A stretch of 64,000 nt of DNA from a virus, in the IMG/VR virus record IMGVR_UViG_3300042010_000040, positions 1 to 64,000 of that record; one strand, written 5' to 3'. Position 1 is the stretch's first letter. The number at the start of each line of letters is the position of its first letter. Of the stretch, positions 1 to 64,000 are shown piece after piece. The notes below the pieces were generated by a model. That model did not search any database. It saw nothing but the letters and a program-made list of their open reading frames with translations, and was not told the origin of the DNA. The position numbers and the translations under genes are program-made.

Positions 1-309
1 GCATGGAAGCTTATCTAGTACAGATAATAGCTCAGATGTCTTATGAATCTTTCCTGTGCGGAAGGTGTATTCTGAGCAAAGCGCTTTGAAGTGAGCATAG
101 AGCCATTGGTAATTGGCTGAGGTTGAGTGACACCACTTGATAGAGGGGTGCCCAGAATGCGTGGGTTTGTAACCAACTTGCACACCATCAAGGACAAAGT
201 GTGCTGTAGACAGAATCTGAGCACTTTCCACAATCATTTTTCGGCAGTGAACATTGCATTGATCTTGTGCTGCTTTGATTGGGCACTTGTTGGTTACAAA
301 GATATTCAC
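1..309 (-). CDS. Pyrimidine-dimer DNA glycosylase (endonuclease V-like), runs off the left edge; not in the ORF track
   Basis: GTG at 309; my translation is MNIFVTNKCPIKAAQDQCNVHCRKMIVESAQILSTAH...YKPTHSGHPSIKW...NYQWLYAHFKALCSEYTFRTGKIH, matching the family motifs KMxxESAQxLSTAH and HP-W-NYxWL. Confidence 0.8.
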   Translation of the reverse strand, partial: MNIFVTNKCPIKAAQDQCNVHCRKMIVESAQILSTAHFVLDGVQVGYKPTHSGHPSIKWCHSTSANYQWLYAHFKALCSEYTFRTGKIHKTSELLSVLDKLPC

Positions 310-312
310 AAT

Positions 313-1554
313 TTAATCCTCAGAGGTTAACCAGTTCTGAAACAAGCTTCTCATACGTTTAGACAAAATGCAAATCTTAATTGGTTTTCCATCACGAATT
401 TGTGAGCGCCAAACAAACTGAACCAACTCAGACAATGCAAACTGATTGTTGTCAACATCCACACCATAATCTTGTAGGAATGAAGAAACAGAAACATGAG
501 GAAAACGGTTATAAGCATGCACCAATACAGAACGGTCACGATAAGCATTTGTAGCTCTTGCTGTACAAGCTAGGAAGCAGCCTTGAGCAATACCATCCTC
601 GTTAATCTCTCCATCACCTGCACTGTATCCTCTAGGAGAAACTTTCCTTGCACCTGAACGTGTCTGATTGACAAGAGTTGAAGGAACGCACCAAACAAGA
701 TCAGTATTACGAGCTTTGTTAGCATCTCCAATTGCACGAATAGACTTACCAATTGCTGTCAAATCTTTCTGCGTAGCTTTAGAATACCAACTAGAAGACA
801 AACTTTCTCCTGCCCACTCTTTAACTTGTTTATCGCCTACAAATTCAATAAGTGGAATCAGGTTAGATTTACTTTGTTCATTTAGTGTTATCTCTGTAAA
901 GTCAACAACTTCAATTCCTTTAAGTTTAAGGAATGAAGACATGATACTACCTTTAAAAAGATAAGTAAGAACAATTACCCTTTCTGCTGAATGAATCAAA
1001 CCGATTGGTAGTTGAGTTACAAACATACTATCACTACGTTTAGCTTGATAAATCATTCCCAGCTTGCACATATTGGCAAGCTTAGTGTATTTAGCACCAT
1101 CTTTAATCTCATCATTAAGCCATACTAAACGACCATCTTCTTCAACTTCAATCTGTTTCAGATCTTTAAGGTAGTCAAAGTCAGATTTAGTATAACCAGC
1201 ATTCAGTGGTTCAATAAAACTTACTTCTTCATCAAGGATCAGCGTATATTTATTTTGTTTAATCCAGAACAGATGTGGTTGTTTAAGGCTTGAGTACAAA
1301 GAGTGAGTAATAGAAATATTAACACCTGACTGTAACAAATCTAAAAGGTGCTCGCCCTTAGTGTCGAACTCTTCTGTACTAGGTGCAATGAACTTAGATT
1401 GAACACAGAAATCTACAACTCTCCCCTCACTCTCACTTAAAAGTGGTGTTACATACAAAAATGGTGTTGAAGGGTTAGCCTCACACCATTGTAAAATGGA
1501 AGTAGTTTTACCACTACCCATTAGCTTATCTAAAACCTCAATTTTAAAAGCCAT
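313..1554 (-). CDS. SF2/DEAD-like helicase-type ATPase
   Basis: Walker A MGSGKTT, Walker B LILDEE, C-terminal QFVWRSQIR resembling motif VI. Confidence 0.7.
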   Translation of the reverse strand: MAFKIEVLDKLMGSGKTTSILQWCEANPSTPFLYVTPLLSESEGRVVDFCVQSKFIAPSTEEFDTKGEHLLDLLQSGVNISITHSLYSSLKQPHLFWIKQNKYTLILDEEVSFIEPLNAGYTKSDFDYLKDLKQIEVEEDGRLVWLNDEIKDGAKYTKLANMCKLGMIYQAKRSDSMFVTQLPIGLIHSAERVIVLTYLFKGSIMSSFLKLKGIEVVDFTEITLNEQSKSNLIPLIEFVGDKQVKEWAGESLSSSWYSKATQKDLTAIGKSIRAIGDANKARNTDLVWCVPSTLVNQTRSGARKVSPRGYSAGDGEINEDGIAQGCFLACTARATNAYRDRSVLVHAYNRFPHVSVSSFLQDYGVDVDNNQFALSELVQFVWRSQIRDGKPIKICILSKRMRSLFQNWLTSED

Positions 1555-1685
1555 TTTTCTTTTATCTCTCTTCTCTAGTATCTAGTTCTTTTAAGGGCTG
1601 ATTTCTCAAACCCTTGTATTACGTGGCCTATAGGGCAGTTGTAGGGTCATTTCTCGACACTCCTTGTCGTGGCATTTGTCAAGAT

Positions 1686-1889
1686 TTAATCCTCTCTCCA
1701 TTGTACAACAATCTCATCAGTCTTGTAATCATGAAACTCAAAGTATGTCAACCCATCTTTAGGCTTAGGATTTAGCACACTGTCATTACAAGGAAATCCT
1801 TTCTCTTTCAGGAGAGACATGATTGAGTAGTTAGGTGGTTGTTTTAGGATATCATTCATTCCTATACGGATTTCTTTAGTCTTTCTCAT
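1686..1889 (-). CDS. Hypothetical protein
   Basis: 67-aa ORF in a chain of overlapping minus-strand genes. Confidence 0.6.
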   Translation of the reverse strand: MRKTKEIRIGMNDILKQPPNYSIMSLLKEKGFPCNDSVLNPKPKDGLTYFEFHDYKTDEIVVQWRED

Positions 1890-2088
1890 AAAACACCCAA
1901 CCTCTGTTCAGCATCACATCAGTAGACAATCCGTAAGTTCGATAACCACCTTGACGTTTCCATACTGACCAACCCCACACAACCGGCTTACCTGTCTGGT
2001 TACTTACTAAACATTTCATTTCACCATGTTCTGGATGAACAGCTTTAAGTTCTTTATTCCAAAAGACAGAAACATTAGGATCAATCAT
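1876..2088 (-). CDS. Hypothetical protein
   Basis: AGGAGA SD before the ATG (MIDPNV...), overlaps the next gene. Confidence 0.6.
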   Translation of the reverse strand: MIDPNVSVFWNKELKAVHPEHGEMKCLVSNQTGKPVVWGWSVWKRQGGYRTYGLSTDVMLNRGWVFYEKD

Positions 2089-2343
2089 TGTATTTCTCCT
2101 TAATTTGTACAACCAATTTATTGATAAATCATCTCACATTCACCCCTCAAATAGCAAGGAAACGAAGATGGTATTATTTCAAGTGGTTAGGGATTAACTT
2201 GAGAACAATTCATGACGCCTCTTCTTCAAGAGCTTCTAGTACGAACTGCTCAACCTGTTTCCAAGCTTCATAGAAATAGACATCTTCTTGATCGACCACC
2301 TCTTTCATGTAAGCTAACATGTGCTTCTGTAATTCGTTCATGA

Positions 2344-2628
2344 TTAATCCTCAATCCCATCATCAAAATGTCTACGAATCAAATACTGTCGCCACTCTTC
2401 ACTTACTTCATAATCTTTCTTTGTGTGGTTGTCAAAGAAATACATAACCCAACCACTGCTACCAATGATACCACCTTCTCGGATAGGTTTACCCCAAGAT
2501 TCCTCTACATTCAGCACTTCACCTTGAACATATGTAGATGCAAGATAGCGTGATTTACTGAGCACAACAGAGGAGTATTTCTTTCCTGAGTGTAAATGTG
2601 TAACGTACCAAGCTTTAAGGTCAGTCAT
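2344..2628 (-). CDS. Hypothetical protein
   Basis: 94-aa ORF with stop/start coupling. Confidence 0.6.
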   Translation of the reverse strand: MTDLKAWYVTHLHSGKKYSSVVLSKSRYLASTYVQGEVLNVEESWGKPIREGGIIGSSGWVMYFFDNHTKKDYEVSEEWRQYLIRRHFDDGIED

Positions 2629-2834
2629 TATAAACTTCCCCGTTTAGCTTTCATAAAATCAGAATAGTGGATTAGTGAACCATTGAAGAACATAGATTGA
2701 CCTTCAAATGTCCATTTCTTATTATTGTAGAAAAGGCACTCATACACATTTGCTCGATAAACAACCCACTCTTCAGTGGACAATTCATGGCCTGCACCTG
2801 TCATTTTATTTTTCATATTGCTCATCCTCTGCAT
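2628..2834 (-). CDS. Hypothetical protein
   Basis: Coupled ORF; start uncertain. Confidence 0.55.
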   Translation of the reverse strand: MQRMSNMKNKMTGAGHELSTEEWVVYRANVYECLFYNNKKWTFEGQSMFFNGSLIHYSDFMKAKRGSL

Positions 2835-3120
2835 CGTTCATGGCTTTAAGAGCAAAAATCAACTCCTCTTTTGTGGCCTTTATTCCCGGATTCCCTCCAC
2901 ACGCCTCCCAAGCTTCTTGGATCAGGTCATAGAGAGGATCAACCCATGCTACATCAAACCTAGGACACACATCAGACAACTTCCTGACATACGTATCATA
3001 GTCCATAAAATTCCCTACAACAAAGAATATTCCTTGACTGTTCATAACAATCATTTCTCCCTCTTTTAGCTTAATCTTCTGTCCCGTAGATGTGTCGATT
3101 ATTTTGAATTTCTTTTTCAT
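2806..3120 (-). CDS. Hypothetical protein
   Basis: 104-aa ORF with ATGA overlap with the upstream ORF. Confidence 0.6.
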   Translation of the reverse strand: MKKKFKIIDTSTGQKIKLKEGEMIVMNSQGIFFVVGNFMDYDTYVRKLSDVCPRFDVAWVDPLYDLIQEAWEACGGNPGIKATKEELIFALKAMNDAEDEQYEK

Positions 3121-3269
3121 TCTACTTCCCTCTTTGCATCTGATCGATTATAATCCACAAGATCCTCAATCATCTCCACCAGCTTATCATAGTCACGATC
3201 TGGAGAATACCCACCATAAAGGGATTGCAGATTTTCTTTAATTTCTTCAAACAGATCTTCATTACTCAT
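3117..3269 (-). CDS. Small hypothetical protein (50 aa, MSNEDLFEEIK...)
   Basis: GAGGAGG SD, directly after the leftward promoter. Confidence 0.6.
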   Translation of the reverse strand: MSNEDLFEEIKENLQSLYGGYSPDRDYDKLVEMIEDLVDYNRSDAKREVE

Positions 3270-3297
3270 AAAAACCTCCTCATTGGTTGATGTGTCT

Positions 3298-3326
3298 AGG
3301 ATAACGTCATCAGCTCATTCTGTCAA
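3298..3326 (-). promoter_or_regulatory. Sigma70-type promoter (leftward)
   Basis: TTGACA-17-TATCCT. Confidence 0.75.
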
Positions 3327-3359
3327 CACCCTTTCGAAAAATCTTCTGACAGAGTGTAG

Positions 3360-3411
3360 ATAAATCTACCAAACAAATTTGCTAGACAAACCTACTGAAT
3401 AAATTTACCAA
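3360..3411. repeat. Four tandem degenerate 13-bp repeats between the divergent promoters
   Basis: ataaatctaccaa / acaaatttgctag / acaaacctactga / ataaatttaccaa. Confidence 0.65.
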
Positions 3412-3474
3412 ATGGATGTGCCCAAGGGGTTTCCCTGAAGAAGGTGTGCCTTGAATAATATTTTAAATCAACCC

Positions 3475-3503
3475 TTGACAGGTGTGGAGGTGAGGGGTAG
3501 CAT
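3475..3503 (+). promoter_or_regulatory. Sigma70-type promoter (rightward)
   Basis: TTGACA-17-TAGCAT. Confidence 0.75.
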
Positions 3504-3540
3504 TGGTGTATCTGAAGTGAACACATAGGAGCAACAAATT

Positions 3541-3771
3541 ATGTATTTTCAAATCACCTACAAAGCTGGTAATGGCGAGCTGCTGAACGATTACTTAATG
3601 GAAGAATCAGACATCAAGAAAGCTCGTTGGTTCGCTGAACACAAGGTAGATGGTAGCTACGGAGAGACAGACTTGAAGCTTCATGGCATCAAGCGTATCT
3701 CTAAAGCACAAGCAATAAAAATGTTTGACAGCAACTGTGTGGCATGGTGCAATGAGCCGTATTGGGATTGA
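3541..3771 (+). CDS. Hypothetical protein
   Basis: AGGAG SD, 76 aa. Confidence 0.65.
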   Translation: MYFQITYKAGNGELLNDYLMEESDIKKARWFAEHKVDGSYGETDLKLHGIKRISKAQAIKMFDSNCVAWCNEPYWD

Positions 3772-3780
3772 GAGAACCTC

Positions 3781-3809
3781 TTGACCCCTCACAAACAATG
3801 TGACAAGAT
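3781..3809 (+). promoter_or_regulatory. Probable sigma70 promoter
   Basis: TTGACC-17-CAAGAT with extended TG. Confidence 0.5.
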
Positions 3810-3861
3810 GCTGTGAATGCTTAGAGATTTAAGCAAATAAATTTGAATAATTATTAATGTA

Positions 3862-4191
3862 ATGCTATGCAGCGAAAGCTATTCGAAGAATGGCGGCTGT
3901 GGGAGAAATGGGATGAGTGAAGTACATTGCACAGGTCACGTAGACTATGACCCAAAGAAGATTGTTAAGGTTCAGATTACAGAAAAGGTCACTTACTTGT
4001 CTGAAGTGGAAATGACCGAATCTGAGTACAAAGATTGGTGTGATCGTATTGACAACGCGAGAGGCTGGGAAAAGGAATCTGTGGGTGAAGAGTTGATGGA
4101 CCTGTGTCGGTTGAGTCGTATCATGGATGGAGACTATCATGATACACAGGTCGAAGACTTTATTTGTCCAGAATTTGAGGAGAATAAATAA
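3862..4191 (+). CDS. Hypothetical protein
   Basis: 109 aa, acidic, coupled to the next gene. Confidence 0.6.
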   Translation: MLCSESYSKNGGCGRNGMSEVHCTGHVDYDPKKIVKVQITEKVTYLSEVEMTESEYKDWCDRIDNARGWEKESVGEELMDLCRLSRIMDGDYHDTQVEDFICPEFEENK

Positions 4192-4490
4192 TGATTGATG
4201 AACATATGCAGCAACTAAGTGAGATGGAAAATAAATTGAATGGCTGGGAGGGTCAGGTGATGAGTGATATTATTGGTTATGAAGTGGTAATGTTTCAGGG
4301 TGAAGAAGATGGCGTTAGTATCTTCGGAAGCTCTGATGTAAAAGAGTGTAAGACTTTTGCAAAGAAAGGACGGAAGCAATTTAAGACTTTTGTTGAGAAT
4401 GGTTTTCCTGTAGAGTCGTTGCCTGAGTTTGCTATCATAGCGTATCATACGGACCAGATTACTAGTTTTGTAGAGGATGAACAGGAATGA
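4191..4490 (+). CDS. Hypothetical acidic protein
   Basis: GAGGAG SD, TAATG coupling. Confidence 0.65.
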   Translation: MIDEHMQQLSEMENKLNGWEGQVMSDIIGYEVVMFQGEEDGVSIFGSSDVKECKTFAKKGRKQFKTFVENGFPVESLPEFAIIAYHTDQITSFVEDEQE

Positions 4491-5467
4491 ACACACCACA
4501 AGCAACAACACCAGTATTGAAAGTAATTTCTATCGATGATCTTGGTGTCAATATTGTAGAACTCCCATATGGTAACTTCCTTGTGGATGGTGAGGTTGTT
4601 AGCAATACTGGCTACAACTCCTATAACAGTAAACACCAGATTGCAGCTAAAGATGTTGAAAATGTCCGTTCTATCAGTACACGGAATATTCTTGTTGAAT
4701 ATGTCCCTGCTGTAGATGATGGCTCAAATGATCACATGTCTATTGAAGCCTACAACCGCATCAAGTCTGAGCTTAAGATTAATTGTACAGAAGATGAAGA
4801 CGGAGATATTGACTGGAATGATTTGGACTCTGAGTTTGCATATCGTAAGTTCGTATCATTCTGGAAGCCTATATATAAAGAAGATATTACATATTCAGAA
4901 CCTCAGTTGATTGATCGTAGCCACATTCGTCAAGATTCAGGTAACCCTTACATTGTTGCAGGCTTCCTCACTGGACGTTCCGACGTTCCTTTGTATAGCT
5001 ATTCTCGTTCAAATGCCGTAGCATCACTGTTGGCTAAGAAGTTTGAAAGTCTTGGTATGGAATTTAAAGAGGGACTTAGCTATTCACAAACAGAAGGTAA
5101 GAAAGTTTGGAGTAATTCCACTCACTCTGGCTTGGAATACGTGACAGCGTTTGGTAAATATATTATCGGTAAAAACATTGTAGCCAAGACACGAGGTGAG
5201 TTTAAAGGCTCATTTGAACATCTTGAAAAGATTTACAAAGAAGACAAAGAGTTTATTGAAAACCTGATTCAACTGGGGTACAATTTACATTTTCGTAACG
5301 AAGGTGCTTCAACTGTGCTACTAGGCGAAGTACATAATGGGATTAAAACTTGTATCGCCTATGTAAACACAATGGATGTTAAAGTGAAGTCTGAGACTAG
5401 TAAACGTTCGGCACTTGCACAACTCAATAAACTTCTTGAAAGTGTTAATCAGGAGATTTTGAAATGA
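4487..5467 (+). CDS. Hypothetical protein (326 aa)
   Basis: Long ORF with ATGA overlaps at both ends; no motif recognised. Confidence 0.75.
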   Translation: MNTPQATTPVLKVISIDDLGVNIVELPYGNFLVDGEVVSNTGYNSYNSKHQIAAKDVENVRSISTRNILVEYVPAVDDGSNDHMSIEAYNRIKSELKINCTEDEDGDIDWNDLDSEFAYRKFVSFWKPIYKEDITYSEPQLIDRSHIRQDSGNPYIVAGFLTGRSDVPLYSYSRSNAVASLLAKKFESLGMEFKEGLSYSQTEGKKVWSNSTHSGLEYVTAFGKYIIGKNIVAKTRGEFKGSFEHLEKIYKEDKEFIENLIQLGYNLHFRNEGASTVLLGEVHNGIKTCIAYVNTMDVKVKSETSKRSALAQLNKLLESVNQEILK

Positions 5468-5670
5468 GTGTTCTTAAAGACGGGCTAAAAGAAACCAAAG
5501 TTATTTATGAACTTGTTCCAGATCAGATTAAAGTGCTGATTGCAAATGATTTGGATGTACCTGTCGAGAAAGTCAGTGTACACTACGTTATCCAAGAAGT
5601 TGGGGGCGACCCTTTGGACCGTTACCGTGGAACCGACACTGTGACTAAAATTATGGTGACTGTGAAATGA
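5464..5670 (+). CDS. Hypothetical protein
   Basis: AGGAGA SD, coupled. Confidence 0.65.
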   Translation: MSVLKDGLKETKVIYELVPDQIKVLIANDLDVPVEKVSVHYVIQEVGGDPLDRYRGTDTVTKIMVTVK

Positions 5671-5828
5671 TTCCAATCTATGACATCTACTATGAGCGGA
5701 AAAATGGAGATGTTGTGTTTTGTGGGAGCTTAGAATCTCTTCTTGAAGCTATCGAAGAGATTAATATACTTGGAGCTGAATTCCCTGAACATCACTATTG
5801 GTATGAAGTCACTTATGCAGAGCCATAA
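5667..5828 (+). CDS. Small hypothetical protein (53 aa, MIPIYDIYYERK...)
   Basis: ATGA overlap with the previous gene. Confidence 0.55.
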   Translation: MIPIYDIYYERKNGDVVFCGSLESLLEAIEEINILGAEFPEHHYWYEVTYAEP

Positions 5829-5956
5829 TAACCATTGTTATTCTTGAAGCAATTTGATTAATATTCTTTGCAGGGTGTTGGAGGGGAGAAGAGCGTGAGT
5901 ACGCGAAACAAGTTCGCTTTCATTCAGTCGCCATTGGGCTTTAGGAGCATAGAGAT

Positions 5957-7819
5957 TTGAGTAACATTCGAAAAGTGATTGAACACTACACGGATTTTTC
6001 TGGAGAGAAACTCTGTTGTCCAATTCACGGAGAAAACACACCATCACTTCAGATTTATGAAGATACTAATTCATGGTATTGTTGGGGAGCGTGTGGTGAA
6101 GGTGGTGATGAAATCGCATTTGTTAAAAGTATTGATGGTGTAGACTTCCCTGAAGCTGTAAAGAAAGTCTGTGAAATTCTAAATATTACCAAAGAGGAGC
6201 TTATGGAAAGTAAAGATAAAGAAAAGGTGGTCACTAAAGTATCTTCAGAAAATGCTGAAGCTATGGATATTGAAGAAGTAAAAGAACTTATTCGTTCCAC
6301 TGGGTATGTCAGTCATGGCTACCGTGGAATTCGTGATGAGATTAACAAATTCTTTGGTCATTTGACTAAGCTTGATGAAGCCGGCAACGTACTTGCTCGA
6401 TACTACCCGGAAACTAATAACTTTGGTAAATTGACAGGTTATAAATGCCGCAATCACCCCAAGGACTTTAGTCACGGTAAGGTGGGAGCTACAGGCAATA
6501 AGAGTCAACTGAGCGGTCAAGTTAAGTTTAAATCACCTTCCAAGTATGTACTCTACGTGGGCGGTGAAGAAGATAAAGCTGCTGCATACCAGATGCTTAA
6601 GGAGAATCGAAAGGATCAGGAGTTCGATTCTATTCCTGTGGTAAGTCCAACGTCCGGTGAAGGGAGCGCAGCAAAACAAGCTGCTATGCAATATGACTGG
6701 TTCGACCAATACGACATTATTGTGATTGGGATGGATCAAGATGAGGCTGGTATTAAGGCAGCTAAAGAAATTGCAAACGTACTGCCGAAAGAAAAGATTC
6801 GAATTGCTACATGGTCGGGCAAAGATCCAAATGCTATGTTGATTGATGGCAAAGAGAAACAGTTTGTTCGTGATTTCTACAACGCTAAAGAATTCATTAG
6901 CAGCGGTATTTCCTCTTCTGGTGATGCTGAAGCTGGTTTGGCTGAGTTCCTGACAGCACCAAAGATTGGTCTGCCTCCTCAACTGAGTAAGCTTGAAGCT
7001 GCAATGCGTGGTGGTATTAAATCTACTGGTTCTGTTGTGAATATCATTGGTGACACGAGTATTGGTAAGAGCTTTTTGTCTGACACTCTGATTTACCATT
7101 GGTTGTTCAATAGTCCTCGTGTTCCAACTATTGTAAGTCTTGAACGTACAAAAGAAGAGTTGACAATTGATTTGCTGTCAATGCACCTTAAGAAAAACCT
7201 GATGTGGTTTACAGATGGTCATGATGCTGTTGATTATCTGAACCAGCCTGAAGTACAAGTATTGAAGAATAATCTTCTGTACAATGAAGCTGGTGAACCT
7301 CGATTCTTTATTATTGACGAGCGAGAAGGTGAAATTGAGCTTCTTAAGCGTCAAATGGAGAAAAGTGGTAAAGTAAATGATTCTCGCCTTATGGTGATTG
7401 ATCCACTCACTGACTTCCTCCGCTCTCTTGGTACAGAGGTTCAGGAAAACTTTATGATGTGGCAAAAGCTGCAAAAGAAGAATGGGTTTGTATTCATTAA
7501 TATTCTTCACACACGTAAGCCACCAACTGATAAAGATGGTAATGTACGTAAAGTTACGGAATATGATGCGTTAGGGTCCGGGACATTTATCCAGTCAGCA
7601 GACGTGAACATTGTGATCAATCGTGATAAGATGGCTTCAGATCCGATTGAGAAGAATACGACCTATGTTGACATGCCTAAGTGTCGTGGGGGTATCACTG
7701 GTGAGATTTGTGCGCTATACTATGACGCTGAAACTCGTCAGCAATATGATCGTGATGAATATTTTCAAACGCCAATACAGTCACCTCCCGAATACCTTTC
7801 GGAAGAGATTAGCTTTTAA
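5957..7819 (+). CDS. DNA primase-helicase (CHC2 zinc finger + TOPRIM + DnaB-like helicase)
   Basis: CPIHGE...CWGAC, GGEEDK, MDQDEAG, Walker A GDTSIGKS, VIDP, KCR. Confidence 0.92.
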   Translation: MSNIRKVIEHYTDFSGEKLCCPIHGENTPSLQIYEDTNSWYCWGACGEGGDEIAFVKSIDGVDFPEAVKKVCEILNITKEELMESKDKEKVVTKVSSENAEAMDIEEVKELIRSTGYVSHGYRGIRDEINKFFGHLTKLDEAGNVLARYYPETNNFGKLTGYKCRNHPKDFSHGKVGATGNKSQLSGQVKFKSPSKYVLYVGGEEDKAAAYQMLKENRKDQEFDSIPVVSPTSGEGSAAKQAAMQYDWFDQYDIIVIGMDQDEAGIKAAKEIANVLPKEKIRIATWSGKDPNAMLIDGKEKQFVRDFYNAKEFISSGISSSGDAEAGLAEFLTAPKIGLPPQLSKLEAAMRGGIKSTGSVVNIIGDTSIGKSFLSDTLIYHWLFNSPRVPTIVSLERTKEELTIDLLSMHLKKNLMWFTDGHDAVDYLNQPEVQVLKNNLLYNEAGEPRFFIIDEREGEIELLKRQMEKSGKVNDSRLMVIDPLTDFLRSLGTEVQENFMMWQKLQKKNGFVFINILHTRKPPTDKDGNVRKVTEYDALGSGTFIQSADVNIVINRDKMASDPIEKNTTYVDMPKCRGGITGEICALYYDAETRQQYDRDEYFQTPIQSPPEYLSEEISF

Positions 7820-7828
7820 GGAGAAATT

Positions 7829-9946
7829 GTGAGCAACGATATTGTCTATGACATTGAGGCCGATGGGTTCGTTTTTGAGTCAACGAAAGTTTGGACAATT
7901 TGTTTGACTCATGTACAGACTAAAACTAAGCTGAAAATCAATCCCTTTAAAGATCCAAATGCTAAGGAGAAATTTCTAAAATTCATCTTCTCGTTTGGTG
8001 AATGCCCTAATATTATTGGGCACTTTATTTTGGGCTACGATAATTTCGTTGTTCAGAATCTTCTTGGGATTAATTTTACAGTTGGTAAAGACACGATTGA
8101 AGGTAAACCAGTTCAGTTTATTGATACTCTGTACCTCTCTATGTTCCTAAACCCTGATCGGGTCGGGCATAGTATCGAGGCTTTTGGTGAGGAATTAGGG
8201 CTTCCAAAAATTGATTGGCGAGCAAAGGCAGTTGAGCTAGGCCTTATTGAAAGGAATGCCCCAAACGGCGCAGAATTCCAACAATGGCACCCAGAAATGG
8301 ACGTGTATTGTGACCGAGATACAGACGTAAACGTCTTGGTTTATGAATATCTGCAAAAAGAGTGGCGACAAGTATACGGAAAAGAATTTTCTATTACTGA
8401 TGCTTATAAGTGTGGGCAGAAATCTTTCTATCTGATGTCTTGTCAAGAACTTACAGGTTTCAAGTTTGATGTTGAGGGGGGTAAGAAACTAGCAATCCGT
8501 ATTGAACAGATGATGGAAGAGATTCGTGCAGAAGTTGAACCACAACTACCTCCGCGTGCTCTGAAAAAGTCTGAAGAATCTTTTTATTCGATGCCAGCTA
8601 AGCCCTATAAAAAGGACATGACATATAGTTCAGCTTGGCTTAAGTTTGTTGAGAAACACAATGGTAAAGAACTTGAGCACAGTTTTGAAGGTGATCGTTG
8701 GGAATTCTATGGGAAGGAATACTTTGTAGAACCCGGACAGATGCTTGATATTAAGTTGCCAATGGAAATGGCTAACCAAGATCAAATGAAAGATTGGTTC
8801 TTGGAATCTGGATGGCAGCCAACACTCTGGAACTTTAAGCGAGGGCCAGACAATAAGCCAATGCGTGATCCTAAGACACGCCAATTAATCCAGACAAGTC
8901 CCAAGATTCAGGAACAGGGGAAGTTGTGTAAGAACCTTGAGAGGATGGAGGGACCGCTTGTTAAATTGGTTGTGAAGTGGCTTAGTTTGCGAAACCGTCA
9001 GTCTGTGTTGAATGGCTGGTTAACAAATGATCGTCTACAAATGGATGGGCGGATTGGTGCAGGCCGTAGTGGTATTGCTGCAACTCACCGGCAAAAGCAT
9101 AAAACTTGTGTGAACGTGCCTAAAGCATCAGAGAAGGTATTGCTTGGTAAAGAATTCCGTTCATTATGGATTTCCGATGATGGGATGTTGATTGCTGCTG
9201 GGGATGCCGCTGCGTTAGAGGGACGGGTTCAGGGACATTACTGTTTTAAATATGATGGTGGTGCAACCGCTGAAGAATTGTTAAAAGGTGATGTCCACTC
9301 TAAGAATGCTTTTGCTTTCTTTGGACATGAGAAAGACTTGCAGCAATTTGATTTCCATAGTCCAGACTTCAACAAGGAACATCCGAAATTCAAGCCGTAT
9401 CGGGACAAGAGTAAAAACGGATACTACGCCTGTATGTATGGCTGTGCTGGACCTAAGCTCGCCTCTACCTTGGGTCTTCCTGTAAAGATGGGCAATGATA
9501 AGTTAGAGGCGTTCTGGGAAGCTAACCCAGCAACGAAAGCCCTGAAAGAGAACCTAGAGAGATATTGGGAAAGTGTTGGGCGTAGTAAATATCTGCCCGC
9601 TATTGATGGTCGTATGCTTTGCACACGTAAAAAGTCCGCATTGCTGAATACAATTTTCCAAAGTTGTGGCGGTATTTCCATGGACTATGCACTTTGTTTT
9701 ATGGATGCGTGGCTTGGGGGCCTGAAGTGGAAAGATCGTAAACCCCACTACGTCTACAAAGGATTTATTGTAAAGCGTGTTGCCTATATGCACGACGAAG
9801 TAGAATTTGAGTGTGAAGAACCAATTGCAGAGGAAATTTCAAGAATGATCGAACGGGCTATTGAAAAAGCAGGTTTGTATTTAAATCTAAAAGTCCCTTT
9901 GGCGGGAGAAGGTAAGGTGGGGAAAAGCTGGTGCGAAGTTCACTAA
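7829..9946 (+). CDS. DNA polymerase, family A, with 3'-5' exonuclease
   Basis: DIEADG exo I, motif A GDAAALEGR, motif B KSKNGYYACMYG, motif C MHDE. Confidence 0.95.
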   Translation: MSNDIVYDIEADGFVFESTKVWTICLTHVQTKTKLKINPFKDPNAKEKFLKFIFSFGECPNIIGHFILGYDNFVVQNLLGINFTVGKDTIEGKPVQFIDTLYLSMFLNPDRVGHSIEAFGEELGLPKIDWRAKAVELGLIERNAPNGAEFQQWHPEMDVYCDRDTDVNVLVYEYLQKEWRQVYGKEFSITDAYKCGQKSFYLMSCQELTGFKFDVEGGKKLAIRIEQMMEEIRAEVEPQLPPRALKKSEESFYSMPAKPYKKDMTYSSAWLKFVEKHNGKELEHSFEGDRWEFYGKEYFVEPGQMLDIKLPMEMANQDQMKDWFLESGWQPTLWNFKRGPDNKPMRDPKTRQLIQTSPKIQEQGKLCKNLERMEGPLVKLVVKWLSLRNRQSVLNGWLTNDRLQMDGRIGAGRSGIAATHRQKHKTCVNVPKASEKVLLGKEFRSLWISDDGMLIAAGDAAALEGRVQGHYCFKYDGGATAEELLKGDVHSKNAFAFFGHEKDLQQFDFHSPDFNKEHPKFKPYRDKSKNGYYACMYGCAGPKLASTLGLPVKMGNDKLEAFWEANPATKALKENLERYWESVGRSKYLPAIDGRMLCTRKKSALLNTIFQSCGGISMDYALCFMDAWLGGLKWKDRKPHYVYKGFIVKRVAYMHDEVEFECEEPIAEEISRMIERAIEKAGLYLNLKVPLAGEGKVGKSWCEVH

Positions 9947-10903
9947 GAGAGTTTTTCATTAATCAGATACCATTCGATAGGAAAAATGAAGGTGGTATTT
10001 ATAAAATACAAAACCTGATAAACGGAAAAGTATATGTAGGTAAGACTGTTAATTTCCGTAAAAGGTATGTATCATATAAGTCCAGTTACTTTAACAATAC
10101 ACCGAGACAGATCAATGCTTACTTCAGAAGCGCTATAGATAAAACAAAACCTGAGAACTTTAGCTTTTCTGTACTTGAGTTCTGCGATGTTGATATCATG
10201 GCTGAAAGAGAATTGTTTTGGATGGTTGAGTTATCCTCGACAGATTCAGAGAAAGGATATAACCTACGAATGGATTCCTCTACAGGAATGATTACTCACG
10301 ATTCAACACGAGAAAAGATTTCCAATCGTTTGAAAAAGGAGTATAGTGACGGAACACGTTCTGCTGAAGAGATGGGAGTTTTCTTTAGTAAAATGTGGGA
10401 AGATGAAGAGCTAAAAGACCAGATGAGGCAACAAATCTCAGAAAGTCGAAGATCTTTCTTTATCCAGAGCACGAAAGATGGTAAAGTAGTTGCTGTGTGG
10501 AACGGTGTCAATCAGGTTATGAACCACAACAAAGACTACAAGTGGCAGAACGTCTGCGGCATGCAATGGAAACAAGAAGAATTATCGTGGTTTCTTGTGG
10601 AAACGTGTTGATGAACTTGAGGAATGGATGCTAGACTATCTCGTGACGGATAACACTGATTTAGCGGGAAGAAGTGCTGATGAAAGCGTCTATCAGACTG
10701 GGAAGTATCACCGGGGTGGATTGTGGATTTACGAAGTTTCAGACGGTGAGAACACCGAAGAAATGGCTGGTAAAGACTTGCGGATATTGCTTCCTAACAT
10801 CTATGGTGTTTTCTATAGGCTCAAGACTGATACTGTGAAACACAAAGGATATACGATCACAAGACGTAAATTTGGTGAAAATATCGCTGTACAAACCCAA
10901 TAA
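9931..10903 (+). pseudogene. GIY-YIG homing endonuclease, frameshifted near 10555 (ORFs 9931-10611 and 10595-10903)
   Basis: GIYKIQN...VYVGK catalytic domain; the NUMOD1-like motif AACNGNKKNYRGFLWK continues in the +1 frame. Confidence 0.75.
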
Positions 10904-10950
10904 TTCGCGTATAATTGATAGTACAAATTAAATTGTAAAGGAGAGAAGAG

Positions 10951-11412
10951 ATGAAAGAGCTTGTAGGAAAGACAATCAAAGAGCTTTATGTGAACCAAGA
11001 CCAATCACTACTGAAGTTTGTTACTGATCAAGGTGAATTAATTTACGAAACTGAAGGCGACTGTTGCTCTGAGACATGGTTTGCTGATATCATCTTCAAC
11101 TGGAAATTCTTTCAAACACCAGTTACAGATGTCACTGAACTAGAAGTGCCTGAATGGCTTGATCGGCTTATTACTAAAGATGGGCGTACACGGCAAGAGT
11201 TTGATCAGGCATATGGGTATAACATTAAGGCTGACTCAACAACCAGCACATTCTACAGTGGTAACGGGACAAGTTGTGATATCGTTTTCCGTAACTCAAG
11301 CAACGGTTACTATGGTGGCTCTTGCGGTTTGATGGATCAAGACAGTAAATGGTCTAAAGAAAAGCTTGAAGAAGCAGCATGGACTCAAATCACTGAAGAT
11401 TGGCAAGCGTAA
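10951..11412 (+). CDS. Hypothetical protein (GDCCS and SNGYYGG motifs)
   Basis: Strong SD, 153 aa. Confidence 0.75.
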   Translation: MKELVGKTIKELYVNQDQSLLKFVTDQGELIYETEGDCCSETWFADIIFNWKFFQTPVTDVTELEVPEWLDRLITKDGRTRQEFDQAYGYNIKADSTTSTFYSGNGTSCDIVFRNSSNGYYGGSCGLMDQDSKWSKEKLEEAAWTQITEDWQA

Positions 11413-11439
11413 TTTAAATTAAAACTGAGGAGAAATAAC

Positions 11440-11610
11440 ATGATTACTAAGATTCAATACACTGTAGCAGACGACACCACTATCTATGCAGAAGTTGAAA
11501 CACGAGCGATCGCTCGTGCATATCTTCGCGACTTGAAAGCTAATGGGAATAAGTCTGTGAAGATTTATCAAGAAGAGTTCGCTCGTATTGCTAGCAAACA
11601 GGTGCGATAG
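11440..11610 (+). CDS. Small hypothetical protein (56 aa, MITKIQYTVADD...)
   Basis: GAGGAGA SD; below the ORF-track cutoff. Confidence 0.65.
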   Translation: MITKIQYTVADDTTIYAEVETRAIARAYLRDLKANGNKSVKIYQEEFARIASKQVR

Positions 11611-11611
11611 T

Positions 11612-11878
11612 ATGGGTACAGTAACCCTTCGCGATTCTGTAGAAAAAGTTGGTGATGCGTCAATTTCTACTGTAGAATATGTCTTCTCAGATATTCAGGA
11701 CTTTCTACTTTGGGAGTCAAGTAAACGTGATGCTATGAGTCAGGCTGTAAAGAGCTTTGTTGATAGTCAGTTGTTTGGTGATCATCTTTCGGGTGAAAGC
11801 CCTTTTGAGAACGAAGAAGCTGGGAATGTTACAGAGATTAAAGTGGCTAAAAAGAAAACTGCACCAACTAAACATTAA
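11612..11878 (+). CDS. Hypothetical protein
   Basis: ATG just after the previous stop, with AGGTG SD. Confidence 0.6.
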   Translation: MGTVTLRDSVEKVGDASISTVEYVFSDIQDFLLWESSKRDAMSQAVKSFVDSQLFGDHLSGESPFENEEAGNVTEIKVAKKKTAPTKH

Positions 11879-11892
11879 TTAAGGAGAAGTGA

Positions 11893-12111
11893 GTGAAAGT
11901 TGCATTTTTCGGTATCGTTGTTGTAATTGCTGCAATCCTGATGGCTCTAGCAGTTGTCTCAGGTATTGGTTATGGTCTATACTTGTTGGGTGTTGTTGGT
12001 CTAACATTTGGTCCAGCAGCTTGGGCAGGATTTGTACTGTGGGCTAAGATGCTCGGCGGCGGTTTTGTGTTGTACATCGTCGGTATTCTTGGTGTTACGC
12101 TCAGTAAGTAA
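11893..12111 (+). CDS. Small membrane protein (2 TM)
   Basis: Hydrophobic Gly-rich sequence, AAGGAG SD. Confidence 0.7.
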   Translation: MKVAFFGIVVVIAAILMALAVVSGIGYGLYLLGVVGLTFGPAAWAGFVLWAKMLGGGFVLYIVGILGVTLSK

Positions 12112-12203
12112 AAGAATTTGTGAGAAATCACAATGTTGCCAAGATGGCAAGCGATGTAAATGTAAGCAATAATTAAACTAAAATTGAAAAGGTAATTTAA
12201 AAG

Positions 12204-12830
12204 ATGGCAACTGTAACTGGTATTCTGGCATACGTTAAACTGCAACAACCTGACTTCAAATATGGCTCTACTACTGAGAAAGAGTTTGCTGTAAATCTCA
12301 TTGTAGATAAGCCTACAGCTAAAGCTTGGAACAAAGAGTTTCCGAAGCAGAAAGCAAAAGAAGTTGATCGTGCAGACTTTGAAAAGTCTTACAAGATTGC
12401 TCCTCCGACAGACGATGATGTATTCTTTGTATTGAGCATTCGTAAACCTGCACAGTATAAGGATGGTAACCCCATTCCTGATGCAATGCGTCCACGAGCT
12501 TTTATCAAAGGTGAAAATGGTAAACTTCAAGACATCACTAAAGATGTTCTGATTGCAAACGGCTCTGTTGGTACTGTGAGCTACGATGTAAAAGATAATG
12601 ACTTTGGTCACTTCTCCAGTCTCAAAGCTGTTCGTGTTGATCAGTTGATTGAGTACAAGAAGAAAGGTGGTGCTTCCAATGACTTCTCTGAGCTTGGTGA
12701 TGTAGAGAGTTTGGCGACTGACTTTGAGGAGATTCCTGAACGTGTTCAGAGTGAGGCTCAGAAGGCTGTAGCTGCTAAGAAAGTCGAAGAGCCTGAAGAG
12801 GATTTTGACAGCGAACAATTACCTTTCTGA
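12204..12830 (+). CDS. Single-stranded DNA-binding protein (T7 gp2.5-like)
   Basis: IANGS motif, acidic tail ending EQLPF, located in the replication block. Confidence 0.8.
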   Translation: MATVTGILAYVKLQQPDFKYGSTTEKEFAVNLIVDKPTAKAWNKEFPKQKAKEVDRADFEKSYKIAPPTDDDVFFVLSIRKPAQYKDGNPIPDAMRPRAFIKGENGKLQDITKDVLIANGSVGTVSYDVKDNDFGHFSSLKAVRVDQLIEYKKKGGASNDFSELGDVESLATDFEEIPERVQSEAQKAVAAKKVEEPEEDFDSEQLPF

Positions 12831-12877
12831 TCTAACACACCGACTCAAGGATGAGTCACTTATTTAAGGAGAGATTT

Positions 12878-13366
12878 ATGAGCACCACCGAACAAGTTGG
12901 AAAAGTTGTTGATCTTACCCAAGAACTAAACATGATTGTAAATATCGAGAAAACTAAAGCCCTGAAGACTTTGGCTAAGTTTGATATTGAATGGTCAGAG
13001 AATCGTCAGATCGTAAAACACTACCCGCTTGATGATATGTGTTTTATTAATAATCCTGAGCAGTTGGCAAAGAAGCTTGAAAACCTGTCTCACGCGTTTT
13101 GGCTGACGTTCAATCACTACGTTGAACAAGCAATTGGCCCACAAGTTCCTGTACTGGAGACGGGTGTTCTGAGTCCTTGTGAATGGGGTGAACGTCCAGA
13201 AAAACCTAAGAAGATTGGTAAGATTTATACTTGTCAACCAAATCGGTTTATGACTGTAAACAAGCCAACTGAAGTTGTTCAACCATATTTGTATTCTTAT
13301 GATAATCTTAAAGAAGATCATAAAGAGTTGATGGGTGAAATTAACTTTGGTATTGAAATTTATTAA
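12878..13366 (+). CDS. Hypothetical protein
   Basis: AAGGAGA SD before MSTTEQ. Confidence 0.7.
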   Translation: MSTTEQVGKVVDLTQELNMIVNIEKTKALKTLAKFDIEWSENRQIVKHYPLDDMCFINNPEQLAKKLENLSHAFWLTFNHYVEQAIGPQVPVLETGVLSPCEWGERPEKPKKIGKIYTCQPNRFMTVNKPTEVVQPYLYSYDNLKEDHKELMGEINFGIEIY

Positions 13367-13379
13367 TTAGGAAACATAT

Positions 13380-13637
13380 ATGATTAGCGAAAAAGAACTG
13401 TTTGATCGACTGGCAGATTTGGAATCTCAGAAATTGGTATTGGCTGAAGATATTCGTCAGCTCAAAGCAGACAGCAAGTATAACGAAGATGATTGCCCTC
13501 AAGGTTTGACTGCTGAAGTTATTAAGTTGGTTGCAGTGGCTGCTAAACTTGAAGCCAAGCTTGATTTTGAAGAAAAGAAAGATGCTGCGAATGCTGTGTT
13601 CAAGAAGTATGAAGAGCTGACTCAGTATAATGATTGA
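13380..13637 (+). CDS. Small helical dsDNA-binding protein (T4 DsbA/GapR-like)
   Basis: LESQKLVLAEDIRQLKAD coiled pattern, 85 aa. Confidence 0.55.
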   Translation: MISEKELFDRLADLESQKLVLAEDIRQLKADSKYNEDDCPQGLTAEVIKLVAVAAKLEAKLDFEEKKDAANAVFKKYEELTQYND

Positions 13638-13644
13638 TTTAATT

Positions 13645-13667
13645 GCCCCGAAAGGGGCTTTCTTTTA
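13645..13667 (+). terminator. Intrinsic terminator
   Basis: gcccc-gaaa-ggggc followed by ttttctttt. Confidence 0.85.
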
Positions 13668-13677
13668 GGAGAAAGCA

Positions 13678-14739
13678 GTGAGTGATAAATATGAACTCGT
13701 TTTACTAGACGCCGATACTCCCGTCTTTAAGGCCGCAAAGTCTGTACAACAAGATTACATTATGGTGACACGGAAGTCTGATGGTGCAACAAAACGTTAC
13801 CCTAATAAAACTGCATTCTGGGGCCATCATAAAAAGAAAGAAGGTGGTGAACTTGCAAAGAATAATCTTATTCGTATTGAGCGTGGGCTTGAGCCAAACA
13901 AACCAGAAGATTATGAGATTGAAGAGTGTGCTGAGTTAGTTCCTGAAATTGAGGATCACGTAGCGGCAGGAGTGGAACAGTTTGACCGTTTCGTAGGTAA
14001 AATTAAGGGGCTAAACCTCGCTGAAGACTATAGGCTAGGCATTGGCGGGAGTGGTAACTTTCGCTACGAAATAGCCCAGCAATTGCCCTATAAGGGAGCT
14101 AGGAAGGACAAGCCACTTCTATTCCTTGAGATTAAAGAAGCGATCATTAAAAAGTATCGAAACAAAGTTGTTGTGGTTGATAATGAGGAAGTGGATGATT
14201 GGTGTTCAATCAAGGGTTATGAAAACTACAAACACTATCTTAAAACTGGTAAGTGGAAGTATGTTCTCGGGTTTCTTGATAAAGACATCAAACAAGTAAT
14301 TTCTCCTCAGTTTAACTTTGATGATCAATTCCCAGAAGTAATTATCCCGACACCATTTGAAGCTGCTAAATGTTTTGCAAGTCAGTGTCTTAGTGGTGAT
14401 TTGTCTACTGACAATATTCTTGGCTTGCCAAACTTCACCAAAGAGATTCAAGAGAAATACCAGCTAGGTGGAACTCGCGGTATTGGTAAAGCAACTGCTC
14501 TGAAGTACCTTGAAGGTTGTGAGACTGTTAAGGATTTGTTTGAAAGGGTTGTTGAAGCTTATAAGAGTTACTACGGTACTGAAAAGCAAGAGTTGGTTAG
14601 TCATACAGGTCAAGCTTTGATGTGGGATTATCTAGACTTCCTTCAGGATAGCGCCCAGTTGTTGTATCTGCGAAGAGAAGAAGGTGAGATGTATCATGTG
14701 TGTACGACGTTAGATAAACTTGGTATTAGCTATGTTTAA
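13678..14739 (+). CDS. 5'-3' exonuclease (T7 gp6/RNase H-like)
   Basis: LLDAD, YKGAR, EVDD, DKD, GDxxDNILG, GIGK. Confidence 0.88.
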   Translation: MSDKYELVLLDADTPVFKAAKSVQQDYIMVTRKSDGATKRYPNKTAFWGHHKKKEGGELAKNNLIRIERGLEPNKPEDYEIEECAELVPEIEDHVAAGVEQFDRFVGKIKGLNLAEDYRLGIGGSGNFRYEIAQQLPYKGARKDKPLLFLEIKEAIIKKYRNKVVVVDNEEVDDWCSIKGYENYKHYLKTGKWKYVLGFLDKDIKQVISPQFNFDDQFPEVIIPTPFEAAKCFASQCLSGDLSTDNILGLPNFTKEIQEKYQLGGTRGIGKATALKYLEGCETVKDLFERVVEAYKSYYGTEKQELVSHTGQALMWDYLDFLQDSAQLLYLRREEGEMYHVCTTLDKLGISYV

Positions 14740-15286
14740 AGAGCCTTGGCTAACACCAGAAGGACTGAAGATATGGAAGACTGAATCCCAATATTGGCAA
14801 TGGCTTCGTGGCTCACTTCGACGACTTTGGGGGGATTACCCTCTACGTAAACAATGGAAAGCTAACCAACTACGTTTAATTACACCAGAAGAGAAAGCTA
14901 GTAAGAAGTTTCATCCCTCTACAAAGAATCTTGGGCAATGTTTTTATTGCGGTGAATGGTTTGCTGGAAGTAAACTAGAATGTGACCACAAGACTCCTTC
15001 AGATGGTTGTATATCAAAAGAGACAGCAGAGAGTTTTCTGTGGTATTGTGGAGGCGGTGTTGGGGATGAGTGGGTGTTAAGTTGTAAGCCCTGCCACAAA
15101 GTGAAGACACACTCTGAACGTCAAGGATTGACAATGGAAGAGAGTCGGATAGATAAAGAAATCATTGCTATTATGAATGCTAAAGCTGATAGACAGTGGT
15201 TGATTGATCATGATATAGTGCCAGCAAGCAACGCCAAGAAAAGGCGTAAGCAAATTGAGGAGAAAATGAAGAATGAGCACAGTTGA
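14732..15286 (+). CDS. HNH endonuclease (core replication/recombination type)
   Basis: CFYC...ECDHK...CKPCHKVKT. Confidence 0.8.
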   Translation: MFKEPWLTPEGLKIWKTESQYWQWLRGSLRRLWGDYPLRKQWKANQLRLITPEEKASKKFHPSTKNLGQCFYCGEWFAGSKLECDHKTPSDGCISKETAESFLWYCGGGVGDEWVLSCKPCHKVKTHSERQGLTMEESRIDKEIIAIMNAKADRQWLIDHDIVPASNAKKRRKQIEEKMKNEHS

Positions 15287-15548
15287 GAGAAATAAAGGTG
15301 TTCTTATTGCAACAGATATAGACACTGAACATTTCACAGAAGAAGATTTTGAAACATACTCAGAGAATGGGTTTGTTATTATAGACAATGAAATTTATGA
15401 AGTTCAATGGGAAGTTCAGCGAGAGACTGACTGCGATTATTTTGTAGATGTTGAAGTAAACAAAGAAACTGGTAGTATTTATTTTCACACAATGCACTAT
15501 AACGGTGGTGCTCACTGGACTGAAGTTGTAGAGAGGGCTTTGAAATGA
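15273..15548 (+). CDS. Hypothetical acidic protein
   Basis: Coupled ORF with HYNGG motif. Confidence 0.65.
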   Translation: MSTVERNKGVLIATDIDTEHFTEEDFETYSENGFVIIDNEIYEVQWEVQRETDCDYFVDVEVNKETGSIYFHTMHYNGGAHWTEVVERALK

Positions 15549-15724
15549 CTAACAAAATCACAAAAGAGTTTCTTTTCACCGAACTGAGTATTAAGATTGC
15601 AACTTTGGAAATGAAGTTGGATAAAATTCTAAGTTTGTTGGATAAGCCTAAAGATGATAATGATCGTCTGGCGGACGAAACAATCGTAGAGTGGGCTGAT
15701 AGGCTGGGAGGGCTGAATAAATGA
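15545..15724 (+). CDS. Small hypothetical protein (59 aa)
   Basis: ATGA overlaps at both ends. Confidence 0.55.
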   Translation: MTNKITKEFLFTELSIKIATLEMKLDKILSLLDKPKDDNDRLADETIVEWADRLGGLNK

Positions 15725-15841
15725 ATCAGCAAAACTCATTATCTGATCCTTGGACAGCAACCCTTGCAGCAAACGTAGTTGAATACGGGGCGATGTTTTA
15801 TGTGTGGTGCTCACAATTGGGTGTGTAACCGGAGGTTAGAT

Positions 15842-16057
15842 ATGTCAGTAATAGAGATGTTTCCTAAGAAACCAGACACAGATAAGTCAGTTGATCACAC
15901 TATCTCTAAGTTGGATTTCTGGAAAGGGAGGAATGAGATTATAAGTCGTGACTTTAATACTTTTAGTGTTTACCAGAAACAGGAGACGCTTGACACTGTA
16001 CTTGACATCAATAACAAGCTATATCAGCTTATTTTAGAATTGAAGGGAGAGATTTAA
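15842..16057 (+). CDS. Hypothetical protein
   Basis: GGAGG SD before MSVIEMFPKK. Confidence 0.65.
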   Translation: MSVIEMFPKKPDTDKSVDHTISKLDFWKGRNEIISRDFNTFSVYQKQETLDTVLDINNKLYQLILELKGEI

Positions 16058-16975
16058 TTGAGTGAAGTAGAATGGAAACAACATGCAATTGAACTAGCTA
16101 AGACTGGAAAGAGCTGGAGGAAGATTTCTGAGTTGTTGGATAAGCCACGCTCTACTGTCTCTGATTATCTGCGTAAAGAGTTTAAATCTGTAGCAGTCAC
16201 TGCAAAGAAAGGTCCAAGAGTTCTCATTTACGACATTGAAACGGCCCCATTGCTTGGCTACTGCTGGTCGCTTTGGGATAATAATATCGGTCTAAATCAG
16301 ATTCATTCTGACTGGCATGTATTGAGCTGGGCAGCTAAATGGATGGGTGAAGAGGATGTCTATTATCAAGACCAACGAGACGTTAAGAACGTAGAAGATG
16401 ACAAACAACTTCTACAAGGTATTTGGAAACTTCTGGACGAGTGTGATTTTGTAATTACGCAGAATGGTAAAAAATTCGACCAGAAAAAACTTAATGCCCG
16501 TTTTGTTATTCATGGTATGAAGCCTCCATCTACTTATCGTCACATTGACGTTTTGCAGATTGCTAAATCTCAGTTTGGTTTTACGTCGAATAAGTTGCAG
16601 TACATGACAGAGACTTTGTGTAAGAAGTATAAGAAGTCTGGTCACGCTAAGTTCTCAGGGTTTGAGCTTTGGAGCGAGTGCCTTAACGGGAATATTGAAG
16701 CTTGGTCTGAAATGGAAAATTATAATATTCTAGATATCTTGAGCCTAGAAGAACTTTACTCCATTATCAGTCCGTGGGACGCCAAACTTCCTAACTTCTC
16801 GGTTTACGATGATGAACCAAGTGAAAATGAAGAGTGGGTAAAGGATGGTTTTGTCTATTCCAACTTGGGTAAATACGATCGTTATCGAAATACTGTTACA
16901 GGTCAACAACGACGTGGGAATATTAATCTCTTGTCGAAAGAAAAACGAGATAGTCTATTGAGGAATATTGTTTAA
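16058..16975 (+). CDS. DnaQ/RNase H-like 3'-5' exonuclease with N-terminal HTH
   Basis: YDIETAP, QNGKKFD, YNILD; HTH GKSWRKISELLDKPRSTVSDYLRK. Confidence 0.82.
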   Translation: MSEVEWKQHAIELAKTGKSWRKISELLDKPRSTVSDYLRKEFKSVAVTAKKGPRVLIYDIETAPLLGYCWSLWDNNIGLNQIHSDWHVLSWAAKWMGEEDVYYQDQRDVKNVEDDKQLLQGIWKLLDECDFVITQNGKKFDQKKLNARFVIHGMKPPSTYRHIDVLQIAKSQFGFTSNKLQYMTETLCKKYKKSGHAKFSGFELWSECLNGNIEAWSEMENYNILDILSLEELYSIISPWDAKLPNFSVYDDEPSENEEWVKDGFVYSNLGKYDRYRNTVTGQQRRGNINLLSKEKRDSLLRNIV

Positions 16976-16977
16976 AA

Positions 16978-17445
16978 ATGGGATCACCAATACATTACCT
17001 AACAAGGACAAGAGAACATAATATATGGGCAGGGATGCGCCAGAGATGTTATGATTTCAACAGCAAAGATTTCCCTCAGTATGGTGCCAAGGAAGTTAGA
17101 GTTTACAGTCCTTGGTTTGAATCCTTCGTGGATTTCCTTGATTATATGGGTCCATGCCCAGACGGGATGTCGTTAGACAGGTGGCCCAATAAAGATGGTA
17201 ACTATGAGCCGGGTAATGTTCGTTGGGCTACACATAGCGAACAAAATCATAATCGTGGTATGTTGAGGAATAATAAATCTGGCAAGAATGGTGTATTTGA
17301 GTTAAAATCTGGTGGAGGGTTTCAGGCTTGCATTATGTTTCAAAAGAAGAGAATTCACTTAGGTACGTTCCAGACTTTTGAAGAGGCAAAGGAAGCTAGA
17401 GAGCAAGCTGAACTTAAATACTTAGGAGTTATTAAAGAGGTATAA
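16978..17445 (+). CDS. HNH-AP2 homing endonuclease
   Basis: MRQRCY, SLDRWPNKDGNYEPGNVRWAT, AP2 HLGTFQTFEEA. Confidence 0.88.
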   Translation: MGSPIHYLTRTREHNIWAGMRQRCYDFNSKDFPQYGAKEVRVYSPWFESFVDFLDYMGPCPDGMSLDRWPNKDGNYEPGNVRWATHSEQNHNRGMLRNNKSGKNGVFELKSGGGFQACIMFQKKRIHLGTFQTFEEAKEAREQAELKYLGVIKEV

Positions 17446-17601
17446 GTGGAAGACTACAAACTAAAGAACACTGTCAACCGCTTGGAGAATTCGGTTGACA
17501 GCCTGACTAGAGAGCTATACACTCTCAAGCAACAACAGAAAGATATGTTGGAACAAATTAAACGCCTAAAGGAAATGAATAATGACGGGTCGGGAAAGTA
17601 A
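17446..17601 (+). CDS. Small coiled-coil protein (51 aa)
   Basis: GAGG SD + GTG, heptad pattern. Confidence 0.55.
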   Translation: MEDYKLKNTVNRLENSVDSLTRELYTLKQQQKDMLEQIKRLKEMNNDGSGK

Positions 17602-18124
17602 AAAGTACCAAGTTGGCGATAAAGTAATATCAATCACAGACACACCACAAGTCCCTGAAGGGTTTATTGGGTATGTTGTACAAAACGGAAGCACGTTTGG
17701 TTATGCTGTCCGTGGCGAACACAGCGTTGCAACAGAGTATTTTGAAGAACATGAACTGGAGTTGCTGAGTGTTAACCAATCCTCAATCACCAGACCAATT
17801 CTTACAGAACGTAAAGTTGGCAAAGTTCAGATGGACCTATTCGATTCAGGCTTCCCTAACGCTATCAATGAAGTTGCAAAGGTAATGACATGGGCGGCAG
17901 AGAACAAAGGTTATAAACCTCATGACTGGAAAGGTCTTCCAAATGCCGAAACTGAATTCTCTGCTGCTGCAAGTCGACACCGCGTAAAAGGTTTTATTCA
18001 GAAGGCTGAAGGTGTTGCAGCTATTGATAGGACGGATGAAGAGAGTAATATTGTTCATCTGGCTCACACAGCATTTAACATCTTGGCTGAACTTGAATTG
18101 GTGCTCACTGGTAAAATCCAATGA
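17582..18124 (+). CDS. dATP/dGTP diphosphohydrolase-domain protein (DUF5664-like) with N-terminal extension
   Basis: KxGKVQMDL...VAKVMTWAA...YKPHDWKG...RH...DEESNIVHLAH. Confidence 0.75.
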   Translation: MTGRESKKYQVGDKVISITDTPQVPEGFIGYVVQNGSTFGYAVRGEHSVATEYFEEHELELLSVNQSSITRPILTERKVGKVQMDLFDSGFPNAINEVAKVMTWAAENKGYKPHDWKGLPNAETEFSAAASRHRVKGFIQKAEGVAAIDRTDEESNIVHLAHTAFNILAELELVLTGKIQ

Positions 18125-18339
18125 AACAAACTAAGAAACAATCCTTGATTGAAACCTGCACAAACACTACAATAGGCATGGTAGGAAGTTGGCTGATTAC
18201 AATGGGTTGTTTGATGTTCTTTACAACACCTGTTGGGATTGCCACTTCCACAACTATTCTTTGTACTGTATGGTCACTCGGGAGAGGGTATGTTGTAAGG
18301 CGTCATTTTAATAACAAGCTAGAAGTACAAATTAATTAA
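18121..18339 (+). CDS. Small membrane protein
   Basis: QTKKQSLIE...WSLGRGYVVRRHFN, 2 TM. Confidence 0.7.
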   Translation: MKQTKKQSLIETCTNTTIGMVGSWLITMGCLMFFTTPVGIATSTTILCTVWSLGRGYVVRRHFNNKLEVQIN

Positions 18340-18348
18340 GGAGAAGTT

Positions 18349-18843
18349 GTGAAAGATTTGCAAGGTTACTACAATCAAATCATTGATTGGAACAAGAAAG
18401 CTGGTGTTAAAGATCCTGAGTTCAGTACACTTGATTGGGAGCGAGCAGTAGAACTGCAAAGTAAACTCTTGGTAGAAGAGGCCACTGAAACTGTTGATGC
18501 AATGGCAGTAGGAAATATGAAAGAGTTGCTCGATGGAGCAGTTGACACATTCGTAATTCTTTCTAAGTTGTTTGACATACTTGAGAAAGCTGGCTTTGAT
18601 GTTGAAGGCGGTATCCAACAAATCATTGACAATAATCAGAATAAGATTTTCAACTCTTTCTATGAAGCTTGTGAAGCTAAAGAGAAACTGGAAGAACGCG
18701 ATGATGTAGAGTACTATATTGAAACTTCTATTTTGAATAATCTTTCTTTTTATACAGTTCGCAGAGACGACGGAAAGATTGCTAAACCTGTAGGATTTGT
18801 TGCTGTAGAACTTGATAGTTTTATCCCAAAGGAATTACGATGA
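18349..18843 (+). CDS. MazG-like nucleotide pyrophosphohydrolase
   Basis: EEATE...ELLDGAVD...N..K...RRDDGKIAKP. Confidence 0.78.
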   Translation: MKDLQGYYNQIIDWNKKAGVKDPEFSTLDWERAVELQSKLLVEEATETVDAMAVGNMKELLDGAVDTFVILSKLFDILEKAGFDVEGGIQQIIDNNQNKIFNSFYEACEAKEKLEERDDVEYYIETSILNNLSFYTVRRDDGKIAKPVGFVAVELDSFIPKELR

Positions 18844-19016
18844 TCCACGCACATGTACCAACACAACGCCCAAAGCTTGTTTGGCAAGACATTATTAAAT
18901 CAAAAGAAGACTATACAAACCTAGCTAAATCAGGCATGATGTACGTCTACTTTCCAGATATTAGTTGGAAAGAAGTTGAAGAGTATTTGAAATATAAGGA
19001 GAAGGAATTTGTTTGA
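18840..19016 (+). CDS. Small hypothetical protein (58 aa)
   Basis: ATGA overlap, AAGGA SD. Confidence 0.55.
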   Translation: MIHAHVPTQRPKLVWQDIIKSKEDYTNLAKSGMMYVYFPDISWKEVEEYLKYKEKEFV

Positions 19017-19686
19017 TTTTATCAAATGTAGAGTTATCGGTGTAACACAACCTGTGGTAGACTTCATTCCAGATAGTGAAGGCATCATCAGTTACGCAGC
19101 AAGAGTTTCAGCACCGCAGAATCAAAGTAACTTCGACACAGCAGCAAAACTTCTTAAGTATTGCGTAGACCATCAGCACTATTCAGTATTTGAAACCTGC
19201 AACATTACTATGGAGATTGAAGCACCACGAGACATTGCACGGCAAATTCTTCGTCACCGTAGTTTCAGCTTTCAAGAGTTTAGTCAGCGCTACGCAGAGT
19301 CCACAGATTTCATTACTCGTGAATGTCGATTGCTAGATACAAAGAATCGTCAGAACAGTATTAAACTTGATCCGACATCAAGTGAAGTAAATAGTGAGCT
19401 GTACTATTGGTGGATTGACCAACAAAACTTTTTGTTGGAAGAAATTAAACATGTCTACGAACGTGCATTAGAGCAAGGTATCGCTAAAGAAGTTGCTCGC
19501 TGCATCTTGCCAGAAGGTCTTACAATGAGTAAGATGTACATGAATGGCACAGTGCGTAGTTGGTTGCACTACTGCTCACTACGAGAGGCTAACGGGACAC
19601 AACTAGAACATCAAGATGTAGCTATCAAGTGCAAAGAAGAAGTGGTAAAATTCTTCCCGTTCCTAAAAGAAGTAATGGAGAAATAA
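19009..19686 (+). CDS. thyX: Flavin-dependent thymidylate synthase
   Basis: RHRSFSFQEFSQRY signature. Confidence 0.95.
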   Translation: MFDFIKCRVIGVTQPVVDFIPDSEGIISYAARVSAPQNQSNFDTAAKLLKYCVDHQHYSVFETCNITMEIEAPRDIARQILRHRSFSFQEFSQRYAESTDFITRECRLLDTKNRQNSIKLDPTSSEVNSELYYWWIDQQNFLLEEIKHVYERALEQGIAKEVARCILPEGLTMSKMYMNGTVRSWLHYCSLREANGTQLEHQDVAIKCKEEVVKFFPFLKEVMEK

Positions 19687-19687
19687 A

Positions 19688-19885
19688 ATGATTAGTAGCG
19701 AATATACAATTTCCAACTTTATCCAAGAGCTTCAGAATCTCTATATGGTACGACTGGGTATGTCAATCTCGGAATCGAGTAGGTACATTGTTGACACTAT
19801 CGAAGATATTGAAATCGCACTAAATAATGATGTTTCGGCATTTGAATACTTTCAAGAAGATTTGGCTAATGGGGTAGAAGTATGA
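19688..19885 (+). CDS. Hypothetical protein
   Basis: GGAG SD, coupled. Confidence 0.6.
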   Translation: MISSEYTISNFIQELQNLYMVRLGMSISESSRYIVDTIEDIEIALNNDVSAFEYFQEDLANGVEV

Positions 19886-20064
19886 CTTACGATGAACTTT
19901 GTTATGTAGAAGATAAAGCTTGGACAGCGTTTCTAAATGTATTTGAAGAAGCTGGGGTTGATCGTAATAAGTTGCGAAACGCAATTGATGCTAAAGACTC
20001 TTTTAACGATGTTTCCGATGCTGTAATGGAAGCTGCTCGTAGTATTTTGGTTGGAGAAGAATAA
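19882..20064 (+). CDS. Hypothetical protein
   Basis: Coupled ORF. Confidence 0.6.
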   Translation: MTYDELCYVEDKAWTAFLNVFEEAGVDRNKLRNAIDAKDSFNDVSDAVMEAARSILVGEE

Positions 20065-20426
20065 TGTCAGTTGGATTTAATTTGAGTTTGTCAGACCTCC
20101 TTCTTTGTGAAGGATTTGCTCAAGCTTTCGGTGAAGACAATAAAGAACAAATTAATAAGTTTCTTTTTGATAATGGTCTAGATGTTTCAATGGGGGTTGA
20201 TGAAGTAGTTTGTAAGCATCGTAATCTCCGTGGTAATGTTGTAGATTGTTTGATGTATCAGGGGCATGAGCGTAGTGATGAATGGTTGAAGTCTGGAGCT
20301 GCATCTTGGGATGCGATTGTGGACAACTGTAGTTTGGATCTTCGTATTGACCTTAAAACAATCGGAGCACAGTCTAACAATACTGGTATGATCCTTGATC
20401 AACTAGAACGACATGCAAGTAAATAA
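20064..20426 (+). CDS. Hypothetical protein
   Basis: TAATG coupling, 120 aa. Confidence 0.65.
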   Translation: MSVGFNLSLSDLLLCEGFAQAFGEDNKEQINKFLFDNGLDVSMGVDEVVCKHRNLRGNVVDCLMYQGHERSDEWLKSGAASWDAIVDNCSLDLRIDLKTIGAQSNNTGMILDQLERHASK

Positions 20427-20436
20427 GGAGTAGGTT

Positions 20437-21072
20437 TTGTCAAGAAAATTAATCTATGGAGTTGGAATTAATGACCTAGACTATGTTGTTACTAGATGTC
20501 CTTTCTACAACACTTGGCTTGAGATGCTCCGACGTGGCTTTTCTGAACGAGAGAAAGAAAGGCATCCAACTTACAAAGACACAACAGTATGTGAAGAGTG
20601 GAAAACAGCAAGTGTCTTTAAAGCTTGGATGGAGAAACAGAATTACGAAGGTCTAGATTTAGATAAAGATATTCTCATAAAAGGTAATAACGTTTATAGT
20701 CCTGAAACTACAGTGTTTGTACCATCTTATATAAACACACTACTGGTTACGAGTAAGGCCATCAGGGGTAAGTGGCCTTTGGGAGTTTCTCTATTGAAAG
20801 ATCAAATTGCTAAAGGTCGCTCAAAGATATTCCGGGCTTCTATTAAGGATAAGAGAAACAAAGATCAGGTTCAAAAGAACCTAGGGCATTTTACTACACA
20901 AAATGAAGCTCATAAAACTTGGCAACAAGCTAAGTATGAAATCTTCATGAAAAGATTGAGTGAATACTCCCAAGAACCATCTTTTGAGGTTAGAGTACAC
21001 AACGCCATGCAAGCGCGTGCTATTGGATTAAAACTTGACATCGCCCTCGAAAGAGAAACATATAATATTTAG
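20437..21072 (+). CDS. HNH-type homing endonuclease
   Basis: YGVGIND...WLEMLRR...LDKDILIKGNNVYSPETTVFVP. Confidence 0.85.
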   Translation: MSRKLIYGVGINDLDYVVTRCPFYNTWLEMLRRGFSEREKERHPTYKDTTVCEEWKTASVFKAWMEKQNYEGLDLDKDILIKGNNVYSPETTVFVPSYINTLLVTSKAIRGKWPLGVSLLKDQIAKGRSKIFRASIKDKRNKDQVQKNLGHFTTQNEAHKTWQQAKYEIFMKRLSEYSQEPSFEVRVHNAMQARAIGLKLDIALERETYNI

Positions 21073-21081
21073 GAGTTAGAA

Positions 21082-22941
21082 TTGAAAGAAGTTGACGAAG
21101 ACACACTAAAAGAGTATCTGGGGATTTATATTGATTACGCACGAGACAACTTGATCCCGGAACAGGGTAAGGCTATGTTGACCCGGAAAGGTTTTTACAA
21201 GAAAGACCATGAAAACAGCCCACAGGAGTCTTTTGCTCGTGCTGCTACATGTTACTCTTTCGGGGACTATGAGTTTGCAGAACGGATCTACCATGCTGTA
21301 AGTAATAAGTGGTTTACTTTTGCAAGCCCTGTTCTTAGCAATGCTGTTGATATTGAATGGCCTACATTTGGTAAAGATCAATTTGACGAAGCTTCTGATT
21401 GGTTGGCAGAAAATGTAGATCCTGATGGAATGCCTATTTCTTGCTTCTTGTCTAAGATTCCAGACACCAAAAAGGGGTTGGTAGAAGCTCGTAGTGAAGC
21501 AGAATGGCTTTCAATGATGGGTGGCGGGGTTGGTATTTGGGCATCTAATCGCTCACCAGATGAAAAGTCTACTGGTGTAATGGCTCACTTGGCCGGGTAT
21601 GATGCTGATACACTGGCGTATAAACAAACAGCTTCACGTCGGGGCTCAATGGCAGCTTACTTGGATATCGACCATCCAGAAGTTAAGCCATTTATTGAAA
21701 TGCGTAATCCAGTTGGTGGCGATCAGAATCACAAATGTTTTAACTTGAACAACGCTTTAAATATCCCAGACTCTTTTATGATGTCTATGATTAAAGGTGA
21801 AGATTATGAATTAGTAGACCCTAAACATGGTCCTACAGGACGCATGTTGCCAGCTCGTGAAGTGTGGGAAGAGTTGTTGACTCTTCGTTATGATACTGGT
21901 GAGCCTTATATGTTGTTCAAAGACACTGTTAATCGTAATATTCGTCCTTGGATTAAACGTCCACTATATCATGTAAGTCAAAGTAATCTTTGTAGTGAAG
22001 TAACACTCATGACCTCAGATAAACGAACTGCTGTATGTTGCTTGAGCAGTTTGAACCTTGAGCTTTATGATGAATGGAAAGATAAAGGGTTGGTTGCAGA
22101 TTTAGTTCGTTTGTTGGATAACGTGCTCGAATACTTTATTCGATTGGCACCACCAGAACTGAAACGGGCCGTCTACTCTGCCTCTAAAGAAAGGGCAATC
22201 GGAATTGGTTCGCTGGGCTGGCATTCTTACTTGCAAAGTAAGATGATTCCTTTTGAATCGGGTGGCTTCAATAGTGCAGCACAACACGTATCAATGATTC
22301 ACTCTAATATTGAGCGTCAAGGTATTGCAGAGAGTTTGCAACTAGGCAAAGAGCGAGGTGAATCACCAGACACTAAAGGTAGTGGAATGCGTAACAGCCA
22401 CTTGTTTGCTATTGCACCTAATGCTAGTTCTAGCAGTCTGATTGATGTAAGCCCAAGTATTGAGCCTTGGAGTGGATGTGCCTTTAATGCTCAAGGACGT
22501 GCAGGGAACTTCCTTATCAAGAATAAGTATCTTGAGAAGTTGCTTGAGGAGAAAGGGTTTAATACCCCTGAAATCTGGAAATCAATTGTTGAAACAGAAG
22601 GTAGCGTCCAGCATTTAGATTGCTTGAATACTGAAGAGAAGATGGTATTTAAAACCGCTTACGAGATTGATCCGATGTGGATTGTTGAGTTGGCTGCTAT
22701 CCGTCAGAAGTTTGTATGTCAAAGTCAAAGCTTGAACCTCTTTGTCCCTAAAGATATTACGATGGAAGAGATGTCAGATATACACGTAAAAGCTTGGGCT
22801 TCTGGCGTAAAAAGCTTATACTACTGCCGCACTAAAGGCGTAGCCAAAGCAAGTGTAGGGGTAGGTGGTAAACTGCCTTTGAATAGTGTTCCAGTGCGTA
22901 AAACTATTGTTTACGATGAATGTAAAGCATGCGAGGGTTGA
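21082..22941 (+). CDS. nrdA: Ribonucleotide reductase class Ia alpha subunit (no ATP cone)
   Basis: ISCF, SNLCSE, IAPNASSS, YY, C-terminal CKACEG. Confidence 0.95.
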   Translation: MKEVDEDTLKEYLGIYIDYARDNLIPEQGKAMLTRKGFYKKDHENSPQESFARAATCYSFGDYEFAERIYHAVSNKWFTFASPVLSNAVDIEWPTFGKDQFDEASDWLAENVDPDGMPISCFLSKIPDTKKGLVEARSEAEWLSMMGGGVGIWASNRSPDEKSTGVMAHLAGYDADTLAYKQTASRRGSMAAYLDIDHPEVKPFIEMRNPVGGDQNHKCFNLNNALNIPDSFMMSMIKGEDYELVDPKHGPTGRMLPAREVWEELLTLRYDTGEPYMLFKDTVNRNIRPWIKRPLYHVSQSNLCSEVTLMTSDKRTAVCCLSSLNLELYDEWKDKGLVADLVRLLDNVLEYFIRLAPPELKRAVYSASKERAIGIGSLGWHSYLQSKMIPFESGGFNSAAQHVSMIHSNIERQGIAESLQLGKERGESPDTKGSGMRNSHLFAIAPNASSSSLIDVSPSIEPWSGCAFNAQGRAGNFLIKNKYLEKLLEEKGFNTPEIWKSIVETEGSVQHLDCLNTEEKMVFKTAYEIDPMWIVELAAIRQKFVCQSQSLNLFVPKDITMEEMSDIHVKAWASGVKSLYYCRTKGVAKASVGVGGKLPLNSVPVRKTIVYDECKACEG

Positions 22942-23949
22942 ATGAGTATTTTTGAAGAGAGTAAGTCTTATCGACCGTTCCAGTATAGCTGGGCAGTCGA
23001 AGCTGCACAGAAACACAGTATTGAAATGTATTGGGATATTCATCAAGTAAACCTTCAGGATGATATTCAGCAATATTTTAGTAAAGATGGCTTGGCTACA
23101 CAGAACGTAAGTCATGCACAGAATAAGAATATCTTAGACCGGACATTGTGTCTATTCACGGAGATGGATCGTACTGTTGGTGCTGGTTACACAAAGATGA
23201 TGTCAAACATCCGGAACAATGAAATTCGTAATATGTTCCTAACGTTTGCATCAAGAGAAGTTACACACCAACGAGCCTATGCTTTGTGTGCTGAAACATT
23301 TGGATTCTCGGATCAAGATTGGATTGCTTTCTCTGATTATATTGAGATGGTGGATAAGCTTGATGTAATGACTGCTGATTTCATCCCTGAAGGGGCTTCT
23401 GAGGAACTTAAGACTTGTGTTCTACTTTCTCAAGTATTGCTCGGTGAAGGTATCGGCTTATTTGCGGCATTTGCCACCTTGTTGAACCTTCCTCGGCATG
23501 GTCTGATGATTGGGTTCAATGATGTGAATGAGTGGAGTTTGAAAGATGAACAGGAGCACGTAATCAATAACATTCGTGCTTTGAAGGAAGGTCGTAAGTC
23601 TCTGTCAGAGCTTGAAAATGATGCACTGGATCGAGTTATCCTTGCATTCATTGAGGCTTATAAACAGGCTGAATTTAAGTTCATTGACCTAGTGTTTGAG
23701 ATGGGCGGTGCTGAAGGACTGACTGCACAGGAAATGAAAGATTATATTTCTTATCTGTGTGAGTTCCGTGAGTATCAGTTGGAACTCCGTTCGATGAAGG
23801 ATGTTGGTAAGAATCCTTTGGAATGGATGGAGTGGGTGTTGTCTGGTTCGAAGCATGGTAATTTCTTTGAGAAAAAGATTACAGAATATTCTCATGGTGG
23901 GTTGCCCGGTAAGATTGATTACTCAAAATATCTGCATCTTGCAGCTTGA
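22942..23949 (+). CDS. nrdB: Ribonucleotide reductase class Ia beta subunit
   Basis: Metal ligands in D...EVTH...EG...DEQEH, radical Tyr in HQRAY. Confidence 0.95.
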   Translation: MSIFEESKSYRPFQYSWAVEAAQKHSIEMYWDIHQVNLQDDIQQYFSKDGLATQNVSHAQNKNILDRTLCLFTEMDRTVGAGYTKMMSNIRNNEIRNMFLTFASREVTHQRAYALCAETFGFSDQDWIAFSDYIEMVDKLDVMTADFIPEGASEELKTCVLLSQVLLGEGIGLFAAFATLLNLPRHGLMIGFNDVNEWSLKDEQEHVINNIRALKEGRKSLSELENDALDRVILAFIEAYKQAEFKFIDLVFEMGGAEGLTAQEMKDYISYLCEFREYQLELRSMKDVGKNPLEWMEWVLSGSKHGNFFEKKITEYSHGGLPGKIDYSKYLHLAA

Positions 23950-23974
23950 CACAGTAAAATAATCTGCTATCCTA
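23947..23974 (+). promoter_or_regulatory. Probable sigma70 promoter
   Basis: TTGACA-16-TATCCT with extended TG. Confidence 0.55.
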
Positions 23975-23975
23975 G

Positions 23976-24013
23976 ACCGTACTGAGCAGAGATGTTCGTG
24001 CGGTTTTTCTTTA
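23976..24013 (+). terminator. Intrinsic terminator-like hairpin
   Basis: accgtac...gtgcggt followed by a T-run. Confidence 0.6.
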
Positions 24014-24026
24014 TGGAGAATTTAAA

Positions 24027-24173
24027 ATGCTAAAACTATCACAATATAAAGGTTACATGCTTGAAGTGTCTGAGTGGGGAACTACTAAAGTTCTTGACAT
24101 GGGTACAGCAGAAGTACTTGGACGATTCGGGTCAAAGCAAGCTGCCCAAGACTGGATTGATGGTTGTTATTAA
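24027..24173 (+). CDS. Small hypothetical protein (48 aa)
   Basis: GGAGA SD, MLKLSQYKGY... Confidence 0.55.
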   Translation: MLKLSQYKGYMLEVSEWGTTKVLDMGTAEVLGRFGSKQAAQDWIDGCY

Positions 24174-24188
24174 ATTGAAGGAAATAAA

Positions 24189-24560
24189 ATGTCAATCGAA
24201 CGAATCAAAGATGTCGTAGAACAATACCAAGAACGTCTTCGTGGTAACATCATGGAGGATGGCCGTACACGTTGGGAATATTATGGTGTTCAACGTCGTA
24301 TCGCTCAAGCTGCCTATAATTACAATGGGTATATTGTAACAGGCACACGTCATAGCTGTCCTATTATGGAAATGCAGATTATGATGATGGATGAAGTATT
24401 GGAAGAGTGGTGTCATGGTGATAAGATGGTTCAAGGTTTCACAGATCAATACGGTAACTTCCTAACTCGCAAAGAAGCCTACCCAATTGCTAAAGCTGCT
24501 GGTCAAATTATCCGTGAGGATCATTGTCCCGGAACCCTTTATTCGGAGTGCTATATCTAA
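24189..24560 (+). CDS. Hypothetical phage protein (QGFTDQYGNFLTRKEA)
   Basis: AAGGA SD, 123 aa. Confidence 0.75.
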   Translation: MSIERIKDVVEQYQERLRGNIMEDGRTRWEYYGVQRRIAQAAYNYNGYIVTGTRHSCPIMEMQIMMMDEVLEEWCHGDKMVQGFTDQYGNFLTRKEAYPIAKAAGQIIREDHCPGTLYSECYI

Positions 24561-25210
24561 TGAAATTCATACAACACCGTACACGAATGTCCTACTGGTC
24601 ACTTAGCCCACTATCCAAATGGATTCGTACTAAATTTGGTCTTGATAATCCTAAATGTCTCTCCCTAGATGCTTGGGATACTCATAAGGAAGAATGTTGT
24701 GAAAAAGCTCCGCTCATCCACTGGCTCACTGACAAAGGTTTCAATAAACTTCAGAATGCTTGGTTGTTTATTCCTGATCTTATCTGGACAATCAGAGTAG
24801 CTCCATTGTGGAAATTCTTCAGAACCTTATGGAAGTTTCGTAAAGCTCTGTGGAGATATCGTAGTTGGGATTATTCAGGCTTGCTTTTGTTCATGGAAAC
24901 TGCTACAAAGGATATGCATCTTTGCCATAAGAATCATGGACACTTGATGCGTTCTGAGGATACAGCTAAAGAGCTTCTGATTGTGTCTACATTGTTGAAA
25001 CGTATTCGTGAAGACAAGTACACAGATGAAGTACAAGGATTTAAACATGTAGAGGGTAAGTTGTTTGGTGGTAGCTTTTATCAAAAGCCTAACACTTTAC
25101 CAAGCATTAACGCTAAGCGTTTCTATAAGATGCGTGAGGCTGTAAAACAAAATGATCTTGATTATCTGTGCAAGATTCTTAAACGTAAGCTATTCACATT
25201 TTGGGACTAG
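24560..25210 (+). CDS. Hypothetical basic, Trp-rich protein
   Basis: TAATG coupling, GGAG SD. Confidence 0.7.
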   Translation: MKFIQHRTRMSYWSLSPLSKWIRTKFGLDNPKCLSLDAWDTHKEECCEKAPLIHWLTDKGFNKLQNAWLFIPDLIWTIRVAPLWKFFRTLWKFRKALWRYRSWDYSGLLLFMETATKDMHLCHKNHGHLMRSEDTAKELLIVSTLLKRIREDKYTDEVQGFKHVEGKLFGGSFYQKPNTLPSINAKRFYKMREAVKQNDLDYLCKILKRKLFTFWD

Positions 25211-25221
25211 GAGATTAAAAT

Positions 25222-25398
25222 ATGAAAGGCCATGAAGACCTCCTCGCAGGCTTGCTTCTGTTGGTTGTTATACTAATTGGTGGCTACACTTATCTAAACT
25301 CACAAGTGATTAAGCAGAGGGAAGTGTTACAAGTACCGGCAGCAGAGAAGAAAGTTGAGAAAAGAGTTTTTGAGTCGTTATCAAAGGTGACGGAATAA
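25222..25398 (+). CDS. Small single-TM membrane protein (58 aa)
   Basis: AGGAGA SD, LLAGLLLLVVILIGG. Confidence 0.6.
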   Translation: MKGHEDLLAGLLLLVVILIGGYTYLNSQVIKQREVLQVPAAEKKVEKRVFESLSKVTE

Positions 25399-25417
25399 CT
25401 TTATTACAGACGAAAAG

Positions 25418-25452
25418 AAGCCGAGGCTCCGTAAAGGATGTCCTCGGCTTTA
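25418..25452. terminator. Terminator between the convergent replication and late blocks
   Basis: aagccgagg...cctcggctt flanked by A and T runs. Confidence 0.75.
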
Positions 25453-25521
25453 GTGTTTCTGAGATATAGTGAATGGCATCACTATTCAAATGTCTTCTAG
25501 GGAAGTTCTTATTCTTAGCTT

Positions 25522-25863
25522 TTAATTATTCGTCAATGTATTAATATTGTTATTCACAATCTTTTGATTCAGTTTCTTATCGCCTTGTAGCTCTTTAACC
25601 CGAAGCTCTAGCACATAGATACGTTGATCAGTACTAACTTGGTAATCATCTTGTCTTTCAGAAGTTTTATTAACTCTCTGCTCAAGATAATCTGTATTAT
25701 TAGCAACTACTTTCATAATGTCTTGTCTTACTAAAGTAAGCTTCTGTCCATAGTTATTAACGTTAGCGTTGTCACTTGAGTTAGACATCAAGATTGCTAT
25801 TAGAATTGTAGACAAAATTAGATAGGCTACAGTTGCTGTTCGATCCAATACCTTCCAGATCAT
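25522..25863 (-). CDS. Single-TM coiled-coil protein (lysis cassette-associated)
   Basis: N-terminal TM, GGAGG SD. Confidence 0.65.
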   Translation of the reverse strand: MIWKVLDRTATVAYLILSTILIAILMSNSSDNANVNNYGQKLTLVRQDIMKVVANNTDYLEQRVNKTSERQDDYQVSTDQRIYVLELRVKELQGDKKLNQKIVNNNINTLTNN

Positions 25864-25875
25864 TGGACCTCCAAG

Positions 25876-26157
25876 TTACTTTCGTTTGTTTATCGATCCA
25901 AAATACAGGTCTAATCTTGCAAGCAAATCAGAACGCATACCTTCAATGTTAGTTACTAATCGTTGCTCTGTATCCTTGAGCTGCTGATTACTTACCTTAT
26001 CTGTGTAGAGGAATAACACTCTACTCTCAAGCTCTTTGTTTTGTGTTCGGATATCTTGGATAACAAGCATACCAAGTGCCATCACTACAGAGAGAAGACC
26101 TATAGCAAATTTCTCCCAGATGGCCGTAATGCGTGTGTTGGCTGAGTCATTTGACAT
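25876..26157 (-). CDS. Single-TM coiled-coil protein (possible holin/antiholin-type)
   Basis: MSNDSANTR..., TM FAIGLLSVVMALGMLVI. Confidence 0.6.
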   Translation of the reverse strand: MSNDSANTRITAIWEKFAIGLLSVVMALGMLVIQDIRTQNKELESRVLFLYTDKVSNQQLKDTEQRLVTNIEGMRSDLLARLDLYFGSINKRK

Positions 26158-26437
26158 TCTTGTACAGCTCCATCTGAGATTTCTTATTCTTGCGGATAGC
26201 TTCCATTTGCTTTTCCCACAAACCAATACAACCCACATTCTTGTTCTGTGCAAGAGCTAGATCAATCAAACTCTCTCCAGCAGGTTTAGCACGACAAGGG
26301 CTTACAAGAAGTGCATCACTTGGATACACATTCGTTATCATTGGGGTAGGTGGTGCAATAACCTTGTTTGAGCAGGCTGACAATGTTATCAGAAAGCAAC
26401 CCATCATCAGGCAAGACATTAGGTTTAAGATTCTCAT
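26147..26437 (-). CDS. o-spanin (Rz1-like lipoprotein)
   Basis: Lipobox LSAC, Pro-rich, overlaps the 3' end of Rz; start uncertain. Confidence 0.8.
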   Translation of the reverse strand: MRILNLMSCLMMGCFLITLSACSNKVIAPPTPMITNVYPSDALLVSPCRAKPAGESLIDLALAQNKNVGCIGLWEKQMEAIRKNKKSQMELYKNVK

Positions 26438-26756
26438 TCTTAATGTTCTCTTGTTTGGCTGCTACAGGAGGCTTACCTTTAGGTAAGCGTAGCTTTTCAA
26501 TATTATCAGATATCACTTCAATTTTAGTTTGAAGATCCTTTTTACCAGCTTCCACTTCAACCACCGAAGCATCATCAATTTGACAGGACAAATCCTTTAA
26601 GTTAAGGGACTTTTGCATGTCTGAATTGACGTTAATAGCTTGGACTAGTGCTTGCTCAGCTATGAGCTTATCGTCGTGTAGAGATAGAGAAAGCCAGCCT
26701 AAAGCACCTACTGTTGCAGATAGTCCAAGGATAATGTAGAATATCCAACTATTCAT
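26316..26756 (-). CDS. i-spanin (Rz-like)
   Basis: N-terminal TM, coiled coil, overlapping lipoprotein ORF. Confidence 0.8.
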   Translation of the reverse strand: MNSWIFYIILGLSATVGALGWLSLSLHDDKLIAEQALVQAINVNSDMQKSLNLKDLSCQIDDASVVEVEAGKKDLQTKIEVISDNIEKLRLPKGKPPVAAKQENIKNENLKPNVLPDDGLLSDNIVSLLKQGYCTTYPNDNECVSK

Positions 26757-26767
26757 TCCAAACCTCT

Positions 26768-26796
26768 TGTCTAAGTCTGTTTTTCATGTTAATCTA
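26768..26796 (+). promoter_or_regulatory. Probable promoter for the antisense HNH gene
   Basis: TTGTCT-17-TAATCT with extended TG. Confidence 0.5.
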
Positions 26797-26823
26797 TATA
26801 CTCAATAATTTAAGAGGTGGTTT

Positions 26824-27591
26824 ATGTCGGTTAGAATGAATAAAGAAAAATCTATAGGTCAAATATTTGAAAACAAGTATGGAAAATACGAAGTGGTTGA
26901 CTACGAATCTGCACGGATGGTTAAAGTCCGTTGGCAAGATTATCCTTGTGATGTTTGGTGTCAGTGGCACGACGCTGTCCGTGGCAATGTCAAAAACCCC
27001 ATGTATCCCTCTATTTTTGGGGTAGGTTACTTCGGGATAGGTCCTTATTTCGCATATGCAAAGAATTCCAAGACTATTGAAAAGAGTTATAGCTGCTGGA
27101 AAGCTATGCTGCAAAGATGCTATGACAATTCATCTTACGATCAGTGGAACAGTTATTACGATTGCTTAGTCGAACCTGTTTGGCACAATTATCAAAATTT
27201 TGCCAAGTGGTACTTGGATAATTATAAAGAAGATCACCAACTGGACAAAGATATCTTAGTAAAAGGAAATCGTACTTACGGTCCAGAAGTTTGCTTGTTT
27301 GTTCCCACCCGAATTAACAGATTATTCATTCGTAATAAAAGTTGTCGAGGTGATTTACCAATAGGTGTTTGTATGAAGCAAAAAGTAACCCCTAGGTACA
27401 TAGCTGCTTGTACAAATCCTGATGGTATTCAACAGTACCTTGGAACTTATAATACACCACTGGAAGCGTTTCAAGTGTATAAAGAGTTTAAGGAAACTAC
27501 TATAAAACAAGTAGCAGAGGAATATAAGAAAGACATCTCAGAAGTCTTGTATAATATCCTCGTTACCTATGAAGTAGCACAGGACGACTAG
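26824..27591 (+). CDS. HNH-type homing endonuclease, inverted within the lysis cassette
   Basis: WKAMLQRCY, LDKDILVKGNRTYGPEVCLFVP, AP2-like C-terminus. Confidence 0.85.
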   Translation: MSVRMNKEKSIGQIFENKYGKYEVVDYESARMVKVRWQDYPCDVWCQWHDAVRGNVKNPMYPSIFGVGYFGIGPYFAYAKNSKTIEKSYSCWKAMLQRCYDNSSYDQWNSYYDCLVEPVWHNYQNFAKWYLDNYKEDHQLDKDILVKGNRTYGPEVCLFVPTRINRLFIRNKSCRGDLPIGVCMKQKVTPRYIAACTNPDGIQQYLGTYNTPLEAFQVYKEFKETTIKQVAEEYKKDISEVLYNILVTYEVAQDD

Positions 27592-27604
27592 TCGTCCTGT
27601 TTTT
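27579..27604 (+). terminator. Palindromic terminator over two convergent stop codons
   Basis: 22-bp perfect palindrome acaggacgactagtcgtcctgt followed by a T-run. Confidence 0.65.
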
Positions 27605-27842
27605 CCTCAACATCTTCAGAAACTTGGCGAACAAACCTACCAATAAAACCAAGACTGGCAACACTGCCCATTACAAGAACGATGTAGAAAGGGCTCATAT
27701 AAACAAGCCCCATTCCAAATGCTAGTGATAGGCCGTATGCAAGAGCAATGAGCACATTAGCGAACAGAGATAAAGCACTATAGCTTTTAAGTTGTTTCTT
27801 CCAATCTTCTATCAAAGTAGGACGTTTAATTTTTACCTTCAT
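27588..27842 (-). CDS. Holin (2 TM)
   Basis: LIEDWKK, two TM helices, adjacent to the endolysin. Confidence 0.72.
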   Translation of the reverse strand: MKVKIKRPTLIEDWKKQLKSYSALSLFANVLIALAYGLSLAFGMGLVYMSPFYIVLVMGSVASLGFIGRFVRQVSEDVEEKQDD

Positions 27843-28353
27843 TAACCACCTCTTTAATATCTACTGGAACTTCACCCATGCAGTATTTGTACTCAAGTGA
27901 TCGTCTAATAACCAATCCCTTAAGCATTTTCTTTTTCGCGTAAACCCATTTAGTCAACTCTTGACAAGCCCCATCATAATCCTTTGCATTAAGTTTCTTA
28001 AGCATTGTGCTAGAAGAGAAGTTACCGATCCCCGCATTATAAACAAAAGAGAGCATTGCAGCATGTTGATAATCAGATTTGAAAGGAACTTTCACAACAG
28101 ACATCAATTGCTTGTCATGCTCTTTTAAGTCTGTAGCCATCTGATCTAGGCATTGCCCATCTGTGTAGGTTTTACCAAGGACAGCTTCCTTGCCAGTATT
28201 ACCATAGCAAACTGTTACAATACCAACGGGATCAATATAAGCTTTATTCTCTTTGCCTTCAAATGGTGCTACGATGAATGCTCCAGAAATTGCCAAGGCA
28301 GAGCCCAGACCAACTCCAAGAAGCTTTTTATACAAATTAGAGTTGGTTGACAT
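27826..28353 (-). CDS. SAR endolysin (GH24 lysozyme)
   Basis: Gly/Ala-rich N-terminal anchor, catalytic triad FEG...YIDPVGIVT, SFVYNAG, GLVIRR. Confidence 0.92.
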   Translation of the reverse strand: MSTNSNLYKKLLGVGLGSALAISGAFIVAPFEGKENKAYIDPVGIVTVCYGNTGKEAVLGKTYTDGQCLDQMATDLKEHDKQLMSVVKVPFKSDYQHAAMLSFVYNAGIGNFSSSTMLKKLNAKDYDGACQELTKWVYAKKKMLKGLVIRRSLEYKYCMGEVPVDIKEVVNEGKN

Positions 28354-28362
28354 AAAATACCT

Positions 28363-29820
28363 TTAAATTAAATAAGAACCAGAGATGAGAATAGATCCCG
28401 AAGCGTCAACAGGAAGATAATTTCTTCCCGCACCAAACGGAGTATCCGTCAGGGTTATTTTAGATGCCCCTGACTCAATAAACCCACCTACAACCCCTAC
28501 CGATGTAATGCTACCAACATTTATGTTGACAATCGTATTGCCACCAGAAGAGCAGGCATAGGGCAAGCCCCTAATTTCCATATTACCTGTTCCTGTGTGG
28601 CCGGACCATTGTATTTCAGCATCAAAGGTACATACACCGGAATCAATTTTGAAGTTTCCTCTTCGGATTTGGTATGTGCATCCACCAGTAGAAGAAGTAC
28701 CTGCAATATAAGGCAAAAATGTAAATACCCTACCTTGCCACTGTACATTTCCGGAGTAACTTATTTCCCCGTCGAATACACAAGCCGTTTCATATAAGCT
28801 AATCTTACCAGACGTTCCTGTAGCAACGATGGCTTTATCATTGATATTGGTTTTTGTAGATGTACATCCATTTAAGGTAATACTTGCAGGCCGACCGTCC
28901 GAGGTTTTAATTGCTAGGAAAGACGCTGCCATCCCCGCATTTGCCATGCTGCCGTGAAGTGCGTGGCATCCGTTGAGCACTAGACCCTTAATATTCTGGT
29001 ATTCGGTAGGTATGCCTGAAGTTGAGGCTGTTGACGTATGGGCAAAATAGCTGTCCAGCAATGACCCTTCTGCCCCACAACCATTCAATACCATACCATT
29101 AATATTACTAAAGACATAACCCCATTTGTTATTATCAGACCCTAGTGCGTCAAAAGAGCTGTAAGTTAGTCCATTAAAAGACCAGCCTGCATCATTTGGA
29201 TTATTGTATGCCCAACACCTTCTACCTGTGATCGATGTGTGGAACCCATTAAATACAAATCCGCCCCCCATATTGGTGGAAGACCAGACATTATCCAATG
29301 ACACCATAAAAGAGTTCTGACTGAAGATGCCATGCCTACCACAGAGCTGCACCCTTACATTGTCAATATACCCCTGAGAAACGAAATCTGTACTTCCAAG
29401 TATACCACCGTTTATGGATATACCATCCCTGCCAGCACCAGTAATGGCAAGGTGTTCAATACCAAAGTGGACCCCCGGACCAAAGCTAATCCCATCTTCT
29501 AAGGGAGATAATCCAGAAAACTCAATAATTGTAGCAATTGGCCCTTGCCCCCGAATAATAATATTATGAACTTGTCCGGGGGCATACTGAGTGAAGTACA
29601 AGGGTTGTGTTATCTTAAACCTTCCTTTTGGAAGTTCAAAAATCCCCCCACGATACTCAGTATTTGTTTGAAGAAAATCTCTAAGTTCAATAAAGGCTTC
29701 AGTGTCATCAGCAACCCCATCACCCACAGCACTGAAATCCTTTATGTCATCAGATAATTTTTCTTGCAAATTCCTTGCAAACTCATTTGGGCCATAATAA
29801 AGAACATCAGTGCTATTCAT
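28363..29820 (-). CDS. Tailspike/depolymerase with pectate-lyase-like beta-helix
   Basis: DFSAVGDGVADDTEAF start of the beta-helix; likely start MNSTDV at 29820. Confidence 0.8.
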   Translation of the reverse strand: MNSTDVLYYGPNEFARNLQEKLSDDIKDFSAVGDGVADDTEAFIELRDFLQTNTEYRGGIFELPKGRFKITQPLYFTQYAPGQVHNIIIRGQGPIATIIEFSGLSPLEDGISFGPGVHFGIEHLAITGAGRDGISINGGILGSTDFVSQGYIDNVRVQLCGRHGIFSQNSFMVSLDNVWSSTNMGGGFVFNGFHTSITGRRCWAYNNPNDAGWSFNGLTYSSFDALGSDNNKWGYVFSNINGMVLNGCGAEGSLLDSYFAHTSTASTSGIPTEYQNIKGLVLNGCHALHGSMANAGMAASFLAIKTSDGRPASITLNGCTSTKTNINDKAIVATGTSGKISLYETACVFDGEISYSGNVQWQGRVFTFLPYIAGTSSTGGCTYQIRRGNFKIDSGVCTFDAEIQWSGHTGTGNMEIRGLPYACSSGGNTIVNINVGSITSVGVVGGFIESGASKITLTDTPFGAGRNYLPVDASGSILISGSYLI

Positions 29821-29821
29821 A

Positions 29822-30025
29822 TCAGGGAGTTCCTTCTGTGAATTCCCCGTCCAGATATACCCATCTTTCATCGGGCATTGGTTGTTCGTTAGTTATATCA
29901 ACCAAAGTGGCCACAAATTCCGGTATAAATCTAAGTTCAATAGGGATATCCGTACCATCATCATAAAGCAGTGGTTTGATAATCTCCTGCACTACGTTGT
30001 TCTCTAATCTTGCATATATCTTCAA
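29822..30025 (-). CDS. Tail fibre accessory/assembly protein
   Basis: YARLENNVVQEI...W.YLDGEF pattern, directly after the fibre gene. Confidence 0.6.
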   Translation of the reverse strand: MKIYARLENNVVQEIIKPLLYDDGTDIPIELRFIPEFVATLVDITNEQPMPDERWVYLDGEFTEGTP

Positions 30026-31071
30026 AGAGAATACTCCTCTACAATTATGATCCCTGCTGCACCAGCACCACCAGCATTGCCACCGGGGATGCTAGCGAGG
30101 GAGAGCCCACCGGCACCACCAGCACCAATTGTAGTAGAAGATGCCCCTGTCCCAGATGCCCCACCAGCAGGACCACCACCACCAAATACGGACGACCCAC
30201 CACCACCTGAGAAGGTTACAGTGGCAGCAAGGCTAAATGCTACGCTGCCAGCCGTACCACGGCTGTTTAATATAGAGGCGTTAGACCCTAGGCCACCCGC
30301 GCCTGCTGAAGTGATCGCCGGGAATGCACCAATGCCAGATCCGGCTGGACCTCCACCCCCACCGGTTGCGGTTGCAACAGCGCCAAAACTAGAACTAGCG
30401 CCATTAGAACCAGCACTGAATCCAGCCGCACCACCAGCACCACCAGCACCTACGGTAACAGCTATTGCCGAGAGTGCACCTGCAACAACACCATCACAAT
30501 ATCCACCTGCACCACCACCACCCCCTGCGGCTGATTGGCCAGCACCAGTGGCACCTGCCCCACCACCACCACCACCACCCGAGTGCAACTTATATCTAGT
30601 AAAAGCTGTCTTTGAGTGTGTAGTAAAAGTTGTTGCTCCTGTTGTCGTCGCTGCTGCATCATCTACAGAGATTCGCTGAACACCGCCCACATTGGTGTAC
30701 ACAGTTCTGCGTAACAACCTACCTTGAGTTGGAAACGCAACATCCCAGTAGGTGTGGGTTACATCTGTCACAGGGTTTTGGTTTAAGCTATCAGCTACAG
30801 CTACATAAATAGTACCGTCTGAACCTTGGACGTATGAACGCTCACCACTTGTGGTGAAATAGTAGTTATCAGTGGCTGACCAAACACTAATACCCTTCTG
30901 GAATAAGTGCAGGATTGCATTATCCTGACGGTTCTGTGCAAAGTTCTCCCACTGAAAAGGTGGGACTTCAGCAGTCCAGCCAGTCTGAATCTTGACATCA
31001 CTTGGGGCAACAATAGAACCACCAGAGGCCCATTGAAAACTAAAATCGGGTTTGTTTACTTCAGCAGCCAT
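30022..31071 (-). CDS. Tail fibre protein with Gly-rich C-terminal domain
   Basis: WASGG...IQTGW...PPFQWEN baseplate anchor, GGGGG repeats. Confidence 0.85.
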   Translation of the reverse strand: MAAEVNKPDFSFQWASGGSIVAPSDVKIQTGWTAEVPPFQWENFAQNRQDNAILHLFQKGISVWSATDNYYFTTSGERSYVQGSDGTIYVAVADSLNQNPVTDVTHTYWDVAFPTQGRLLRRTVYTNVGGVQRISVDDAAATTTGATTFTTHSKTAFTRYKLHSGGGGGGGAGATGAGQSAAGGGGGAGGYCDGVVAGALSAIAVTVGAGGAGGAAGFSAGSNGASSSFGAVATATGGGGGPAGSGIGAFPAITSAGAGGLGSNASILNSRGTAGSVAFSLAATVTFSGGGGSSVFGGGGPAGGASGTGASSTTIGAGGAGGLSLASIPGGNAGGAGAAGIIIVEEYSL

Positions 31072-31085
31072 TATTAAATCCTTTG

Positions 31086-31847
31086 TTAGATGAGCTGAGC
31101 ATATAGCCCACCCAATGATAAATCACTCAAATCTCCGTAGCCTTTGGCATTCAGAGCACCTTGAAAACCAAAATAGTTTTCCGCAATAAACTCACCAAAA
31201 TTGATTCTTACACCAATTGGCTTTGGAATAAATCTAGAAGGGTAACCGGAGGAATAGGATGTATAAGTAAGTAGTACTTTCTCAAAAGAAGATAACTCTC
31301 TCCCTAGCATTACAGTAACTTCAGCATTACCCTCTGCAACAACCAAGCTCATATCAATTCCAAATATGAATTGCATAAACTCTATGAATTGGTTTGGGGT
31401 TACATTTGTATTATTCTTTACAATCTTAGCTTTAATGAACAGTCGATATTGTTCATCTGTAAGGAGTGTGTTCCCAGCTAAGGGATTGTTGATATCGTAA
31501 TACGGTCCACCAAGTGCTGGGTTATCCAAGTCACCGTAAGATTGAGCATCTGGATAGCCAACAAAAGCGAAGAACGTTAATAATGCTGTATCAATAAGCT
31601 CTCTTGGTTGGCCTACGATATCGCCAATGATGTCTAATTGAGCACCAACAGCAGTGTCAATAGAGCGCTCTTGCATCAATTGACGGAAGACTTCTTGAAG
31701 TTCAATCTTTCCGCCAAGGAGGAGTTGGAGGTACTTGTCGAACACAATCGGCCCAGAGCCATCTGAATCTAGCATAAACTGCTGAGTCACACGAGAACGT
31801 GCTACAGAAAGGTAATCCTCAATATTGAACAAATTCAATTCTGACAT
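31086..31847 (-). CDS. Baseplate wedge protein (DUF2612-like)
   Basis: AVGAQLDIIGDIVG, LTDEQYRLFIKAKI. Confidence 0.85.
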   Translation of the reverse strand: MSELNLFNIEDYLSVARSRVTQQFMLDSDGSGPIVFDKYLQLLLGGKIELQEVFRQLMQERSIDTAVGAQLDIIGDIVGQPRELIDTALLTFFAFVGYPDAQSYGDLDNPALGGPYYDINNPLAGNTLLTDEQYRLFIKAKIVKNNTNVTPNQFIEFMQFIFGIDMSLVVAEGNAEVTVMLGRELSSFEKVLLTYTSYSSGYPSRFIPKPIGVRINFGEFIAENYFGFQGALNAKGYGDLSDLSLGGLYAQLI

Positions 31848-31856
31848 GCTACCTCC

Positions 31857-33296
31857 TTATGTGATAACTATGTTGACACTGGACAGTGAGGCAATCTCAT
31901 CGAAGGCTATAATTACGTTCGTAACTCCAACAGGTGCTGGCGAAGTACCGATTGTAAGCGATACAACTTCATGTCCCGGAATACTATTGATGGGAGTGTA
32001 CAGACGACTATAAATCACATCATCACCAGTACCAAAGTTAGCAGTGAAGTATTCAATTAATGCCGACTTGATAGCATCATTCCCGTTAGGTGGGAAGTTC
32101 ACATCTGTTGTGATGTTCATGCTAATATAAATTACAACAGGATCTGGGCGAGAGAAACTAATGTCGTGAGGGAAACCCTGAACATCAGAAATGCTTACAG
32201 TGGTGTTGCCATAGCTTAAAATACCAATCGGCTTGTTATCCCAAATAGCATTAGCAATGTCTGTAGACAATCCCCCGGAAACAATGGGGAGAAAACTGTG
32301 TGCAGGAACGCCATTACCGTCTACAACACTTGTGTCATTCTCATAGATGGTTACTTCGCTAACATTATCAAGATTGATAAGAGCAGAGTAGATAGCATCT
32401 AGCGTATTAGTTGCACGATCAAACTTACCATTGCGGAACCTAAGACGAAGCTCTTCATCTGTTTCACGATCTTCACCGGGAGTAGCTGCAACTGGGTTGT
32501 TTACACTATCCCAACCCAGCATTGGTGTGAGGATTGTGTCAATAGTGTTTGCAGGCTGTTCAATGATGCCAGATTCTACAGCAACAACTTCGCCAACAGT
32601 GCGTACTTTAGTAATACCAAGATTAACAGAAGTGGTAAAGTTTACAGTCTGGAAGATATCATTCCGATCAATTACAAGAGTCGTTCCAACAACAGAGGCT
32701 GTCAGCGTTGGATGAGCACCAGCAATAACACCTTGCAATCCTGCCAAGATTTCAGCAACAGTAGCACTCGCATCAGATGTAAACGTGATGGTGTTAGAGG
32801 TTGTTGTATTGGCATAAGTGATGGTGTAAGCTGTGCTATCTTGTAAGGTGACTACAGATACGGTAATCCCACTCGCCGTGCTCGGAGATAGAGAAATTGC
32901 ACCAACTGTAGTGAATTGTTCGCCAGTTGTAGAGCTACTTACAGTTTGTCCAACAGGGATTAGTGTGTTAGTGTCACCAGCTACAAGAATAGAGGATGTG
33001 GTGAAGGTTTGTTCTTTGCGGGTAATGCCCGCATATGCTACAAGGTTATCAAGAGCAATACCTGTTGCAGAGTTTGGGTCAAAGGCTGCGTATACTTCTT
33101 GGGCAGCTTCCCATAGATCAGCTTCACTTGGAGCAGCTATGGAGATGAGGCGACCTAGTGCTGAGCTATCTGAAGTGTCAACTTGGTCTCCGGGCTGAAT
33201 AAGGTCTTGAAAGAGTTGTACTGCTAAAGCTCGGTCATCGGCTAGGATGTCGGCCAACCTTTTTATTACGAATCCTTGGTCAGTTACCCCGGCCAT
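31857..33296 (-). CDS. Baseplate J-like protein
   Basis: ATGIALD, GEDRETDEELRLR. Confidence 0.9.
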   Translation of the reverse strand: MAGVTDQGFVIKRLADILADDRALAVQLFQDLIQPGDQVDTSDSSALGRLISIAAPSEADLWEAAQEVYAAFDPNSATGIALDNLVAYAGITRKEQTFTTSSILVAGDTNTLIPVGQTVSSSTTGEQFTTVGAISLSPSTASGITVSVVTLQDSTAYTITYANTTTSNTITFTSDASATVAEILAGLQGVIAGAHPTLTASVVGTTLVIDRNDIFQTVNFTTSVNLGITKVRTVGEVVAVESGIIEQPANTIDTILTPMLGWDSVNNPVAATPGEDRETDEELRLRFRNGKFDRATNTLDAIYSALINLDNVSEVTIYENDTSVVDGNGVPAHSFLPIVSGGLSTDIANAIWDNKPIGILSYGNTTVSISDVQGFPHDISFSRPDPVVIYISMNITTDVNFPPNGNDAIKSALIEYFTANFGTGDDVIYSRLYTPINSIPGHEVVSLTIGTSPAPVGVTNVIIAFDEIASLSSVNIVIT

Positions 33297-33310
33297 AAAA
33301 GTTCCTTAAA

Positions 33311-33685
33311 TTAATTGATTGGTTGCACAGATATGGGTGCTGTAACTTCACCAGTAACAACCTTAACTTGAAAGGTTAGGGAATACTGTCTGTTCTGGAA
33401 GGTAGATTTAAAAGAAACGATTTCTTTTACACCCTCTTCTTCTAGGATTGCTGTTTGAAAAATCAAATCAACAGAGGACTTAGACGTTTGCTTAATCCCA
33501 AGAATACGAGAAAGGTAGGGGACACCATAGGTTGTATCGGCAAACCACTCAGGTTCCATTGTTAACAGACGAATCTTCAAACGCTGAGCAACAGTTTGAG
33601 TAAATGGCTGTGTGGTGTATTCGCGTGTCAAAGGCCCATTGTTCCAAACTATGTCATGAGTTTGGGTATCAAGTAGAAAATCAAT
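33311..33685 (-). CDS. Baseplate wedge/sheath initiator (gp25-like), probable ATT start
   Basis: AQRLKIRL...EWFADTTYGVPY; the frame is open upstream to ATT at 33685 behind GGAGGT. Confidence 0.75.
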   Translation of the reverse strand: MDFLLDTQTHDIVWNNGPLTREYTTQPFTQTVAQRLKIRLLTMEPEWFADTTYGVPYLSRILGIKQTSKSSVDLIFQTAILEEEGVKEIVSFKSTFQNRQYSLTFQVKVVTGEVTAPISVQPIN

Positions 33686-33697
33686 AATACACCTCCA

Positions 33698-34459
33698 TTA
33701 TGGGTTAGTTGGTGGAATAACAGCAGGTGCGTGTCTGTGGGTGTTGAAGATGACACCATTAAAGGTCGCTTGCCCACCGACAAGAGTATAATTTCCTGTC
33801 TGACTGTAATCGCCTTGGTGAATTATTGCTCCAATCCATGTTGTGGTTGGAATATCGACAGTCATCGTCTGTGCATTCAAATTAATTGCACCACTCGCGT
33901 TAACAGTGGCATCTGAGCAATTGATAACTACAGGTTGATTTGAAGTGTTAATTTCAATACTACCATCAGCTTTCAGTCGTACTTCACTCTCAACACCTCC
34001 AAGGTTCTGGAACAACACAGCATCACTTGGGTCATGCGTTAAAATGTGTTTTGCTGGGTTATTAACAGCGGAGCCCGGAGGTTGAATACCGGGGATAAAC
34101 ATTGCATCCCCTTTATCCATCTTTGCAAAGTTCATTGGTGAGGCAGGGCGACCATTACCAGCTTTCCAACCATCCATGTTACGCATAGAGAAGATGGCAA
34201 TGCCTGTGCTACCAACTTTGATTGGAAAAGTAAAACCTGCCGTAGAGGATACTGGGAACGATACTGGGACACCCAACACTTGAGGACGTTCTTTAACAGT
34301 GCCATCTTTAAACTTTTGATTGATTGTGGGCTGTATATCTACCATTTGCCCATTTAAACCATCTCTTACAGCAATAACGATGCACGGTAGGCTAGTATAC
34401 ATATTGTTGATCTTGTTATCAAAACCAGCACCAAGAAGTTCTTGAACGTCTGCACTCAT
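33698..34459 (-). CDS. Baseplate central spike (gp138/gpV-like)
   Basis: VPVSFP, FPIKVG, C-terminal HRH iron-binding tip. Confidence 0.88.
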   Translation of the reverse strand: MSADVQELLGAGFDNKINNMYTSLPCIVIAVRDGLNGQMVDIQPTINQKFKDGTVKERPQVLGVPVSFPVSSTAGFTFPIKVGSTGIAIFSMRNMDGWKAGNGRPASPMNFAKMDKGDAMFIPGIQPPGSAVNNPAKHILTHDPSDAVLFQNLGGVESEVRLKADGSIEINTSNQPVVINCSDATVNASGAINLNAQTMTVDIPTTTWIGAIIHQGDYSQTGNYTLVGGQATFNGVIFNTHRHAPAVIPPTNP

Positions 34460-35346
34460 GATTTAAGAACCTTCTCTAATGAAATGCCTTTGCAATCCGT
34501 GTACCAGCTATTATCGCGAAACCCGCCATAGTGACGTAGAGTCTCAATCTTGAAATAACCCTGAATCAAAGTATCTTCAAGCAAAACAATATCACCAGCT
34601 CTGATATCTGGGTTCAGTAACATTGTCCACTGCACACCGGGTTTCTTCGCCTTATTCTTTTTAGACTTACGAACTTGTGGATTCACACGGTAAGCAGAAC
34701 CAATAAGACCTGTGTCTTCACTAATAACGTATGCTTGAGTGAAGTTCTCAGAGTTAGCCCTGTCGTTGTTATGCATGTACAAGGTGTCTTCTTCAATCTG
34801 CCAATCTACTTGATACTTCTCAGACAGCTCATCAAGCATCTCTTTTGGTGTACCTGATAACGGATAACCATAAATGATTTCATTATTCAGGTTTGTGCCG
34901 TTGTATATACCGCGAGATACACCGGGTATAGCTTGCCTGATAGCTTCAGCAACGTCTTTGACATTACGACCGGGAGCAACCAAAGAGTTCAACACCTCGT
35001 GGTTAATTTCTGTGTAAACAGCCCCCATCTGAAGCTGACTCACCAAATCAGGACCACTCTTACGAGTTGCAACATTAGTAACACGACCAGAGAAAATACG
35101 TTGCAAACTGTTAGTATCTTCATAGCCGCAACTAAATACTGCTGCTGGGTAGTCTGTATCTAACAGTGCTAGGGTTTCTGGGTCAAGGTTGTACACTTCA
35201 ATAGAAGCAGAGTTTGTACGGTCTTTGTTGTTCGTACTCTTACTGATATCAAAAGTAACTTGAAGGTTACTTTCTACAAGAACACCTTCAGAAGTATTAT
35301 AATCCCCAACCGTTAGTTGGAATACCCTGTTCCTTTGATAAATCAT
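34456..35346 (-). CDS. Baseplate hub protein
   Basis: FDISKS, IEVYNL, TGLIGS, LLNPDI. Confidence 0.82.
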   Translation of the reverse strand: MIYQRNRVFQLTVGDYNTSEGVLVESNLQVTFDISKSTNNKDRTNSASIEVYNLDPETLALLDTDYPAAVFSCGYEDTNSLQRIFSGRVTNVATRKSGPDLVSQLQMGAVYTEINHEVLNSLVAPGRNVKDVAEAIRQAIPGVSRGIYNGTNLNNEIIYGYPLSGTPKEMLDELSEKYQVDWQIEEDTLYMHNNDRANSENFTQAYVISEDTGLIGSAYRVNPQVRKSKKNKAKKPGVQWTMLLNPDIRAGDIVLLEDTLIQGYFKIETLRHYGGFRDNSWYTDCKGISLEKVLKS

Positions 35347-35348
35347 AA

Positions 35349-35684
35349 CTACTCTCCGTCGTCATATACATACCACATCAAGTAATATTCGTTGATCTTG
35401 TCTGGGTAAACTTTATAAGGTTCTGAGATAATCTCAGCAATCTCTTCCATCCAGAACCAACCAGTTAGTGGGAAAAGAGCATAGTCTTTGAACATTGGAT
35501 ATCCGGGGACTAATCTTTCCCCCATAACAATTGGATTGTTGTCTTGGTCCAGTAGATCTAAGAAGTAAGCTTCAGATCTGTCACTGTAGGTGAACCTAAG
35601 AATAACTGACAGACCTTGAAAGGATGTGCTATATTCATAGTAAGCATCACTAAAGAGTGGAAGAGATACGTATTGTAATGCCAT
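35349..35684 (-). CDS. Baseplate structural protein
   Basis: Size and position in the tail module. Confidence 0.65.
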   Translation of the reverse strand: MALQYVSLPLFSDAYYEYSTSFQGLSVILRFTYSDRSEAYFLDLLDQDNNPIVMGERLVPGYPMFKDYALFPLTGWFWMEEIAEIISEPYKVYPDKINEYYLMWYVYDDGE

Positions 35685-36472
35685 TATAACTCCTCCGCTA
35701 CTTTAGTTTGTGGGTCTACGTCAGGACTTGCACCGTCCGTACCACTGACAGGCTTGGGAGTTGGATCTTGCTTACCTTTTGAAGCTTTTGGTGCAGCCTT
35801 CTTCTTGAGAGAATTCACAACATCTTGTGGGAGTACAGTCTTCTTCAATGTAGCAAAGGTAACTTGTTCAAAGGTTAAATCACAAAACAATCCTTCGCCA
35901 CTATTGACATCTTCCCTAAAGACCATGCTTGTGATGACGAGATTATTAATAATCTTCTTAAGAAGTGTCCCGTCATATTCAAACAACCTTACCAACTGAA
36001 TATTGGGAACAAACTTACCTTTCTTTTCGTTGAAGATAACACCAGCCATCAAACCAACAATAGCGTCTTTAACTGTGTCAAGGGTTTGTAGTCTAGGACC
36101 GTCAACAATAATTTCGGGGGTACTACTTGAAAGAAATTGACCAATACTGTCTGGGATGAATTGTTTTAAAACGCTATCATCTGTAGATGCGACAGAAACT
36201 GCTGTTGGTGCTTCGTTAACATTGTAGGGAGTATTACCAACCAAGTCCTGAATAAGATAACTATTCATGGAAATGTCATAGCCGGTGATAACTGTTGACA
36301 TTGTGAAGATAGGGTTTTGGCGTATAAAGTGGTCCGATATGGATGCACCACTCGCAATAGGGTGCTTTGTTACTTGACCAGAATAATTCTCTGTACTTAC
36401 CGTAATGGCGTCAAAAAACACGAATCCGCCACCCTCTTCGTTGTCCTCCCCCCATCTCAAACCAAAGCTCAT
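35684..36472 (-). CDS. Tail tube initiator/Dit-like protein
   Basis: VTKHPIASGASISDH motif, directly after the tape measure. Confidence 0.75.
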   Translation of the reverse strand: MSFGLRWGEDNEEGGGFVFFDAITVSTENYSGQVTKHPIASGASISDHFIRQNPIFTMSTVITGYDISMNSYLIQDLVGNTPYNVNEAPTAVSVASTDDSVLKQFIPDSIGQFLSSSTPEIIVDGPRLQTLDTVKDAIVGLMAGVIFNEKKGKFVPNIQLVRLFEYDGTLLKKIINNLVITSMVFREDVNSGEGLFCDLTFEQVTFATLKKTVLPQDVVNSLKKKAAPKASKGKQDPTPKPVSGTDGASPDVDPQTKVAEEL

Positions 36473-36475
36473 TCT

Positions 36476-38416
36476 TTATTCCTTCTCTGAATATTTATCT
36501 AAGGTTTGATGCACAATGTCAGCCAAACTACTTTCAAACTGTGTTTTAAAATCTTCTGGATTAGCCGCTGTGATCTTCACGTCCATTTTCAAAGTTACAT
36601 CAGCTTTTGGTGCCAATGGAGATGGTGTGCTTGAAGATCCAGAATCAGGCATCCCAGCCTTTTCCATAGGGAAAATACCAAGAGTTCCGTTGAAGTTATC
36701 ACGTCTACGATTGGCAAGAGCTTCATCTTGTCTAGCTCGTTGCTGTGTCTCATAGTTTGCAGGGTCAAAGTCAGGGCGAAGTTTCTGCATGGTACTGCTT
36801 GCTGGAAGACCAAAAGCATCTAAGGTTTTCTGAGCAGGAGTTGTGATATAGTTTAAATACCCAAACCCAGCAGCTTTTGCTGCCTCGCCAGCACCAGAGG
36901 TATCACCACCAGCGAGTTTATTGATCGTACCCACTGTGTTGCTTACAGTGTTGGCCCAATTCTTAAGATTGACAAAAGCATCAGAGTTAAAGAGTTTGAG
37001 TAGATCAGCCCAACCATTGTAGATGTTCTTACCTAGTTGTCCAATCTCAGACATCGCACCTTTATAGGCGTTCAAGAACTGGAGAACTTCGCCACGTTCT
37101 TCTGGTGTTGGGAAGAACTTATTACCCAAGAAACTATCACGACCGTCCAACATACGTTGAAAAGATTGAGCAGACAATAGGGCAAAAGACACGTATTTAG
37201 AGACGTTATCAAAACCCCGTGCCAAACCTTCAACCATCGGTGCAGACTCTTTAAGACCATCATTTAATGCACGAAAGAGCCTTGCGAAACCAGACTCAAT
37301 ACCTGAGTCTGACGCTACAGTTGCAAGGTTGTTTACTGTATTCTGATACCGTGCTTGTTGAGCTTGAGATGCTGTTTTAGCAGCTTCAAGACCCGGAGCA
37401 GCCTGCTCAGACGCAAGTCTTCCCGCATAGGTAAGAATGTTCCCTTTAACAAGACCTTTCTTCATGGCTTTGTTAAGTTCATCAATGGCAGCTTGACCTG
37501 TCTTACCTCCACCCTTACCCTCAGAAGCAAGTTGTGCTTGATATGCACGAGCAAACAAAGATACCGCGCCCGGTAAACTTTCTGCTAGCTGGCCAGTCAA
37601 CTCTTCAGATTGAAGTTTGTTTTTACCAGCGATTTGAGACAGCGCCCGGTAAACACGGGACTGAGCGGTGCGGTCAAGTTTGTTAACACGACTCAACTCA
37701 GAGAATCCCTTGAATACACCCTGAGATTGTTGAATACTCATGCCTGCGCCTGTCAGGCCAGATGTGAGTTTATTGTAATCAGGCGCCGCGTCGAGGTAAT
37801 TAAAACCAATGACATCCGCTTGTTTTTTCAGCCACTCAAAGGATTGCTTTCCTTCATACGGTGTAGCACCAGCCTGTTGAGCAACAGCAGAGGTTTGTAA
37901 CTGCGCAGCAACCACTTGTTGATTTCGGTTATTTAGGGCACCAAGACCATATCCACCTAAGCCTAATGCAAGGGCGGGACCGTATAGGCGAGAAAGTCCA
38001 CCTGCGATACCTCCCGCAACGCCACCAGCGACAATGTGACGACCACTGCCGGGGATTCGTGCTGACCCCGCATTACCGGGTGCCACATTTGGACGAATGT
38101 TTACTTTGGCTGATTTAGATGCGGCGGCGAACGCATTACTGAGTGTACGATTTAGATGAGCTTGGTCAACAACAAATCGAGATACTTGAAATGTAGTCTG
38201 TTTGCTTGCCAGATCTAGGGCACTACCCATTGCAAAATTAAGAGCTTTCTGGTTTACATTAAACTTAACCAGATTGATTGCCATGTTCTGAGAAGCAGTC
38301 TTACCAAAAGCTTTGAGCTTCTTCTCCATATTCTTCAGAGCAGAATCGACTTTCCTGATACTCTTGGCGTTGACCCCAAATCCTAATTCTGCGAAGTAGC
38401 TTGTGATTGCTGGCAT
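36476..38416 (-). CDS. Tape measure protein
   Basis: ALSQIAGKNKLQSEELTGQLAESLPGA tape domain, Ala/Gly-rich. Confidence 0.9.
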   Translation of the reverse strand: MPAITSYFAELGFGVNAKSIRKVDSALKNMEKKLKAFGKTASQNMAINLVKFNVNQKALNFAMGSALDLASKQTTFQVSRFVVDQAHLNRTLSNAFAAASKSAKVNIRPNVAPGNAGSARIPGSGRHIVAGGVAGGIAGGLSRLYGPALALGLGGYGLGALNNRNQQVVAAQLQTSAVAQQAGATPYEGKQSFEWLKKQADVIGFNYLDAAPDYNKLTSGLTGAGMSIQQSQGVFKGFSELSRVNKLDRTAQSRVYRALSQIAGKNKLQSEELTGQLAESLPGAVSLFARAYQAQLASEGKGGGKTGQAAIDELNKAMKKGLVKGNILTYAGRLASEQAAPGLEAAKTASQAQQARYQNTVNNLATVASDSGIESGFARLFRALNDGLKESAPMVEGLARGFDNVSKYVSFALLSAQSFQRMLDGRDSFLGNKFFPTPEERGEVLQFLNAYKGAMSEIGQLGKNIYNGWADLLKLFNSDAFVNLKNWANTVSNTVGTINKLAGGDTSGAGEAAKAAGFGYLNYITTPAQKTLDAFGLPASSTMQKLRPDFDPANYETQQRARQDEALANRRRDNFNGTLGIFPMEKAGMPDSGSSSTPSPLAPKADVTLKMDVKITAANPEDFKTQFESSLADIVHQTLDKYSEKE

Positions 38417-38419
38417 AGC

Positions 38420-38716
38420 TTATCCTTTCTGATTTTGAATTCTTTTAGCTTCTGCCTTGTCATAAGCTATTTGTTGCCTAGCATCGTAAACTCTAATAAC
38501 TTCTAACATCATGTAGGCTTGCTTGATGGAGTAGACATTCTCTAACTCCCATAAAGTGCAAGGCTTTGTTTCATGGGTTAGCAGTTCGTAAACAATCCAG
38601 CTTTGAGAGAACTCTTCTTCAACTTGTCTCTCATCTTTGTTACGAACTGTTGGTGCAGAGGATTTTTTATTTAAGCCTCTGAACCGCTTTCCGTAAAAAC
38701 ATCTTGGAAGTTCCAC
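38420..38716 (-). CDS. Tail assembly chaperone, probable frameshift extension (gpT-like)
   Basis: Lies in the -1 frame of the upstream chaperone and overlaps it. Confidence 0.6.
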   Translation of the reverse strand: MELPRCFYGKRFRGLNKKSSAPTVRNKDERQVEEEFSQSWIVYELLTHETKPCTLWELENVYSIKQAYMMLEVIRVYDARQQIAYDKAEAKRIQNQKG

Positions 38717-38997
38717 TGAATCAATGCATCAACTACGTTGTAGAGGTGGAGAGTACGGCGAGCAAAGTGATATTCAAACTCATCTTTGTCAATAGCCTTA
38801 CCTTCAGATTCCATACGACTACCCACTACGATTTTACGTACTAGGTCAATGTCTGGGCGCCAGCCCGGAGTTTCACCATTCTCAATCAGAACATCTTGAA
38901 TCATGATTGCAAGGGTGGTAGGAAGTGCGTTTGCTACATATTTAACTTCGTCAATCTCAAAAGATTCAGACGGAAGTTGGGAGAGAGTTTTTGCCAT
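38671..38997 (-). CDS. Tail assembly chaperone (gpG-like)
   Basis: Position between the tube genes and the tape measure. Confidence 0.7.
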   Translation of the reverse strand: MAKTLSQLPSESFEIDEVKYVANALPTTLAIMIQDVLIENGETPGWRPDIDLVRKIVVGSRMESEGKAIDKDEFEYHFARRTLHLYNVVDALIQWNFQDVFTESGSEA

Positions 38998-39012
38998 TAT
39001 TTATCTCAGAAT

Positions 39013-39510
39013 TTAAAGTAAGTTATTTACGAAATCGGATACTTCATTTAAAGCAGTGTCAAACAAACTTGTTGAAGGTCTAGTGTTGCCACCTACATTG
39101 TAAGACTCGGTGGTCTGTGCGAACAGTTCCCAAGACCGATCTTCAATTTGTCCAGTAAACGATGCTGAAGGGTATCCAGTAATATATGCTTCGTTAGTAG
39201 AGAACACGCTACTCCCCGAAGCATCTTTAATTGTTAGTGCAATCCTTGCTGTACCAAGTTCCAAGTCTAAATCATGAATCTGTGAAAGTACATCATTGGT
39301 AGGTGAACTACCCATAAGAGTTAGAATAATCGTAGCAGATGTGTCTTTATTCTTAACTCTCGTGTTCTTACCACGAATCCCACGAATTACTGTAAAACCT
39401 TTTACATTTCGTGTAATGGTGATACTCTGCCAACCAGCTACTGGGTAGCCACCGATGTTAAGACTTACGTCGGAAGGATTATAGGTTGAGACTGTAAAAC
39501 TATTAGACAT
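39013..39510 (-). CDS. Tail tube-like protein (paralogue 3)
   Basis: TYNPSDV...IKDASGSSVF...R.W. Confidence 0.78.
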   Translation of the reverse strand: MSNSFTVSTYNPSDVSLNIGGYPVAGWQSITITRNVKGFTVIRGIRGKNTRVKNKDTSATIILTLMGSSPTNDVLSQIHDLDLELGTARIALTIKDASGSSVFSTNEAYITGYPSASFTGQIEDRSWELFAQTTESYNVGGNTRPSTSLFDTALNEVSDFVNNLL

Positions 39511-40013
39511 TACAGAATACCTTCCAAGATTGGTAGAGCAGAAGCGCCTATGTTGAACAAGTCTTCAAGCAACCCTGATTCCCCGTTGTTACTACCAATG
39601 TTAATAACAGCTTGAGATGATCTGAGAATCCACGTCCTAGGTTCAAAGTCGTTACTCTTAATTAGAGAAGGGATACCTTCAATCCAAGTATTGGTTGAAA
39701 AGAACAAGTCACTGCCTGAACCATCCTTCACCATCATTTGGAACTTGCCACGCTGGGTGATTTCATCAATCTGCCACAGCTTAGTAAGGAATGTGTTACT
39801 TGTACTACCACTTAAAACTGTAAGCTCAATCGTATAAGTTTGGTCATTGTTATATACTCTACTGACCATACCAGATGTTGAACGCTGTGTTGAAAATGGA
39901 ACCATATCCTTATTTATTGAGATAAATGTTCCATCAACAAAACCTTCCAAGGGAAAGAATCCACAAAGTAATACAGAGACTTCTTGAGGGATGTATGTCG
40001 CTAACTCAACCAT
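39510..40013 (-). CDS. Tail tube-like protein (paralogue 2)
   Basis: TYIPQEV...VKDGSGSDLF...RTW. Confidence 0.78.
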   Translation of the reverse strand: MVELATYIPQEVSVLLCGFFPLEGFVDGTFISINKDMVPFSTQRSTSGMVSRVYNNDQTYTIELTVLSGSTSNTFLTKLWQIDEITQRGKFQMMVKDGSGSDLFFSTNTWIEGIPSLIKSNDFEPRTWILRSSQAVINIGSNNGESGLLEDLFNIGASALPILEGIL

Positions 40014-40028
40014 TAGAATCTCCTAATG

Positions 40029-40046
40029 AGGGGCTTTACAGCCCCT
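40029..40046 (-). terminator. Hairpin after the major tube gene
   Basis: aggggc-tgtaaa-gcccct, weak U-tract. Confidence 0.5.
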
Positions 40047-40057
40047 ATTAATATTAC

Positions 40058-40588
40058 TTACAATTTCCAACGATCTTCAATCGAGCCACCAAGAGCCTCA
40101 ACAACAGCAACTGCCGCTTGATCCATTTTGGTGTTACCACCAACCAGAGTTTGTAGGTTAACAGCGTGAATCATCCATTCACGGTTTTCACCAGTCTCAG
40201 CATCGGAATAAGAACTGTCTGCCTGAGTGCCAATGAATGCTTGTTGTGCAAAGTACAAACTCTGACCAGAGTTGTCCTTAATTGTGATTGAGAAAACGAA
40301 GGTATCGGTTGCGTCTTCTTCATCAGCAATTTGCATTTGTTGAAAAACACGGTTACTGATAGAAGCTTGGTGTAAAGTTACCGAGATATCGGACGCTTTA
40401 TTACGACGCTTTACACGGAATGCAGAAAGATCAGAACCAACTACCAGACTAGAAGCTGGGGTTTGCCGGGTGATATTAATAAACGTACCCGGAGCAGTAC
40501 CAGAAACAATATGTGTTTGACCTGCCACGTTAATCAAAATTGTTACTTCTTCGGGACTATAAGTGCCAAGGATAATATCTGAAGCCAT
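40058..40588 (-). CDS. Major tail tube protein (DUF3277-like)
   Basis: TYSPEEV...IKDNSGQSLY...REW, directly after the sheath. Confidence 0.82.
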   Translation of the reverse strand: MASDIILGTYSPEEVTILINVAGQTHIVSGTAPGTFINITRQTPASSLVVGSDLSAFRVKRRNKASDISVTLHQASISNRVFQQMQIADEEDATDTFVFSITIKDNSGQSLYFAQQAFIGTQADSSYSDAETGENREWMIHAVNLQTLVGGNTKMDQAAVAVVEALGGSIEDRWKL

Positions 40589-40599
40589 TTAAACTCTCC

Positions 40600-41883
40600 T
40601 TATGCGGTTACAGTGCCAACGATAGTAACAACGCGAACGCTGCCCTGAAGTCGTGCAGTGAAGAGGAAGTCACCAGCAACACGCTGGATTCGTTGGTTAG
40701 CTGCGATGGTCAATGGATCAGGACTTGTGACGGTCCAGCCAGAGTCATACAAGCCGTTAGCTTGACCTTGTGCAAGTACAGAGCGCATTTCACTTTCAAT
40801 GATCAAGAAACCATTACGGGTATATGGAACTTTCAACAAGTTAACAAGGCGGCTGTAGATAGCCTCTTGCATGCGTGCATAAGTCCAATCGATGCCAATG
40901 ATGATATCAATCGCGTCACTAACACCAGTAGACATGTTACCGTCTTGGAAGATGTTAACACCCGCCACAGTAGTGTACATATTAGCATTCTTGGAACGCA
41001 AGTTAGTACGCTGAGTATCAGTCAATACAGAAACTGTAACCAAAGTTGCGCGTTTAAAGTCCCAGTCATTACTGCCCGGAGTACGAGGAAGCTGACTACC
41101 AGCCCAAGCTGCTTCTGGATATTCAGTGTCTGCTGTTGGCAGATAGATGATTGCAGTACGGCTATAACTACCAGCTTTCAACAAAGATGCTGGATCGGTT
41201 GTACCAGTTGTAATGGTAACTGGGTCAGCGGTGCTGGTCAGGTAAATTTTATGACGTGGTTGGATAGAGGCAGCAAGAGCCATAATATCAGCAGAAACAT
41301 GAGTCTCTGCAATCAAAGCATACCAAGCATTAGTCACATCAGTAGCAGCGTCTAGTGCTTCAACCCAAGTTTCAGTTGGTACAGCATTAACGCCCACCAA
41401 ATTCGCAGAAGACACAACACTCCAAGCAGTCCCAGCAACAGTAGGTGCCAAAGTGAGGGTAGTGGTGCCTGTGACAGTGATACCGGTTGGAGTACCAATA
41501 GCAGCTTTCAGACCAGTTACAATAGTGGTTGCTGTAGCACCAACACCAGAAGTGAACGAGTAAAGAACGCCATTGAGAGTTACACTGTAAACAGTGCTAT
41601 CTGCAACTGTTGGGGTGAAGGTTACACTGTCTACTTGACGGCGACCAACGATAATCGAAGGAGGACGTACACCATCTTGACCAAACAGGCGCTGGGCAAT
41701 CTTATAAACATTGTCTGTGCTGTTGAAGTCGTCAGCTACGGCATCAAAGTCAGTGTAGGTACGAACACGTTCAGAGAAATTAGTAAATGTTGCGAGCACC
41801 AGAGGGATTTGAAAGCTAGCAGTTGCTACTGCTGTGGTTTCTCGATTTATGGTGATAGAAATAATTGAATCAAGCTCTGCCAT
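40600..41883 (-). CDS. Tail sheath protein (DUF3383-like)
   Basis: PGSNDWDFK, IDIIIGIDW, KVPYTRNG. Confidence 0.9.
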   Translation of the reverse strand: MAELDSIISITINRETTAVATASFQIPLVLATFTNFSERVRTYTDFDAVADDFNSTDNVYKIAQRLFGQDGVRPPSIIVGRRQVDSVTFTPTVADSTVYSVTLNGVLYSFTSGVGATATTIVTGLKAAIGTPTGITVTGTTTLTLAPTVAGTAWSVVSSANLVGVNAVPTETWVEALDAATDVTNAWYALIAETHVSADIMALAASIQPRHKIYLTSTADPVTITTGTTDPASLLKAGSYSRTAIIYLPTADTEYPEAAWAGSQLPRTPGSNDWDFKRATLVTVSVLTDTQRTNLRSKNANMYTTVAGVNIFQDGNMSTGVSDAIDIIIGIDWTYARMQEAIYSRLVNLLKVPYTRNGFLIIESEMRSVLAQGQANGLYDSGWTVTSPDPLTIAANQRIQRVAGDFLFTARLQGSVRVVTIVGTVTA

Positions 41884-41889
41884 CGGATT

Positions 41890-42813
41890 TTATCCTTGTG
41901 TGGAGTAAATGTAGCCATATGTAGGAATCTTTTTGGAGATTCTGTTTTTAATAGTATTAAGTGGGATTCCCAGAGCTAGAGAAGCCTCCTCTAAACTTGA
42001 GAACTCCTTTCCTTCTGCCATGTAATTCCTACTTGGTTTTTCTTTCTTTATTTTATTGTTTTCTTCAAATACTCCACGAAGTATTTGTTGTCTAATACTT
42101 TCAGGTCTTTTATTGTAGACCTGCCCAGCTATAAACAAATCTGGAAACCAAAACCCTTTGTAGTAGTTTGGAACCTTTAATGCTGTTGAATTTGACTTTC
42201 TTTGTGGAACTTTAATGTCCCCTAGATAACCTTCAACCCTGCGCTTTTCATAAACATTCTGAGAGATATCTAGAGCAGCCAAAGCGTATTTTTTACTAGG
42301 GAACCAAAAACCTAACGCATACACAAACTTTTGTGGGCCGGACTTCTTTTCTGGGATTTTAATTTCACCAAGGAGATTTCTTTTCTTCCTTGAATTAAAT
42401 AAACCTTGCCCCCACTGAAGCTTACTAAGGGCCGTCCTCAGATTAGGGAACCACCATCCAGAAACATATATTTCTTTATCATCAGACCTAGATTTAACTG
42501 GGCCTCTGAGCCCACCTTTACCACCCATCCCACCAACGGAGAGATTGTATCCGTGACCAGTTACTAAAGAGTCATAGGAAGAAATGGCCTTTTGCTCAAG
42601 AGCATAGATATAATCTCTTGTGCCAATACACAAAACTTCAAAGGTAAAATTTTCTTTACCGTATTTCTTAACAGCTTTATTGACTGGGCGTCCCTTTTTC
42701 ACTTTCGTAAAATGTTGAGCCTTTCTGTTGGTTGGATTAGTCGTAACACCAATATATAGCTTCCCATTTACAAGATTTGTTATTTTATATAAATAATGAA
42801 CGTCGTCTTGCAA
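41890..42813 (-). CDS. GIY-YIG homing endonuclease with repeated GxWFP DNA-binding modules
   Basis: YLYKITNLVNGKLYIGVT, GYNL, three GWWFP/GFWFP repeats. Confidence 0.88.
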   Translation of the reverse strand: MQDDVHYLYKITNLVNGKLYIGVTTNPTNRKAQHFTKVKKGRPVNKAVKKYGKENFTFEVLCIGTRDYIYALEQKAISSYDSLVTGHGYNLSVGGMGGKGGLRGPVKSRSDDKEIYVSGWWFPNLRTALSKLQWGQGLFNSRKKRNLLGEIKIPEKKSGPQKFVYALGFWFPSKKYALAALDISQNVYEKRRVEGYLGDIKVPQRKSNSTALKVPNYYKGFWFPDLFIAGQVYNKRPESIRQQILRGVFEENNKIKKEKPSRNYMAEGKEFSSLEEASLALGIPLNTIKNRISKKIPTYGYIYSTQG

Positions 42814-42823
42814 GATAAGCCTC

Positions 42824-43357
42824 CTAAGGGGTTATGATAAAATCTGGTGGGACTGTAAACACTTCGCCTGTTAATTCATCAACGATGATTACAGCCTCAA
42901 CTACATCCACAATCTGCTGTGTATTAACAGCGTATGTAAATACGACATCCATATTGTGATATTCAACCCACTTCGTATCTCGTTTCTGTGGTGCTCGACG
43001 GATGTTTGTTTTTGTTCTTAGATTAAGACTATTTCTTTGTAGCTCTTCACGCACAAGTACATTGTTCAATTGTTGTGTGAAGACTTGAGACATTTCCCCA
43101 GACTTACTCCCAACAAAACTAAACTGTGCGTAGATATTGTAATTAGCTTGGATGGTGAGTTCATCTAATTCATTAACTAAAGTAGATGTATATCCTTTAC
43201 CAACCTGTTCAACTTGCAGAATATTAATTACAACATAACTCTCGGCAGGTTCTGCACCATTAGAGTGAGAGAAGATAACCTGAGGGTTTGTGAATTCTGA
43301 TAAGGCTACTAAAGCCCCTTTACGGATACTTGTTCGAACGTCGGAATAGACACTCAA
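42824..43357 (-). CDS. Tail completion/neck protein
   Basis: Position upstream of the sheath. Confidence 0.7.
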   Translation of the reverse strand: MSVYSDVRTSIRKGALVALSEFTNPQVIFSHSNGAEPAESYVVINILQVEQVGKGYTSTLVNELDELTIQANYNIYAQFSFVGSKSGEMSQVFTQQLNNVLVREELQRNSLNLRTKTNIRRAPQKRDTKWVEYHNMDVVFTYAVNTQQIVDVVEAVIIVDELTGEVFTVPPDFIITP

Positions 43358-43405
43358 TTTTTGCTACTCCTCAGCGTATTGTCTGCACGATATGAGGAAA
43401 GGCGA

Positions 43406-43879
43406 TTAAGCGCCCTTTTTAGCTACCTCAAAATCTGTGGTGTCATACATTGTCCCACTATCAATCAGAGGATTATTAAAACCCTTGTCTGCAATTGTTT
43501 GGGGACTGTTTGGTGGAGTATCCCACTTAGCTATTACATCCTTCATCTCTTTGACAAAGGTGGGGCCAAGCTTTGTGTACTCTTGTTTAAATGAACTTTT
43601 ACCTTCTGCAATCCTTTGCATACTTTCTTTGAACAAGCTGTCATAAACACCTTTTTTAATTGGTGTCATGAAACCAACCCGTATGAAAGGACGTATTGGG
43701 TTGGTTGAGGTTCCTTCCTCGTTAAACTGTGCCACCTGAGCTACGGGCAGGTTGTCATTCTCGGGTCCATAATTAGAACCTTCAAACCAACCAATCCTAA
43801 GTTTATCTTGTGTGTTTTTGGAGATATCCTTCTTCATCTTCTCCCAACCAGACTTATCAACCTTCAACTTAAAAGACAT
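43406..43879 (-). CDS. Neck/tail-completion protein
   Basis: NEEGT..RPF...PPNSPQTIADKGFNNPLIDSG. Confidence 0.8.
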   Translation of the reverse strand: MSFKLKVDKSGWEKMKKDISKNTQDKLRIGWFEGSNYGPENDNLPVAQVAQFNEEGTSTNPIRPFIRVGFMTPIKKGVYDSLFKESMQRIAEGKSSFKQEYTKLGPTFVKEMKDVIAKWDTPPNSPQTIADKGFNNPLIDSGTMYDTTDFEVAKKGA

Positions 43880-43892
43880 TTTGTTATCCTTT

Positions 43893-44267
43893 TTAGTTTG
43901 GGGTTAATTCAATTCTGGCTGCTTGAATTTTAACGTGCTCCAAAATGCCCATTCCGTTTGTCCAATCATCAACCTTCATAATCTTATAACGATCATTCTT
44001 CCAAATGAATTCATCAGCATCCCAGCCTGAAGTTCCCTCTTTAAGAGTACGGGCATAATCAGCGGAGTAAAATTTAACCCACACTCTTGTCCTGTCAGCT
44101 TCGGGAAGCATCATGATTTCATAAGGTTTCAGAGGCTGGATATTTACTTGAAGAAGAACTTCAGTAACAGTGCCCTCAACCCAATCACCATCAACAAATG
44201 AACCAGCAGTCTGTCTATAGATTGTGAGGGGAATCTTATGCGTCAAAAGGAATTGTGGTCTTAGCAT
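43893..44267 (-). CDS. Head closure protein
   Basis: GDWVEG, NIQP, position. Confidence 0.72.
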   Translation of the reverse strand: MLRPQFLLTHKIPLTIYRQTAGSFVDGDWVEGTVTEVLLQVNIQPLKPYEIMMLPEADRTRVWVKFYSADYARTLKEGTSGWDADEFIWKNDRYKIMKVDDWTNGMGILEHVKIQAARIELTPN

Positions 44268-44275
44268 ATCAACTC

Positions 44276-44713
44276 CTAATAAACAAAAGTTTCACCACAA
44301 GAAGTGCAGCCGCACCCTGTGGTGCATCCTGTCTCACAACATTCCGCTTCTCTACAGATATCCCCATCACAAACTTCGATGTTCATGAGCTTGCTTGGAC
44401 AACTGTTAGCAGACCAAGGCATCAATCCCATAGGGATGAGTACAGTAGGGTTGTTAATGAAGTTACCAAGAGCTGCTAGATAGTTCTTAGCGTAGTCGTT
44501 CCACACAAGAATATCGCCGGTTTGCTCTCTCGTGTTATATCCGGAGATAGTGAACGAAGCACTAATAGCAGCCATCCTCGCCGCCTGATACACATTTTGA
44601 TTATTTAAATCTAAGAATTGTTGTATCTCTTCCTCACTGAATATTGGGTAAAATGGATTACCCAAAGTATTACCAATCAGCAGGTTAACCTGCTCGACAG
44701 GAGTTAATGCCAT
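44276..44713 (-). CDS. Head-tail adaptor with Cys-rich tail
   Basis: VNLLIGN...FSEEEIQQFL adaptor pattern. Confidence 0.72.
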   Translation of the reverse strand: MALTPVEQVNLLIGNTLGNPFYPIFSEEEIQQFLDLNNQNVYQAARMAAISASFTISGYNTREQTGDILVWNDYAKNYLAALGNFINNPTVLIPMGLMPWSANSCPSKLMNIEVCDGDICREAECCETGCTTGCGCTSCGETFVY

Positions 44714-44715
44714 AA

Positions 44716-45189
44716 CTATTCCTTTATGTAACCATAGTATTGTAGTTCGGCTTCCTGTCTTACTTTGATTGCCTCTTCTAAAGAATCGTAACGACCAAGA
44801 TTAATTCGTTTCTTTTCTTTAGAAATGTAAACTTCCCACTTACCTCTTTCTGAACACCAACTAACTCCAGTTTTACCTGATGTATTGTGTGCTTTAAGAG
44901 TTTGGTTAAAGTTTTGTTCAGAGTAAGTTGTCCACCTGCAATTTTCTAAGAAGTAGTCACCATTGACATCAATTCTGTCTAGTGTAGTACCTTCTGGACG
45001 CTCACCCATATCTTCAAAGAAGTTAAGAACCCCATTAGATGGGTCAAGCCATCGATCACAAATCTGGATACCTCTACCACCACTATGCTCAAAAGATTTA
45101 TGATTTTCATCAGTAACCCTCTGAATCATTGCTCGATAGGAAGCATATGTCTTTGTTTTATATTTTCCGTGTTTCACATTATGATGCAT
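44716..45189 (-). CDS. HNH-AP2 homing endonuclease
   Basis: DMGERPEGTTLDRIDVNGDY..NCRW, AP2 NLGRYDSLEEA. Confidence 0.9.
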   Translation of the reverse strand: MHHNVKHGKYKTKTYASYRAMIQRVTDENHKSFEHSGGRGIQICDRWLDPSNGVLNFFEDMGERPEGTTLDRIDVNGDYFLENCRWTTYSEQNFNQTLKAHNTSGKTGVSWCSERGKWEVYISKEKKRINLGRYDSLEEAIKVRQEAELQYYGYIKE

Positions 45190-45221
45190 TTTAGACCTCC
45201 TTTAAACTAATTTGATCTAAA

Positions 45222-45250
45222 ATCTTATCACATAATTCTTGTAAATACAA
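45222..45250 (-). promoter_or_regulatory. Promoter for the HNH-AP2 gene
   Basis: TTGTAT-17-TAAGAT with extended TG. Confidence 0.6.
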
Positions 45251-45270
45251 GGGCAGAACTAACCGCCCTT
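45249..45270 (-). terminator. Terminator-like hairpin
   Basis: aagggcgg-ttagtt-ctgccctt. Confidence 0.6.
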
Positions 45271-45275
45271 TATAC

Positions 45276-45587
45276 TTACGCAGCAGGCATAATACCGGCA
45301 GCAATCAATTTAGTAAGCAATGCATTATAAGCTACAGTAACTGCTGCCAAGTCTGCAAAGTCTGGAGTTTGTTGGGCAGTGAAAGTAATTTGTTTTGCAA
45401 TACCAGCTACAGCAGTTGTTGCAGCAGCAGTGCCGAGAGCAGTACGAGCAGCGGCAGCGGTTGCAGCAGTCAATACAGAGCGGCCTACAGCAGTAGAGTC
45501 AGTGATGTCAGTGGAGGCAATACCGCCCAAACCAGTATCCAATTCTTGTACTGCAAAGATCCAACCGTTTTTAGTTGTTACAGCCAT
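45276..45587 (-). CDS. Head fibre/decoration-like protein
   Basis: ITDSTAVGRSVLTA, YNALLTKLIAAGIM; follows the MCP. Confidence 0.65.
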   Translation of the reverse strand: MAVTTKNGWIFAVQELDTGLGGIASTDITDSTAVGRSVLTAATAAAARTALGTAAATTAVAGIAKQITFTAQQTPDFADLAAVTVAYNALLTKLIAAGIMPAA

Positions 45588-45607
45588 ATTTAAATCTCCG
45601 TAAATAA

Positions 45608-45627
45608 GGGGCTATATTTCAAGCCCC
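45608..45627 (-). terminator. Terminator after the major capsid gene
   Basis: ggggc...gcccc followed by ttattt on the minus strand. Confidence 0.65.
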
Positions 45628-45637
45628 ATTAGATCGT

Positions 45638-46702
45638 TTACAAGTACAGACGAACAACAGCGGCAGGATTGAGCATGGCGTTCAAGAAGTTCTGCTCGGT
45701 CATGATTTCGATGATGTCATCTTTTTCATTCAGGTATTCGAACCAGTACGAACCTTGGGCACGACGGTTGATCGAACCAAAACGGTTAGCCGGAGCGTAG
45801 TAGGTTTTGAACAGATCACGAACACCAACAGGCAGCAAGTAAGCATCACCTTCTGGAATGAACGGTACGAAAGTACCAGCAGCATTCTCGTAACCACCGG
45901 CACCGGCATTGATGAATGTGATACCGAATACAGTCATCTGTTCGAAACGTGCATCCAGACCAGCAACATCTGCACCACCTTTACCCAACAGAATGCTTGT
46001 ACCTTGGCTTTGGTCAACATACTTGAATGCGTCAGTTACGAAAGCATTCTGTTGCAGAGCCATATAGAAGCTGTCGGAGCACAGGCATACGAAGGCACGA
46101 ACAGTACCGGCTTGACCATCACGCAGACCATTACGAACAGCTTTCTTAGCAGTGTTCAGAACAGCACGAGGATCAGCAGCACCTGCGAAGTCAACATCGA
46201 TTTCTTCACGAGTAACATCAAACTCGGTGTAGTAGTTGGTTACTACAGTGCCACGAGGGGCGTAAGCAGTACCACTTACAATCAGTTGCATACGAGCAGC
46301 TTCAAGAGTGAGGGAATGCGCTTCACGCAGATCAATCATCTTGTCAGCACGAACCGAAGCTACAGTTTCCAGCTCAGCAAACTCAGCCAGACTACCACCT
46401 TGAACAATACCATCGATATCATTAGGGGTGATTGCGTCATCAGCAGGGAAGTGAGGGATCTTCAGCAACAGGGAATCTTGTTCACGACCAGCGATGGTCT
46501 GATTACGTTCGTCCCAGTTACGGTCTTCCAGAATGTGACTTTTCTTGGTGTTACGAACAATCTCGATGTTCTTCTGGCTGCGATAGTCAGGAGTAAACAA
46601 ACCGAGAGCGTTAGTGATACCAACAGTATTAGGAACAATGATCAGGGATTCGGTGCGGTCTACAACCTTACCCGGATTGTTGCGGTCAAGTACAATTGCC
46701 AT
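45638..46702 (-). CDS. Major capsid protein (lambda gpE-like family)
   Basis: IPHFP, FDVTREEIDVD, LNPAAVVRL; highly biased codon usage. Confidence 0.92.
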   Translation of the reverse strand: MAIVLDRNNPGKVVDRTESLIIVPNTVGITNALGLFTPDYRSQKNIEIVRNTKKSHILEDRNWDERNQTIAGREQDSLLLKIPHFPADDAITPNDIDGIVQGGSLAEFAELETVASVRADKMIDLREAHSLTLEAARMQLIVSGTAYAPRGTVVTNYYTEFDVTREEIDVDFAGAADPRAVLNTAKKAVRNGLRDGQAGTVRAFVCLCSDSFYMALQQNAFVTDAFKYVDQSQGTSILLGKGGADVAGLDARFEQMTVFGITFINAGAGGYENAAGTFVPFIPEGDAYLLPVGVRDLFKTYYAPANRFGSINRRAQGSYWFEYLNEKDDIIEIMTEQNFLNAMLNPAAVVRLYL

Positions 46703-46730
46703 AGTATTTATAATTCCTTAAGGTCGTAGA

Positions 46731-47195
46731 TTAAACAGTTTTGAGAACTTGGATGCCTTGTTGCTCAAGCAGACCCTTCAGGGTTTCAACTTCAGCGTCA
46801 GACAGATCGGCACCACCATCAACAGCAGCCGACTTAGCTACTTGTTTGATGTAGTATTCTTTGAGTTGCAGAGCACCCGAAGTACCTACAAAACCAACAG
46901 CGTTATATTTACCAGAGGCAATTGCACGAGGAACAAACGAAGGGTTGAACGAGAAATGATCGCCATATACAACAGCGAATTCATTGGTCAGAACCAGTGG
47001 AGCTTCAGAAGCGAGTACGGTCCAAGCAGCAGTAAGATCGGCAGACTTGGCACGATAAACTACAGTACCCATACGGATAGCTGGAGTGATTGGAGTGATA
47101 TTCAGATCACGGCGGCTGTAACCAACCGAGGGGTCCATCTCATGGACAACCAGATCAGAGAAGCGTTGTACGAAAGTTTCAGCAACGAAAGGCAT
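46731..47195 (-). CDS. Capsid decoration/stabilising protein
   Basis: RFSDLVVHEMDPSVGYSR, between protease and MCP. Confidence 0.75.
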   Translation of the reverse strand: MPFVAETFVQRFSDLVVHEMDPSVGYSRRDLNITPITPAIRMGTVVYRAKSADLTAAWTVLASEAPLVLTNEFAVVYGDHFSFNPSFVPRAIASGKYNAVGFVGTSGALQLKEYYIKQVAKSAAVDGGADLSDAEVETLKGLLEQQGIQVLKTV

Positions 47196-47219
47196 ATTTG
47201 TTTCCTTTAAATAATGTAA

Positions 47220-48563
47220 TTAGATCAAGCCAAGTTTTTGTTTGATAAGATCTTCGGTAGAAGTTTTAGCTTTCGAGGTAGTCTCTACAACGGCTTCAGT
47301 ACCTTGGTCGCCAATCTCTGTAAACATATCAGATGCTTCAAGAGCTTGTTTCTGTGCAGCAAAACCACTCAGAACAGTTTCAAATGCCGAGTCGTCCAGA
47401 GAAGCCAAGGACGTGCTAACGGCCTCCACTTTGTCAGCGGACATAACAGCGGCAAGTGCAGTCTTGCGACTGGTCATTTTTACGGCTACAGCAGCAGCTT
47501 CAGCAGAGGCTACTTGAGCAAGTGCTTCAGTCAGGGCTGCTTCTTTTTCTGCAAATGCAGATTGGAGAGTAGTCAGGGTTTCTTTGACAGAGGTAAGCTC
47601 TGCTACTTGGCCTTCGTACTGTGCAAGTTGTGCTTGCAATTCAGCGAGTTGCGACATATCCAGAGTTTCCTCATTGGTTTTCATATTAAATAGCTTATTC
47701 TTAAGCATACTGTTTCCTTCGGGTCTTTGAGCCGTATCGGCCAAATAGTTATAGAACTGATCCACAGTCATGGAACTATCAGCCAAACCAAGCTCAATTG
47801 CTTCTTTCGCAAGGAAAGTACGCGCTTGTGTCGATTTAACTGTCTCTACAGTGAGGTTACGGTGTGTCGCAACAAACTCTGTAAATTCGGTGTACAAAGT
47901 GTCAACTTTGGATTGGATATCACTAATGAAGTCTGGGCGGAAAGAACCATCATCTGCAAAAGGTGTTTTAGATTCACCAGCAAATACATAAGTGCGCTCG
48001 TAGCCTTCCATTTCAAGAGCTTTGCTATCGTTCATGAGTCTCACGACTACCCCAATACTACCCAACTCACTTTGACTATTAGTAATAACTTCATCAGCAA
48101 TTGCAGTCAGAGCGTAGCCAGCGCTTGCACTGAGCCCATCGACATATGCAAGAATCCTTACACCGTTATCATCAGCAAGTTTACGCAAGTAGTTTGCTGT
48201 ATCGAATACCGAGTAAGCTTCACCACCGGGGCTGTCCACAATGAAGGCGATGGTTTTAGCACCAGCATCCACCATAGCTGAGAAGTCTTCTTTCAAACCT
48301 TCGTATGAAGTACCACCGCAAAGGGCAGCAAACATTGTCGGCTTGTAGGTAAGAGGACCACTAATCTCAATAACACCAGTTTGAATATCAGCGTTATAAG
48401 TGAGTTGTTTTGGCTCACCATCAAAGAGAGCTTCAGGGGAAGTTTCAACATCACCAGAGCAACGCTTGTTCACATAATCAACAATAGTCTCAAACGAGCT
48501 AGAATCAATCATGTGAGGAACGTTGACAATTTTACTTTTCAGACGTAACAAGCTATGAGCCAT
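47220..48563 (-). CDS. S49 prohead protease with C-terminal scaffold
   Basis: DSPGGE, SASAGY, GSIGVV, coiled-coil tail. Confidence 0.92.
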   Translation of the reverse strand: MAHSLLRLKSKIVNVPHMIDSSSFETIVDYVNKRCSGDVETSPEALFDGEPKQLTYNADIQTGVIEISGPLTYKPTMFAALCGGTSYEGLKEDFSAMVDAGAKTIAFIVDSPGGEAYSVFDTANYLRKLADDNGVRILAYVDGLSASAGYALTAIADEVITNSQSELGSIGVVVRLMNDSKALEMEGYERTYVFAGESKTPFADDGSFRPDFISDIQSKVDTLYTEFTEFVATHRNLTVETVKSTQARTFLAKEAIELGLADSSMTVDQFYNYLADTAQRPEGNSMLKNKLFNMKTNEETLDMSQLAELQAQLAQYEGQVAELTSVKETLTTLQSAFAEKEAALTEALAQVASAEAAAVAVKMTSRKTALAAVMSADKVEAVSTSLASLDDSAFETVLSGFAAQKQALEASDMFTEIGDQGTEAVVETTSKAKTSTEDLIKQKLGLI

Positions 48564-50170
48564 TATTCATATCCTAGTTCTTGCCAATCTTCTAAGGAGT
48601 ACGTAGTAACAACCCCAGCCATCTTGACTTTAATGTATTCGGAATCTCTTGAGATAACCTCGTAGACCGTTCTTTGTATATTTGCGTTAGCGTTGTTAGC
48701 TGTTGAGGCATCCCCAGAAGATCCATTAGAACCACCAGTGCCGTTAGACATACCTTCTACCATCCCTGCACCACTGTTAGAAGTTTCTGGTGTAAGTTGT
48801 TTAGAAAGTTCTTCTACAGACAATTCTTCATCCACTTTGTAAGGGATGTTAGCTTGATCCATAATCCAATTGACAACTTTTGGTGCTTTCGGAATTAGGC
48901 CAACTGCTGCTGTACGTTGAATAAACTTAGAGATTTCATCAAGACTAACTTTACCAATCTCACCGTACGTCCACTCTGGCATAACTTCTGTTGACCAACC
49001 ATTTAACTGGAACAGTTGTTTGGCAAGGTCAAAGTTAAGTTGAGTTTTAATCTCATCCAGTTTAGATTGAATAGCCATCTCTACTACGCTGATTTTAGAT
49101 TCAGCAAGAGAGAAGCTACCGGAACCATTACTACCAAGAGTCAAGAAGTCTGCAAACAAAGCAGTAAGAATCTCTGCTGTGTAACGCTGAATAATAAGGT
49201 TTGTATCATAAGACTTTTGTCCAGTTACAGACATAATCTCAAACTCAAACATTTTCTTGCCATCTTGGTCAAGGATAAGGGGGAGAATCAAACCAGACTC
49301 TTTAGCCTGATGCATGTTCTTGATTACAGTTTTGTAATGTTCGAACACCGCTTTATCTTCAACAGTTGCGGTTTCAGTCATATACTGAGGTGGCAAGTAA
49401 AGCACTTTAAACCCGTTCGAATCTTGAGCCACGGAGATAGCCTCCGACTCTTGATAAGCTGTCTTGTACTTCCAAGCTGTCCAACAACCAACCAAAGGAG
49501 ATTGGCCTTCGGGGCTATCTTTTATGGGATTTGAGCGGAACAACATGAACTTTTTACGCGGGATGAACTTAATGTTAGTATCGTTAAATTCGGCTACTTC
49601 TTGATAGGAATTTATAGCCCGATTACTTGGGATATTAACGCACTGATTCAAACCAGCAAGGTCACGGCCTTTATTCTTGAATACCCAACTGTCAATTGAG
49701 TCTTGTGAACGCAAAGGAAGTTTACGAATACCAATTAGGCCATCATTATACATCGAGCCTTTTTCTTTGTATCTTTGACGATAAACCTTCTCTACCGGTG
49801 CAAAACCATAACGGTTGAAGCTCACAGCTTGCTTAATAAAGGACTTAAAATCGTGTTCCATATCATTCATACATTGACGCATGAATATGGCTTTATCTTT
49901 CAACTCTTCTTCGTAGCCTTCTGGAATCTTTACTGTCCAGTCAACACGAGAAATCATCATCTCAACATACGCAAGAGCTGGGGCAATGGCACCATCTTTT
50001 TCCATACGTTTAAAGGTCTTAATTGCTTGTGGCCAACGTAGTTCGCTAGCGCACTCCTCAAGAATTTCGCCACCTAAAACCCGAAGATTATTAAATCCAG
50101 TTTCACCAAGAGCAAGAGTTGGAATATCATTTTCCCCAGCCTCTAGGGAGATTTCTGCTTCGTCAGCCAT
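48563..50170 (-). CDS. Portal protein
   Basis: YGFAPVEKVY, PEGQSPL, GSFSLAESK; between TerL and the protease. Confidence 0.9.
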   Translation of the reverse strand: MADEAEISLEAGENDIPTLALGETGFNNLRVLGGEILEECASELRWPQAIKTFKRMEKDGAIAPALAYVEMMISRVDWTVKIPEGYEEELKDKAIFMRQCMNDMEHDFKSFIKQAVSFNRYGFAPVEKVYRQRYKEKGSMYNDGLIGIRKLPLRSQDSIDSWVFKNKGRDLAGLNQCVNIPSNRAINSYQEVAEFNDTNIKFIPRKKFMLFRSNPIKDSPEGQSPLVGCWTAWKYKTAYQESEAISVAQDSNGFKVLYLPPQYMTETATVEDKAVFEHYKTVIKNMHQAKESGLILPLILDQDGKKMFEFEIMSVTGQKSYDTNLIIQRYTAEILTALFADFLTLGSNGSGSFSLAESKISVVEMAIQSKLDEIKTQLNFDLAKQLFQLNGWSTEVMPEWTYGEIGKVSLDEISKFIQRTAAVGLIPKAPKVVNWIMDQANIPYKVDEELSVEELSKQLTPETSNSGAGMVEGMSNGTGGSNGSSGDASTANNANANIQRTVYEVISRDSEYIKVKMAGVVTTYSLEDWQELGYE

Positions 50171-51625
50171 TTAAGCTCCTGCATTAAGGAAGGGGTTAGA
50201 TTGAGTTAAGTTTGCGGATAGTAAGCCGGAGGAGAAGTTTGGAATTTGTAACTTCTGGGCAAGGGTGATAAATGCATCACTTGTGGCGTCCACTTGGTCA
50301 TCCTTGTTCTTACGGCTCCCATCGAAACTCTCCAACTCATCAAAATAAGTGTCTGTCCAAGGCGCTTCGATATAATCAACAAGTCCGGCTTCAGCAGCTG
50401 CTGCGAATGGTTGGAATCTGATAATCTTGCTCTTATTAGAAGGACGCATTCTAGCGTAGAAACCTTCCGACAAAAGTTCTTTAATCATCATTTGTCCGGC
50501 AGCCTTCCCAGCTTGGCCCGGTTCTTGTGGGAGTATAATTTGAGTACCATCAGGATCAGATCCAGCAGTCTCAATTATCTTTGCCATAACTTCGCCAAAT
50601 CTTGCACGAAACCTAACAACATCAATTACAATATAACGACCTTGTTTTGTCTTACCAATAAGGACGCCAGCAGTCCAGTCCGGATTTGGTAGTGCCTCAC
50701 TAGGGATCGAACCGGCTATATCCCACGCACGACAGTAAGATATAATCTCTTTATCAAACAGATTAACTTTACCACAGAATTCTTTTTTCATGAATCCCGC
50801 TGCACTTTCCCTTACGAACCAATTGCCTTCCAGCAATCTTTTTCGTTCGGTGCCGCGAAGACCTTTGAGCCAAGCTACATACTTAGGGTTAACCTCTTCT
50901 ACAATTTTATTGTCATAAACGTTAGCACTAATGAAGGTAAAAGATAGAGCATCTTGCTCTCTTACACCATATTCAGCTAGAAGTTGCTCTTTAGTATCAG
51001 CCCAAACAAAGTCACCATCCATGAAAGAAAAGTATCTCAACATCCCATCTTTTGAACGGTCAGGAGTACCATCTTCTTGCAGGTAAGGCTCTACCCACTT
51101 ACGAAGTCCATGATCTGCATCAGGGTTACATGTGATTTTAAGGTGGGGTTTGATCGAAGGACAAGAGGGGTTCCGCATACGAGACATGATATATTGTATC
51201 ATATACATCGTATATTGGGTTCCCTCGTCTATATAGAAAAGATTTGCCTCAGACCCTTGCCAGTTTACATCAGCTTGGTCGTTTTCAAAGTGCTTTAAAT
51301 ATATTTCAGCACCACTAGCATGGAACACGAACTTACCATCCTTCGCACGCCATGTATATTCATCTGGTTTATATGCTTGACTAAAGACACGTTTACATTT
51401 AGTAAGTAGACCACCCGGACCATTAAGCTGTGGTGTTGTACGACGGGTCATCACACCAATAAAGTTAGGGATATCCGTGTACTTCAAGAAGTCAATAACG
51501 CCAATTTCACTTTTTCCGCTCGCGGCTGCGCCACCGAATAAGGTTACGTCAGCCTCCGAGGCGATATACATACTTTGGCGTAATGAACACGGGCCGGGTA
51601 ACTTTTTCTGAACAACTTCAGCCAC
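50171..51625 (-). CDS. terL: Terminase large subunit
   Basis: GGAAASGKS, YIDE, TCNP, RAWD, DDQVDA; GTG at 51625 behind GAGGAGG. Confidence 0.93.
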   Translation of the reverse strand: MAEVVQKKLPGPCSLRQSMYIASEADVTLFGGAAASGKSEIGVIDFLKYTDIPNFIGVMTRRTTPQLNGPGGLLTKCKRVFSQAYKPDEYTWRAKDGKFVFHASGAEIYLKHFENDQADVNWQGSEANLFYIDEGTQYTMYMIQYIMSRMRNPSCPSIKPHLKITCNPDADHGLRKWVEPYLQEDGTPDRSKDGMLRYFSFMDGDFVWADTKEQLLAEYGVREQDALSFTFISANVYDNKIVEEVNPKYVAWLKGLRGTERKRLLEGNWFVRESAAGFMKKEFCGKVNLFDKEIISYCRAWDIAGSIPSEALPNPDWTAGVLIGKTKQGRYIVIDVVRFRARFGEVMAKIIETAGSDPDGTQIILPQEPGQAGKAAGQMMIKELLSEGFYARMRPSNKSKIIRFQPFAAAAEAGLVDYIEAPWTDTYFDELESFDGSRKNKDDQVDATSDAFITLAQKLQIPNFSSGLLSANLTQSNPFLNAGA

Positions 51626-52781
51626 TTGTGGCCTCCTCAATGTATTTAATAATCAAGTCTTTAGCTTCATTACTAAAGCATTCAGTGTAACCTGTGAACT
51701 TCTTAGTTGGTTTATAGTAATAACCAAGAGATTTTAATTCCCGCATAATCTTTCTTTCAAGATTTGCAGAGTCTATATTAATCATCTCTTTTTCATATAC
51801 AAAGTTATAGTCATAAATATCTTTTTGGCGTTTATAAACCTTTTCCCGACCTTTCTTATTACAAGTAATACCGAGTTTCAGGAAAGATTCCTTGCCGTCT
51901 GACATTTCAACAATATAAATTGAGCCAACTCTTTGACCAAGCTCTGTATCTTCAGTGTACCGGTCAACCATATTATAAGTTGTTTTGTCGTAAGTACATT
52001 GGGCACAACCTTTACCTTTTACATGGCAAAGTGGACGTTGTTCAAAAATACCATGCACATCACAAACAATTTTAACTTTAGTTTCTGTATTTACATATTC
52101 TGCAAAATCATATGAATACTTATCTTTGTGAGTTTGTTTTGCTCTTTCGATAAAGTACTCAGTCGTGTATTCTGAATAGCGTTGAAGCAAACTTCTCTCG
52201 ACACCACACTTAGGACAACCATTACCATACATATGGGGTCCGGCAGATTGCGTGAACTCACCATGTTCTGGACAGCCAATTACAACTTTCTGAGTGAAAC
52301 CTTTAGTTAAGATAACTTTAGAATAGTCATATTTATGTTCATGGAATTCCGCACTCTTAACTAGAAAGTCTTCTTGAGATAATCTCTGCTTTTCTACACT
52401 GCACTCTGGACATCCACGGGATACCAAGTGGTGTGCTACCGTCTGACTGAAAACACCATGCTCTTTACAAATGATATCAATTTTACTTGTAGTTTTGGTT
52501 GTTGTTACTAAAGAGTAGTCAAACTTGTTTTGGTGTATTGCGGAGGCTTCAACAACAAAGTCCTCAATAGAGCGCTTGAGTGGAATAGACTCATGAACAC
52601 AATGGCGACAACCTGCACCTTTCAGGTGAGAGTCAGTTCGCTGAACAAATATACCATGATCTTTACATTCAATATCAATGTAATATCTTGGACCTCTTGC
52701 TTCCCAAGCAACATATTTATATTTGCTGTCGTGTATGTTGTTTGCTTTTTCTACAAACTTTTCAAAATTAAATTCTGGCAA
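51618..52781 (-). CDS. Endonuclease with four CxxHG...CxxC repeats and a C-terminal GIY-YIG-like domain
   Basis: CKDHG/CKEHG/CPEHG/CDVHG repeats, IYIV...KLGIT...GYTECF. Confidence 0.8.
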   Translation of the reverse strand: MPEFNFEKFVEKANNIHDSKYKYVAWEARGPRYYIDIECKDHGIFVQRTDSHLKGAGCRHCVHESIPLKRSIEDFVVEASAIHQNKFDYSLVTTTKTTSKIDIICKEHGVFSQTVAHHLVSRGCPECSVEKQRLSQEDFLVKSAEFHEHKYDYSKVILTKGFTQKVVIGCPEHGEFTQSAGPHMYGNGCPKCGVERSLLQRYSEYTTEYFIERAKQTHKDKYSYDFAEYVNTETKVKIVCDVHGIFEQRPLCHVKGKGCAQCTYDKTTYNMVDRYTEDTELGQRVGSIYIVEMSDGKESFLKLGITCNKKGREKVYKRQKDIYDYNFVYEKEMINIDSANLERKIMRELKSLGYYYKPTKKFTGYTECFSNEAKDLIIKYIEEATSG

Positions 52782-52789
52782 AACTTTAA

Positions 52790-52867
52790 CCTCTGATTAG
52801 GTATTTAATAGGCGAGAGCTAGCTAACTGAATCAGCAGTTAGCGGGGATGGCCATCCTTTCGCTCTC
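52790..52867 (-). ncRNA. Candidate cis-regulatory three-way-junction RNA with a pseudoknot onto the RBS
   Basis: gagagc/gctctc closing stem, ggat-ggcc-atcc, gctaactg-ctgatt-cagttagc; the loop is complementary to aatcag at the SD. Confidence 0.5.
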
Positions 52868-52878
52868 ATTGTATTTCT

Positions 52879-53241
52879 TTACTCAGCTTCTTCCGAAGCC
52901 TTTTCACCACCATCACATGTGGCAAGATATTGCTTGATCATTTTCGATTTATCGCGACCTTTAATACCCCGACGGGCAAGGATTGGTCGGATTTCCTCGA
53001 TAGGCATATCTTCAAGTTGTTCTTTCGTATAATTTTCTTGAATTACTTGATAACGAAAACCCGGACTATCTTCCAACATATCTTTGCTTTCAATGTACAT
53101 CCAGCAACTATGCGGATAACTCAGTCGTGGTACTTTGTCTTCTTGGAGGATAGCGCCTTTATTAGAGGCTTCTACCACATTCTTCATGAAGTCGTAGCCG
53201 AGGCTATCATTGCCTGTGACGTACAGCATATATCGATTCAT
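52879..53241 (-). CDS. Hypothetical protein
   Basis: GGAGAG SD, 120 aa. Confidence 0.7.
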   Translation of the reverse strand: MNRYMLYVTGNDSLGYDFMKNVVEASNKGAILQEDKVPRLSYPHSCWMYIESKDMLEDSPGFRYQVIQENYTKEQLEDMPIEEIRPILARRGIKGRDKSKMIKQYLATCDGGEKASEEAE

Positions 53242-53277
53242 TTAAATTCTCTCCGTTATGTTCAATTCATAAAAGAG

Positions 53278-53307
53278 ATATTACGCTACACAACAGTGGT
53301 TTGTCAA
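53278..53307 (-). promoter_or_regulatory. Probable sigma70 promoter
   Basis: TTGACA-18-TAATAT. Confidence 0.55.
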
Positions 53308-53386
53308 GCTTATTACAAATATATTTAAACTATTTCAAGCTGTCTTAACAAATAACTCTATATTCCAAGAGTTATCTATAAATCAG

Positions 53387-53677
53387 CTATGTAACTCTAA
53401 TATTCACCCTACCATACCCACTCAGCCAACATCCTGATTGAGATGCAGCTACTTGCGCAGACTGCCCCACGGCTATCTTAATACCGTCACTAATTTCAAC
53501 AGGAGGTTTTTCAGATTTAACAAATACATAGAGATAGTCTGTAGTTTTGTTTTGGATAGTGATCGCAGTTCCTGACGGAATAGCTGAAAGCTCATAGGCA
53601 TTCTCCCACTCCAATCCGGAAAGAATTACGTCTTCTTTTGTATCCCCAGAAATTACTATTACATTTTCCATAGACAC
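53387..53677 (-). CDS. Small beta-rich protein, paralogous to the N-terminus of the upstream gene
   Basis: WENAYELSAIPSGTAITIQNK vs WTNLYTASGITVGTQVEVHNK; start may be a few codons later. Confidence 0.7.
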   Translation of the reverse strand: MSMENVIVISGDTKEDVILSGLEWENAYELSAIPSGTAITIQNKTTDYLYVFVKSEKPPVEISDGIKIAVGQSAQVAASQSGCWLSGYGRVNIRVT

Positions 53678-53678
53678 C

Positions 53679-54758
53679 TCAAACTAACGCTAATGTTGCA
53701 GCAGAGTACATCGTGCCAAGAAAGGCTGCCGTAACGCTGGTGTCGTTAGTTGATGCTGACAACACCCTAATAGCAAAATCTGTTTTCTCTGCTACGATAA
53801 TTCCGGGGTCTCCCTCATGCCGGTAAGGTGTGACCTGACTGACAGCAACTTCAAGGGGCATTCTATAGAAACCTAGTGGGGACTGGAAGACCGTAGCCAT
53901 AGTAACAGTCCTATCTACGCCACCTGATCTTGTCTGGGCGAATAGTATTGAGTGGACGCTTAGGGTGTGCCCTGCTGGGACTGTGTAGACAGCTTGTCTT
54001 GCTAATCCGAACCCTGCTGGGATCTGTCCTCTGATTGTACCCCCACCGGAATCGCGAACGTTGATATCGCCTACGTTAACCTTGGTAGTGCCAGCACTCA
54101 TAATTAGTATCGAGTTAATCCTGAACAATTGAAGTGGAACTGCCACAGGCGTTGTACCATTCAGTGTAATAGTTTGGTTAACTTCGACATAGTTGATATC
54201 AAGACCAAAGATGGTGATTGTTCTAGCACCTACACCGGCAGCGGCGTCACTCGTACTAGTTGATACTACTTCAAGACTCGTAGCCGCTGTCATCCACGGG
54301 TAAAGCCCACCAACAGACCATACATCCTCTGGTAGCGAAGCTTGGTCAACATCGGGGTTGCTACCTAGACCAGTCACCCTGCGGACACCCGGTACAAGGC
54401 CAAGCCCAACAGCAGTGTAGAAATCCATGCCTTTAGGGTGAACGTTTGTAGTCCACAGAGAACCGTTGCTACTCTTTTCAAGGGCCTTTTCTTGCACTAA
54501 AAGAGTTGTAGCAGAGTTAGGAGAGTAAGCCCACAGACCAACCTCACCGGGAGCAATCTCTAGTGGATCTGCCTCTGGAAATGCTGAGAGATGATAGCCG
54601 TCCACGGTTGTTGGGGCTGCTAACGATGTAGCAATTTTACAGAATGAAGTGCTCTTGTTATGCACTTCTACTTGTGTACCGACAGTGATGCCAGAAGCTG
54701 TGTAGAGGTTTGTCCAAACTCCTTTTGGTACTACAACATCTACTCTTGTTATCGCCAT
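53679..54758 (-). CDS. Putative virion structural protein (beta-rich)
   Basis: TGLGSNPDVD, GARTITIFGLD, AVYTVPAG, IVAEKTD; GGGAG SD. Confidence 0.65.
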   Translation of the reverse strand: MAITRVDVVVPKGVWTNLYTASGITVGTQVEVHNKSTSFCKIATSLAAPTTVDGYHLSAFPEADPLEIAPGEVGLWAYSPNSATTLLVQEKALEKSSNGSLWTTNVHPKGMDFYTAVGLGLVPGVRRVTGLGSNPDVDQASLPEDVWSVGGLYPWMTAATSLEVVSTSTSDAAAGVGARTITIFGLDINYVEVNQTITLNGTTPVAVPLQLFRINSILIMSAGTTKVNVGDINVRDSGGGTIRGQIPAGFGLARQAVYTVPAGHTLSVHSILFAQTRSGGVDRTVTMATVFQSPLGFYRMPLEVAVSQVTPYRHEGDPGIIVAEKTDFAIRVLSASTNDTSVTAAFLGTMYSAATLALV

Positions 54759-54763
54759 ATTGC

Positions 54764-55100
54764 TATCTCCCTTTAAGAGATGGTTCTTCTAAATTCGTTA
54801 GAACCTTATTGTTATTGTTACAAAAGGGAAATTGTATACGTGGTAGGTAATTCGTACCACTCAGCTCAATTATATTAATAAATATAATTGTGTATAAAAT
54901 AAATGTATTAGCACCCACGCTACCATGGTCTAATAACTCTCTGAATGCAAAATCACTCAGCTTCTCCACTCGGTAGCTTACCTACCAGCATTTGTGTGGT
55001 TCGCCAGAACCACGGGCTTCCGAACTAGGCAGCTCAGAAATTCTTTTGAATAACATAAATCCCGAACGATATCACTACGACTGATTTCGTGCGAGTTTCT
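54764..55100 (-). ncRNA. Candidate structured RNA downstream of the putative TerS
   Basis: At least 8 consecutive hairpins; internal G-U pairs occur on the minus strand. Confidence 0.5.
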
Positions 55101-55102
55101 TG

Positions 55103-55507
55103 TTATTCATCTTCATCAGGTTCAACGAATACTAGTGACAGACGTGGTTTCATTTCGGCCTTGATCTGCTCAGGAGATTGCTCTTCCTCTTCAGTATCAC
55201 GCTTACCTTCTGCACGAGCTTTGAAGTTTGTAATCTCATCGCTGCTAGCTGCTTTTTCAACGCTGACAATGGAATTGATAATCCACTTTGCGCTTGCGAC
55301 AGACTCAGAGTTTACATTTTCATTCTTAAGACTCTTATCAATCAAAGCTAGAGCAATATCTTCGCGTTCACGAAGCTTGTCAGCCAGTTCACGCAGTTTA
55401 CTCTTTTTGATTCGAACCTTACTGTTTCCCGAAGTGTTTCTGTTTGAACGTGGCCCATCAAACCTAGTATCTGGGCTAGGATTCGGGTTTGTAATTTTCT
55501 TAGCCAT
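55103..55507 (-). CDS. Putative terminase small subunit
   Basis: TRFDGPRSNR..G basic N-terminus, helical core, acidic tail, near TerL. Confidence 0.55.
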   Translation of the reverse strand: MAKKITNPNPSPDTRFDGPRSNRNTSGNSKVRIKKSKLRELADKLREREDIALALIDKSLKNENVNSESVASAKWIINSIVSVEKAASSDEITNFKARAEGKRDTEEEEQSPEQIKAEMKPRLSLVFVEPDEDE

Positions 55508-55519
55508 AAATGTTACCTA

Positions 55520-58216
55520 TTAAGATACAGAAGGCATAACGCGGAAGTTTGTACTCGTTCCGGCGACACCTTCCGCCACATTGACCCAGCCCATCGATCC
55601 ACCTGCTGCAATTGTATTATTCCAAATCTTGTGACCTCTGGAATAATAAAAACCATCGGTTGGAATTGCTGTTGCATAGTGTGGGGTGACAGAGACAAGC
55701 ATCCACTCTGCTGTTGTACCTAGTTGTGGGATGATCCTTTCGAATATCAAAGCACCACCGCTAGGGCAGGTGAGTTCAGGGACACCAGATGCACGTAGAC
55801 TAATATTACCATTAGATCGTACAGTTACAGCACCGATTGCAAACAGTGTACGATGTTGTCCGGGGTTTGCCCAACCATGAAGATTTGAAATACGGATGGT
55901 CCTGTCAGCATTAGGGGACACATAGCAAGATGGATGGCCCTGCATATCAACGTTACCAGAAGCATCAGTAACAACAATTTTGTGTTGTCTGTTGTTCTTA
56001 AACAGTGTCATTCCGGTAGTTTGCTTACTGTTCTGTCCCACGTATTCCCAAGACTGAACTTGGTCAAGGCCTACACTACTAGCGGCAACCATGTTGTCAA
56101 CAGTACCGAGCATAAACCCACCGGGGCCAACCTGTGTGCGGCTGCTGACACCTTCCCTGAAGATACCCCCATCACCAACACCACCTTGAATGAAAGTAGT
56201 TGCTACAGTTTGGGATGCGCTAACTTGGTAAGTGCCAGACTTTCCAGTTGAACCTGTCAACTGTTGGACTATGGTGGTTCCAGCAGTAACCCCAGTACCC
56301 GTTAATGACATACCCGCAGCGAACCTGCCAAGCATTGACACATCGTTCTCAATCGTAAGGGTAGTTCCTGCAATGGAGCCATTACCTCGACCCGCACCAA
56401 CCGTACCATTGCCAGCATTAGCATGTCTGTTAGCTTGGAAGAATTGTTGGGCGCCAGTTTGAATGTCAAAACAGATACCTACAGATTCAAACCAAGTTTC
56501 CATTACGCTATTGTTACTGCAAGCACCAAGCTCCTTCCAACCCAATCGGGTTTTTTCACAAGCAAATTGCCCCATAGCCATTACACCAGTGGGGCAACGT
56601 GCAGCCTGACCAACACCGGCAATATCAGAAGTACTTTCACCATGACCACTTGCATTGTCTGCAACTTCCGAGGGGGTTGGGTCAAATGTCAACAGTACAC
56701 CGATATCTGATATATCATCTGGTGCTGTGCTCATACCGCCTGTGTAACCGTTCTCAAGTTCAATTTGACCGTGTTGGCCAGTGAACATGTAGCCAATACT
56801 GCCAATAGCTCCACGGGCACCTACTTGACAATCCTGAAACTTAACAAACTGGTTTGGGAGAAGTGAATGAGCATCGGTATATCCGGCTCTTGACCACACA
56901 CATCTGTTGAAGTTAATGATTCTGACATTGAAGAATGTCGTGTGCCACAACCCACCTTGAGTGTACCCAGCATCCCATTTTGCACGGGCATACAATCCCC
57001 ACTGTGTTGGGTTGACAGGTGCCACGTTAAAGTCTGCTGTTGATGCTCCGCTTATAGTGAGGTTAGACCACCCGCATTCTGCAACAACGCCAGAGTCAAT
57101 TTCCACCATCCCGTAAGTAAATCCGGGATCTGCTACAGGAAGAGCAACAAACCCACCATTCCTCACGCCGGGGCCGTCAACTGGAACTCTGGAGCGGATG
57201 GTTAGCTTAGTTACGGGGGAGAAGCCAGACCCAAGTCTAACCTTACCCCCACCCTTACTGGACGCATATAGAGATGCTTTTTCACAAGCCAGAGTGTCAT
57301 CTGTCACGCCGTCAGCCAGTCTACCAAACTCCTCCATCCAAATTTCACCGGAAGTAATTCTTTGGAACCTGCCTGTTGGAACACCCACAACAGCGAAAGT
57401 ATACCCACCATTATCCGGTTCTGTTGAAGCAGAGTCCCATATGAAATCACCACCGCCGCGTGGGCCAAGATAAGGTACTCTTGTGGACCACCCAGCATGA
57501 TAGGATGCGACTTTATAAGTAAGGCCAGTCTTTCTTGGTAGCGTCAATAGGTCTGCAACAGAATCAACAGACACCACAGCACTGCCAACATTCAGTGCTG
57601 CACCATCGGCAGCAAGGTCTGCAATGCTTACTTTTGTACTTAGAAGACCTTCTGTGTAAACAGCAGAAGCCTGTGCATCATTGGCGGAGTCTAAGGAGTC
57701 TTGAGCAGAAGCAGCGCTTTCAGCAGCTTTAGTAGTCGCTGTAACTGCACTTGATGCTGAAGACACAGCCGAAGTTTGACTTGCTGTGGCACTATTGGCA
57801 GAAGCTGTTGCAGAGTTAGCCGAATTCGTAGCACTTACCGCAGCTTGGCTTGCAGACGCAGCAGCAGCATTCTTACTAGCCAATGCACCAGCAGCATCAG
57901 CAGCCACTTGAGCTGCCAAGCCATCACTATGAGCTGTCTGATCAAGCATCAACAATTCATTAATTGTTGTCTGCGTTGTATCATCTGTAATCTCAATATT
58001 ACCAATGTTGGCATAAGATCTGTATTCTAAAGAAAATACACTAACATGATACCAACCGTTTGGGACATCAATTTCATACTCACCATCTTCATCTGTCTTA
58101 AAGTCTTTTGTTACAAACATAAGAACTTGTTCAGAGGTGTTATTAGCTGTAATCCGAACAGAAGAGTTTTTGTATGGTTCGCCTGTAGGGGTGAGGAGGG
58201 TGCCTGAAAGAATCAT
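55520..58216 (-). CDS. Tailspike/side-fibre depolymerase (Stf-like N-terminus, Ala/Ser linker, beta-helix)
   Basis: [13 protein letters not shown]...TDEDGEY, AAASAS repeats, [13 protein letters not shown]-terminal GWVNVAEG. Confidence 0.85.
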
Positions 58217-58920
58217 ATTGTCCCTACTGAGGTGGAGAGCTTGTTTTGTTTTTATAGAAAGATTTTCTTAAAGCCTATCAACAGGACAACCTGCAATACA
58301 TTTAGAAATGATAATAGGACTTAAGAAAATCAACTCTTTAGAGGAGAGGGCTAAAGAGTTGATGAAAGAATGTCTACAGGAGAGGATAGACTTCTTTAAG
58401 ATGCTGACGCGAGAGGAAGAGGAGGAGAACGTCAGCTTTGAAGGCACCATTAATAAAGAATTTATACTTGGATGGTGTCGGGTGAAACTAATTTGAGTGG
58501 TTGGTACTGAACTCCAACTTGCTGACGGCATATTCAGCAGCATACCCGCGTTGTGCTATTTCTAGTCTTACGCTGTGTATCAGTCTACACATTCACTCAA
58601 AACTGGAGCATACCTTGAAGGAATCTAACCTTCGACAACTTAAACGTATTCTAGACTACAGAATAAGGAGCCAACATGAGGCAGCATAAAACTTTAGTTT
58701 GAATCTTTAAATTCATTACCCCGTATTAAAACCATTTGAGCATCAATAAAGACACACATTGATAAGCTTGTTTAATTCCGAGGATTTCAGAACTCGTCAG
58801 TTCATTTCTTTAAGGGGCTCTAAGGCCTACGAAAAGACATTATTATGTCTCTCGGAATTGGAGTATAAATACTTCCTTTATTTTTCCCTAAAAATTTCCG
58901 CTGGTCTTCCTTGACCCAGT
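58217..58920 (-). ncRNA. Candidate large structured ncRNA or ncRNA cluster
   Basis: Follows a consensus promoter; multibranch domains, a tRNA-like element and three hairpins with UCUCCU loops. Confidence 0.55.
58604..58685 (-). other. Degenerate tRNA-like element
   Basis: T-arm GAAGG-TTAGATT-CCTTC, 3' CCA, 7-nt-loop stem TATTCT-GTAGTCT-AGAATA; no canonical D-arm. Confidence 0.45.
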
Positions 58921-58926
58921 AAAACA

Positions 58927-58955
58927 AGTATGAACTATAAAAGTTCTTTTGTCAA
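58927..58955 (-). promoter_or_regulatory. Sigma70-type promoter
   Basis: TTGACA-17-CATACT. Confidence 0.75.
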
Positions 58956-58979
58956 GTAATTGACTAATTTATTTGCAAT

Positions 58980-59126
58980 TTATTCAAAAATAGGCATCAC
59001 TTTACGGAATTGTGTGTTTCCTTCGGTGATACTTTCGAATGCATACTCAAATTTAAAGTCTGGATTGTCTTCTTCCCACAAATCTTCTTCAAGTTCTTCG
59101 TCTTCAAGATAATCTTCAATTTTCAT
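58980..59126 (-). CDS. Small very acidic protein (48 aa)
   Basis: MKIEDYLEDEELEEDLWEEDNPDF..., AGGA SD, overlaps the end of the HNH gene. Confidence 0.6.
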   Translation of the reverse strand: MKIEDYLEDEELEEDLWEEDNPDFKFEYAFESITEGNTQFRKVMPIFE

Positions 59127-59901
59127 TTTTAATCCTATTCTTTCTCTTTTTGATTGCTATCTTTTCCCAGTCATCTGGGTGTTTAGCGTTCTTTTCTAAA
59201 TTACATGTTGGACACAGCAGTTGAATATTCTCAGGCCAATTACTCCCACCTAATGCAAGCGGCATAATATGATCTGCGTGGTAACTTGTGAATATTAAGT
59301 TAGCAAGACATCCTGTACACAGGCCATTTTGTTTAACAAATAAGTTATGTATATCGTCTGCTGTAAACTCGCCTTCAGCGTTCTTTATTCTTGCACGTCT
59401 TCGGTGTGAATTAGCTTTGAGTGTGGCTTTATTTTCTAAAGTGTAGTTCTTAGCTCTTTCTTTGTAGCATTCAACGCAACCACCAGAGTCAGCATATTTC
59501 TTACTAAAATGTCCTTTTAATTCACAAGCAACATTATCGTAGTAATACTTTTCTTCTACATATATGGCTTGTGCTCTGGTTTTAGGTAAGAAAGATAATT
59601 CCATTTCAAGAAGTTTTGTTGATTCGGGGCTATCTGGATCAGCAACAGACTTTAGGAAGTCCATTGTGTCTTTAGCATATTGAATTGCTTCTTTTGCTGT
59701 TTGTTTGCGTTTGTATTTCTCTTCAGCCCTATCGGAACTCTGTTCTCTAAATAAATCGTTTTGTTCGTGAATGCATTCAACACATTTAGTGGATTCAACC
59801 ATTCTGTCTGCTATATGTCCATTCTTACATTCTTCACCAATAAAGTAATATACCTCACCAGCTTTTCTTGCGTCACTTCTACTTATAAATTCCACTACCA
59901 C
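59116..59901 (-). CDS. HNH endonuclease with Zn-binding repeats
   Basis: CTGC...HADHIMPLALGGSNWPENIQLLCPTCN; two CxxGH...CVEC-type repeats. Confidence 0.88.
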   Translation of the reverse strand: MVVEFISRSDARKAGEVYYFIGEECKNGHIADRMVESTKCVECIHEQNDLFREQSSDRAEEKYKRKQTAKEAIQYAKDTMDFLKSVADPDSPESTKLLEMELSFLPKTRAQAIYVEEKYYYDNVACELKGHFSKKYADSGGCVECYKERAKNYTLENKATLKANSHRRRARIKNAEGEFTADDIHNLFVKQNGLCTGCLANLIFTSYHADHIMPLALGGSNWPENIQLLCPTCNLEKNAKHPDDWEKIAIKKRKNRIKNEN

Positions 59902-60030
59902 CGTACCTAATCAATGTCAATCTAATTAGTATACGGGGTAGATAGCTTATTAATCAAGCTTTCACAATATTTATTTCTTATTTGAAACTGTATTATATTG
60001 AGTTTGTCAAGTTATATTTAAAATAATTGT

Positions 60031-61278
60031 TCAAACAGATAACTTCTCCTCAATAGCAACACCATCTTCTTTCCAATTCAGACTGATAGGCACTAAATAA
60101 TCCACACCAAACCTTTTACGAAAGCAATCACCCATAGTTTTTGATAGTAAGTCAGCATTCTTAGTCTGCACCAAAAATGAGTCATGCACTGGCAAGCATG
60201 AGATATTCTTTTCAATCATCACCTCTAGAATATCATTAGCCAAATGACTATCAGCATTTTGTAAGATACGCCCCATGCTATCTGGGCAACAGAAGAAATC
60301 ACCAAACTGTGGGTATTTATCATAGATAAGCAACATCACAGCCTTTGCACCGCCAAGGGAATACTTCTTTTTGTCTTCATCCTTAAGCAGATTAATCTCT
60401 TTACGAATAGCACCCTCTGCATCGTCGTCGTTATAGCAGTTAAACATGATGTTAACAGCGAGCTTCACGATACGACGATCTACTGTGTTTGTTTCATCTT
60501 CAAGAATACCTGAGTAAACGTCTAGTGGAAGGTACTCGACATCAATATCCTTGAGAGCAGCAGCTACACGAAAATGTAGATTGCAGAAGTCAATCTCACA
60601 AACTTCCTGACCTTCAATCTTAATATCAAGTCGTGCATCCGTATCTCGATTCTTAATTGCCAGCACATCAGCTTTATAAAATCGACCACCGTAAGCAAAC
60701 GACTCATTGAAGATACGACAGTAGAAGTTTGTGAGAGTCTTACCACTACCATCTTCAATACGAAATGATTCATTCATATGGTTGAGCTTACGAACAACCT
60801 CTTCCATTTTCTTGATATCTTGTGTGTTACGATAAGGGATTGAATTCTTGTCTTCATCTCGCAATTCAATAACCTTCACGGTGTCTTCATATGCTTTCAT
60901 AGTTTCCTCAATCAATTCTTCCATGTGCCAGACTTCAATGAACTTCTGGGTTGGAGTGATGTAGCTAACTTCCCTCTTCTCTTTAATCTTATGTGGCTTA
61001 CCCTTAACATTAACCACATAACCTTCATGTACTAAGTATTCAATACAACGAATAACCTTACGAGAGGTAATATCTTTCTTACTACTTGTCTTTGTTCCTC
61101 CTGTGTCTCTACTATACACAAGCTTACATTGTTTCTTAAGACAAGCAATCAGATTAGTGACAACCACACCTAACGTAGTAATGTCCTTATATCCATACAC
61201 CCTAATAGCATTACTTACCTCTCTACTAACTTTAATATCATAGGTTAGTAGCTTAGTATTCAAGATTACATCTCCCAT
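60031..61278 (-). CDS. Compact family A/T7-RNAP-like nucleotide polymerase-fold protein
   Basis: GGRFY, motif A EIDFCNLHFR, motif B RRIVKLAVN, motif C PVHDSF. Confidence 0.65.
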   Translation of the reverse strand: MGDVILNTKLLTYDIKVSREVSNAIRVYGYKDITTLGVVVTNLIACLKKQCKLVYSRDTGGTKTSSKKDITSRKVIRCIEYLVHEGYVVNVKGKPHKIKEKREVSYITPTQKFIEVWHMEELIEETMKAYEDTVKVIELRDEDKNSIPYRNTQDIKKMEEVVRKLNHMNESFRIEDGSGKTLTNFYCRIFNESFAYGGRFYKADVLAIKNRDTDARLDIKIEGQEVCEIDFCNLHFRVAAALKDIDVEYLPLDVYSGILEDETNTVDRRIVKLAVNIMFNCYNDDDAEGAIRKEINLLKDEDKKKYSLGGAKAVMLLIYDKYPQFGDFFCCPDSMGRILQNADSHLANDILEVMIEKNISCLPVHDSFLVQTKNADLLSKTMGDCFRKRFGVDYLVPISLNWKEDGVAIEEKLSV

Positions 61279-61419
61279 CCTCCTCTATACCTCCCTACTA
61301 TCATATAACGCAATTTTAGAGACAAAATGCTCTGTAGGCCACAGCCACAAAGGCTTGTAGCAAAAATCCCATAAATAAGTTTGCCTAAATTCGTCTGTAG
61401 GCATCAAATCTGAACAACC

Positions 61420-61449
61420 ATATTGGCACACACAGCAGCACCTTGTCAA
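61420..61449 (-). promoter_or_regulatory. Probable leftward promoter
   Basis: TTGACA-18-CAATAT. Confidence 0.5.
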
Positions 61450-61494
61450 CTCTCCCACAACATTATTTTTATTCCAAACAAATCTATTCACCGC

Positions 61495-61523
61495 TTGCAA
61501 TCCCTGAATCATGCGTGTAATAT
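61495..61523 (+). promoter_or_regulatory. Probable rightward promoter
   Basis: TTGCAA-17-TAATAT. Confidence 0.6.
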
Positions 61524-61555
61524 GACTTCATCAACTGAACGAAGGAGAGAAATAA

Positions 61556-61729
61556 ATGATTTTGAAAGACTTGATTGATGCTTTACAGAGAGCAGAGGAA
61601 GCTAATGACTTGTTGCTGAGGTTGTGGTTGCAGATTGACGTGTATTCCGGAGAGCTTCGAGAGGGTAAGCTTGATGTTCATACCCTCAATGAGTTGCTGC
61701 ATTTCTTTAATTTCGATGATAGCGAATAG
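61556..61729 (+). CDS. Small hypothetical protein (57 aa)
   Basis: AAGGAGA SD, MILKDLIDALQ... Confidence 0.6.
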   Translation: MILKDLIDALQRAEEANDLLLRLWLQIDVYSGELREGKLDVHTLNELLHFFNFDDSE

Positions 61730-61739
61730 GAGAACCCAA

Positions 61740-61895
61740 ATGCCCATCATCCACCTACACACCTACCGTCTCCTGAAACAAATCCTTGAACATGCAGATA
61801 AGGTTGTGATAGTGTCGGTAAACACAGATGATGGGAAGCAAATGGCATATACTTATGTGAAACGTAAACAAACTGAGAAGGGAGAGAAGAAATAA
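61740..61895 (+). CDS. Small hypothetical protein
   Basis: AGGAGA SD before MPIIHL. Confidence 0.55.
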   Translation: MPIIHLHTYRLLKQILEHADKVVIVSVNTDDGKQMAYTYVKRKQTEKGEKK

Positions 61896-62335
61896 TGGGA
61901 ATGTACACAGAAATTCAAGGTACTATTGAGTTTACAACCGAAACACTGGCTGAATGTTTTGTAGGAAAGAATCAGTGGTCAATGATGGGTCACACATTGG
62001 ATAAAGTAAAACCGTTCATCACATTCAGCCGAAGTCACTGGATACCACATTCAGGTGATGGTGTAAAGTCAATTGAAGGTAATATTGTAAAGTTTCACAG
62101 TGAGCTTAAGAACTATGACCACACAATCGAAGAGTTCTTGAAGCTACTTCCTTTTATGGCTAAGAAATGGTGCTTAGAAACTCGTTATGAAGAATGCAGT
62201 AACTGGACATTGCACAGGAATGATGAAGAAGATATCGACGTGAATGGTGATAACTACTTTGACAGAGAGCGGAGTAATGTTCCCGAGCAAATCTATCCAG
62301 ATATTGATGTGTTTGATGAGAGTAACTTGAAATGA
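61895..62335 (+). CDS. Hypothetical phage protein (MGMYTE...ELKNYD)
   Basis: TAATG coupling, 146 aa. Confidence 0.72.
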   Translation: MGMYTEIQGTIEFTTETLAECFVGKNQWSMMGHTLDKVKPFITFSRSHWIPHSGDGVKSIEGNIVKFHSELKNYDHTIEEFLKLLPFMAKKWCLETRYEECSNWTLHRNDEEDIDVNGDNYFDRERSNVPEQIYPDIDVFDESNLK

Positions 62336-62507
62336 CCCACAATTTCCGAGACAAAGACATAGACGAAATCTTCGTCATCCATTCACCAAACAACACTCTC
62401 CTCCACGTAAGCTATCTTGGCCCAACAGAGGAGACATTTTACACGAGGGCTGATATAGTGGCGATGTTGGACATTATTGATGGGAAGGAAGAGGGAGCGC
62501 TACGTAA

Positions 62508-62711
62508 ATGAAGATTAGTGAGTATCAGCAGGGTTTTGTTATTGGATTGGTTCTAGGTGCAATAATGATTATAACGATGTGTAGTTATTTTATTATCCGT
62601 CCTATGCTAGCTTTGGAGAATACTAGAATGCAGCTCATTGAAGAATGTCAGAAAGTTTTACCAAGGAATCAAACCTGTGAACTGGTAGCTGTGCCTGAGG
62701 AAAAACCATGA
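62508..62711 (+). CDS. Small membrane protein
   Basis: One TM, ECQKVLPRNQTC. Confidence 0.65.
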   Translation: MKISEYQQGFVIGLVLGAIMIITMCSYFIIRPMLALENTRMQLIEECQKVLPRNQTCELVAVPEEKP

Positions 62712-63010
62712 CCTATATTCTCTTGTGGTTCCTTTGTGCTTACTGCGCATATAAGCTACTCAAAAACTACGTCTCAGCCAACCTGCGACTAGTAGGCATC
62801 CCTGACGCTAGCATCGCTCAAGCTATGAGAAATGCCGCTAAGAAAGACGATTCGATTGAAGAAATCTACAATGCTACGGACAATACAATCAACGCAGCAT
62901 TTTGGACAGTGGTTTTAGTGGTGCATCTAGCTATTTGGCCTATTTGTTTGGTACAGTTGGTGGTGTGGCAGACAATAGATAAACAAGACTTTTCGGATTT
63001 TAGGGGTTGA
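62708..63010 (+). CDS. Membrane protein (2 TM)
   Basis: Hydrophobic ends, coupled. Confidence 0.65.
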   Translation: MTYILLWFLCAYCAYKLLKNYVSANLRLVGIPDASIAQAMRNAAKKDDSIEEIYNATDNTINAAFWTVVLVVHLAIWPICLVQLVVWQTIDKQDFSDFRG

Positions 63011-63011
63011 T

Positions 63012-63203
63012 ATGCTTCAGATTAAAACAGATAATCATGGTACTTACTGGATTGAACTAGATGGTGAGTGTATTCATGGGTGCCTTACAAAAGAATCCTC
63101 GTTGGTGTGGTTTAAGAGTTATCAAAAGGTATGGGATAGCGGCTATAAGTTTAAGACAGCCGAAGAAGAGGCTGAATTGGCTAGATCTTGGGAGGGCTTG
63201 TAA
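63012..63203 (+). CDS. Hypothetical protein
   Basis: AGGGG SD. Confidence 0.6.
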   Translation: MLQIKTDNHGTYWIELDGECIHGCLTKESSLVWFKSYQKVWDSGYKFKTAEEEAELARSWEGL

Positions 63204-63445
63204 TGATTACCCCAACATGGCATCTAGAGCAAGCTATTATGATGCTTGACAAGTGGTATAAATTTGCTGAAAATTCCTTAGCGCTGATTGACAAATACCC
63301 TGTAAAGTATAGGAAGCTTCAGCCACAACGACATAAACAGAATGCAGACTGTAAGCGTAATGCTCTACACTGTAAAACGGCTGGACTTGTATGGCATGAT
63401 CGATATAAGAGGCTATTAGACACACAAAGAGGTATGTTTAAGTGA
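63203..63445 (+). CDS. Hypothetical protein
   Basis: TAATG coupling (MITPTW...). Confidence 0.55.
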   Translation: MITPTWHLEQAIMMLDKWYKFAENSLALIDKYPVKYRKLQPQRHKQNADCKRNALHCKTAGLVWHDRYKRLLDTQRGMFK

Positions 63446-63645
63446 GTGACACAAGAGAGTGTGAATTCTGTAGAGATAGGCTAGAAGAGTTTGCAGAAGA
63501 TGCTGTTGTCTGTGGAGCCTGTGACGGAACTAGATTATTGGGTGTTCGTGAATGCTTCTGTCACGCCTATGAACCTTCAGAATGTGGTTGTGAGGCTGAT
63601 TGGTCAGATTATACAGAGATTGATTACTGTGAGGATGAAGAGTGA
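63442..63645 (+). CDS. Small Cys-rich acidic protein
   Basis: CEFC, CGAC, CFC, CGC. Confidence 0.6.
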   Translation: MSDTRECEFCRDRLEEFAEDAVVCGACDGTRLLGVRECFCHAYEPSECGCEADWSDYTEIDYCEDEE

Positions 63646-64000
63646 AAGTATGCTGTTCAAACGGTAAACCTTATGACTCTCTAACAGACTTCGAGCGACT
63701 GGGTGGGTGCTCAACCGATCAATGTGTAGGACCAATAGAGGTTGAAGACTTTGATCTATTACTAACTGGTCTTGGAACATTCGATCCAAAAGACATACCG
63801 ACAATTGAAGATCTTCTGGATTTCGATAGAGGTGTGCAGTCTGCTATTGATGGACAAGATATACGAAAAGCCAAACTAGCACAATTTGGAAGTAGGCTTC
63901 AGAAAGAAATAGATCTATTAACAGTCTGTGGAACATTCAACACAGACGAATGCATCAGTCACGAAGACTTTAGACATCTCTTCAACAAATCTGGTAGTTG
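63642..64000 (+). CDS. Hypothetical protein, runs off the right edge
   Basis: GTG with GAGG SD; the frame appears open to the window end. Confidence 0.55.
   Translation, partial: MKVCCSNGKPYDSLTDFERLGGCSTDQCVGPIEVEDFDLLLTGLGTFDPKDIPTIEDLLDFDRGVQSAIDGQDIRKAKLAQFGSRLQKEIDLLTVCGTFNTDECISHEDFRHLFNKSGS

Follow-up and report, generated by a model that had tools for sequence, protein, structure and literature searches.

A conserved, tRNA-linked RNA with repeated pyrimidine-rich hairpin loops in uncultured Pseudomonas-type myoviruses, and its possible role as an anti-Shine-Dalgarno RNA

Three neighbouring hairpins with unrelated stems all display the same short loop word in a phage genome, within a stretch of 900 nt that holds no convincing genes. 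Such a pattern raises the questions of whether it belongs to an RNA or to a small gene, which of the two strands carries the product, and what the repeated word might be for. The DNA considered here (the window) comprises the first 64 kb of a complete IMG/VR virus record of 92,347 bp (41% G+C). The portal and large terminase encoded there share about 50% identity with their counterparts in the Pseudomonas myoviruses vB_PsaM_M1 (Ounavirinae; M1 in the following), phiPMW, the KIL phages, PAK_P3 and KPP10. The stretch is flanked by an HNH gene and a small polymerase gene on one side and by a tail-fibre gene on the other, all on the minus strand. A preliminary description, made from the letters of the window, had left two strands in play: an RNA whose C-rich loops could cover Shine-Dalgarno (SD) sequences, read from the minus strand, or a bait for CsrA/RsmA, read from the plus strand.

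A conserved structured RNA on the minus strand

Between 58264 and 58488 the minus strand of the window encodes a non-coding RNA of about 225 nt that is conserved and highly structured. Three inverted repeats are found at 58329-58436, at the positions given in the preliminary description, and the layout that it had pointed out, unrelated stems with a common loop word, recurs with CU-rich loops and other stems in 21 further phage contigs. The three-hairpin pattern is far beyond chance. Folded as the minus strand, the 131-nt stretch reaches -35.7 kcal/mol (z = -6.84) and none of 200 dinucleotide shuffles is equally stable; the plus-strand fold of the same hairpin stretch gives a z of -2.76.

Related IMG/VR contigs were collected from three starting points: the large terminase, the N-terminal part of the tail-fibre protein, and a 16-mer taken at the start codon of the tail-fibre gene. 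Seven close relatives have the same hairpins and the same loop words on different stem sequences, and each of seven sequences, when folded alone, adopts one five-helix layout, H0 to H4 (Table 1). A covariance model seeded with the window and its closest relative (L004), and rebuilt twice, identified 22 family members among IMG/VR phages with a large terminase 50-99% identical to that of the window, the element being present once per complete genome. Across the alignment of these 22 sequences 95.2% of the cells are standard pairs and 37 of the 38 pairs change on both sides, counts that are somewhat inflated because the alignments behind them were fitted to the structure of the model. The covariation score is 0.788, compared to 0.19 for column shuffles (0 of 500 reach 0.788) and to at most 0.11 when the partners are slid by 1-3 columns. 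Folds of single sequences, which do not depend on the model, give the same helices as the alignment (7 and 22 sequences). The preliminary description had proposed to decide the matter by asking whether the stems covary around invariant loops or a reading frame is conserved instead, and on this comparison a structured minus-strand RNA is clearly favoured. The element is a new RNA family, well supported with its 22 members, and its carriers are a clade of uncultured Ounavirinae-like (Pseudomonas-phage-type) myoviruses.

Beyond these members, weak matches to the model (23 bits) were seen at L084:5475-5650, where hairpins with CUCC loops come right after a tRNA-Trp, and at L076:5101-5239, which has fewer CUCC-loop hairpins; the number of modules may vary within the family, as it does in the cuckoo RNAs discussed below. 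Among cultured relatives, a search of 50,697 phage records gave no DNA match, and the covariance models gave none in M1 or PAK_P3, both Pseudomonas phages. When 185,579 GTDB species genomes were scanned for the pattern, 66 matches came back, approximately as many as chance would give, and none of them matched the model.

The helices also speak for one strand over the other. They hold 56 G.U cells compared to 7 A.C cells, an excess that assigns the RNA to the same strand as the structural genes, and pairing drops from 95.2% to 88.7% when the opposite strand is read. Every match to the covariance model lies on the strand of the terminase gene. A plus-strand product would be either an RNA with AGGAGA/GGA loops serving as bait for CsrA/RsmA, or the 62-aa protein of the open reading frame 58308-58496 (plus strand), and it is true that this frame is open in the window and that the loops would then hold GGA words. 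However, in L004, the closest relative, no more than 24 codons of the frame are left, and it is interrupted in most others, so that the conserved frame which the preliminary description had named as an argument against an RNA is absent; nor does an SD precede its ATG, and a PHROG search matched neither this frame nor the overlapping minus-strand frame 58268-58543. The earlier suggestion of a plus-strand CsrA/RsmA bait fares no better, as the G.U cells would become A.C mismatches in a fold that is weaker in any case, and the neighbouring genes, the tRNAs and the model matches are all on the other strand. The G.U asymmetry, the terminase-strand matches, the poorly kept frame and the lack of PHROG matches together argue for a minus-strand RNA product, and we regard a plus-strand product as very improbable. 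A GGA sponge of the CsrB/RsmY/RsmZ type was likewise rejected, since the transcribed strand displays UCC and not GGA; the Csr/Rsm families of Rfam gave no match to the element even at E up to 10.

Read from 5' to 3', the element consists of the leader GUUUCACC, the helix H0, the three hairpins H1-H3 with their pyrimidine loops of the CUCUCCU type, and a Y-shaped domain, H4. The core hairpins of the preliminary description are therefore retained in their places, but the conserved element is larger than its coordinates, running from 58488 to approximately 58264 and containing two more helices, H0 and H4. H0 was recovered by independent folds of 7 and of 22 sequences; it is 95% paired, and four of its five pairs change on both sides. 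The same holds for all pairs of H1 (8/8), H2 (12/12) and H3 (13/13). In the window and in 19 strong homologues these three hairpins stand side by side, with a bulged, longer H3 in some members.

Compared with the usual form of a Rho-independent terminator (GC-rich stem, 3-8 nt in the loop, U run), H3 together with its U-tract resembles a weak one, with a 13-bp AU-rich stem, a 9-nt loop and the tail UUUUCUUA, in which 6 of 8 nucleotides are U; a terminator scan did not call it. The U-rich tract follows H3 in all members, and it doubles as the 5' arm of H4. The closing stem of H4 is long and nearly perfect (9+7 bp in the window, 14-16 bp in relatives), with 11 distinct arm sequences among 16 members, and in the inner hairpin all five pairs are compensatory. 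H4 stands outside the covariance model: MAFFT with RNAalifold gave the inner hairpin alone, and the outer stem was read from single-sequence folds. The domain may be an RNase III or other processing site, or it may be a functional domain of the RNA. We also considered the element itself as a tRNA or tRNA-like molecule, but neither ARAGORN nor the Rfam tRNA model recognised a cloverleaf.

Table 1. Coordinates of the RNA element and its surroundings in the window, in the order of minus-strand transcription
Feature	Position	Strand	Description
Sigma-70-like site (candidate promoter)	58927..58955	-	TTGACA-17-CATACT; about 440 nt upstream; consensus match only
Upstream non-coding modules	58489..58926	-	structured mosaic, shared piecemeal with other phages
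5' leader	58481..58488	-	GUUUCACC; in 19 of 22 family members
Helix H0	58445..58477	-	loop with conserved AAG..UAAAUUCU
Helix H1	58403..58436	-	long all-pyrimidine loop UUCUCCUCCUCUUCCUCUCG (58410-58429); in the plus-strand reading, arms 58403-58409/58430-58436, 7 bp, 20-nt purine loop
Helix H2	58365..58397	-	loop CCUCUCCU (58378-58385); in the plus-strand reading, one bulge, loop AGGAGAGG plus flanks
Helix H3	58329..58363	-	13 bp, loop CCCUCUCCU (58342-58350), then UUUUCUU; in the plus-strand reading, arms 58329-58341/58351-58363, 13 bp perfect, loop AGGAGAGGG
H4, Y-shaped domain	58264..58328	-	directly after the three hairpins
Tail-fibre gene	55520..58216	-	PHROG tail-fibre matches; first open reading frame downstream in the window's group

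A place among tRNAs, ahead of the structural operon

What the preliminary description had offered, on one of its readings, as a minus-strand RNA is, apart from the 5' helix and the 3' Y-shaped domain that it missed, one module of a tRNA-linked array. The element is always oriented as the terminase and structural genes are, and lies inside or just after a phage tRNA cluster. For four contigs (L004, L056, L057 and L058) it starts on the very nucleotide after the 3' end of a tRNA (tRNA-Thr or tRNA-Gly), and for L078 it comes 9 nt after a tRNA-Arg that ends a run of five tRNAs. Two tRNAs lie about 150 nt upstream of the element in L002, and L085 has a tRNA-Gln after H4. The closest cultured phage, M1, carries tRNA-Pro/Asn/Thr at the matching place without the element. 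ARAGORN found no tRNA in the window, and RF00005 has no match in 58150-59000; relatives hold tRNAs where the window has its upstream non-coding modules. One of these (58700-58827) shares 95% identity with a module that in L003/L054 adjoins the element directly, and another (58600-58690) shares 84% identity with a stretch of L076/L077.

The sigma-70-like site beyond these modules is a candidate promoter of the RNA array, and L002 has a comparable consensus match, and only that, upstream of its tRNAs (TTGACT-16-TATAAT). We also looked at GUUUCACC and UAAAUUCU as the -35 and -10 boxes of a promoter within H0 and rejected them: the arms of H0 covary and the abutting tRNAs leave no room, for which reasons transcription must start upstream of the element. 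Neither of the two words recurs in the genome above chance. At the predicted 5' end of the transcript (58831-58926, minus strand) there are hairpins with GGA-rich loops (UCAAGGAAGA, AGGGA), and an AGGAAGA found there is complementary to the UCUUCCU that the loop of H1 carries in that transcript, a complementarity that may be due to chance because the GGA hairpins seem not to be kept in L003.

On the downstream side, the distant members lack a tail-fibre gene at this position. Their next open reading frame encodes 130-138 aa and is 53% identical to the window gene 55103-55507 (window compared to L078:6082-6480), from which the ancestral order appears to be tRNAs, element, terS-like gene and terL; the tail-fibre gene looks to have been inserted after the element in the window's group. 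The protein of 55103-55507 (minus strand) has 134 aa with a basic N-terminus and an acidic C-terminus, and is possibly a small terminase (terS-like); it matched no Pfam and no PHROG family. A little further along, the HNH/endonuclease frame 51618-52781 (minus strand) overlaps the start of the large terminase gene (region 50171-52781), and M1, likewise, encodes a homing endonuclease immediately ahead of terL.

Where the tail-fibre gene starts (58200-58216, minus strand), the sequence GUAGGGACAAUAUGAU is invariant in seven phages (the relatives being L002-L005, L030 and L038), while the RNA stems upstream of it differ. In distant members AUAGG(U/A)A precedes the terS-like gene. The SD at the start of the tail-fibre or terS-like gene is weak, yet unusually conserved. 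Pairing in cis between the loops and this downstream ribosome-binding site (CCCU with the invariant UAGGGA) was tried and rejected, as it spans 4-6 nt and is not kept in some members.

The loop word and how the RNA may act

The 21 members from which loops were taken provide 59 pyrimidine-rich hairpin loops, and CUCC is found in 58 of them, UCUCCU in 50 and CUCUCCU in 45, with CCUCC seen only in some H1 loops. Stems that are free to change around a loop word that is fixed are the signature of a motif recognised as a single strand. The composition is C-rich and G-poor (C 24-29%, G 10-15%). The word UCUCCU is the exact complement of AGGAGA, and the preliminary description was right to regard the latter as a widespread SD in this genome: it is the commonest hexamer in the 20 nt before starts, present in 28 of 188 crude gene calls compared to 8 for AGGAGG.

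The reading that we favour, though at somewhat below even confidence, is that this conserved, tRNA-linked RNA acts in trans as an anti-SD RNA. The element would be made within a polycistronic tRNA/ncRNA precursor, and its 5' end would be freed by processing of the tRNA 3' end; the sequence at the junction of tRNA and element, CCA-G|UUU, resembles an RNase E site. The 3' end would arise either by weak termination at the U-tract of H3 or by cleavage in the long H4 stem. Once released, the RNA would be three-valent, its exposed UCUCCU/CUCUCCU loops pairing with ribosome-binding sites of the AGGAGA(G) type in phage or host mRNAs and blocking the binding of 30S subunits, which is the mode of action of the cuckoo/ar14 sRNAs (NfeR1, CcsR) and of S. 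aureus RNAIII. Trivalent masking of SDs is the most economical reading, but a word of this kind pairs with nearly every ribosome-binding site. A cis-acting leader would account just as well for the fixed position at the head of the packaging/structural operon, for the U-tract of H3 and for the long H4 stem, and the C-rich, G-poor composition also fits a site for Rho or for a protein.

On the anti-SD model one class of genes might be expected to be spared, and we compared the pairing of the loops with different classes of genes. Late genes pair less well with the loops than non-late genes in G000 (p = 0.004) and G003 (p = 9e-5), with a weak difference in G004 and none in G001. However, the control phage M1, which does not have the RNA, shows the same difference between late and non-late SDs, so the result is not evidence for the model. 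As an observation in its own right, late (structural) genes favour SDs of the AAGGA type and other genes GGAGA/GGAGG, while both types are predicted to pair equally well with the 3' end of the 16S rRNA; this preference is seen in the phages G000, G003 and G004, which carry the element, and also in M1, and is not significant in G001.

Of the other minus-strand readings the one that deserves most weight, even if we think it rather unlikely, is that the element is the cis-acting leader of the packaging/structural operon. H3 and its U-tract would then be an attenuator giving a 5'UTR-derived RNA, H4 an RNase III-type site that splits the tRNA/ncRNA precursor from the mRNA, and the CU loops perhaps rut-like places for Rho loading or trapping, the whole setting the read-through into about 30 kb of late genes. 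Indeed, in every case the operon's first gene (the terS-like 133-aa frame in distant members, the tail fibre in the window's group) follows the element directly, and the U-rich tract after H3 in all members, the covarying 14-16 bp closing stem of H4 and the base composition all agree with such a role. Moreover, ncRNAs derived from 5'UTRs by premature termination have been reported in virulent Pseudomonas phages including PAK_P3 (PMC10914365). Against a leader, the tRNA-Gln after H4 in L085 shows the element behaving as a module of a processed array rather than as part of an mRNA, three loop copies of an invariant heptamer exceed what a terminator or a processing site needs, M1 keeps both the tRNAs and the operon without the element, and there is no conserved alternative pairing of the loops with the downstream ribosome-binding site.

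The repeated loops could also be aimed at a protein. An exposed word repeated on variable stems is the design of sponges of the CsrB/RsmZ type, and three pyrimidine loops might titrate a CU-binding protein such as S1, Rho, a cold-shock protein or a KH-domain factor (for instance Era, which reads the 16S 3' end). The loops do resemble the 16S 3' end (CCUCC) and the composition is C-rich and G-poor, but no gene for a partner protein is conserved next to the element, its neighbours being tRNAs and a terS-like gene without a Pfam family, and we consider a protein decoy improbable. Less probable still is an anti-sponge, one of the minus-strand options of the preliminary description, in which the CU loops would base-pair with GGA loops in RsmY/RsmZ-type sRNAs of the host and so release RsmA/RsmE. 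The words UCC and CCCU are complementary to A(N)GGA loops, and the type of phage points to a Pseudomonas host, which has the Rsm system; however, CUCUCCU matches AGGAGAG, the SD word, better than it does the ANGGA consensus, and the Pseudomonas host is only presumed.

Returning to the anti-SD reading, its fullest version, which we hold to be rather doubtful as a whole, is that a virulent phage makes an abundant, three-headed SD mask from a tRNA precursor, which would compete with the 16S 3' end for sites of the AGGAGA type and re-programme translation of host or early phage messages, as an RNA counterpart of T4 RegB convergent with the cuckoo sRNAs. Virulent phages have so far yielded few regulatory RNAs, and the functions of the classic examples (T4 RNAC and RNAD, sRNA1 and sRNA2 of PAK_P3) are not known. 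In the present case the design of the element implies a mechanism, that is, multivalent pairing with ribosome-binding sites. If this is true, phages can govern the initiation of translation globally by means of an RNA, in a clear convergence with bacterial anti-SD sRNAs. The modular, tRNA-linked layout suggests that phage tRNA clusters may be general nurseries of processed regulatory RNAs. Were the element to act in cis, it would still mark a point of control, conserved in this clade of uncultured phages, where the packaging/structural operon begins.

Comparison with known regulatory RNAs

No family of Rfam 15 reaches its threshold on the element. The best match is RF02344 (ar14), which matches along the whole of its 123 positions, each hairpin and each loop facing its counterpart, with 30.2 bits (E about 0.001-0.009); the same model scores 38.8 bits in the relative L049, compared to a gathering score of 58.8, and has no match in three other relatives. 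The preliminary description had likened the hairpins to known regulators with C-rich loops, a comparison that proves apt in view of this sub-threshold but end-to-end alignment. Cuckoo RNAs, to which ar14 belongs, have 2-4 adjacent simple hairpins, without multiloops, with CCUCCUCCC in each loop on highly variable stems, and are found in Rhizobiales and Rhodobacterales only (PMC4615179). For NfeR1 and like members, repression of mRNAs through anti-SD loops has been described (PMC10746234).

The phage RNA shares with this group (ar14; NfeR1/SmelC397 of S. meliloti; CcsR1-4/RSs0680a-d of R. sphaeroides) the adjacent hairpins, the common anti-SD-like loop word, the variable stems and the U's after the last hairpin, and the full-length alignment of ar14 extends to both the window element and that of L049. 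It differs in that the loop word is CUCUCCU and not CCUCCUCCC, that it scores 30-39 bits and so stays below the gathering threshold, and that it has the extra domains H0 at the 5' side and H4 at the 3' side. Furthermore, all 22 members lie on IMG/VR contigs of Pseudomonas Ounavirinae-type phages and not on an alphaproteobacterial chromosome or plasmid, and the phage element is apparently cut from a tRNA precursor, whereas the cuckoo RNAs have their own promoter. As a class, cuckoo RNAs are Hfq-associated repressors that act in trans by pairing with ribosome-binding sites. The phage RNA is probably a convergent analogue of cuckoo/ar14 and not a member.

Among phage RNAs, the nearest in setting are those of virulent myoviruses. 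T4 RNAC/RNAD and PAK_P3 sRNA2 are small stable RNAs, abundant late in infection, that are encoded, as our element is, among phage tRNAs (PMC9697503; PMC4933390), the likeness to the T4 RNAs being one of description. In the related Pseudomonas phage PAK_P3, abundant late small RNAs come from the matching tRNA locus, with sRNA2 between two tRNAs (PMC4933390), and the locus is syntenic with ours in its order of tRNA, sRNA and tRNA followed by genes before terL. However, sRNA2 is GC-rich, tRNA-like and devoid of CU loops, and its sequence is unrelated, the model of our element finding no match there. A different precedent is the c4 antisense RNA of phages P1 and P7, which is processed by RNase P. 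As would be the case for our element, it is excised from the beginning of a longer operon transcript, and its loops pair around a ribosome-binding site (PMC12197685), but c4 acts on one specific downstream mRNA through matched loops, and no such conserved specific match was found here.

In the way the loops are used, the closest parallels outside the cuckoo group would be S. aureus RNAIII, RsaE and the 6C RNA of M. tuberculosis, which pair with ribosome-binding sites through a C-rich word shown in more than one hairpin loop (PMC4615179; PMC6486639; PMC2837412). These are chromosomal regulators with known targets and share neither sequence nor architectural homology with the phage element. Judged by these analogies, the phage RNA would be a phage variant, in a new family, of a known kind of regulator, one that works by covering Shine-Dalgarno sequences.

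Follow-up and report, generated by a model that had tools for sequence, protein, structure and literature searches.

The window analyzed here is a 64,000-nucleotide stretch of a 92,347-bp phage genome. Positions 58217–58979 form the largest gap without a convincing gene in that genome, as an earlier note on this DNA had claimed. The ranking comes from a crude ORF and Shine–Dalgarno (SD) filter run over all 92,347 bp, which also drops a 48-aa ORF at the gap's upstream edge; with that ORF dropped too, the gap measures 899 nt (58217–59115), and the next largest measures 656 nt. The earlier note placed the gap between an HNH gene and a tailspike gene. The gap is real, but its upstream flank is the 48-aa ORF and not directly the HNH gene. 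The features of the locus, from the HNH gene to the tailspike gene, are as follows.

59116–59901: HNH gene
58980–59126: 48-aa ORF flanking the gap on its upstream side
58927–58955, minus strand: sigma70-like promoter TTGACA-17-CATACT, putative start of the non-coding unit
58828–58926, minus strand: leader specific to this genome, without supported structure
58706–58827, minus strand: module U, a second conserved RNA module, with hairpin GAACU-GACG-AGUUC and the ending ACGGRGYAAUGA
58604–58685, minus strand: tRNA-like element ending CCA-GUUUU
58493–58600, minus strand: cloverleaf-like four-hairpin domain (closing stem and four hairpins in the MFE fold)
58481–58488, minus strand: 5′ motif GUUUCACC, start of the conserved RNA
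58445–58477, minus strand: P0 hairpin, with conserved AAG and AAAUUCU in the loop
58403–58436, minus strand: P1 hairpin, 8 bp, with the 18-nt pyrimidine loop UCUCCUCCUCUUCCUCUC (58411–58428)
58365–58397, minus strand: P2 hairpin, with loop CCUCUCCU (58378–58385)
58329–58363, minus strand: P3 hairpin, 13 bp, with loop CCCUCUCCU (58342–58350)
58264–58328, minus strand: P4, a long irregular stem (UUUUCUUAAG.../...CUUUAAGAAAA) with an apical hairpin
58214–58263, minus strand: A-rich spacer with the tailspike ribosome-binding site and start (CAGUAGGGACAAUAUG); the spacer varies and includes an insertion of ~130 nt in the L011 homologue, no conserved late-promoter motif is seen between P4 and the start, and seven loci from six tailspike-type relatives have an unchanged ribosome-binding site and start
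55520–58216, minus strand: tailspike/tail-fibre gene, whose N-terminus matches PHROG tail-fibre families

Positions 58262–58490 encode, on the minus strand, a conserved structured phage RNA of about 165–230 nt that folds into five hairpins, P0 to P4. Nineteen distinct homologues occur in rhizosphere and soil phage contigs, and each of six complete 87–93-kb genomes carries a single copy; the carriers form a clade of uncultured soil phages. When the 19 homologues are laid on one structure, 95% of 1075 pair cells hold standard pairs and 49 of the 60 pairs change on both sides. Slid controls reach 36–43% standard pairs with 12–20 pairs changed on both sides, and none of 500 shuffles attains the observed covariation. 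Two-sided changes affect five of six pairs in P0 (helix 1; 84% of cells paired), six of eight in P1 (helix 2; 94.5%), 10 of 12 in P2 (helices 3 and 4; 95–97%), all 13 in P3 (helix 5; 98%) and 15 of 21 in P4 (helices 6 and 7; 93–97%). Seen against the L012 homologue, the P1 stem GCUGACG/CGUCAGC becomes GCUAACG/CGUUAGC.

An alignment-free check gives the same picture: single-sequence MFE folds of 15 homologues each contain exactly three hairpin loops with the CU motif, at z scores of −4.7 to −9.9 against mononucleotide shuffles. Within the window, the three UCUCCU-type hairpins (58331–58445; z = −7.4) and the long stem (58262–58330; z = −5.3) proposed in the earlier note both fold far better than shuffles. 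Its reading of strand from G-U pairs is also borne out. In the stems of 15 homologues, G-U and U-G cells number 54 and A-C and C-A cells 5, making the minus (tailspike) strand the folding strand. In the loci examined, the flanking tRNAs and the first downstream ORF are co-oriented with the RNA.

The element does not encode a protein. The homologues of 58262–58490 have no ORF in common. A 91-aa minus-strand ORF (58268–58543) overlaps the element, and a 62-aa plus-strand ORF (58308–58496) was rejected on account of two in-frame TAG codons and frame-breaking indels in the L007 homologue. Six-frame tblastn of 58491–58979 returns a match to L011 alone, which is at the DNA level and appears in all frames.

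Each loop of P1–P3 shows an anti-SD-like word, CUCUCC(U) or CCUCC, which is the complement of the phage's own commonest SD form, AGGAGA(G). The P1 loop is CU-rich in 19 of 19 homologues, with CCUCC in about half of the members, and the P2 loop word is conserved on a 12-bp stem with a bulge. Directly 3′ of P3 lies UUUUCUU (58322–58328), which makes this hairpin terminator-like, and a U-rich tract follows P3 in all members; a terminator scan passed over P3 because its 9-nt loop exceeds the scan's 8-nt limit. At the other end of the RNA, GUUUCAC is invariant in the first 15 homologues, and three of four later ones carry the variants CUUCACC, AUUUCACC and CUGCACC. The CCA of a tRNA or tRNA-like sequence directly precedes the 5′ motif in 9 of 16 loci. 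In some MFE folds, GUUUC pairs at long range with the tailspike SD (GGGAC); as neither side varies and other relatives have a different gene downstream, this pairing is unlikely to be general.

The earlier note envisaged a ~700-nt multi-domain RNA across the gap. Conservation covers only the 229 nt described above and the ~120-nt module U, and several of the proposed domains find neither statistical nor comparative support. The other ~300 nt occur in this genome only, and relatives hold quite different content there. As a whole, the 704-nt stretch folds marginally better than 20 shuffles on the minus strand (z = −1.95), close to the plus-strand value (z = −1.75); folding far below shuffles is seen in the three hairpins and the long stem. 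Outside the conserved RNA, the stretch consists of variable filler, the smaller conserved module U and possible tRNA remnants. That module is common to some relatives, the three-loop RNA to all.

Two 5′ hairpins had been drawn in the leader, which folds no better than chance (z = −1.15) and has no homologue among the fetched loci at the DNA level or in six-frame translation. Module U is 95% identical to L011 over 58700–58827 and is recognisable in L027, L081 and L098. RNAalifold on five sequences, representing about three lineages, gives 11 pairs, six of them changed on both sides, with UCCUCG pairing with CGGGGU around a variable hairpin; the single-sequence z score is −0.98, and no Rfam family matches the module at E ≤ 10. 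Comparative data favour this pairing over the suggested aattccgag/ctcggaatt closing stem, which folds well in this genome (z = −3.6) but whose 5′ arm is absent from L011. Module U contains CUGACGA and was considered as a hammerhead, but a structural scan for CUGANGA, stem II, GAAA, stem III and then UH in a three-way junction finds none in the window's unit. By that scan, complete cores lie upstream of the RNA only in L014, L016 and L081, and Rfam HH9 reaches a sub-threshold 23.4 bits in L014 (gathering threshold 52).

The proposed tRNA-like element (58601–58699) likewise folds no better than chance (z = −0.58) and has no homologues; 58604–58685 is possibly a decayed tRNA, an idea that these results do not support. 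The second multibranch domain of the earlier note, 58493–58600, is indeed cloverleaf-like (z = −2.2), and it is unique to this genome and so cannot be tested by covariation. Its sequence has no significant similarity to the relatives' tRNAs, its position is the site of tRNA-Thr or tRNA-Leu in L012, L014, L027 and L036, and it is possibly a tRNA relic. Neither element contains a tRNA according to ARAGORN (default or relaxed) or RF00005 at E ≤ 10, and ARAGORN with introns and low thresholds made only implausible calls with 90–225-nt introns, which were rejected.

The promoter reported earlier is found at 58955–58927 on the minus strand, with a 10/12 consensus match that alone is not above chance for the region. 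Among relatives, same-strand sigma70-like promoters matching at least 11 of 12 positions lie upstream of the RNA in 7 of 14 loci (0.24 expected) and perfect 12/12 matches in 4 of 14 (0.025 expected); the opposite strand has none in the 14 loci. The −10 boxes of L027 (TTGACA-18-CATACT) and L011 (TTGACA-16-GATACT) are similar to that of the window. Between promoter and RNA, the window, L011 and L012 contain no ORF of at least 30 aa, and L022, L027, L031 and L098 contain one short ORF each (31–55 aa). These data support a minus-strand, promoter-associated, unclassified non-coding RNA, and the relatives' combination of sigma70 promoter, tRNA genes and hammerhead cores fits the suggestion of a processed polycistronic sRNA cluster.

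No Rfam 15 family matches the 64-kb window at gathering thresholds, and at E ≤ 10 the interval 58150–59000 returns only a sub-threshold hit to ar14, with no GOLLD or ROOL; the cmscan check proposed in the earlier note thus leaves ar14 as the nearest family. Searches of 50,697 cultured phage records by blastn and tblastn give no match for the gap, the tailspike N-terminus or the 134-aa ORF. A covariance model of the RNA (R2) finds only 12–13-bit noise in Otagovirus Ep020 and 16Q, Nankokuvirus PS24 and FelixO1, and the Ep020 candidate was rejected, as it does not fold (z = −0.6). In GTDB genomes, none of 39 pattern matches is confirmed by the covariance model. About 50 metagenome and 7 viral pattern matches were discarded as chance or as one unrelated repeated contig family, and, among the sequencing runs listed as containing the sequence, none is an RNA run, while their DNA contigs are identical to the window and add no new variants. 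The tailspike C-terminus has no relative in GTDB genomes and hence indicates no host by that route. Host leads point to Pseudomonas only, and the TerL of PAK_P1-like phages is about 50% identical to that of this phage.

The closest Rfam family is RF02344 (ar14, alpha-proteobacterial NfeR1/"cuckoo"). Its scores, 30.2 bits for the window and 38.8 bits for L013, fall short of the gathering threshold of 58.8 bits, and the eight further relatives searched give no match at E ≤ 1. Its model aligns full length to P1–P3 and the U-tail, the ar14 terminator hairpin and U-tail corresponding to P3. Both RNAs consist of adjacent hairpins with freely varying stems, a repeated pyrimidine-rich anti-SD loop word and a U-tract after the last hairpin. 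Cuckoo RNAs have two to four adjacent hairpins with helices of at least 6 bp, linkers of at most 10 nt and variable stems (PMC4615179); P1–P3 have helices of 8, 12 and 13 bp and linkers of 5 and 1 nt, whereas the 8-nt P2 loop is shorter than the 9-nt minimum for cuckoo RNAs (PMC4615179). Cuckoo loops carry an ultraconserved CCUCCUCCC, while the phage loops show CCUCUCCU, CUCUCC or CCUCC and never the full 9-mer. The ar14 RNAs reside on alpha-proteobacterial chromosomes, whereas the phage RNA belongs to phages whose nearest cultured relatives infect Pseudomonas. It has conserved parts beyond ar14 (5′ GUUUCACC, P0 and the long P4 stem) and, unlike ar14, is tRNA-linked and located at the head of structural genes. 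The likeness may be convergent. The ar14/cuckoo family includes CcsR1-4/RSs0680 of Rhodobacter, and NfeR1 silences mRNAs through three redundant loops that pair with ribosome-binding sites (PMC4615179, PMC10746234).

Other comparisons are looser. T4 band C/D and the PAK_P3 sRNAs are likewise abundant small non-coding RNAs located beside or between tRNA genes in lytic myoviruses; PAK_P3 sRNA1 and sRNA2 are ~100 nt long (PMC4933390). An anti-SD loop motif is not described for the PAK_P3 sRNAs. RsaE/RoxS and 6C RNA are further sRNAs with C-rich loops. S. aureus RNAIII displays one C-rich word in several hairpin loops that pairs with SD sequences (PMC4615179). RNAIII, RsaE/RoxS and 6C RNA are host-encoded, share no sequence or structural homology with the phage RNA and use a different word (UCCC or CCCC). 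GOLLD and ROOL are phage-borne and often next to tRNAs, but they form a 400–800-nt multi-junction fold, in contrast to ~230 nt of simple tandem hairpins.

From these comparisons we infer how the RNA could be transcribed, processed and used in pairing. It would form the 3′ part of a non-coding unit that starts at the host-type sigma70 promoter at 58955–58927. Processing at the tRNA or tRNA-like structure immediately 5′ of GUUUCACC probably generates its 5′ end; RNase E prefers RN↓WUU, and a cut at CCA-G↓UUU would fit. The 3′ end could be the terminator-like P3 and its U-tract, or a cut within the long P4 stem. The apical loops of P1–P3 would then present the anti-SD-like word, CCUCC or CCUCUCCU, for pairing with purine-rich AGGAGAG-type ribosome-binding sites, by analogy with ar14/NfeR1, the CcsR cuckoo RNAs and S. 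aureus RNAIII. Putative targets are host or non-structural phage mRNAs, whose translation initiation would be blocked. Because the three loops look like the ribosome's mRNA-docking sequence, the RNA probably controls translation. The more specific reading, a tRNA-linked, processed phage small RNA whose loops would pair with ribosome-binding sites, has in our judgment a little less than an even chance of being right.

In an exploratory comparison limited to one genome with crude gene calls, the loops pair more strongly with initiation regions of non-structural than of structural genes (means of −11.4 and −9.5 kcal/mol; Mann–Whitney p = 0.007), a difference that might come from no more than GA-rich sequence upstream of early genes; the two classes pair equally well with the 16S anti-SD (p = 0.5). 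The pairing model does not account for P0, P4 and the 5′ motif, whose conservation equals that of the loops. P4 shows strong covariation although it lies 3′ of the putative terminator, so transcripts that read through must be important, which fits a leader role as well; P4 may be an RNase III site or stabilise the downstream mRNA at its 5′ end. The loop word might just as well be conserved as a site for protein binding. A further-reaching version of the pairing model would make the RNA an abundant, tRNA-linked "ribosome-tail mimic" of a clade of lytic soil phages, independent in origin of the cuckoo RNAs, whose three anti-SD loops titrate SDs of host or early-phage mRNAs; we consider this tentative, with the chances against it.

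A cis-acting leader of the packaging and structural operon, with loops that have no targets in trans, is rather unlikely. Such a leader might be a processing or stability element, a put-like antitermination RNA, or a terminator or insulator between an early-type promoter and late genes, with P4 as an RNase III site or 5′ protective stem. The element occurs once per genome, always just upstream of the tailspike gene or of a homologue of ORF 55103–55507, a basic, unannotated, conserved protein of ~135 aa that precedes the terminase genes and follows the RNA in nine relatives (L022, L027, L031, L036, L041, L098, L151, L153 and L156). P4 covaries despite lying 3′ of the P3 U-tract and ends 14–50 nt before the next start codon in most loci, and a strong sigma70 promoter placed immediately before late genes would call for an insulator. 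However, the downstream gene varies (tailspike, ~135-aa, ~108-aa or 336-aa gene), as does the spacer (14 to 184 nt), so the RNA has no fixed link to a single ribosome-binding site. The SDs of the downstream genes are weak and lack complementarity to the loops, and three identical loop words on stems that vary freely are the hallmark of a recognition motif and not of a mere processing stem.

An improbable alternative is a protein decoy or sponge, in which the three pyrimidine-rich loops bind a host or phage RNA-binding protein that is titrated or recruited; candidates are ribosomal protein S1, a KH-domain protein or the basic ~135-aa downstream protein. The same 6–8-nt word appears on three unrelated stems, as in the layout of CsrB/RsmZ-type sponges, and the gene for that basic protein lies directly downstream in nine relatives. 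We know of no bacterial protein that recognises CCUCUCC loops, and a protein site would not need to complement the phage's commonest SD.

A single ornate RNA of the GOLLD/ROOL kind across the whole ~700-nt gap is very improbable: a promoter at one end, the conserved RNA at the other, no ORF of at least 30 aa between them and the tRNA adjacency typical of GOLLD and ROOL speak for it, but it has no Rfam match, about 300 nt lack homologues and differ in content among relatives, and the whole stretch reaches a z score of only about −2. A plus-strand transcript with loops AGGAGAGG, acting as a CsrA/RsmA sponge of the CsrB/RsmZ type with GGA loops or as a ribosome decoy, is scarcely credible, since the GGA motifs of the complement loops and the similar plus-strand folding of the 704 nt are set against the G-U excess, promoters on the minus strand only, and flanking tRNAs and genes co-oriented with that strand. 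Equally hard to credit is a signal at the DNA level (an origin, a pac site or repeated boxes bound by protein, next to a small-terminase-like gene) or a decayed gene: three repeats of one word close to packaging genes and the overlapping 91-aa ORF are outweighed by stems that covary around conserved loops, a wobble asymmetry pointing to one single strand, and the absence of any conserved ORF or detected protein homology.

Small RNAs of virulent phages are, to our knowledge, almost unexplored, and we know of no function assigned in decades to T4 band C/D or to PAK_P3 sRNA1/2 beside the phage tRNA genes. The phage RNA described here combines unusually strong comparative support with a clear recognition motif and a testable mechanism, ribosome-binding-site occlusion. 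It also has a genomic grammar that runs from a sigma70 promoter through ribozyme/tRNA processing signals to the RNA, a terminator-like hairpin and late genes. Its covariance model could become an Rfam family for annotating metagenomic phages. If the proposed mechanism is true, phages would have a new means of taking over translation or setting its timing, and the RNA would be a case of convergent evolution with rhizobial NfeR1-type RNAs. If it is a ribosome-tail mimic, it would be the first anti-SD sRNA of a virulent phage, with translation reprogrammed during infection, and would provide a function for the long-unexplained phage RNAs associated with tRNA clusters.

A gene-free stretch upstream of the tailspike gene (58217-58979), the largest in the genome by a crude ORF/SD filter, holds a real, new and well-supported family of structured RNA. 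The earlier note had proposed a large unclassified non-coding RNA of about 700 nt at 58217-58920. It was partly right: the family is real, but it spans about 230 nt (58262-58490, minus strand) within a variable non-coding unit. The window is taken from a complete IMG/VR virus record of 92,347 bp, of which it makes up the first 64 kb; in minus-strand order the region reads:

60031-61278, minus: small polymerase-like gene
59116-59901, minus: HNH endonuclease gene
58980-59126, minus: very acidic 48-aa ORF, overlapping the HNH gene end
58488-58481, minus: invariant 5' motif GUUUCACC of the conserved RNA
58477-58445, minus: hairpin P0, with AAG and AAAUUCU in its loop
58436-58403, minus: hairpin P1, loop UCUCCUCCUCUUCCUCUC
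58397-58365, minus: hairpin P2, loop CCUCUCCU
58363-58329, minus: hairpin P3, loop CCCUCUCCU, with UUUUCUU immediately 3'
58328-58264, minus: hairpin P4, an irregular stem of ~21 bp whose 5' arm is the U-tract after P3
3' of P4, minus: A-rich spacer and tailspike start
55520-58216, minus: tail-fibre/tailspike gene
55103-55507, minus: 134-aa ORF
beyond the 134-aa ORF, minus: endonuclease, large terminase and portal genes

Homologues establish the family. The tailspike N-terminus, used as a query, retrieved seven loci on six related phage contigs. These loci share a start codon, and when the ~400 nt before it are aligned, a conserved element emerges in whose stems compensating changes are plain to see; each of the seven sequences, folded singly, forms the same five hairpins. 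IMG/VR and JGI metagenomes were searched with a degenerate pattern built from invariant single-stranded words. Filtering the candidates with a covariance model (window plus L012, a related phage locus) left 15 distinct full-length homologues, and another pattern, restricted to the loops, contributed four more divergent ones, for a total of 19. In their alignment, 95% of 1075 pair cells are standard and 49 of 60 pairs have changed on both sides. No measure is reached by any of 500 column shuffles; with the 3' partners displaced by 1-3 columns, only 36-43% of cells pair and 12-20 pairs change on both sides. Because this alignment was fitted to the model, an alignment-free check was added: minimum-free-energy folds of all 15 first homologues contain exactly three CU-word hairpin loops each (z -4.7 to -9.9). 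Each of the six complete genomes tested carries one copy of the RNA. Covariance model R2 finds none in four cultured relatives, among them PS24, the sole Nankokuvirus genome searched, and no GTDB pattern match contains it.

Folding energies place the structure in the 3' part of the gap. The 704-nt stretch as a whole is barely above shuffles, with the strands alike (z = -1.95 minus, -1.75 plus), and a single 700-nt RNA is unlikely. Strong values come from two previously described parts, the trio of CU-loop hairpins (58331-58445, z = -7.4) and the long stem (58262-58330, z = -5.3). The reported minus-strand bias of G-U pairs is also borne out: G-U/U-G cells outnumber A-C/C-A cells by 54 to 5 across homologues, which makes the folded strand that of the tailspike and argues for an RNA rather than a duplex-DNA signal. 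A DNA signal and a plus-strand transcript are each unlikely. A decayed gene is unlikely too, and comparison of relatives excludes protein coding by the element, as no conserved ORF crosses it among them. At 58308-58496, a plus-strand ORF of 62 aa reads the CU-rich loops as their purine-rich complement and is not a gene; in the closest relative, where the DNA is otherwise ~90% identical, a 10-bp deletion removes its start, and two in-frame TAG codons and further indels follow.

Upstream, less of the original proposal survives. The closing stem aattccgag/ctcggaatt has an intermediate z of -3.6 (58773-58859) but is not conserved in relatives, and the two 5' hairpins and the tRNA-like element fold at chance level, as does 58700-58827 as a single sequence. 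The multibranch domain at 58493-58600 does form a 108-nt cloverleaf-like fold, with an intermediate z of -2.2, but has no homologues; the same holds at DNA level and in a six-frame search for the whole of 58491-58705 and for 58828-58926. Similarity in the six-frame search of the upstream part is at DNA level only. Since this fold and a CCA-ending piece (58604-58685) sit exactly where relatives carry tRNAs, a decayed tRNA is a fair guess, although neither tRNA detectors nor comparison with relatives' tRNAs supports that identity; ARAGORN finds no tRNA in the window. Between these segments lies a smaller module U (58706-58827, minus), common to the window and four loci of related phages, L011 (95%), L027, L081 and L098. 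It comprises a covarying hairpin around GACG containing CUGACGAG, a covarying long-range helix and a 3' end ACGGRGYAAUGA. Five sequences from about three lineages give it modest support as a conserved RNA module. It matches no Rfam family; an unrecognised ribozyme or processing element is one possibility.

The gene 3' of the RNA varies: in the window and six relatives it is the tailspike, in nine others a homologue of the 134-aa ORF, in L081 and L148 a ~108-aa gene and in L034 a 336-aa gene, at spacers of 14 to 184 nt. As the 134-aa homologue is the usual gene directly following the RNA in those nine, the window's lineage seems to have acquired the tailspike by insertion between the two. The 134-aa product, basic at its N-terminus (PSPDTRFDGPRSNRN..KSKLR) and acidic in its tail, is possibly a small terminase or a protein that binds RNA or DNA; PHROG, NCBIfam and cultured-phage searches give it no match. 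The 48-aa ORF matches no family. The junction 3' of P4 is also an insertion hotspot, with a structured ~130-nt insertion before the tailspike start in L011 (2817-3000, plus) and a putative tRNA 3' half, recognised by eye only from its T-arm and ACCA end, before the next gene in L153 (4105-4347, minus).

The phage's large terminase shares ~50% identity with its counterparts in Pseudomonas myoviruses (Otagovirus, Nankokuvirus) and has a more distant match to FelixO1-like phages. Metagenomes containing the phage come from rhizosphere, plants and soil. Outside the window, a poly(3-hydroxyalkanoate) depolymerase (72994-73830 of the genome, plus; L145:95-931; NCBIfam equivalog TIGR02240, 320 bits, cut-off 250.6) offers a host-range lead to bacteria, Pseudomonas among them, that store medium-chain PHA. 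A host resembling Pseudomonas is a reasonable lead.

Only the loop word, CUCUCC(U) or, in about half of P1 loops, CCUCC, stays constant as the stem sequences turn over. It is the complement of AGGAGAG. Ribosome-binding sites of the phage are mostly AAGGAG(A/G); SD recognition in the host is therefore canonical, and the P1-P3 loops resemble the 16S anti-SD tail. The window has no Rfam family at gathering thresholds; the sole signal is ar14 (RF02344), aligned full-length to P1-P3 and the U-tail at 30.2 bits in the window and 38.8 bits in the L013 locus (threshold 58.8). Defining features of the ar14/NfeR1 RNAs and the wider 'cuckoo' family are two to four hairpins side by side, stems of variable sequence and one identical loop word, CCUCCUCCC; in NfeR1 the three loops are redundant with one another and block ribosome-binding sites (PMC4615179, PMC10746234). 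The phage RNA has this architecture and kind of motif but differs in loop word, score, taxon and extra domains; on paper it would work like a cuckoo RNA, yet we do not file it as a member. Its genomic context is closest to tRNA-linked small RNAs of virulent phages, T4 band C/D and PAK_P3 sRNA1/2 (PMC4933390).

Our leading, still tentative reading has the three anti-SD loops of a processed small RNA pairing with purine-rich ribosome-binding sites. In an exploratory comparison within this genome, predicted loop pairing is stronger for initiation regions of the non-structural genes than for those of the structural ones (p = 0.007), while both pair equally with the 16S anti-SD; the difference may be a composition effect. 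Ribosome-binding regions are more purine-rich in non-structural genes (GGAGAA or GGAGAG) than in the structural module (AAGGA or GGAGG). The main rival, a purely cis-acting leader or insulator of the late genes, is rather unlikely: it better explains why P4 is conserved beyond the U-tract, but the shifting downstream gene and spacer disfavour control of one particular ribosome-binding site. A protein-decoy role is quite improbable.

For the processed small RNA, the 5' end would arise by processing at the adjoining tRNA or its relic, where AG|UUU 3' of the CCA matches the RNase E motif; the 3' end would come from P3 as a terminator-like hairpin or from cleavage within P4. A genuine tRNA, its CCA end directly before GUUUCACC, is present in L012, L027 and L036 (Thr), L014 (Leu) and, cut by the contig end, L034; four further loci carry CCA-ending tRNA-like remnants there. 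Remnants with a T-arm directly before the RNA, called by ARAGORN only at the 70% threshold, occur at L010:2560-2704 (plus, with a CCA end) and L013:2650-2735 (plus), which suggests that the flanking tRNA gene has decayed repeatedly. Complete type-I hammerhead cores (CUGAUGA, stem II, GAAA, stem III, GUC) lie between promoter and tRNA or element in three relatives, 92-289 nt upstream of the RNA:

L014:2413-2461, plus: hammerhead core, Rfam HH9 at 23.4 bits (GA 52)
L016:2629-2671, plus: hammerhead core
L081:6842-6888, minus: hammerhead core with differing, compensating stems and no Rfam match

The TTGACA-17-CATACT promoter-like sequence noted earlier is present at 58955-58927 (minus). Across loci, same-strand sigma70-like promoters 200-750 nt upstream of the RNA are far above chance, with none on the other strand: 12/12 consensus in four of 14 loci (0.025 expected) and at least 11/12 in seven (0.24 expected). 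The window, L011 and L012 have no ORF of at least 30 aa between promoter and RNA. From these promoters, tRNAs and hammerhead cores, we infer that a non-coding transcription unit, processed at several points, heads the packaging and structural genes and has the conserved RNA as its 3' member.

What the first reader, a model, noticed from the sequence alone, without database searches (positions are those of the whole stretch)
60031..61278. A second, miniature PolA/T7-RNAP-fold polymerase in addition to the replicative PolA
Seen: 415 aa with GGRFY, motif A (EIDFCNLHFR), motif B (RRIVKLAVN) and motif C (VHDSF) in the right order with catalytic Asp residues. There is no exonuclease domain, and the N-terminal ~130 aa are basic. 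The phage already has a full PolA and primase. The gene heads the leftward unit leading into the HNH, the acidic peptide and the large ncRNA. Inference: a specialised enzyme (origin priming, initiator, small RNA polymerase or nucleotidyltransferase). A functional link with the ncRNA is possible but unsupported beyond adjacency.
Basis: partly seen in the sequence, partly recalled or inferred. Interest (0 to 1): 0.7.

Follow-up and report, generated by a model that had tools for sequence, protein, structure and literature searches.

The report
Miniature TV-Pol/divPolA2 polymerase in phage
This phage gene encodes a half-size relative of DNA polymerase I and T7 RNA polymerase, joined to a probable DNA-binding winged-helix domain; it is a new member of a family already described by computation ("TV-Pol" 2008, "divPolA2" 2024), and its product has never been tested.

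Summary
ORF 60031-61278 (-) encodes 415 aa with GGRFY, EIDFCNLHFR, RRIVKLAVN and VHDSF in that order. The key residues are invariant across very divergent homologues. An AlphaFold2 model (pLDDT 90.5) matches only family A DNA polymerases and T7-type RNA polymerases (Z up to 14.8). Residues ~18-125 look like a winged helix.

It is not new in kind. The family profile hits the published divPolA2 proteins (Barba phage E 1.9e-54; AUR84708 E 9.4e-44). My neighbourhood analysis also recovers the TV-Pol picture of 2008: bacterial homologues sit beside integrases and resolvases in islands that carry defence cargo. This scan has flagged the same family before on other DNA.

The suggested link to the neighbouring "ncRNA", HNH and acidic peptide is not supported. 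They are absent even from a relative whose polymerase is 98% identical.

What is conserved is position: the gene is the first large gene after a strand switch.

The most likely role is a winged-helix-guided priming polymerase that starts DNA synthesis. This is inferred, not shown. A small RNA polymerase remains possible, because this clade has His, Asn/Leu and Asn where Pol I and CCPol carry their sugar-selecting Glu, Phe and Tyr, and it has the T7-type "HDS" motif C. No phage promoter family exists in the genome.

The parts
60031..61278 (-). Gene for the 415-aa minimal family-A-fold polymerase (TV-Pol/divPolA2 type)
   Evidence: ORF; PHROG 4756, E 1.5e-52; AF2 model pLDDT 90.5; PolA/ssRNAP structural matches; profile hits to published divPolA2 proteins
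60904..61227 (-). N-terminal basic domain, residues ~18-125, winged-helix-like (probable DNA-binding/targeting domain)
   Evidence: Folded alone (pLDDT 82). Nearly all of the top 50 PDB matches are winged-helix domains: MarR, GntR, Fur, PadR, ORC and kleisin winged helices (Z 5.4-6.8, rmsd 2.1-5.8 A over 61-99 residues). pI 9.4. The Z values are modest.
60769..60948 (-). Helices at residues ~111-170, candidate minimal two-helix thumb
   Evidence: Helices 120-133 and 153-170 in the model. Structural alignments to PolA enzymes start at model residues 124-140. The assignment as thumb is inferred.
60676..60690 (-). GGRFY (residues 197-201): beta-hairpin with invariant Gly-Arg, equivalent to the T/DxxGR motif of PolA and T7 RNAP
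   Evidence: G198 and R199 are invariant in 54 divergent sequences; strands 187-191 and 198-201; defining feature 2 of TV-Pol
60565..60609 (-). Motif A strand and helix (residues 224-238): invariant E228, catalytic D230, invariant H235 at the position of the Pol I steric-gate Glu
   Evidence: hhalign places this stretch on motif A of T7 DNA polymerase (D475). The H235 = E710 equivalence is by motif register (Asp + 5) and is inferred.
60439..60522 (-). Fingers (residues 253-280): D253, Y255, then O-helix R268-x3-K272-x3-N276-x3-N280
   Evidence: Conservation. The fingers Asp plus RxxxK is defining feature 4 of TV-Pol.
60169..60195 (-). Motif C (residues 362-370): LPVHDSFLV with invariant H365 and D366 and near-invariant S367
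   Evidence: Sub-threshold Pfam RNA_pol match here. hhalign aligns it to T7 RNAP H811/D812 and to the N4 gp16 VHDCF.
61285..61512 (-). Small upstream ORF (75 aa), co-directional; coding status uncertain, could instead be a conserved leader or promoter region
   Evidence: tblastn matches just upstream of the polymerase gene in 5 related loci; no family match; no clear ribosome-binding site on reading the sequence
61513..61555 (.). Junction between the leftward and rightward gene blocks
   Evidence: Strand blocks; sequence. The equivalent strand switch lies just upstream of the gene in about 15 related phages. There is no iteron array and no AT-rich peak.

Best explanation
The gene encodes an active, minimal nucleic-acid polymerase of the family A (Pol I / T7 RNAP) fold. 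It belongs to the computationally defined TV-Pol family, in the subset with an extra N-terminal domain, and to the phage group later called divPolA2. It has a basic winged-helix-like N-terminal domain, a short helical thumb, the Gly-Arg hairpin, a palm with two catalytic Asp residues (D230, D366) and a fingers O-helix (R268...K272). It has no nuclease domain. Most likely mechanism (inferred): the N-terminal domain brings the enzyme to a particular DNA site or structure, and the core then starts and briefly extends a new strand, acting as a primase-polymerase or initiator. The phage's own PolA and primase-helicase then take over. In bacterial relatives the same enzyme would start replication of integrase-borne islands. 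Shown here: the fold, the conserved catalytic residues, family membership, gene position and the island association. Inferred: catalytic activity, priming, the DNA target and the choice of sugar (dNTP or NTP).
For: Fold: AF2 model pLDDT 90.5, pTM 0.83. Foldseek top hits are all family A DNA polymerases, probability 1.0. In VIA-align the top 21 hits are PolA or T7-type RNAPs: apPol Z 14.8, Pol nu 13.9, Klenow 13.6, yeast mtRNAP 13.6, T7 RNAP 11.7, N4 RNAPII 8.1. Catalytic residues are invariant over 54 very divergent sequences and about 130 homologues. Membership: the family profile hits Barba3A gp035 (E 1.9e-54) and AUR84708, the published divPolA2 model protein (E 9.4e-44); the pairwise comparison gives E 4e-11. 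All four core features listed for TV-Pol are present. Context for a replication-start role: in 59 lineages of homologues the commonest neighbours are a tyrosine integrase (20 lineages), a serine resolvase (12) and a large serine recombinase (5). In Rhodobacterales islands only the polymerase and the integrase are conserved, and the rest is defence cargo. This reproduces independently what Iyer et al. 2008 reported and read as priming plus synthesis for the element. The one tested enzyme placed in TV-Pol, CCPol-MP of SCCmec, is a primase-polymerase (PMC7581432). In about 15 related phages the gene keeps one position, first large gene after a strand switch, and it forms a phage-only clade of 32 rows (support 99), so it is a stable phage gene. 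The N-terminal domain is winged-helix-like.
Against: No member of the N-terminal-domain subset has been assayed. CCPol lacks that domain, needs a partner protein (MP) to prime, and groups near full-length PolAs, so it is a weak proxy. No conserved small partner gene sits next to this gene. No origin signature was found at the junction: no iterons, no AT-rich peak, and GC skew merely follows gene orientation with two minima. The phage already has a DnaG-type primase. The winged-helix match is modest (Z below 8). The family profile did not detect the TV-Pol reported in phage Ma-LMM01, so the link to TV-Pol rests on features and context, not on a direct match to a named member.
Confidence: 0.45

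Rival explanations
1. It is a very small DNA-dependent RNA polymerase. The winged helix would recognise one or a few promoters and the core would transcribe a specific target, or make an RNA primer in the way T7 RNAP does at the T7 primary origin.
For: Motif C is H-D-S as in T7 RNAP, not H-D-E as in Pol I. The position of the Pol I steric-gate Glu is an invariant His, and the positions of Pol I F762 and Y766 are Asn/Leu and Asn, whereas the dNTP-preferring CCPol keeps Glu and Phe. The only Pfam signal is RNA_pol PF00940 (E 0.11, below the cut-off). Structural matches include mtRNAP (Z 13.6), T7 RNAP (11.7) and N4 RNAPII (8.1). One Atlas neighbour cluster is auto-named 'DNA-directed RNA polymerase family protein'. 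The 2024 paper also left this possibility open. The gene sits early, at the head of a transcription unit.
Against: No repeated promoter-like motif exists in the window or the 92-kb genome: no 11-mer occurs in more than 2 intergenic regions exactly, or more than 4 with one mismatch. The Tyr that T7 RNAP uses to read the ribose (Y639) has no counterpart. Islands whose only conserved genes are an integrase and this enzyme have no obvious need for their own transcriptase. The Pfam score is well below threshold.
Confidence: 0.22
2. It is an accessory repair, gap-filling or lesion-bypass DNA polymerase with no role in initiation, as suggested for divPolA2 in 2024.
For: It co-exists with a regular replicative polymerase and lacks proofreading. 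It lies in a variable neighbourhood away from the replication module. The 2024 paper proposes repair. In BFVD a Barba homologue is annotated 'DNA polymerase'.
Against: This does not explain the tight pairing with integrases and resolvases as the only conserved partner in islands, the added winged-helix domain, or the fixed position at the head of a gene block beside a strand switch.
Confidence: 0.13
3. It makes some other nucleic-acid product for host takeover or counter-defence, for example a decoy or signalling oligonucleotide, in keeping with the hypervariable early-gene region that follows it.
For: Downstream genes are small, fast-changing and unannotated, typical of early accessory regions. 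Bacterial homologues travel with defence cargo.
Against: The evidence is purely contextual, and no known counter-defence enzyme has this fold. The defence genes in islands vary while the polymerase and integrase stay, which points to a backbone (mobility or replication) role.
Confidence: 0.08
4. It is a remnant of a TV-Pol mobile element that inserted into the phage and serves no phage function.
For: TV-Pol elements have been reported inside a phage genome. A mobile HNH gene lies next to it in this phage only.
Against: No recombinase gene lies within six genes of it in any member of its clade. The gene keeps the same position across relatives at 45-98% identity and forms a well-supported phage-only clade. 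All catalytic residues are conserved.
Confidence: 0.05

Closest known systems
divPolA2 (Yutin et al., Virol J 2024;21:200, PMC11348598)
   Same: A phage-encoded ~400-450-aa divergent PolA with an N-terminal globular domain and no exonuclease. It is encoded in addition to a regular replicative DNA polymerase, sits in a variable neighbourhood, and sometimes has paralogues. The profile of the window's family hits Barba gp035 and AUR84708.
   Different: The window's protein lies in a separate phage-only clade, far from the long-branch Barba/AUR84708 group, at 23-26% identity. AUR84708 has Glu, Tyr and 'FDE' where this clade has His, Asn and 'HDS'. The paper found no similarity for the N-terminal domain and no thumb; here the domain looks like a winged helix and a short helical thumb seems present. 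This phage's regular polymerase is a PolA, not a PolB.
TV-Pol family, subset with the N-terminal domain (Iyer, Abhiman, Aravind, Biol Direct 2008;3:39, PMC2579912)
   Same: A minimal family-A core with the Arg hairpin, two palm Asp residues, and a fingers Asp plus RxxxK, without nuclease domains. Relatives are linked to resolvase, lambda-type integrase or transposase genes in restriction-modification-rich islands, in the same taxa (Loktanella, Sulfitobacter, Roseovarius).
   Different: In this phage there is no recombinase nearby and the gene behaves as a stable phage gene. No direct match was obtained to a named TV-Pol member (Ma-LMM01). The paper predicted an all-helical N-terminal domain.
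CCPol-MP primase-polymerase of SCCmec (Bebel et al., eLife 2020, PMC7581432)
   Same: A truncated family A polymerase of a mobile element, without proofreading and placed in TV-Pol. It is the only tested example and it starts DNA chains de novo.
   Different: [quoted passage not shown] This protein has His and Asn at those positions and no conserved partner gene.
Phage N4 RNAP II (gp15+gp16) and T7 RNA polymerase
   Same: Family-A-fold enzymes that start chains de novo; the 'HDS'-type motif C; N4 RNAP II is likewise stripped down. Structural matches: Z 8.1 (N4 gp16) and 11.7 (T7 RNAP).
   Different: The match to Pfam RNA_pol is below threshold. There is no Tyr at the T7 Y639 position and no promoter family in the genome. 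The enzyme is far smaller than T7 RNAP, and its N-terminal domain is not shown to be related.

Membership tests
TV-Pol (Iyer et al. 2008) | Minimal family-A polymerase core with no fused or linked nuclease domain | tested here: met
   No exonuclease or other Pfam domain. The model aligns to the polymerase domains of PolA enzymes only.
TV-Pol (Iyer et al. 2008) | [quoted passage not shown] | tested here: met
   G198 and R199 are invariant; strands 187-191 and 198-201.
TV-Pol (Iyer et al. 2008) | RRM-like palm with two conserved Asp residues | tested here: met
   D230 and D366 are invariant in 54 divergent sequences and about 130 homologues.
TV-Pol (Iyer et al. 2008) | Fingers with a conserved Asp and an RxxxK motif | tested here: met
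   D253 (51 of 54), R268 (52 of 54), K272 (54 of 54).
TV-Pol (Iyer et al. 2008) | Thumb made of two antiparallel helices | tested here: inconclusive
   Helices 120-133 and 153-170 precede the hairpin, and PolA alignments start at residues 124-140. I could not inspect coordinates to confirm the packing. The 2024 paper reports no homologous thumb in divPolA2.
TV-Pol (Iyer et al. 2008) | N-terminal-domain subset linked to resolvase, lambda-type integrase or transposase genes | tested here: met
   Met for the homologues: integrase in 20, resolvase in 12, large serine recombinase in 5 and rve transposase in 3 of 59 lineages. Not so in this phage's own clade.
TV-Pol (Iyer et al. 2008) | Direct sequence match to a member named in the paper | tested here: inconclusive
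   The family profile found nothing in Microcystis phage Ma-LMM01. Other named members were not available as sequences.
divPolA2 (Yutin et al. 2024) | Sequence homology to barbavirus divPolA2 and to AUR84708 | tested here: met
   tblastn hits in 115 Rheinheimera phage records. Profile E 1.9e-54 for Barba3A gp035 and 9.4e-44 for AUR84708; pairwise E 4e-11.
divPolA2 (Yutin et al. 2024) | Encoded in addition to a regular replicative DNA polymerase, in a variable neighbourhood | tested here: met
   PolA at 7829-9946; the downstream genes differ among relatives.
T7-like single-subunit RNA polymerase (Pfam PF00940) | Score above the family's curated threshold | tested here: not met
   11.8 bits against a cut-off of 22, over motif C only; 10.3 bits in the genome search.
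T7-like single-subunit RNA polymerase (Pfam PF00940) | Conserved phage promoter repeated through the genome | tested here: not met
   No recurrent intergenic motif in the window or the whole genome. This does not exclude one or two target sites.
Family A DNA polymerase (Pfam PF00476) | Sequence-level match to the DNA_pol_A profile, and the ribose-excluding Glu with Phe/Tyr in the O-helix | tested here: not met
   No PF00476 hit at E up to 1. His at Asp+5, Asn/Leu at Lys+4 and Asn at Lys+8. The fold-level relationship is strong.
CCPol-MP type PolA-SSB primase | Adjacent conserved small OB-fold partner and helicase gene | tested here: not met
   No conserved neighbour gene in the phage clade. 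No helicase appears among the recurrent neighbour clusters, of which only the commonest were annotated.

The most novel reading that the evidence does not exclude
The clade with His at the steric-gate position, Asn at the O-helix Tyr position and an 'HDS' motif C is a self-sufficient, winged-helix-guided RNA-synthesising enzyme. It would be the smallest single-subunit RNA polymerase or primase of the T7/Pol I fold (catalytic core ~290 aa). Phages and integrase-borne islands would share it to start replication or to transcribe a single target.
Probability: 0.2. Interest if true: 0.75.

Novelty: new member of a known kind. Interest (0 to 1): 0.38.

Why it matters
The family is very large: 3,142 clusters at 50% identity match at E <= 1e-3. 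It spans lytic phages and integrase-borne islands that carry defence systems, yet no member with the N-terminal domain has been assayed. It marks the minimal working core of the Pol I / T7 RNAP fold. A self-sufficient enzyme of about 400 aa that finds a site and starts a chain would be useful as a tool. It would also explain how many small islands and some phages start replication. This window adds three things:
- It links the phage "divPolA2" proteins to the island "TV-Pol" proteins.
- It suggests the N-terminal domain is a winged helix.
- It shows that the sugar-selecting residues differ from those of the only tested relative, so dNTP use should not be assumed.

Tried and rejected
- **Paralogue check:** the 413-aa ORF at 313-1554 is unrelated.
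- **Sequence searches against the PDB:** neither the single sequence nor the profile gave a significant hit.
- **hhalign against single sequences:** the family profile against T7 RNAP, T7 DNAP, N4 gp16 and the window's PolA gave only short, non-significant alignments. Three of the four fall on the expected motifs.
- **Pfam and NCBIfam scans of 54 members:** no family assignment.
- **Rfam and tRNA scans of the window:** nothing found.
- **T7-style promoter search:** nothing in the window or in the intergenic regions of the whole genome.
- **Sigma-70 and terminator scans at 55-64 kb:** counts no higher than in shuffled sequence.
- **Origin signals at the junction:** no iterons, no AT-rich peak, and GC skew tracks gene orientation.
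- **Co-occurrence with the HNH, acidic peptide and ncRNA region:** rejected.
- **Ma-LMM01 TV-Pol:** not detected with my profile.
- **Tools and literature:** A literature search for DUF6538 found nothing. The first IQ-TREE run did not finish, so the tree is from FastTree only.

Full report
**1. The observation**

The ORF 60031..61278 on the minus strand encodes 415 aa. A loose ordered pattern of the same kind appeared in 11 of 20,000 shuffles of the protein. The first 130 residues are basic (pI 9.4) and the remainder is acidic (pI 4.9). Pfam finds no exonuclease or any other domain; its only signal is a sub-threshold match of residues 344-389 to the T7-type RNA_pol family (E 0.11, 11.8 bits against a cut-off of 22).

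The phage does have a DnaG/DnaB-type primase-helicase (5957-7819) and a family A DNA polymerase (7829-9946). The window lies in a complete virus record of 92,347 bp that holds one copy of the gene and no canonical T7-type RNA polymerase.

**2. It is a real, conserved protein with the Pol I / T7 RNAP fold**

- PHROGs places it in family 4756, of unknown function (E 1.5e-52).
- It has hundreds of metagenomic relatives with no Pfam domain, and 3,142 clusters at 50% identity match at E <= 1e-3.
- In 54 sequences with only 14% mean column identity, G198, R199, R216, E228, D230, H235, Y255, K272, H365 and D366 never change.
- The AlphaFold2 model is confident (pLDDT 90.5, pTM 0.83).
- Foldseek against the PDB returns family A DNA polymerases only, at probability 1.0 but low global TM-score (about 0.33).
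- An aligner that does not depend on Foldseek gives 21 top matches that are all family A DNA polymerases or T7-type RNA polymerases: apicoplast Pol Z 14.8, Pol nu 13.9, Klenow 13.6, yeast mitochondrial RNAP 13.6, T7 DNAP 12.8, T7 RNAP 11.7, N4 RNAP II 8.1.
- Profile-to-sequence alignments are not significant, but three of the four fall on the expected motifs: T7 RNAP H811/D812, T7 DNAP D475 and the N4 gp16 VHDCF. The fourth, against the window's own PolA, did not.

**3. The N-terminal domain**

In the whole-model search, residues ~18-125 matched winged-helix proteins. Folded alone (pLDDT 82), the domain gave a top-50 list made up almost entirely of winged-helix domains: MarR, GntR, HxlR, Fur, PadR, and the ORC and kleisin winged helices. 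Scores were Z 5.4-6.8 and rmsd 2.1-5.8 A over 61-99 residues. The Z values are modest, so this is a probable assignment, not a certain one. It differs from the 2024 paper, which reported no detectable similarity for this domain.

**4. Context in this phage and its relatives**

The gene is the first large gene of the leftward block 25310-61512. One small ORF (61285-61512) precedes it, and that ORF is conserved in five relatives. In about 15 related phage contigs (polymerase 45-98% identical), the gene always sits just after a strand switch and is followed by small genes that change from phage to phage.

The HNH gene, the acidic peptide and the ~700-nt gene-poor stretch that follow it in this window are not found in any related locus, including one whose polymerase is 98% identical. 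Only a ~100-nt piece recurs, in two relatives. So adjacency to the "ncRNA" is not a conserved association.

I found no phage-specific promoter family in the window or in the intergenic regions of the whole genome. I found no iterons or AT-rich peak at the junction. GC skew follows gene orientation and has two minima, so it says nothing about an origin.

**5. Context in bacteria**

A pattern scan found relatives in many bacterial assemblies. I called ORFs in 136 fetched loci, clustered all neighbours, and counted co-occurrence over 59 polymerase lineages. The commonest neighbours are:

| Neighbour | Lineages (of 59) |
|---|---|
| Tyrosine integrase with a DUF6538 N-terminus | 20 |
| Small serine resolvase | 12 |
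| Large serine recombinase | 5 |
| rve transposase | 3 |

Pfam confirmed these identities. In Rhodobacterales the polymerase gene lies convergent with the integrase at one end of an island. The rest of the island varies and carries defence genes: type I HsdR, a type ISP enzyme, DndB, and a large protein with weak NACHT/AAA ATPase matches.

A FastTree tree puts the window's protein in a phage-only clade of 32 rows (support 99) with no recombinase neighbour. The island versions form other clades, and the Barba/AUR84708 proteins form a distant long-branch group.

**6. What is already known**

Notes from earlier runs of this scan pointed me to two papers, which I read and tested against my data.

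- **Iyer, Abhiman and Aravind 2008 (PMC2579912)** defined the TV-Pol family as a minimal family A core. It has a two-helix thumb, a hairpin with an invariant Arg, two palm Asp residues, and a fingers Asp plus RxxxK. A subset has an extra N-terminal domain and is linked to resolvase, integrase or transposase genes in restriction-modification hot spots. They predicted primase plus polymerase activity. Every core feature I could test is present, and my neighbourhood result reproduces theirs. My profile did not detect the member they reported in phage Ma-LMM01.
- **Yutin et al. 2024 (PMC11348598)** named divPolA2 in barbaviruses and other phages. They proposed a repair DNA polymerase or an RNA polymerase. 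My profile hits Barba3A gp035 (E 1.9e-54) and AUR84708, their model protein (E 9.4e-44).
- **CCPol-MP of SCCmec** is the only tested enzyme placed in TV-Pol. It is a dNTP-using primase-polymerase. However, it lacks the N-terminal domain, needs a partner protein, and sits near full-length PolAs.

**7. Sugar selectivity is open**

By motif register, the position of the Pol I steric-gate Glu (motif A Asp + 5) is His in nearly all of the ~130 homologues. The positions of Pol I F762 and Y766 are Asn/Leu and Asn, and motif C is H-D-S as in T7 RNAP. CCPol keeps the Glu and the Phe. AUR84708 is an outlier with Glu, Tyr and F-D-E, and the Barba protein has Trp at the gate position. These equivalences rest on spacing, not on superposed coordinates, which I could not inspect.

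**8. Verdict**

- **Observation:** confirmed.
- **Fold interpretation:** supported.
- **Link to the ncRNA:** not supported.
- **Novelty:** a new member of a known but biochemically untested kind, which this scan has met before on other DNA.
- **Best explanation (confidence about 0.45 for the mechanism, much higher for family membership):** a winged-helix-guided priming polymerase that starts DNA synthesis.
- **Main rival:** a very small RNA polymerase (about 0.2).

Noticed in passing
window 59116-59901 (-): The HNH endonuclease gene (Pfam HNH, E 1.5e-10) just downstream of the polymerase gene is absent from all related loci, including one whose polymerase is 98% identical. It is probably a recent homing-endonuclease insertion.
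   Followed up: partly
window 58326-58429; L091:2389-2491; L097:10417-10483: A ~100-nt piece of the gene-poor stretch is conserved in two related phages, at a similar distance downstream of the polymerase gene and in the same orientation. Between the window and L091, one hairpin stem changes on both sides (GCTGACG/CGTCAGC versus GCTAGCG/CGCTAGC), and the CU-rich loops are kept.
   Followed up: partly
L093 and L096 (one 88.8-kb viral contig); L009 and L010 (one 83.9-kb contig); L137; L068/L129: Some related phages and elements carry two copies of the mini-polymerase gene, as the 2024 paper also noted. This window's genome has one.
   Followed up: partly
L024, L030, L041, L019 (Rhodobacterales chromosomes): Islands whose only conserved genes are the mini-polymerase and a convergent DUF6538-type tyrosine integrase carry varied defence cargo: type I HsdR, a type ISP enzyme, DndB, and a large protein with weak NACHT/AAA matches. 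I found no paper that mentions DUF6538.
   Followed up: partly
L148:2970-4262 (AUR84708, Vibrio phage 1.063.O): The protein used as the published divPolA2 structural model is atypical for the wider family: it has Val, Glu, Tyr and 'FDE' where nearly all other members have Glu, His, Asn and 'HDS'.
   Followed up: yes
window 9931-10611 (+): The ORF just after the replicative PolA gene has a GIY-YIG nuclease domain plus a weak CotH-kinase-like match; it is possibly another homing endonuclease.
   Followed up: no
window 16058-16975 (+): A 305-aa protein combining an N-terminal HTH (HTH_23) with an RNase_H_2 superfamily domain lies in the replication block.
   Followed up: no
window 30022-31071 (-): Repeat families of CCA/CCACC-rich units occupy 30060-30582, so the ORF here would encode a Gly-rich repetitive (collagen-like?) protein within the structural module.
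   Followed up: no
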